Positions 1 through 15,639 of a stretch of 15,639 nucleotides of DNA are shown piece after piece. This stretch comes from Candidatus Nanohalobium sp. GTDB taxonomy: Archaea > Nanohalarchaeota > Nanosalinia > Nanosalinales > Nanosalinaceae. Position 1 is the first letter of the stretch. Each line of letters opens with the position of its first letter. Both the position numbers and the translations under genes were made by a program. The notes under the pieces were generated by a model. It did no database searches, was not told the origin of the DNA, and saw nothing but the letters and a program-made list of their open reading frames with translations. The stretch spans positions 1-15,639 of the forward strand of contig JBDGTY010000067.1 in NCBI GenBank assembly GCA_042216335.1. Reading direction: 5' to 3'.

Positions 1-2
1 TT

Positions 3-620
3 CTGCTTCCGTTCGTCGACGGTGTCTTCGCCACGATGCTAGCCTCAGGATACATTGAGACCTTCTCCAGCATTGTCAACGTAGCCTTCACAGTCTTCGC
101 AGGAGCTGGAGCACTCGCCGTACTCTATTCAGAATCAGGATCCGTCCAGGAGGCCAGGAACATGGTCCTCCACGTGACACCAATTTTAATCCTCGGAGGG
201 ATATTTACAGGCCTGGCAGCCCCTGTTTTCACAGAGATATTCTATGTAGGCCGGCTGAAGTACGCTACAGGTCTCGCCATCCTCTCGATATCGCTCCAGC
301 TCGGAGGCATAGAGAAAGCAGAAGTGCTTTCAGTACCCGCCATAATAGTGACAGGCCTCGTCATGTCTCTGAGAAACCCGTCAGCCATCGAACTATCGAC
401 AGCGTATATACTGCCGGCGCTGCTCACGGTTTCGACCGCAGCACTCGGACTCCTGCTGGCCTCAGGGCTCAGAAACCGGATAAAAGTAGACTACATAAGA
501 AAATCAGGAGCCGTAGTCCTGCTGACCATCTCGGCATCGCTCTTCGGACTGAACATACCTTCGATGCTCGGACCAGGGGTGCTGGCCGCCTCGATAATGA
601 TCTCCATCGTTAAAGACTAG
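3..620 (+). CDS. Multi-pass membrane protein, DUF5794-like, 5'-partial
   Basis: The frame is open upstream of the ATG at 36 (LLPFVDGVFATMLASG...), so the gene starts before the window. The LPxVDGxF motif and hydrophobic helices resemble the haloarchaeal DUF5794 family (recalled, not searched). Confidence 0.7.
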   Translation: MLPFVDGVFATMLASGYIETFSSIVNVAFTVFAGAGALAVLYSESGSVQEARNMVLHVTPILILGGIFTGLAAPVFTEIFYVGRLKYATGLAILSISLQLGGIEKAEVLSVPAIIVTGLVMSLRNPSAIELSTAYILPALLTVSTAALGLLLASGLRNRIKVDYIRKSGAVVLLTISASLFGLNIPSMLGPGVLAASIMISIVKD

Positions 621-997
621 AAAGCCTGCATCTCGATCTCTATGCTTCCGGAAAACCTTTGAGTAAGCCTTGCAACCGCTCTCTCCCTGACAGGCCTGAA
701 AGCAGCGATGGCTCCAAGCGCATCAGTCACGAAGCCCGGACTCAAAAGCATCAGGCCGCATATCACGAGCAGTGCTCCCTCCGCGAAGTTTCTCGTCACT
801 TCAGCACCAGTCACGCTCCTCTGGAGCTTCCGCATGACGTACCTGCCCTCCCTCCGGATCAAAGTTGCTCCTATTACACCTGTGGCGATCGAGAAAACCA
901 CTGTCTCCAGCAAACCCACCGTCTCCGCCACCTTGATCAACACGTAGAAATCGATGAAAGGCAGCAAGAGCAAAAGCACTACTATGTATCGGAGCAT
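617..997 (-). CDS. fxsA: FxsA family membrane protein
   Basis: 126 aa. The LLLPFIDFYVLIKV N-terminus and GLMLLSPGFVTDALG match the FxsA PGF(x)TD signature. Confidence 0.88.
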   Translation of the reverse strand: MLRYIVVLLLLLPFIDFYVLIKVAETVGLLETVVFSIATGVIGATLIRREGRYVMRKLQRSVTGAEVTRNFAEGALLVICGLMLLSPGFVTDALGAIAAFRPVRERAVARLTQRFSGSIEIEMQAF

Positions 998-1050
998 GTA
1001 TCAGAGTTGAAAGGTTACCGTTTAAAGCTTCATTTTCCAAAGAATCCTAT

Positions 1051-2088
1051 ATGAAACAGCTTCTGAAGGAACTGGTTGAGACGCCCGGCGTCTCCGGGGA
1101 TGAACACAGGATAAGAGAAAAGATTAAGGAAAAAGTAGAGGATCACGCTGATAGCGTCGAAACAGATAGTATGGGCAACCTGATTGCCCGGAAAGGTTCA
1201 GGCGACAAAACGTTGATGATAGCAACCCACATGGATCAAATCGGCCTGACAGTTCAGACTGTAGACGAAAATGGATTCATCAGATTTTCCAAAGTTGGAG
1301 GAGTGACTACCCAGTCCCTCATGAACCAGAGAGTGACTATCCATGGTGAAGACGGAGATGTGACAGGAGTAATCGGAATGAAGCCTCCTCACCTGATGGA
1401 CAAGGAAAAAAGAGAGGATCTGCCCGAAGAAGAACAGCTTTTCATCGACATAGGCGCCGAAGATGACGAAGATGTTGAAGATGTCGGAATAAGAGTTGGA
1501 GATTACATAACATTCGAAAGACATCTCTCAGAACTCCAGGAAGATTATGTTACTTCTCTCGCTATGGATAACCGTGTTGGATGCGCTGCAGGGATAGAGG
1601 CATTGAAGAGGTTTGACGAAGACTATGAGCTGGCTGTAGTATTCTCCACTCAGGAGGAGGTAGGATTGAAAGGGGCTAAAACCGCGGCATTCGGAGTCAA
1701 CCCCGATGTTGCCCTTGCTGTAGATGTTTCCATTGCAGGAGATGTTCCCGGTATCGACCAGCAGGAGTCAGACCTTGAAGTAGGAGAAGGTGTGGAGATT
1801 ACTATGGTTCAATCCAAAGGCCGTGGATTAATTACGCCCGAGACTGTAAAGGAATGGTTAAGAGGTACAGCAGAGGATGAAGACCATGACTTCCAGCCGG
1901 GAGTCTGGGAGGGCGGTGCGACAGATGCAGCGAACATCTACCTTGTCAGAGAAGGTATTCCAACAGGATCAATCGGTGTTCCGCTCCGGAACATGCACTC
2001 GGCAACGGAGGTCCTGAAGATATCCGACCTTGAAGATACAGTAGACTTCATGGAAGGCTGCTTCGAGACACTCCCGGAACACTTCTAA
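1051..2088 (+). CDS. M42 family (TET-like) metallo-aminopeptidase
   Basis: 345 aa with GVSGDE, HMDQIG, MDNR, QEEVGL, AVDV and MHS metal-ligand motifs. A TTTAAA box lies 30 bp upstream of the ATG. Confidence 0.93.
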   Translation: MKQLLKELVETPGVSGDEHRIREKIKEKVEDHADSVETDSMGNLIARKGSGDKTLMIATHMDQIGLTVQTVDENGFIRFSKVGGVTTQSLMNQRVTIHGEDGDVTGVIGMKPPHLMDKEKREDLPEEEQLFIDIGAEDDEDVEDVGIRVGDYITFERHLSELQEDYVTSLAMDNRVGCAAGIEALKRFDEDYELAVVFSTQEEVGLKGAKTAAFGVNPDVALAVDVSIAGDVPGIDQQESDLEVGEGVEITMVQSKGRGLITPETVKEWLRGTAEDEDHDFQPGVWEGGATDAANIYLVREGIPTGSIGVPLRNMHSATEVLKISDLEDTVDFMEGCFETLPEHF

Positions 2089-2102
2089 TTTTTCTCTCCT
2101 TT
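2089..2102 (+). terminator. Oligo-T/pyrimidine archaeal terminator candidate between convergent genes
   Basis: TTTTTCTCTCCTTT directly after the peptidase stop codon. Confidence 0.4.
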
Positions 2103-3302
2103 CTACTCATACCGCAGTGCTTCAGCCGGTGGCATCTTCGCCGCTCTCCTTGCCGGTAGCACACCTGAGATTACTCCGACTACGAACGAGAACCCGATGG
2201 CTCCCAGCAGTAGTTCAGGGCCGAGATACGGGTTGATCTGTATCTGGACGGCCTGTGTGGCTGCATAGGATGCGAGTGTGGAGAGCGTGGCTCCGACTGC
2301 TACGCCGAGTATGCCTCCGGCCATGCCGATTATGCCTGCTTCGAAGAGGAAGAGTGTCATTATCTGTTTTCTGGTGGCGCCTATGGCTTTCATGACTCCT
2401 ATCTCCCGTGTTCTCTGCGTCACGGAGGTGTACATCGTGTTCATGATGTTGACTGCGCCGACAAGGAGTGAGATGGATGCTATGCCGATGACGACGCCTC
2501 TGACGACGGAAAGTATGCTGTTGAATGATTCGAGGAGGTCTTCCTGCGTCGACACTGAGAAGTTCTCCTCTCCTTTCTCCAGATTTCTCACCCGCCTGAG
2601 CTGTTTTTTTACTTCTTTCTTGGCCTCTTGAGGTGTGAAGCCGTCCTGTATCCGGGCGAATATCCAGTCGTACATATTTTCCTGCCTGCCTGTCAGTTCG
2701 ACGGCCCGGCTATAAGGCATAACAACCGATTGATCAATACTGGGGTCGCCTGTCGGCTTGTAGGTTCCGACTATACGGAACTTCTCCCCATTGACTGTTA
2801 ACTGGGATCTCAGGCCCAGATCTTCCCCAAAGTGGAATTTGGCGATCGCGCTGCCGACGACTATGTTTGATGTGTCGGTGGACTGTATGCCTCTACCCTC
2901 GTCTATTTCCAAAGCCCAGCTCTCCCTGATAAGCTGTTTGGAGTCTGTCGGCATGCCGAGAACCGTGACGAACTCCTGTCTGTCGTTGTATTCTGCGGTC
3001 GTCGTGGCGAATATGACTCCGTCGGCGGTATCGACTGACTTGGCCGATCTGACCGCCTCCAGATCGTCCTGTGTCAGTTTCTGGCTGGCGGTTGAGGTTG
3101 CGCTGCTGGCCGGGTTTATGAAGAGTTTGTCGCTGCCGATCTGCTGGAACTCCTGCTGTACCGAGCTCTGTAATCCCTGGCCGAGTGAGACGAGTGCTAC
3201 GACGGCTGCGATGCCTATGAATACTCCTACCACTGTCAGCCAGCTGCGTCTGCCCCTGTGCCTTATGTTTCTGAACGCTATCTTGAACAGGTCCTTTATC
3301 AT
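2103..3302 (-). CDS. ABC transporter permease, MacB/FtsX family
   Basis: RSWLTVVGVFIGIAAVV TM1, large extracellular domain, NIMNTMYTSVTQRTREIGVMKAIGA, and PARRAA...EALRYE C-terminus. Confidence 0.93.
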   Translation of the reverse strand: MIKDLFKIAFRNIRHRGRRSWLTVVGVFIGIAAVVALVSLGQGLQSSVQQEFQQIGSDKLFINPASSATSTASQKLTQDDLEAVRSAKSVDTADGVIFATTTAEYNDRQEFVTVLGMPTDSKQLIRESWALEIDEGRGIQSTDTSNIVVGSAIAKFHFGEDLGLRSQLTVNGEKFRIVGTYKPTGDPSIDQSVVMPYSRAVELTGRQENMYDWIFARIQDGFTPQEAKKEVKKQLRRVRNLEKGEENFSVSTQEDLLESFNSILSVVRGVVIGIASISLLVGAVNIMNTMYTSVTQRTREIGVMKAIGATRKQIMTLFLFEAGIIGMAGGILGVAVGATLSTLASYAATQAVQIQINPYLGPELLLGAIGFSFVVGVISGVLPARRAAKMPPAEALRYE

Positions 3303-4507
3303 CCGAATCTCAACGCCTCCACAGGTTCTTTTCTGGCTGCTTTTAGAGCCGGTAGTGCGCCTGACACCATGCCGACGATGAATGAGAAAAGTACTGATGC
3401 CAGGACGAGTTCGATGGATACATAGGGCTGGAACGGTATGGAGACCGCGGATCTGATGGCGACTCCTGCGAGGAAGCTGATGCCGATCCCGACTGTCGCG
3501 CCCAGCAGTCCTCCTATCATGCCGACCATGCCGGACTCTATCATGAAAAGTGCGAGTATCTGTTTTCTGGTTGCTCCGACCGCCTTCATCACTCCGATCT
3601 CTCGCGTTCTTTCCGTGACGGAGGTGTACATCGTGTTCATTATGCCGATGCCTCCGACAAGTAGTGAGATGCTGCCTATGCCGAGCAGGATGACCCTGAT
3701 AATGCTTAACTGGTTTCTGAATGATCTGAGTATGTCTTCTGCTGTCCTGACGTTAAAGGTTTCCTCTCCTTTCTCTACGTCTCTCTCGTTTCTCAGCTGC
3801 GTACTTATCTGGCTTGCTGCTTCTTCCGGCCTGAATCCGGGCCTGACCTGAGCCACTATCATGTCATACGAGTTCTCTTTGCCGAGAAGCTTCCTGGCTT
3901 TTTCTATCGGCAGGATAAGGCCGTTCACTCCCTGTACTGCGCCGGATGCCGAGTACTTTCCGACTATCCTGTACTCCTCTCCGTTTATCTTGATGGATGA
4001 ACGGAGCAGTACGTTTTCCTCAAACCTGTTCTTGGCTACACCTGTTTCTATGACTGCGGAGCCGGCGTCATTCTGTCTTATGTACCTCCCCTCCTGCATC
4101 TGTATGCCGAATACATCCAGTGCGACCTGTCTCTCCCTTCCTGTCGGCAGTCCTGTAACCAAGATGTACTGGTTGTCCCTGCGGTACTCTGCGAGGACAT
4201 TGCCGGAAATCATGCCAACGGCCTCCTCCACGGCGTTGGCCCTCTCAACCGCTGCTATATCATCTTCTGTCAGCTTGAACGTGGTGTCGGAGAAGCGCCC
4301 GGATAGGCCGCCACCCGGCGAGATGAAGACTTTGTTTCCGCCGAGTTCGTTGAGTTCTGATTCGACCGACGACTCCAACCCTTGGCCGATGGATACGAGG
4401 GAGACTACGGCCATTATGCCGATGAGTGTGCCGATTATGGTGAGCCAGGAGCGCCTTTTCCTGTGGCGCAGAGAGTTGACGGAGAGGCGGAAGAAGTCCA
4501 GGAGCAT
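3299..4507 (-). CDS. ABC transporter permease, MacB/FtsX family (paralog)
   Basis: Same architecture, with GIMNTMYTSVTERTREIGVMKAVGA. Overlaps the downstream permease by 4 bp (ATGA). Confidence 0.93.
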   Translation of the reverse strand: MLLDFFRLSVNSLRHRKRRSWLTIIGTLIGIMAVVSLVSIGQGLESSVESELNELGGNKVFISPGGGLSGRFSDTTFKLTEDDIAAVERANAVEEAVGMISGNVLAEYRRDNQYILVTGLPTGRERQVALDVFGIQMQEGRYIRQNDAGSAVIETGVAKNRFEENVLLRSSIKINGEEYRIVGKYSASGAVQGVNGLILPIEKARKLLGKENSYDMIVAQVRPGFRPEEAASQISTQLRNERDVEKGEETFNVRTAEDILRSFRNQLSIIRVILLGIGSISLLVGGIGIMNTMYTSVTERTREIGVMKAVGATRKQILALFMIESGMVGMIGGLLGATVGIGISFLAGVAIRSAVSIPFQPYVSIELVLASVLFSFIVGMVSGALPALKAARKEPVEALRFG

Positions 4508-4513
4508 AGGTGT

Positions 4514-5710
4514 TTACTCCTTCCGCTTTCTTCTCCAGTAGTAGACCCCGCCGCCTACCAGAAGCAGCGCCACGACTATCAACGGCAGTGGACTGCCTCC
4601 TGTTCCCAGTCCGTACTTCTGCAGGTCTTTCTGTGTGTAGAGCTCTGCGGAGACTTTCTGGGTTTCGACCTGTTGCCCTCCGCTGTCACTGTAGGTCACC
4701 TGGACAGGGAACTTGACTTCGTCCACGTTCACGCTTTCCTGCTCCGCGTTGACGTTGACTTTGAAGGATGCGTTCTGGAAGTCGTCGGGATCCATGGAAC
4801 CGATGTAGACCTTGTTGCTGCCGATGACCTCTACGTTGTCGTTCTCCTGGAGCTCCAGGGATACGAAGTCTGCTGCTCCGTGCCCGCGGTTGACAAGCCG
4901 GAAAGTTATCTCTCTCGTTCCTCCGGTCAGTGCTTCCTCGGTGCTCAGGCCGACGTCAAGCCGCGGCTCTCCACCGACATTGACACCGGTTGTCGTCGAC
5001 TGCTCGAACTCGGTTCCGGCCTCGTTCTCGAAGCTGATGGTGATCGGCAGCTTGTAGACTCCGTTCTCAGCCGACTCATCGATGTTCAGCGTGTAGTTGA
5101 CGGAGACTGATTCTCCGGCAGATACTGCCTCGATGTTCTTTGTTGAGGAGTCAGATGTTGCGACCGGTAGGTTCTGACCGGAGACGTCCAGTGAAACCTC
5201 GATGTTCTTCAGCTGGGAGTCGGCCAGGTTCTCCAGTTCGAGCTTCATCTGTGCCGATGTACCGGGAGCAACCTTTCCCGGGAACTCTATGTCCTTTACA
5301 GCCAGGACGTTCCTGTCCGACCTGACCTCCACAGGAACCTTCTCAACGTATGAGATCCCGGAGGTGTCGACCCGGAAGTTCAGCGTGTTGTTGCCCTGCA
5401 CCGCGTTCTCATCTACGCGCGCTTGAAGATGTATCTGGTATGTCTCACCAGGTTGAAGGCTGTTGATGCTCCAGTTCTTCCTGTCTCCTCCCTCAACCGA
5501 GAAAGGATAGTTCTCCAGGAAAGAGAGATCAAGGTTCTGGGCCTCGGCGTTCCCCGTATTCTCCACCTCGAGCCAGAGATCTGCGTACTCCGAGGTCTGG
5601 AGCGGAGTAGGCTCGGAATTCTCAAGATTTATTTCGATGTTTGAAGTGGTCTGTGAGGCTGCAAAGGCTGTGAAGACCATTAGTGCCGTAAATAATGTGA
5701 TTCGTTTCAT
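4514..5710 (-). CDS. COG1361 S-layer-domain surface protein associated with the ABC operon
   Basis: N-terminal signal peptide, repeated Ig-like segments (VENTGNAEA, LENLADSQL, LVNRGHGAA), and a C-terminal TM helix followed by RRKRKE. Confidence 0.8.
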   Translation of the reverse strand: MKRITLFTALMVFTAFAASQTTSNIEINLENSEPTPLQTSEYADLWLEVENTGNAEAQNLDLSFLENYPFSVEGGDRKNWSINSLQPGETYQIHLQARVDENAVQGNNTLNFRVDTSGISYVEKVPVEVRSDRNVLAVKDIEFPGKVAPGTSAQMKLELENLADSQLKNIEVSLDVSGQNLPVATSDSSTKNIEAVSAGESVSVNYTLNIDESAENGVYKLPITISFENEAGTEFEQSTTTGVNVGGEPRLDVGLSTEEALTGGTREITFRLVNRGHGAADFVSLELQENDNVEVIGSNKVYIGSMDPDDFQNASFKVNVNAEQESVNVDEVKFPVQVTYSDSGGQQVETQKVSAELYTQKDLQKYGLGTGGSPLPLIVVALLLVGGGVYYWRRKRKE

Positions 5711-5716
5711 ATAATA

Positions 5717-6422
5717 CTAGTTTTCCTCCAGTTCTTCCTGTTTAACGTCTTTATCCGGGTCCGTGACTCCGTCGATAATCTGTATGGTCCTGTCCGCGTA
5801 CTCTGCATCGTTCGGATCGTGCGTTACCATGATTATGGTCTTGCCCTCCTCGTTCAGCTCGGTCAGAAGATCCATAATCTTCCCGCCGGTCTCTGTGTCC
5901 AGGTTACCGGTCGGCTCGTCGGCCAGAACGATATCAGGGTCGTTCGCCAGTGCTCTCGCGATAGAAACTCTCTGCCGCTGGCCTCCAGAAAGCTCGCTGG
6001 GCCGGTGCTCCGTCCTGTCTCCCAGCCCGACGTCTTCAAGAAGATCTGTGGCTCTCTCTTTCCTCTCCTTCTTCGATTTACCTCTGAATACCATTGGGAG
6101 AGCTACGTTCTGCCAGGCATTCATGGAATTGATGAGGTTGAACTCCTGGAACACAAAGCCGATCTTCCGGCTCCTCAGAAGCGCCAGTTCGTCAGGAGAC
6201 ATCTCGGCGATCTCTTCATCGCCGACGGTTACCTCTCCGCTTGTCGGTACGTCCAGGGCACCTATCATGTTCATCAGTGTGGATTTGCCGGAGCCTGAAG
6301 GCCCCCATGATGGCCACGAACTCTCCCTCTTTTATCTCTGCGTCCGAGCCTCTCAGTGCTTCGACCTCGGTTTCCCCTAACTTGTATACTTTCCGGACGT
6401 TTTCCAGGGTTATCGTAGACAT
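5717..6422 (-). pseudogene. ABC transporter ATP-binding protein (LolD/MacB type), split by a +1 frameshift at 6302-6306
   Basis: ORF 6216-6422 gives MSTITLENVRKVY...EFVAIMG and ORF 5717-6274 gives LSGGQRQR, LADEPTGNLD and VTHD. Removing one G from ATGGGGGCC restores Walker A GPSGSGKST. It may be a homopolymer sequencing error. Confidence 0.85.
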
Positions 6423-6458
6423 AACTTTCTAATTGTTCTCAGCGCCTTTAACTTTGCT

Positions 6459-6800
6459 CTACTTCTGTTCGATTTCTGTCGAAACAAGTTCCAGGCTGCC
6501 ACGGTATAGATCGACCTTGCCCGTCACCACGACCGTCTCTCCGCCGGAAAACCTCCTCTTCTGGAAGTCCACGACCATGATGCTGGAGTTCCCTGACTTC
6601 AGCTGGAAGAAGGAAGCGGAATCAGTGGTGTAGAAACCTGTGACTTCGCCCTCGACGCGGAGGCTCCGACCTATATCACTCCTCGAGACCTCAGAAACGG
6701 CCACCTTCTCAGGCCTCATGAACTGCGTCGAGAAATACATTATGCCGAGGCCGACAGCCGAGACCAGAATGCAGAGCCGGGCGAAGTTCTCCCTGTTCAT
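6459..6800 (-). CDS. Membrane-anchored OB-fold nucleic-acid-binding protein
   Basis: N-terminal TM helix followed by an OB-like pattern (VEGEV...F.LKSG...VVVTGKVDLYRGSLEL). Overlaps thpR by 4 bp. Confidence 0.7.
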   Translation of the reverse strand: MNRENFARLCILVSAVGLGIMYFSTQFMRPEKVAVSEVSRSDIGRSLRVEGEVTGFYTTDSASFFQLKSGNSSIMVVDFQKRRFSGGETVVVTGKVDLYRGSLELVSTEIEQK

Positions 6801-7330
6801 AGCTCGACTTCCTCAAGTTCACGGTACTCTGTTCCGTTTCCTGTCCGTATACTCTCGAAAAGCTTGACGGAGTCGACTTCTATCTTGCCGATAACCTCAT
6901 CTTCAACATCCTCCAGTGTCTCCCGGAACTGTTTCCTGTGCCGGGCCGAAACACTATCTACGCGGGCAAGCGTGACGTGCGGATGGAAGTCATGATTGTT
7001 GCTGGACTCGACGGAGTGATCCGAGACCTGCTCCTTCAGCTCATATATCTCCTCCGACTCTACTCCGGCCCAGACCACTCTTAAATGATCTTTCGAGGGG
7101 AATACTCCTGCACCTCTGATTTCCAGTTTGAAAGGTTCTATATCCGTTTCCTTAATCGCGGCTATTATCTCCTCGGCCTCCTCATCTTCGATTTCCTGGA
7201 AGAACTGGAGCGTGATATGCATCTTCTCCGATTTCACAAGGTTGAATCCGAAGTCCAGCTTTCTCTGCAGCTTTTCCAGCTCCAGTTTTATCCCGGTGTC
7301 TTCTATGTCTACCGCGGTGAAGGCGCGCAT
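6797..7330 (-). CDS. thpR: RNA 2',3'-cyclic phosphodiesterase (2H family, LigT/ThpR)
   Basis: MRAFTAVD start, two HxT motifs (MHITLQF, PHVTLAR), GVFP...RVVWAG and LFES. Confidence 0.92.
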   Translation of the reverse strand: MRAFTAVDIEDTGIKLELEKLQRKLDFGFNLVKSEKMHITLQFFQEIEDEEAEEIIAAIKETDIEPFKLEIRGAGVFPSKDHLRVVWAGVESEEIYELKEQVSDHSVESSNNHDFHPHVTLARVDSVSARHRKQFRETLEDVEDEVIGKIEVDSVKLFESIRTGNGTEYRELEEVEL

Positions 7331-7384
7331 GGAAAGTTTTTAACTCTCCGCGTCTAAAAACTTCCTGTAAGGTGACCTAAAACA

Positions 7385-7645
7385 GTGCCAGCCACACCAC
7401 GCGGAAAGGAGATAACCGGCAAGACAGTCGTATCAGAAGAACACGGTAAAAAATTCGGACAGGTCCAGGACCTCTCATTCGTCGGAGACACAGGCGAACT
7501 CATGAACCTGCTAGTAACAGACACAACACAGCACCTCGACGAGGAACAGCTCCAAAGCGACAAGAAAGGAAGAAGCATCATCCCGTTCTCCGCGGTCAGA
7601 AGCGTGGGAGACTTCGTAATCGTAAGCGAAGACGACATACTATAA
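7385..7645 (+). CDS. PRC-barrel domain protein (CdpB-like)
   Basis: GKTVVSEEHGKKFGQVQDL and IIPFSAVRSVGDFVIV are typical PRC-barrel segments. GTG start preceded by an AGGTGA Shine-Dalgarno at about 7370. Confidence 0.85.
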   Translation: MPATPRGKEITGKTVVSEEHGKKFGQVQDLSFVGDTGELMNLLVTDTTQHLDEEQLQSDKKGRSIIPFSAVRSVGDFVIVSEDDIL

Positions 7646-7675
7646 ATTAGGGATATAACAGCAGGAGACAAGGTT

Positions 7676-7900
7676 CTATTTTCCGGCCTCTTCCATAGCT
7701 GTCTCCATAGCACCTTTCTTAAGCTCGTCGACAGATTTCTCAATATCACCGAGCTCATTCCTCATGGCTTCTAAAGGATCGTCCTCAATAGGAATCAAGA
7801 TAATCTTATCTCCTCTGTCGATCAGCTCAAACTCTGTGCCCCTCTTCTCCCTGATTTCCTTCGGGATATAGATTCTGCCATCGTCGGCATTAACTTCCAT
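7676..7900 (-). CDS. AbrB/MazE/SpoVT family DNA-binding protein (orphan antitoxin-like)
   Basis: MEVNADDGRIYIPKEIR...IILIPIEDDPL. The real start is probably the ATG at 7900 rather than 7963. Confidence 0.82.
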   Translation of the reverse strand: MEVNADDGRIYIPKEIREKRGTEFELIDRGDKIILIPIEDDPLEAMRNELGDIEKSVDELKKGAMETAMEEAGK

Positions 7901-7983
7901 ACAAAATAAGTCTTCTCGGCAAAACTCAAATGAGTTACAAAAAGCGACAATTTCGAACCACAATATTGGAAAGAACTTTAAGT

Positions 7984-8014
7984 TAGTACCACTAAATTAG
8001 TCTCAGTGGTACTA
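7984..8014. promoter_or_regulatory. Probable VapBC autorepression operator (perfect inverted repeat)
   Basis: TAGTACCACT-N11-AGTGGTACTA, lying between the TTTAAG TATA-like box (~7977) and the antitoxin ATG. Confidence 0.7.
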
Positions 8015-8244
8015 TGGCTGTCGCGAGTGTAGATGAACAAGGGAGAGTATACATCCCAAAAGATATCAGAGACCAGTACGGAGACAAGTTCCGGATTATA
8101 GATACGAAGGACGGACTTGTGTTCATGCCGCTGCCGGAAGACCCTCTGGAAACCTTCCAGGAGAAGGAGAAGCTTGAAGACAAGAGTATCAAGGATCTCA
8201 AAGAAGAAGTCAGAGAGGGAGCTCAGGAGCAGGTTTCGGAATGA
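8014..8244 (+). CDS. vapB: AbrB-type antitoxin (VapB)
   Basis: VDEQGRVYIPKDIR swapped-hairpin motif. Overlaps the PIN gene by 4 bp (ATGA). Confidence 0.85.
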   Translation: MAVASVDEQGRVYIPKDIRDQYGDKFRIIDTKDGLVFMPLPEDPLETFQEKEKLEDKSIKDLKEEVREGAQEQVSE

Positions 8245-8603
8245 GGTACGCTGATACAGACTTTGTCACGGCGTTGCTCAAAGATTCTGACTGGTTGAAA
8301 CAGTCGGCAAGGGGAGTTTACCGAGAGAAAGGTGACGAGATATTTACCTCTCACGTAACTTTGAACGAGCTGCTGATTCTGTGCGAAAGAGAGGGCATGG
8401 ACCCCAAGGAGAAGCTTGCCACGCTTGAAATGATGATAGAGATCAGAGCCGATACTGACAGATATCTTGAAGCCGCCCACTACATGAAAGAACATGGGAT
8501 GCATACCTTTGACGCGCTTCAGGTAGCGTTCAGCCAAGGAGAGAAAATACTGACAACAGACCAGGAAATAAAGGAATTGACAGAGGTAGAAGACTTCAAA
8601 TAA
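8241..8603 (+). CDS. vapC: PIN-domain toxin (VapC)
   Basis: YADTDF, TLNEL, FDALQVA and ILTTD acidic PIN tetrad pattern. Confidence 0.87.
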   Translation: MRYADTDFVTALLKDSDWLKQSARGVYREKGDEIFTSHVTLNELLILCEREGMDPKEKLATLEMMIEIRADTDRYLEAAHYMKEHGMHTFDALQVAFSQGEKILTTDQEIKELTEVEDFK

Positions 8604-8623
8604 AGATAAGGAAGATAGGAAAT

Positions 8624-9580
8624 TTAGCCGTCAATTATTCCTTCGTCCTCGATGCTGTAGACGGCTTCTCCCTCAGGCAGGTAAGGCGAGTCCTCCAATC
8701 GGGCCACGCGCGTGTCCTTCTTGCCTTTACGTAGGTAGATTATGACTGCGCAGTTGTGTGCGACGATGTTTCCTCCGATGGCCTTTGTAGGATCGCCAAA
8801 CATCTGGTCCGGGTTGTCCATGACCTGGTTGGTGACTACGACTGCCACGTTGTGGGTGTTGGCGATACGGAGGAGTGTTGCCATGTGCTTGTTCAGCTTC
8901 TGCTGCCGGTTCGCCAGCTCTCCTCTTCCGACATACTCTGACCGGAAGTGAGCCATCAGTGAGTCGACGACTATCAGGCCGATGTCGTTGTCCTGGCAGA
9001 TCTGCTTGGCTTCCTCCGCCAGAAGCATCTGGTGGTCAGAGTTGAATGCCCGGGCAACGTGGATGTTGTCAAGCACTTCGTCTACATCCATGTCCTGTTC
9101 TTCTGCCATCTGTTCAATTCTCTCCGGGATGAATGTGTCCTCGGTGTCGATGTAGATTGCTCCTTTGTCCATACCGCCTTCTTCCTCCGATCTCTGTACG
9201 TTTACCGCCAGGTGGTGGGCGATCTGTGTCTTTCCTGCTCCAAACTCTCCGTAGAGCTCGGTGATGCATTGTGTCTCGAAGCCGCCGTCCAGAAGTTCAT
9301 TGAAGTCCTCGCTGTTTGTGCCGATCTTCTGCATGTTTTTGCGTTCCTCACGCTTCTCTGTAGCAGTCTCGAATCCGCCGACATCTGCCTTCTCCTTTGC
9401 GGATTTCACAATCGACTCTGCAGCGCTTTCGCCGATTCCATCTACTTTTCCTGAGAGTTCGCCGGCCTTCATGTTGGCTAGTTCCATGAGGTTGGCGAGT
9501 CCTTCCTCTCTCAGTCTTTCCGCGGTTTTACCTCCCACTCCTTTCAGATCTTCCAGTTCAACGTCCTGTTCTTCGCTCAT
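8624..9580 (-). CDS. radA: DNA repair and recombination protein RadA
   Basis: N-terminal HhH (LKGVGGKTA), GGFETA polymerisation motif, Walker A GEFGAGKTQ, YIDTEDTF, VVDSL, VVTNQV and DSPYLPEGEA. No intein. Confidence 0.97.
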   Translation of the reverse strand: MSEEQDVELEDLKGVGGKTAERLREEGLANLMELANMKAGELSGKVDGIGESAAESIVKSAKEKADVGGFETATEKREERKNMQKIGTNSEDFNELLDGGFETQCITELYGEFGAGKTQIAHHLAVNVQRSEEEGGMDKGAIYIDTEDTFIPERIEQMAEEQDMDVDEVLDNIHVARAFNSDHQMLLAEEAKQICQDNDIGLIVVDSLMAHFRSEYVGRGELANRQQKLNKHMATLLRIANTHNVAVVVTNQVMDNPDQMFGDPTKAIGGNIVAHNCAVIIYLRKGKKDTRVARLEDSPYLPEGEAVYSIEDEGIIDG

Positions 9581-9601
9581 AGTATTTTTACCCTAGAAAA
9601 T

Positions 9602-10603
9602 TTATGCTTCCATGATTTCAAGCATCCTTTCAATTTCGTCTTCTGTCGTGACTTCCTCGACCTCGTTCGCCAGAATCTCTATCCGGTCGAAGTAGTCGTT
9701 GAAGCGCGTTCTGCCCTCAATGACGAGCTCCTTTCCAGCGGCCTCTTCAGCGGCCTCTTCTACTGCTTCCTCTTCCATCTCCTTCTCTACTTCCTCGTCT
9801 ACCTCCAGGACTTTCCGTGCCTGGTCGCCGAAGAACACTGTTCTGATGGTTTCGGTTCCGTCGTCGATCACTCCGGAAACCGCCAGTCTTCCTTCAGGAT
9901 CCTCTACCTCTTTGCCGTCGTCGGTGACGTAGTCTCCATCGTCGTTTTCCCTGACTGTGTCTCCTGTCTCCGGGTCTACCCTGTAGAACGGGTTGGATGT
10001 GTATACCTTCATCAGCATGCCGCGGACCCTGTAAGAGCTGTCCTCAGAGTTGGCTTCGCTGATAGGAACCTCCTGAGTCTGCATCGAGTTGCTTTCATCG
10101 ACTTCCGGGATTTCGTCTTCGTCAAGCATCTTGACCTGTACATCGTCACCAAGCCGCAGCTCTGCGTTACCCTGGTTATCTTCCACCGTATACGCTCCTG
10201 CGATCTCTATTCCATCGCCTTCGGAGACTTTCTCGGAGACCTGTGTCTGCTCATCCCAGAGGGTTACACGGATGGTTCCGGATTCGTCGCCGAGAACGAT
10301 GTTCTGGACTTTCCCGTCCTCTTCGTCATCATCCCGCTCAAAAGTATTGATATCGGATATGTTGAGGACCTTGGCCTTGAGATGTACTTTACGCATCTCG
10401 GGGACTATATTATCTATCTGGAGGTCCTTGTTCTCCTCTCCCTCGATGTTCACGCCGAACTCTTTGGCTACAAGGTGGGCGGCTCCTTCCTCGGAGACCA
10501 GGCCGGAGAACTCCTCCATTTTATCCTCTATTTCCTCTTCGACTTCGTCCTCGTCAAGGTCTGATTCCTCGACAATCTTCTCGATAACGTCCTCAACTTC
10601 CAT
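9602..10603 (-). CDS. rpa: Replication protein A / ssDNA-binding OB-fold protein (DUF2240-type N-terminus)
   Basis: FSGLVSEEGAAHLVA N-domain and OB folds with GDESGTIRVTLWD and DDGTETIRTVFF. Co-directional with and upstream of radA. Confidence 0.88.
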   Translation of the reverse strand: MEVEDVIEKIVEESDLDEDEVEEEIEDKMEEFSGLVSEEGAAHLVAKEFGVNIEGEENKDLQIDNIVPEMRKVHLKAKVLNISDINTFERDDDEEDGKVQNIVLGDESGTIRVTLWDEQTQVSEKVSEGDGIEIAGAYTVEDNQGNAELRLGDDVQVKMLDEDEIPEVDESNSMQTQEVPISEANSEDSSYRVRGMLMKVYTSNPFYRVDPETGDTVRENDDGDYVTDDGKEVEDPEGRLAVSGVIDDGTETIRTVFFGDQARKVLEVDEEVEKEMEEEAVEEAAEEAAGKELVIEGRTRFNDYFDRIEILANEVEEVTTEDEIERMLEIMEA

Positions 10604-10655
10604 GTTTCAGAAAGCGGATGTAATCATTAAATCCCTGTTGGAAGTAAAACTGTAC

Positions 10656-11072
10656 GTGGCCTTAGACCGTATAAGAGACCTTGACCCTGAGAAAATGCTG
10701 GCAGCTATTTTCGCCGGCCTAACAGTTATCTTAACATTCCGACTGAACAGCTTCTGGTTATTCACAGGCCTCAGTTCATACTCAGCTCTGATCGGGTATG
10801 TGACAGGTTACACCGGTCGAAAAATAGACAGTAAAATCTATCGATACGTGGCTTATACTGTGCTTTTAACCCTGCTGATCCTGCCGTTCCTAGCCATAGT
10901 TCTAGAGACTCAATGCCTGGCTTATCAGCCGTACGAGGCCCGGAACATCTTTACAGGCAAAGTCAAAGAATTCGTTCACGGAGGATGCGGTCCTCTAGAC
11001 TCACATCCATGGTACTATCAAGTAACCGACTCAAGCACACTGGACTTTCAGCCAGCCAACGGAACAAGTTGA
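10656..11072 (+). CDS. Hypothetical membrane protein with a small Cys-containing C-terminal domain
   Basis: The true start is probably GTG 10656 or ATG 10695, because the 10089 extension is antisense to rpa. About 3 TM segments followed by QCLAY...HGGCG. Confidence 0.6.
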   Translation: MALDRIRDLDPEKMLAAIFAGLTVILTFRLNSFWLFTGLSSYSALIGYVTGYTGRKIDSKIYRYVAYTVLLTLLILPFLAIVLETQCLAYQPYEARNIFTGKVKEFVHGGCGPLDSHPWYYQVTDSSTLDFQPANGTS

Positions 11073-11105
11073 AAATTAAGAAAAATGAGGTAAGGGAAAA
11101 AGTGG

Positions 11106-11303
11106 TTATCGCAGGGCGTCTCTGACGTCTTCTGCCCGGACAGTCTTCCTGTCTTTCTCCTTTGCGACGGCGATTGCTTCCTCTGATACATCACCGGCAA
11201 AGGTCTCTAGAACGTCTGCCAGTTCTTTTGCGCTGTCTTCGGATACTCTTTTGTCGCCCTGTTGCTTGATGGTCTCCTTCATCTTTGAAACTGAAAACTC
11301 CAT
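11106..11303 (-). CDS. Archaeal histone (single histone fold, HMf-like)
   Basis: Aligns without gaps to HMfB: G16, R19-V-S, and R52-K-T-V-x-x-x-D59. Confidence 0.92.
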   Translation of the reverse strand: MEFSVSKMKETIKQQGDKRVSEDSAKELADVLETFAGDVSEEAIAVAKEKDRKTVRAEDVRDALR

Positions 11304-11442
11304 TTTAGATCACAGATTATTTGGCCCTGGTACGATTTTAAACAGGAAGGTTTCTTCAGCCCCACCATACCTCAAAAAGTTTGTTATCATCCACCAACAG
11401 AAATAAGAGGCTTAGGTCACAAAAATACTCAGGGTATCCGCA

Positions 11443-11718
11443 TTGACCGACGCCGAGGACATCTTCCTCCACAAAAAACCTGCCAGGCTAATGGTGCACC
11501 TCAACAACCCGGCCAGGGACAACTACACCTCACAGATCGCACGGGAAATAGACTGCACATACAGCCACGCGGTGCGGATCACCCAGAAACTCGAGGAAAC
11601 AGGCCTGGTGAAGAGCCGGAAAGAAGGCAGGAAAAAGATACTCGAACTCACAACCCCAGGAGAACAAGTGGCCGAAGCACTCAGCGAACTACTCCACAGA
11701 TTCAGAAAACTCGAATAA
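11443..11718 (+). CDS. Winged helix-turn-helix (MarR/ArsR-like) DNA-binding protein
   Basis: YTSQIAREIDCTYSHAVRITQKLEETGLV helix-turn-helix and KEGRKKILELT wing. TTG start, divergent from the histone gene. Confidence 0.85.
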   Translation: MTDAEDIFLHKKPARLMVHLNNPARDNYTSQIAREIDCTYSHAVRITQKLEETGLVKSRKEGRKKILELTTPGEQVAEALSELLHRFRKLE

Positions 11719-11966
11719 CCCGGCCAAACACCCTCACTTTCCCAAAAAAGGACACCTCCCATCTCCTAACACTCACATAACTCCAGCACCAGCCACCCGA
11801 CTCAAAACAGGTGCGCATACCATTCCCGAAAACACCCCACCAACAGGAAGATAACACCTTATTTCCTGCCAGAAAAACACTCTACCTCCTCTACCCCAAA
11901 CACACACAGAGGTCCAGACCAGAAGAACCCTGTCCAGAAACCTAACTGAACTCACAAAACACCTCC

Positions 11967-12095
11967 AGAGTGTTCAAACCAGACGAACAATAATGTGTTG
12001 AGAACAAGCGAACATTCCTGCCTTTTACAAACCTTTTGTTAACACCGCAGAGAAAAAACAGTTCATTATGAGTGTTTGACTCAATCGAACAACCT
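11967..12095 (+). repeat. Left arm of a ~130-bp degenerate inverted repeat (partner 12852-12980)
   Basis: Aligns to the reverse complement of 12852-12980, sharing GA(G/A)TGTTC, AACAAT, AAGC.AAC.TTC, CTTTT..AAA and TGAGTGTTTG....AATCGAACA. Confidence 0.75.
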
Positions 12096-12133
12096 GTAAA
12101 ACTTGATTAACCTGCGTTCACAACCTGTTAGAC

Positions 12134-12355
12134 ATGAGAATCACAAAGATCCAGGACGACGGCGAACGCTTCATAATACACGGAGATGGCCGCCTCTACC
12201 AGAAACTGAAGGACGCCTTCGACCAGATGGGTCTCGGCATCTCAGTCACAGAGTCGGAAAAAGGCGTAGCCAACATCCTCTACACCGAGAACAACAGAGA
12301 CATCATACTCAACGTTCTCAGGGAGCGGACTGACGGCAGCATGAAACAACGATGA
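12134..12355 (+). CDS. Hypothetical 73-aa protein inside the palindrome array
   Basis: Host-like codon usage and a plausible alpha/beta pattern (MRITKIQDDGERFIIHGDG...). A TTGATTAA box lies ~30 bp upstream. The stop TGA is the first 3 bp of palindrome 4. Confidence 0.65.
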   Translation: MRITKIQDDGERFIIHGDGRLYQKLKDAFDQMGLGISVTESEKGVANILYTENNRDIILNVLRERTDGSMKQR

Positions 12356-12435
12356 GTGTTCAGACTATTTGAACACTCAGAAGCAGACAGGATACAGAAT
12401 CGGGCCGAAAATACAGAGTCCAGAAAAAGACCTAG

Positions 12436-12623
12436 CATAAAGAAGGTATATCGTCAATATTGGAGTACGTGGTTTTCACCCTGGTTTTTTGGAATCGAAT
12501 AGGGTTCGCGATCCAGATAAGGTATATCATAAAGGAGGTATAACTTCGCCTTGTGAAACAATGCGCCTGGTTGAGCCACCAGCTCACATACCTTCTTTGT
12601 TACGGCGAATTTCAGGTATATCG
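12436..12623. repeat. Five copies of a second motif, (CATAAAGR)AGGTATATC
   Basis: CATAAAGAAGGTATATC (12436), AGGTATATCA (12520), CATAAAGGAGGTATAAC (12528), inverted CATACCTTCTTTG (12587) and AGGTATATCG (12614). Confidence 0.75.
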
Positions 12624-12851
12624 ACCCAGGAAAGTGAGTGTTCGAGCTATTTGAACACTCAAGCATGTGGCGGAAATTCAAGATTCCGGAGAGGCAGGAG
12701 AAAAGTGAGAATTTCCCAATACTCATTGAACCAAGCAGGAAGGTCCTGGTCTATAGAGTCCAGAGAACCAGGATTTCTTATTCTCCAGAATAATACACCT
12801 GTCCAGTCTGATTAACCTGCCCTATATAGCAAGTTTAGAGGCTAAAACGCG

Positions 12852-12980
12852 AGAGTGTTCGATTTATCCAAACACTCAAATAGCATTAAGTGATTATAGG
12901 GTAACACCAAAGCATTTTAAAAAGATATGAACGTTAGCTTTAAATGAACAACAAGATTGTTGACATAGATCGAACATTCA
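12852..12980 (-). repeat. Right arm of the ~130-bp degenerate inverted repeat
   Basis: Mirror of 11967-12095, and AT-rich between 12879 and 12960. Confidence 0.75.
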
Positions 12981-13107
12981 AAGGATGTGAGGATTTCGAC
13001 CGTTTTCAGCGAAAGAGGGGAAGTGCAGGAGCTGTCGAATGATAGTAAGGCATAGCAGAAGAGAAGATAAAGAAAGGGAGAAGAGGCTACGGATGAAATG
13101 TGGGGTT

Positions 13108-13476
13108 TCAGGCCAGGATCTCGACCTCGTAGCCCTCCGGATCCTTGACGAAACCGTAGTCGCCGGAGCATTCCTTCGGAGGCCGATAATCCTCTCCGCC
13201 GGCCTCCACGGCTCTCTCGTACGCTTCCTGAAGTGACTGATCCTCGTCCGTCTTTATGGCGATGTGGCCGAAGCCCTCACCCTTCTCGTACCTGTCGTCC
13301 TCACCATGGTTGTATGTAAGTTCTATCTTCGCGTCCTGGCCAGGAATCTGGAGGAAGTATAGCGTGAAGGTGTCGTTCTCGGATTTCCTGACAAGTTCGA
13401 ATCCGAACGCCTCACTGTAGAAGTCGATGACTTTCTCCGGGTCGGAAACGCGCAGCATCGTGTGATCTAGCTCCAT
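13108..13476 (-). CDS. gloA: Glyoxalase I / VOC family (lactoylglutathione lyase)
   Basis: LDHTMLRVSD, IELTYNHG, GFGHIAI and FVKDPEGYEVEI. Confidence 0.9.
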   Translation of the reverse strand: MELDHTMLRVSDPEKVIDFYSEAFGFELVRKSENDTFTLYFLQIPGQDAKIELTYNHGEDDRYEKGEGFGHIAIKTDEDQSLQEAYERAVEAGGEDYRPPKECSGDYGFVKDPEGYEVEILA

Positions 13477-13510
13477 GCAAAAATAGATGGTAAGTGAGAG
13501 GTTTAACAGT

Positions 13511-13897
13511 TCAGGTCTGTGGCAGGATGTTGACTGACTCAGTGTGCTTGCTGCCCTCCAGCTCGTTGTAGAAGTCGATGACCTTGTCGGCGTTCCCCTG
13601 CGTGTGGAATACCTCGAGGCAGTTATCGCCGTCCAGCTTGGAGTGGAGCTGTGTCGTGACGATATCGTCGAAGTCGTGTGAGATATGGGCGATCCTCTGC
13701 TCCTTCTTGTGAGGATGCCTGACCACGATCAAGGCGTTAAGTTCGCCCTCCAGACTCTGGTTGTCCTCCACTTCCTGGTGCAGGTTCTCCACGGCAGTCC
13801 TGATCAACTCGCTTCTTCCGTTAAAGCTGGCCTCCTCCTGTATCTCATCGATTTTATCCAGCGTTTCTTCATCCAGGGACAGACTTATTATTTCCAT
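13511..13897 (-). CDS. NikR-like ribbon-helix-helix metal-responsive regulator
   Basis: IISLSL...GRSELIR RHH domain plus an ACT-like domain with HDF...QLHSKL...CLEVF. Start at 13897 or 13903. Confidence 0.85.
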   Translation of the reverse strand: MEIISLSLDEETLDKIDEIQEEASFNGRSELIRTAVENLHQEVEDNQSLEGELNALIVVRHPHKKEQRIAHISHDFDDIVTTQLHSKLDGDNCLEVFHTQGNADKVIDFYNELEGSKHTESVNILPQT

Positions 13898-13948
13898 AAC
13901 CACAGATTAATAGGAAAGTTGAAAAACTTAATAACACACATGTTTGTC

Positions 13949-14692
13949 ATGACAACGTTAACCAATACAGCGATCGCCCTGGCACTGACCTCAGTACTCT
14001 CCGCAATAGGAGCATTCTTCCTGTTCGTAGGAAAGGAGAAGGTAGACAACCTGGTGGAATACCTGATAAGCCTCTCAGCGGGAACGATATTCGGAGGCGT
14101 ATTCATACACCTGGTTTACAGGTTAGCAAATCCGATAGGATACACAAGGGAAACAGGCCTGCTGGTAATGGCCGGCATACTGCTCTCACTGGTTCTTGAG
14201 CGCGTCGTTCACTGGCACTGCCACAACCAGGGAATACACGAAGAGCCGTTCTCCTACGTACTGCTAGCCGGAGACGGAGTCCACAACATACTTGATGGAA
14301 TACTGATAACCACCAGTTTCCTGGCATCGACCTCAGCCGGTATAGCTTCAACAGTCGCGGTCTCGGCCCACAAGGTACCGAAGGAAGTCGGAGACTTCGG
14401 AGTGATGCTAGAAGGAGGATTCTCACGGAAGAAAGCAGTAACGGCAAACGTTCTGATCAGTGTTTTTATGTTCGGAGGCGCAGGGATCGTCTTCGCCCTC
14501 TCCACAGTAACAGGAAACATCGTGGCCCTATTACTGCCTCTCGTGATCGGCAACTTCATCTACATCGCCGGAAGCGATCTTCTGCCCCGATTCAAGGAGT
14601 CCGACACCCACATCCTGCCACACATGATCATGTTCTCAATCGGGACGGCAGTGATGTACGCAATACCGTTCATCAAGGCAGCAATAATCTAG
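13949..14692 (+). CDS. ZIP family divalent metal transporter
   Basis: SLSAGTIFGGVFIHL, LERVVHWHCH, TM4 GDGVHNILDG and TM5 HKVPKEVGDF. Start at ATG 13949 (or 13940); the 13685 extension overlaps the NikR-like gene. Confidence 0.9.
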   Translation: MTTLTNTAIALALTSVLSAIGAFFLFVGKEKVDNLVEYLISLSAGTIFGGVFIHLVYRLANPIGYTRETGLLVMAGILLSLVLERVVHWHCHNQGIHEEPFSYVLLAGDGVHNILDGILITTSFLASTSAGIASTVAVSAHKVPKEVGDFGVMLEGGFSRKKAVTANVLISVFMFGGAGIVFALSTVTGNIVALLLPLVIGNFIYIAGSDLLPRFKESDTHILPHMIMFSIGTAVMYAIPFIKAAII

Positions 14693-14749
14693 ACAGAATC
14701 TCTCAACACTGTTTTTACCACTTATATCTGATGGGAACAAGGAAAGCAA

Positions 14750-14865
14750 TCCCGAATCTCGGGCTATCACAACGACAAGCCTACCGCCCTTCTTCCCGGC
14801 TTTTTCCAGGCACTGAGGCCCGGATGAAGTATGTCGAAGATTCCCTGCGCCAAGACAGCCTTCAT
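14750..14865 (-). pseudogene. ribL: Frameshifted N-terminal fragment of a cytidylyltransferase-family FAD synthase (RibL-like)
   Basis: ATG 14865 reads MKAVLAQGIFDILHPG. After a frameshift at ~14816 it reads QCLEKAGKKGGRLVVVIARDS. Similarity ends there. Confidence 0.75.
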
Positions 14866-14940
14866 ACAGAAGAAATGATGCCTGGAGAGAAAAAAGAGTG
14901 GAACACCACAAACCGTTTCCAGAACTAATTAAGGTTAATC

Positions 14941-15180
14941 CTACTCGTCCTCTATGACAAGCGAAGAAGGATCACCTATATCACGCAACTTGAGGTGCCT
15001 GTCATGCATCGCATCCCTCCAACCCTCAGGAAGCTCATTATCAGGTATGCCGACAAGCTGCAAATCATCAGGCTGCTCCGGAGGTTTAGCCTCTCTTAAA
15101 TTCCCGGAATCGTCACGTTCCTTATGCTCCAGAAACACCGTACGAACCGTACCATCAGGCTTAACAACTGCGTACTTCAT
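14941..15180 (-). CDS. Hypothetical 79-aa acidic protein, possibly virus-derived
   Basis: Clean ATG-to-stop ORF with halophile-like composition. No family recognised. Confidence 0.65.
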   Translation of the reverse strand: MKYAVVKPDGTVRTVFLEHKERDDSGNLREAKPPEQPDDLQLVGIPDNELPEGWRDAMHDRHLKLRDIGDPSSLVIEDE

Positions 15181-15245
15181 GTTTAAAGACCCAGAGACTC
15201 AAATCCAATACAATTTTTTCTGATTTATCATATTCACGAAATTAC

Positions 15246-15458
15246 TTAGACATTCAGGATTTTAAGGATTTCTCCCCTACTGGACACCCCCTTGGAGAAA
15301 ATCACAAGCTGAACCTCGCGGGTGGTATACATGCCTGACTGCCACATTTTGAACGCGGCCCGGTCGGCGTTGACCGTCTTCGCAGTAAGCGGGTTCGGGG
15401 CCATGATCTCCGCGACGTGGGCCTGTTTGAAGGCCTCGTACCAAATCTCTGAGGACAC
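15246..15458 (-). CDS. Hypothetical protein, possibly 3'-truncated or chimeric
   Basis: GTG start preceded by a strong GGAGGTGA Shine-Dalgarno and coupled to the upstream stop (TAGTG). GC falls abruptly near 15280. Confidence 0.55.
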   Translation of the reverse strand: MSSEIWYEAFKQAHVAEIMAPNPLTAKTVNADRAAFKMWQSGMYTTREVQLVIFSKGVSSRGEILKILNV

Positions 15459-15634
15459 TACCGAGTCACCTCCTCGATTACCGTCTCGCCCGACTGGGAC
15501 ACCTCGACGACCGTCACACGGTCCGCGTCGGGTTGGTCCGGCGGATAGGCCGGTCGCAACTCGTCGGCCTGCTCGTCGTACTCCGGGACGATGAAACCGC
15601 GGGCCGTCTCTACCATGTCGACGGTCCCGCTCAT
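15458..15634 (-). CDS. Hypothetical 58-aa acidic protein (below the ORF-track cutoff; may extend past the window end)
   Basis: MSGTVDMVETARGFIVPEYDEQADELRPAYPPDQPDADRVTVVEVSQSGETVIEEVTR*, with GC-rich haloarchaeal-type codons. Confidence 0.6.
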   Translation of the reverse strand: MSGTVDMVETARGFIVPEYDEQADELRPAYPPDQPDADRVTVVEVSQSGETVIEEVTR

Positions 15635-15639
15635 CGAAT

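What the first reader, a model, noticed from the sequence alone, without database searches (positions are those of the whole stretch)
11967..12980. Mirror-symmetric 1-kb element built from eight TGAGTGTTC-N9-GAACACTCA palindromes
Seen: sites start at 11967, 11992, 12069, 12353, 12635, 12852, 12928 and 12954, giving gaps of 25, 77, 284, 282, 217, 76 and 26. The outer triplets mirror each other and sit in ~130-bp degenerate inverted arms that also share a CTTTT..AAA tract at the same offset. The two central sites have perfect arms. I do not recognise the motif as an ORB, CRISPR repeat, LexA box or known dif site. Inference: a purpose-built nucleoprotein platform next to histone/RPA/RadA. Candidates are a bidirectional origin, a centromere-like site, paired convergent promoters, or the multi-site ends of a non-autonomous mobile or invertible element.
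Basis: partly seen in the sequence, partly recalled or inferred. Interest (0 to 1): 0.88.

Follow-up and report, generated by a model that had tools for sequence, protein, structure and literature searches.

The report
Conserved palindrome array beside archaeal histone gene
A one-per-genome cluster of protein-binding DNA palindromes, kept across a whole phylum of tiny salt-loving archaea, frames small promoters and a conserved non-coding core, but what it controls is still unknown.

Summary
All eight sites lie at the stated coordinates, with 3, 6, 4, 0, 0, 2, 6 and 4 mismatches of 18. They are the genome's only such cluster.

The motif GAGTGTTC-N9-GAACACTC is conserved across the phylum Nanohaloarchaeota: 43 of 70 genomes at 1 mismatch or fewer, and the reversed-pattern control gave 0. 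It forms one array per genome, almost always 3' of a 91-aa winged-helix gene beside histone-RPA-RadA. It lies 17-38 kb from the canonical orc1/ORB origin.

The arms do not covary, so the sites are read as double-stranded DNA, not as hairpins.

The array has a fixed grammar:
- 102-bp palindrome pairs around a TTTTAAAA box;
- a small conserved gene (orf73);
- a palindrome-core-palindrome unit.

The core is non-coding and ungapped. It carries a second motif, AAAGRAGGTAT, three times at fixed 92/56-bp spacing.

Best reading, about 40%: an operator array that controls two convergent small transcription units. The neighbouring wHTH dimer is the candidate binder. That link is weak, because the same wHTH family occurs in other DPANN phyla that have no palindromes.

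A centromere-like site and a secondary origin remain open. MITE, CRISPR, known RNA families and a NikR operator are rejected.

The parts
11443..11718 (+). 91-aa winged-helix (MarR/AF1382/AspA-like) gene. It is the only member of its family in this genome and the candidate palindrome binder.
   Evidence: Pfam HTH_27 at 27.3 bits, above its cut-off. PDB profile search gave AF_1382 at E 4.7e-13 and AspA at E 5.5e-4. The AF2 model has pLDDT 89. Single copy in the genome. It lies next to the array in 14 of 20 loci and in 13 of 13 nanohaloarchaeal loci.
11719..11966 (.). C/A-rich, G-poor spacer between the wHTH stop codon and the first palindrome.
   Evidence: GC skew is -0.58. This flank has negative skew in 11 of 16 relatives. 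Unexplained.
11967..11993 (.). Palindrome, 3 mismatches of 18. Outer site of the left 102-bp pair.
11992..12018 (.). Weak palindrome (6 of 18 mismatches) that abuts the strong one.
   Evidence: The strong+weak doublet is conserved in relatives.
12022..12046 (+). Degenerate T/A-rich TATA-like tract (CTTTTACAAACCTTTTGTTAAC) inside the left pair.
   Evidence: Relatives carry TTTTAAAA at this position.
12069..12095 (.). Palindrome, 4 mismatches. Inner site of the left pair. It ends 39 nt before the orf73 ATG.
   Evidence: The distance is 36-42 nt in 10 of 12 genomes.
12103..12110 (+). TATA-like TTGATTAA at -31 to -24 from the orf73 ATG.
   Evidence: The genome's promoters show an A/T peak at -32 to -25 from ATG. 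The same box is kept in G018.
12134..12355 (+). orf73, a conserved 68-78-aa protein of unknown family. The fold is beta-beta-alpha-beta-beta-alpha.
   Evidence: 8 orthologues aligned. AF2 pLDDT 85.6. No Pfam or NCBIfam family. No PDB fold match below E 0.05.
12353..12379 (.). Perfect palindrome that overlaps the orf73 stop codon. Left boundary of the core.
12425..12640 (.). Conserved non-coding core. Motif M2 (AAAGRAGGTAT) occurs at 12439(+), 12531(+) and 12587(-). A T-run follows the third copy.
   Evidence: Aligns almost without gaps in 24 genomes. Copy 2 to copy 3 spacing is 54-56 bp in 24 of 24. No ORF and no 3-base periodicity. No covariation. M2 is unique to this locus.
12635..12661 (.). 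Perfect palindrome. Right boundary of the core.
12797..12820 (+). Second copy of the 24-nt box ACCTGT..TGATTAACCTGC. The first copy (12092-12115) holds the orf73 promoter.
   Evidence: family D4, 79% identity.
12852..12878 (.). Palindrome, 2 mismatches. Inner site of the right 102-bp pair.
12914..12923 (.). ATTTTAAAAA, a TATA-like box inside the right pair.
   Evidence: TATA-like hexamers peak 28-43 bp from palindrome edges across 332 flanks.
12928..12954 (.). Weak palindrome (6 of 18 mismatches), the mirror of 11992.
12954..12980 (.). Palindrome, 4 mismatches. Outer site of the right pair.
12981..13107 (.). G/A-rich spacer up to the 3' end of the glyoxalase gene.
   Evidence: GC skew is +0.39 at 12900-13099. 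The right flank is positive in 11 of 16 relatives.
8624..11303 (-). Conserved neighbours: RadA (8624-9580), RPA (9602-10603) and histone (11106-11303). A + strand membrane ORF (10695-11072), seen only in this genome, lies between RPA and histone.
   Evidence: Pfam hits. Synteny in loci from 5 families.

Best explanation
The region is a single-copy array of operator-type sites on double-stranded DNA, conserved across the phylum.

Each palindrome, consensus (A)(T)GAGTGTTC(R)-N7-(Y)GAACACTC(A)(T), is most likely bound by a dimeric sequence-specific protein. The best candidate, by position only, is the 91-aa winged-helix protein encoded just upstream.

The sites are laid out as a mirror image:
- Two outer modules each hold a strong site, an abutting weak site, a T4A4 TATA-like box and a second strong site 102 bp from the first.
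- The two modules face each other across orf73 and a palindrome-core-palindrome unit.

I infer that the protein occupies sites on both sides of each promoter. The 102-bp spacing is about 10 helical turns, so the paired sites lie on the same face of the DNA, which allows looping or cooperative binding. This would gate two convergent small transcription units: the orf73 mRNA from the left, and a non-coding transcript or the core from the right.

Shown here: the sites, their conservation, their DNA-level (not RNA-level) constraint, the spacing grammar, the TATA geometry and the synteny.

Inferred only: the identity of the binder, that the TATA-like boxes fire, the looping, and the biological output.

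This model does not explain the central M2 triad.
For: **The sites read as protein sites on duplex DNA.** In 166 sites from 38 genomes, TGTT and AACA are 90-100% conserved and the spacer is A/T-rich and variable. Of 1,328 arm pair cells, 308 deviate on one side only (238 of these break pairing) and 13 deviate on both sides (5 of these complementary).

**There is one target locus per genome.** Hits elsewhere fall in coding sequence.

**Promoter geometry fits.**
- This genome's promoters show an A/T peak at -32 to -25 from ATG, with TTTTAA/TTTAAA enriched 12-16-fold.
- A palindrome ends 36-42 nt before the orf73 ATG in 10 of 12 genomes.
- In family f4 a canonical GTTTATAAGG box lies about 13 bp after a palindrome.
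- TATA-like hexamers peak 28-43 bp from palindrome edges: 0.08-0.16 per 4-bp bin against 0.02-0.05 elsewhere, over 332 flanks.
- 16 of 20 pairs spaced 95-115 bp hold an A/T run of 6 or more between the sites.

**Spacing falls into classes.** Of 128 adjacent distances, 20 are 100-113 bp, 24 are 250-288 bp and 14 are 25-38 bp.

**The candidate binder.**
- The wHTH gene lies within 50-260 bp of the array in 14 of 20 loci, and 5' of it in 13 of 13 nanohaloarchaeal loci.
- The recognition helix (TYSH) and wing (GRKK) are invariant in 16 sequences.
- The fold is MarR/AF1382/AspA-like.
- The homodimer prediction scored 0.60 against a best control of 0.01. That mark was reached by 20 of 30 proteins solved as homo-pairs and 1 of 23 solved as single chains. 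The runs agree in at least 94% of contacts and pLDDT is at least 82. The pass may reflect memory of solved MarR-type dimers.

**Architecture.** The standard mirror order holds in 14 of 17 family-f1 genomes.
Against: **The wHTH-palindrome link rests on position alone.**
- The same wHTH family, with the same D-x-TYSH motif, is found in Woese-, Pace-, Nano- and Aenigmarchaeota.
- In 67 such loci (361 kb) there is no palindrome enrichment: 9 hits against 4 for the control at 2 mismatches or fewer, and 0 at 1 or fewer.
- Five whole genomes of that kind show 0-2 hits, no more than the control.
- In those phyla the gene sits beside TFS.

**Presence of the protein and of the sites do not always coincide.**
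- G018 (96% complete) keeps an intact wHTH and orf73 but has no palindromes.
- G003 keeps the array next to a decayed wHTH copy.
- In G045 the palindrome-core-palindrome unit lies among unrelated genes.

**Other points.**
- The sites lie 3' of the wHTH gene, not in its promoter.
- The invariant half-site cores are 15 bp apart, which is about 1.5 helical turns. From general knowledge, that is unusual for a simple MarR-type dimer.
- The ungapped core with three M2 copies at fixed 92/56-bp spacing is unexplained.
- No transcript data exist.
Confidence: 0.4

Rival explanations
1. A centromere-like or chromosome-organising site. An origin-proximal array of palindromes is bound by an AspA/AF1382-like wHTH that nucleates a higher-order complex for segregation or SMC loading. 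This would parallel parS/ParB or the pNOB8 AspA centromere.
For: - There is one array per chromosome.
- It lies 17-38 kb from the main orc1 gene in 9 genomes from two families where both are on one contig.
- Multiple palindromes occur at regular spacing.
- The wHTH matches AspA over its full length in sequence (E 5.5e-4) and in fold (rank 9, TM 0.76/0.81).
- AspA binds a 23-bp palindrome and spreads along the DNA (introduction of PMC13722703, passages read).
- The sites lie 3' of the protein gene. From recall, this is the arrangement in type Ia partition loci.
Against: - No Walker-type partition ATPase lies next to the array. The three ParA/MinD-like genes are on C25 and C52.
- The AspA likeness is no better than the likeness to MarR, CzrA or MepR.
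- The array is missing in G018 and not found in G014.
- Proximity to orc1 is inherited synteny, not independent evidence.
- The wHTH family occurs in DPANN phyla that lack the motif.
Confidence: 0.2
2. A secondary replication origin that does not depend on Orc1. The palindromes, and the inner M2 or GTCAACAG repeats, would serve as initiator sites around easily melted T/A boxes.
For: - It is a unique 0.3-2.7-kb non-coding locus among replication and repair genes (RPA, RadA, histone).
- Repeats occur in direct and inverted orientation at fixed spacing, with no RNA covariation. M2 appears three times in family f1. GTCAACAG appears 3-4 times in f3/f4, together with a G-string.
- GC falls to 0.355 at 12800-12999, against 0.49 for the genome.
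- GC skew flips locally from -0.58 to +0.28/+0.39 across the element. The sign is as expected at an origin and recurs in the genus.
- Loss in one lineage is tolerable for a non-essential origin.
Against: - The canonical origin is elsewhere. Two inverted ORB-plus-G-string elements lie just upstream of orc1, and nowhere else, in both G000 and G003.
- No AAA+ initiator gene is adjacent.
- The core itself is not A/T-rich (GC 0.43-0.47).
- The whole-genome GC skew of G003 is not significant (permutation p = 0.34), so there is no replication signal to anchor the idea.
- G003 has only one orc1/cdc6 gene yet keeps a perfect M2 triad.
Confidence: 0.15
3. An RNA-level element. The palindromes would be transcribed hairpins, or the core would encode a structured small RNA.
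For: - The copy 2:copy 3 inverted repeat (13 bp) is followed by a T-run on the + strand, and an A-run precedes copy 1.
- The core has fixed length and is non-coding.
- TATA-like boxes lie upstream.
- One compensated pair is seen, in G017.
Against: - No Rfam family matches at E up to 1.
- Folding z-scores are -0.56 and -0.13.
- RNAalifold finds only the invariant stem, with a covariation term of -0.05.
- Covariation does not exceed shuffled controls: 139 of 500 and 56 of 500 shuffles reach the observed score.
- The palindrome arms do not compensate.
- The core is inverted relative to its flanks in G005 and G021.
- RNase P RNA and SRP RNA are found elsewhere in the genome.
Confidence: 0.1
4. The ends of a non-autonomous mobile element or of an invertible element.
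For: - The ends are mirror-symmetric.
- Segments bounded by palindromes are inverted in 3 of 17 genomes: the whole segment in G003, and the core in G005 and G021.
- The unit lies in a different gene context in G045.
- Unrelated ORFs are inserted inside the array in G001, G002, G020 and G031.
Against: - There is one copy per genome.
- The position is conserved across five families.
- No transposase or recombinase lies nearby. The inserted ORFs have no such Pfam domain.
- No arrays are found on viral contigs: 15 single hits only.
- Inversions are expected by ordinary recombination between inverted repeats.
Confidence: 0.05

Closest known systems
AspA-ParB-ParA partition cassette of Sulfolobus plasmid pNOB8 (AspA centromere)
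   Same: Both have a wHTH dimer of about 90 aa. The window's protein matches AspA chains 5k1y, 5k5o and 4rs8 over its full length (E 5.5e-4 to 7.4e-4) and in fold. The DNA target is palindromic.
   Different: No ParB or ParA genes are adjacent. AspA's site is one 23-bp palindrome upstream of its operon (PMC13722703, introduction only). Here there are 6-8 palindromes of 25-27 bp, 3' of the gene. Binding has not been tested.
Archaeal oriC with ORB / mini-ORB repeats next to orc1/cdc6
   Same: Both are single non-coding loci with inverted repeats around a central segment, near replication genes.
   Different: The genome's ORB-plus-G-string elements are upstream of orc1 on contig C18, not here. 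The palindrome does not match the ORB pattern. No initiator gene is adjacent.
MarR/ArsR-family operators (e.g. MepR, SlyA, CzrA/SmtB)
   Same: The protein fold matches, with TM 0.73-0.81 to these chains. The sites are dyad-symmetric and lie next to a promoter.
   Different: Such regulators usually bind in their own promoter or a divergent one. Here the sites lie 3' of the gene, number up to eight, and are spaced 15-17 bp centre to centre. The point about usual operator placement is recalled, not tested.
SegAB chromosome segregation locus of Sulfolobus (SegB sites)
   Same: Both involve palindromic chromosomal sites bound by a small site-specific protein next to its gene. This is taken from the abstracts of PMC8682754 and 10.1101/2025.04.15.649018 in the search listing.
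   Different: SegB is a ribbon-helix-helix protein paired with the ParA-type SegA. There is no such pair here.

Membership tests
Archaeal Orc1/Cdc6-dependent replication origin | Lies next to an orc1/cdc6 initiator gene | tested here: not met
   The orc1/cdc6 genes are on C18:2492-3577 and C53:22365-23318. In 9 relatives the array lies 17-38 kb from the main orc1.
Archaeal Orc1/Cdc6-dependent replication origin | ORB / mini-ORB repeats (TTCCA-N-GAAA plus G-string) | tested here: not met
   The pattern occurs twice per genome, both times just upstream of orc1, in G000 and G003. There is none in the window.
Archaeal Orc1/Cdc6-dependent replication origin | A/T-rich unwinding element between inverted repeats | tested here: inconclusive
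   GC is 0.355-0.395 at 12800-13100, against 0.49 for the genome, and T4A4 boxes lie within the pairs. The central core has GC 0.43-0.47.
Archaeal Orc1/Cdc6-dependent replication origin | Replication initiates there (skew or marker frequency) | tested here: inconclusive
   The cumulative GC skew of G003 is not significant (p = 0.34). No growth-phase read data were available.
Partition centromere (ParABS, AspA-ParBA, SegAB) | Repeated specific sites for a centromere-binding protein encoded nearby | tested here: inconclusive
   The sites and an AspA-like wHTH are present. Binding has not been shown.
Partition centromere (ParABS, AspA-ParBA, SegAB) | Walker-type partition ATPase in the same cassette | tested here: not met
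   The only PF13614 hits are at C25:15351, C52:26527 and C52:27336.
MarR-type regulator with operator | Dyad site at the promoter of a regulated gene | tested here: met
   A palindrome ends 36-42 nt before the orf73 ATG in 10 of 12 genomes, with a TATA-like box at -31 to -24.
MarR-type regulator with operator | The regulator binds these sites | not testable with these tools
   Only adjacency and fold are available. The same family occurs without the motif in other DPANN phyla.
MITE / IS element | Several copies per genome, or a transposase | tested here: not met
   There is a single locus per genome. No transposase domain was found in the flanking or inserted ORFs.
CRISPR array | Regular direct repeats separated by spacers of similar size | tested here: not met
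   Spacings range from 25 to 284 bp, the repeats are palindromic, and the array contains a protein-coding gene.
Known RNA families (Rfam 15) | Match to a covariance model | tested here: not met
   There are 0 matches at E up to 1 in the whole window.
NikR operator | Co-occurs with the NikR gene that lies next to the array in family f1 | tested here: not met
   With this query NikR was found in 33 of 70 genomes. It was not found in any of the 10 f3 genomes, nor in G007, G019 and G051, all of which carry arrays.

The most novel reading that the evidence does not exclude
The array is not a gene switch but a chromosome-maintenance locus of Nanohaloarchaeota. It would be an origin-proximal, centromere-like assembly site (or an Orc-independent secondary origin) at which a small AspA/AF1382-like winged-helix protein builds a fixed-geometry complex on the palindromes and the central M2 triad. 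That would be the first chromosomal cis-element of this kind defined in a DPANN archaeon.
Probability: 0.3. Interest if true: 0.85.

Novelty: new variant of a known kind. Interest (0 to 1): 0.62.

Why it matters
DPANN archaea have genomes of about 1 Mb with very little non-coding DNA, and almost nothing is known about their cis-acting chromosome elements.

This report defines, base by base, a non-coding locus that is kept across a whole phylum. It has a strict site grammar and lies 17-38 kb from the origin, next to the genes for histone, RPA and RadA.

If it is a regulator's operator array, it is one of the most elaborate known in archaea, and it points to an essential small gene or transcript. 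If it is a centromere-like site or a second origin, it bears on the open question of how archaeal chromosomes outside the Sulfolobales are organised and segregated.

Either way it gives a concrete 25-bp probe and a candidate protein for pull-down, EMSA or ChIP in the cultured nanohaloarchaeal co-cultures.

Tried and rejected
**RNA readings**
- Rfam found nothing in the window.
- tRNA search found none.
- RNA folding of the core on either strand gave z-scores of -0.56 and -0.13.
- RNAalifold and pair counts showed no covariation.
- RNase P RNA and SRP RNA were located elsewhere in the genome, so the core is neither.

**Replication signal**
- I analysed the whole-genome GC and AT skew of G003, fetched in 49 pieces. 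The amplitude was not above block permutations (p = 0.34), so skew says nothing about origins here.

**Reads**
- The look-up of sequencing runs on the G003 copy of the locus listed no RNA holder and only one DNA run with a share of 0.08.
- I therefore did not use read laying.

**Alternative binders and regulon**
- NikR as the binder is rejected by co-occurrence.
- Palindrome-like hits elsewhere in genomes are not regulon members. They lie in coding sequence, in a zinc-ribbon protein and an RNA methyltransferase-like ORF.

**Other collections**
- Viral contigs gave 15 single exact hits and no arrays.
- A de novo search for a shared palindrome near wHTH homologues of other DPANN phyla found only A/T low-complexity sequence.

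**Proteins**
- The orf73 structure gave no fold match below E 0.05.

**Literature**
- Searches for nanohaloarchae* with 'origin of replication', for the motif letters (which returned only primers), for AF1382, and for nanohaloarchae*/Orc1/histone found no description of this element.
- This covers the held open-access library only.
- I did not consult supplementary files.

Full report
**What is in the window.**

The window is a whole 15,639-bp contig (C64) of a 1.02-Mb, 74-contig genome that is 96% complete.

Around the finding lie these genes:

| feature | coordinates | strand |
|---|---|---|
| RadA | 8624-9580 | - |
| RPA | 9602-10603 | - |
| histone | 11106-11303 | - |
| 91-aa winged-helix gene (wHTH91) | 11443-11718 | + |
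| almost gene-free stretch | about 1.4 kb | |
| glyoxalase | 13108-13476 | - |
| NikR | 13511-13903 | - |
| ZIP transporter | from 13970 | + |

All eight sites are at the stated starts, with 3, 6, 4, 0, 0, 2, 6 and 4 mismatches to the 18 specified bases.
- At 3 mismatches or fewer there are four matches, against none in 200 shuffles.
- Genome-wide, 6 of the 13 sites with 4 mismatches or fewer, and 8 of the 209 with 6 or fewer, fall in this 1.1 kb.
- The only other good hits in the genome lie inside long ORFs.
- The two weakest sites would not stand alone. They abut strong sites in mirror image, and the same doublet recurs in six relatives.

**It is conserved across a phylum, once per genome.**

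- GAGTGTTC-N9-GAACACTC at 2 mismatches or fewer occurs in 36 of 41 related genomes. The reversed-pattern control hit once, in one genome.
- At 1 mismatch or fewer it occurs in 43 of the 70 genomes held for the phylum, and the control hit in none.
- In each genome the hits form one cluster of 2-7 sites within 0.3-2.7 kb.
- The gene order RadA-RPA-histone, then a divergent wHTH, then the array, holds in loci from five families. wHTH91 lies within 50-260 bp of a site in 14 of 20 loci, and 5' of the array in 13 of 13 nanohaloarchaeal loci from a second collection.
- Two good genomes lack the motif. G018 has the wHTH and orf73 directly followed by other genes. In G014 no site was found in the genome or in the 866 bp that remain before the contig end.

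**The sites are read as double-stranded DNA.**

From 166 sites in 38 genomes the consensus is (A)(T)GAGTGTTC(R)-N7-(Y)GAACACTC(A)(T). TGTT and AACA are 90-100% conserved, and the spacer is A/T-rich and variable.

Of 1,328 arm pair cells, 308 deviate on one side only (238 of these would break a base pair). Only 13 deviate on both sides, and 5 of those are complementary. Each half-site is therefore held to a sequence, not to its partner. This is the signature of a dimeric protein on duplex DNA, not of an RNA or DNA hairpin.

**There is a grammar.**

Adjacent sites fall into spacing classes. Of 128 distances, 14 are 25-38 bp, 8 are 76-88 bp, 20 are 100-113 bp, 24 are 250-288 bp and about 15 are 339-397 bp.

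In family f1 the standard order, found in 14 of 17 genomes that can be oriented, is:
1. the wHTH gene;
2. a left module: strong site, abutting weak site, T/A box, then a second strong site 102 bp from the first;
3. orf73;
4. a site, the core, and a site;
5. the mirror image of the left module;
6. glyoxalase or NikR.

The window shows exactly this order.

orf73 (12134-12355) is a real gene. Eight orthologues share 48-83% identity with it, and the model is confident (pLDDT 85.6). It has no Pfam or NCBIfam family and no PDB fold match below E 0.05.

**The centre carries a second element.**

Between the two perfect palindromes lies a roughly 190-bp core. It aligns almost without gaps in 24 genomes of at least 14 genera.
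- It holds three copies of AAAGRAGGTAT, at 12439(+), 12531(+) and 12587(-).
- Copies 2 and 3 form an inverted pair 54-56 bp apart in 24 of 24 genomes.
- Where copy 1 is forward, it lies 92 bp upstream of copy 2. Copy 1 is flipped in four genomes and is a palindromic hybrid in two.
- The motif is unique to this locus in the genome.
- The core has no conserved ORF and no 3-base periodicity.
- It has no Rfam match and no folding signal.
- Its covariation does not exceed shuffled controls.
- Position 5 of the motif varies A/G independently in the three copies. Of four C variants in copy 3, only one is compensated. This again fits a DNA site better than an RNA stem.

Families f3 and f4 have a different but related core between their palindromes. 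It contains GTCAACAG/CTGTTGAC repeats, canonical TATA boxes, a G- or C-string and a shared CGCCAGA block.

**Promoter geometry.**

In this genome A/T content peaks at -32 to -25 from start codons, and TTTTAA/TTTAAA are enriched 12-16-fold there. This implies mostly leaderless mRNAs with a TATA box near -28.
- A palindrome ends 36-42 nt before the orf73 ATG in 10 of 12 genomes, just upstream of a TTGATTAA box at -31 to -24.
- In f4 a GTTTATAAGG box lies about 13 bp after a palindrome.
- Over 332 flanks, TATA-like hexamers peak 28-43 bp from palindrome edges.
- 16 of 20 pairs spaced about 102 bp enclose an A/T run of 6 or more, typically TTTTAAAA, just beyond the weak site.

Both outer boxes in the window point inward, so the layout looks like two convergent, palindrome-bracketed promoters.

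**Who binds?**

wHTH91 is the only constant neighbour.
- It is single-copy in this genome.
- Its recognition helix (D-x-TYSH) and wing (GRKK) are invariant.
- It resembles AF1382, MarR-type regulators and the pNOB8 centromere protein AspA.
- It is predicted to form a homodimer. The score was 0.60 against a best control of 0.01. That mark was reached by 20 of 30 solved homo-pairs and 1 of 23 single chains. The runs agree in at least 94% of contacts and pLDDT is at least 82. The pass may be from memory of solved MarR-type dimers.

The link is nevertheless weak.
- The same family, with the same motif, is widespread in Woese-, Pace-, Nano- and Aenigmarchaeota. At least 599 stretches matched.
- There it sits beside TFS.
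- Neither 67 such loci nor five whole genomes of that kind show the palindrome.
- G018 keeps the protein without the sites.
- G003 keeps the sites beside a decayed gene copy.

NikR, the other DNA-binding neighbour in f1, is excluded by co-occurrence.

**What it is not.**

- It is not the canonical origin. Two inverted ORB-plus-G-string elements lie just upstream of orc1 on C18, and at the equivalent place in G003, and nowhere else.
- It is not a CRISPR array.
- It is not a MITE: there is one copy, no transposase, and no arrays on viral contigs.
- It matches no known RNA family.

**What stays open.**

- The array lies 17-38 kb from the main orc1 gene in nine genomes where both are on one contig.
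- It shows a local GC-skew flip.
- Segments bounded by palindromes are inverted in G003, G005 and G021.
- The site-core-site unit sits among unrelated genes in G045.

These facts, together with the unexplained M2 triad, keep two other readings alive: a centromere-like or organiser site, and a secondary origin. No partition ATPase is adjacent. Genome-wide skew in G003 carries no signal. No RNA or growth-phase read data could be found.

**Verdict.**

This is a real, statistically secure, phylum-wide cis-element array with a fixed architecture. I did not find it described in the held literature.

| reading | my estimate |
|---|---|
| operator array gating two convergent small transcription units, with the adjacent wHTH as candidate binder | about 0.4 |
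| centromere-like site | about 0.2 |
| secondary origin | about 0.15 |
| RNA-level element | about 0.1 |
| mobile or invertible element | about 0.05 |

Noticed in passing
G000:C18:1800-2440 (locus L025): This is the canonical replication origin. About 800 bp of non-coding DNA upstream of orc1/cdc6 (2492-3577) carries ORB elements with G-strings in inverted orientation, e.g. at about 1845, 2170-2195 and 2301. The strict ORB pattern occurs only here in the genome, and only at the equivalent place in G003.
   Followed up: yes
G000:C53, locus L026:1215-1369: Upstream of the second orc1/cdc6 paralogue there are two palindromes of the form GCATTC-N2-3-GAATGC, 130 bp apart. They may be that gene's own operator or origin element.
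   Followed up: no
L032:7356-7562 (G003:C1:18355-18561): In a same-genus complete genome, the wHTH copy next to the array looks decayed. It has no ATG, its recognition helix is changed and its composition is C/A-rich. A paralogue 243 kb away (TYAH helix) has no palindromes nearby. The array in that genome has no perfect site.
   Followed up: partly
L053 (G018:C21:17000-22556): The smallest good genome (0.7 Mb, 96% complete) keeps the wHTH and orf73, including the orf73 TATA-like box. It has lost all palindromes and the core.
   Followed up: partly
L161, L206 and 65 further loci: The wHTH family, with the invariant D-x-TYSH helix, is widespread in other DPANN phyla. In the two loci I annotated it lies convergent with the transcription factor S gene. 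It may be a general DPANN DNA-binding protein.
   Followed up: partly
L033:7074-7679, L034:6740-7780, L047:4432-5445: Homologous ORFs of 200-346 aa are inserted inside the array in three genomes. Their function is unknown; there are only weak HTH hints.
   Followed up: partly
window 11719-11966 and 12981-13107: The array has strongly skewed flanks. The left one is C/A-rich (GC skew -0.58) and the right one is G/A-rich (+0.39). The same sign pattern appears in the genus and in G007. Unexplained.
   Followed up: partly
G000:C48:1305-1644 and C38:13072-13347: RNase P RNA (34 bits) and SRP RNA (85 bits) give full-length matches but score below Rfam's gathering thresholds. These housekeeping RNAs are divergent.
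   Followed up: no
window 8014-8603: A small ORF followed by a PIN-domain-like ORF (8241-8603) lies between RadA and the LigT gene. It looks like a VapBC-type pair. I did not run either ORF against Pfam. The PIN ORF has homologues at the same place in G001 and G002.
   Followed up: no
window 10695-11072: A 125-aa membrane ORF lies on the + strand between RPA and histone. It had no tblastn match in any of the related loci.
   Followed up: no
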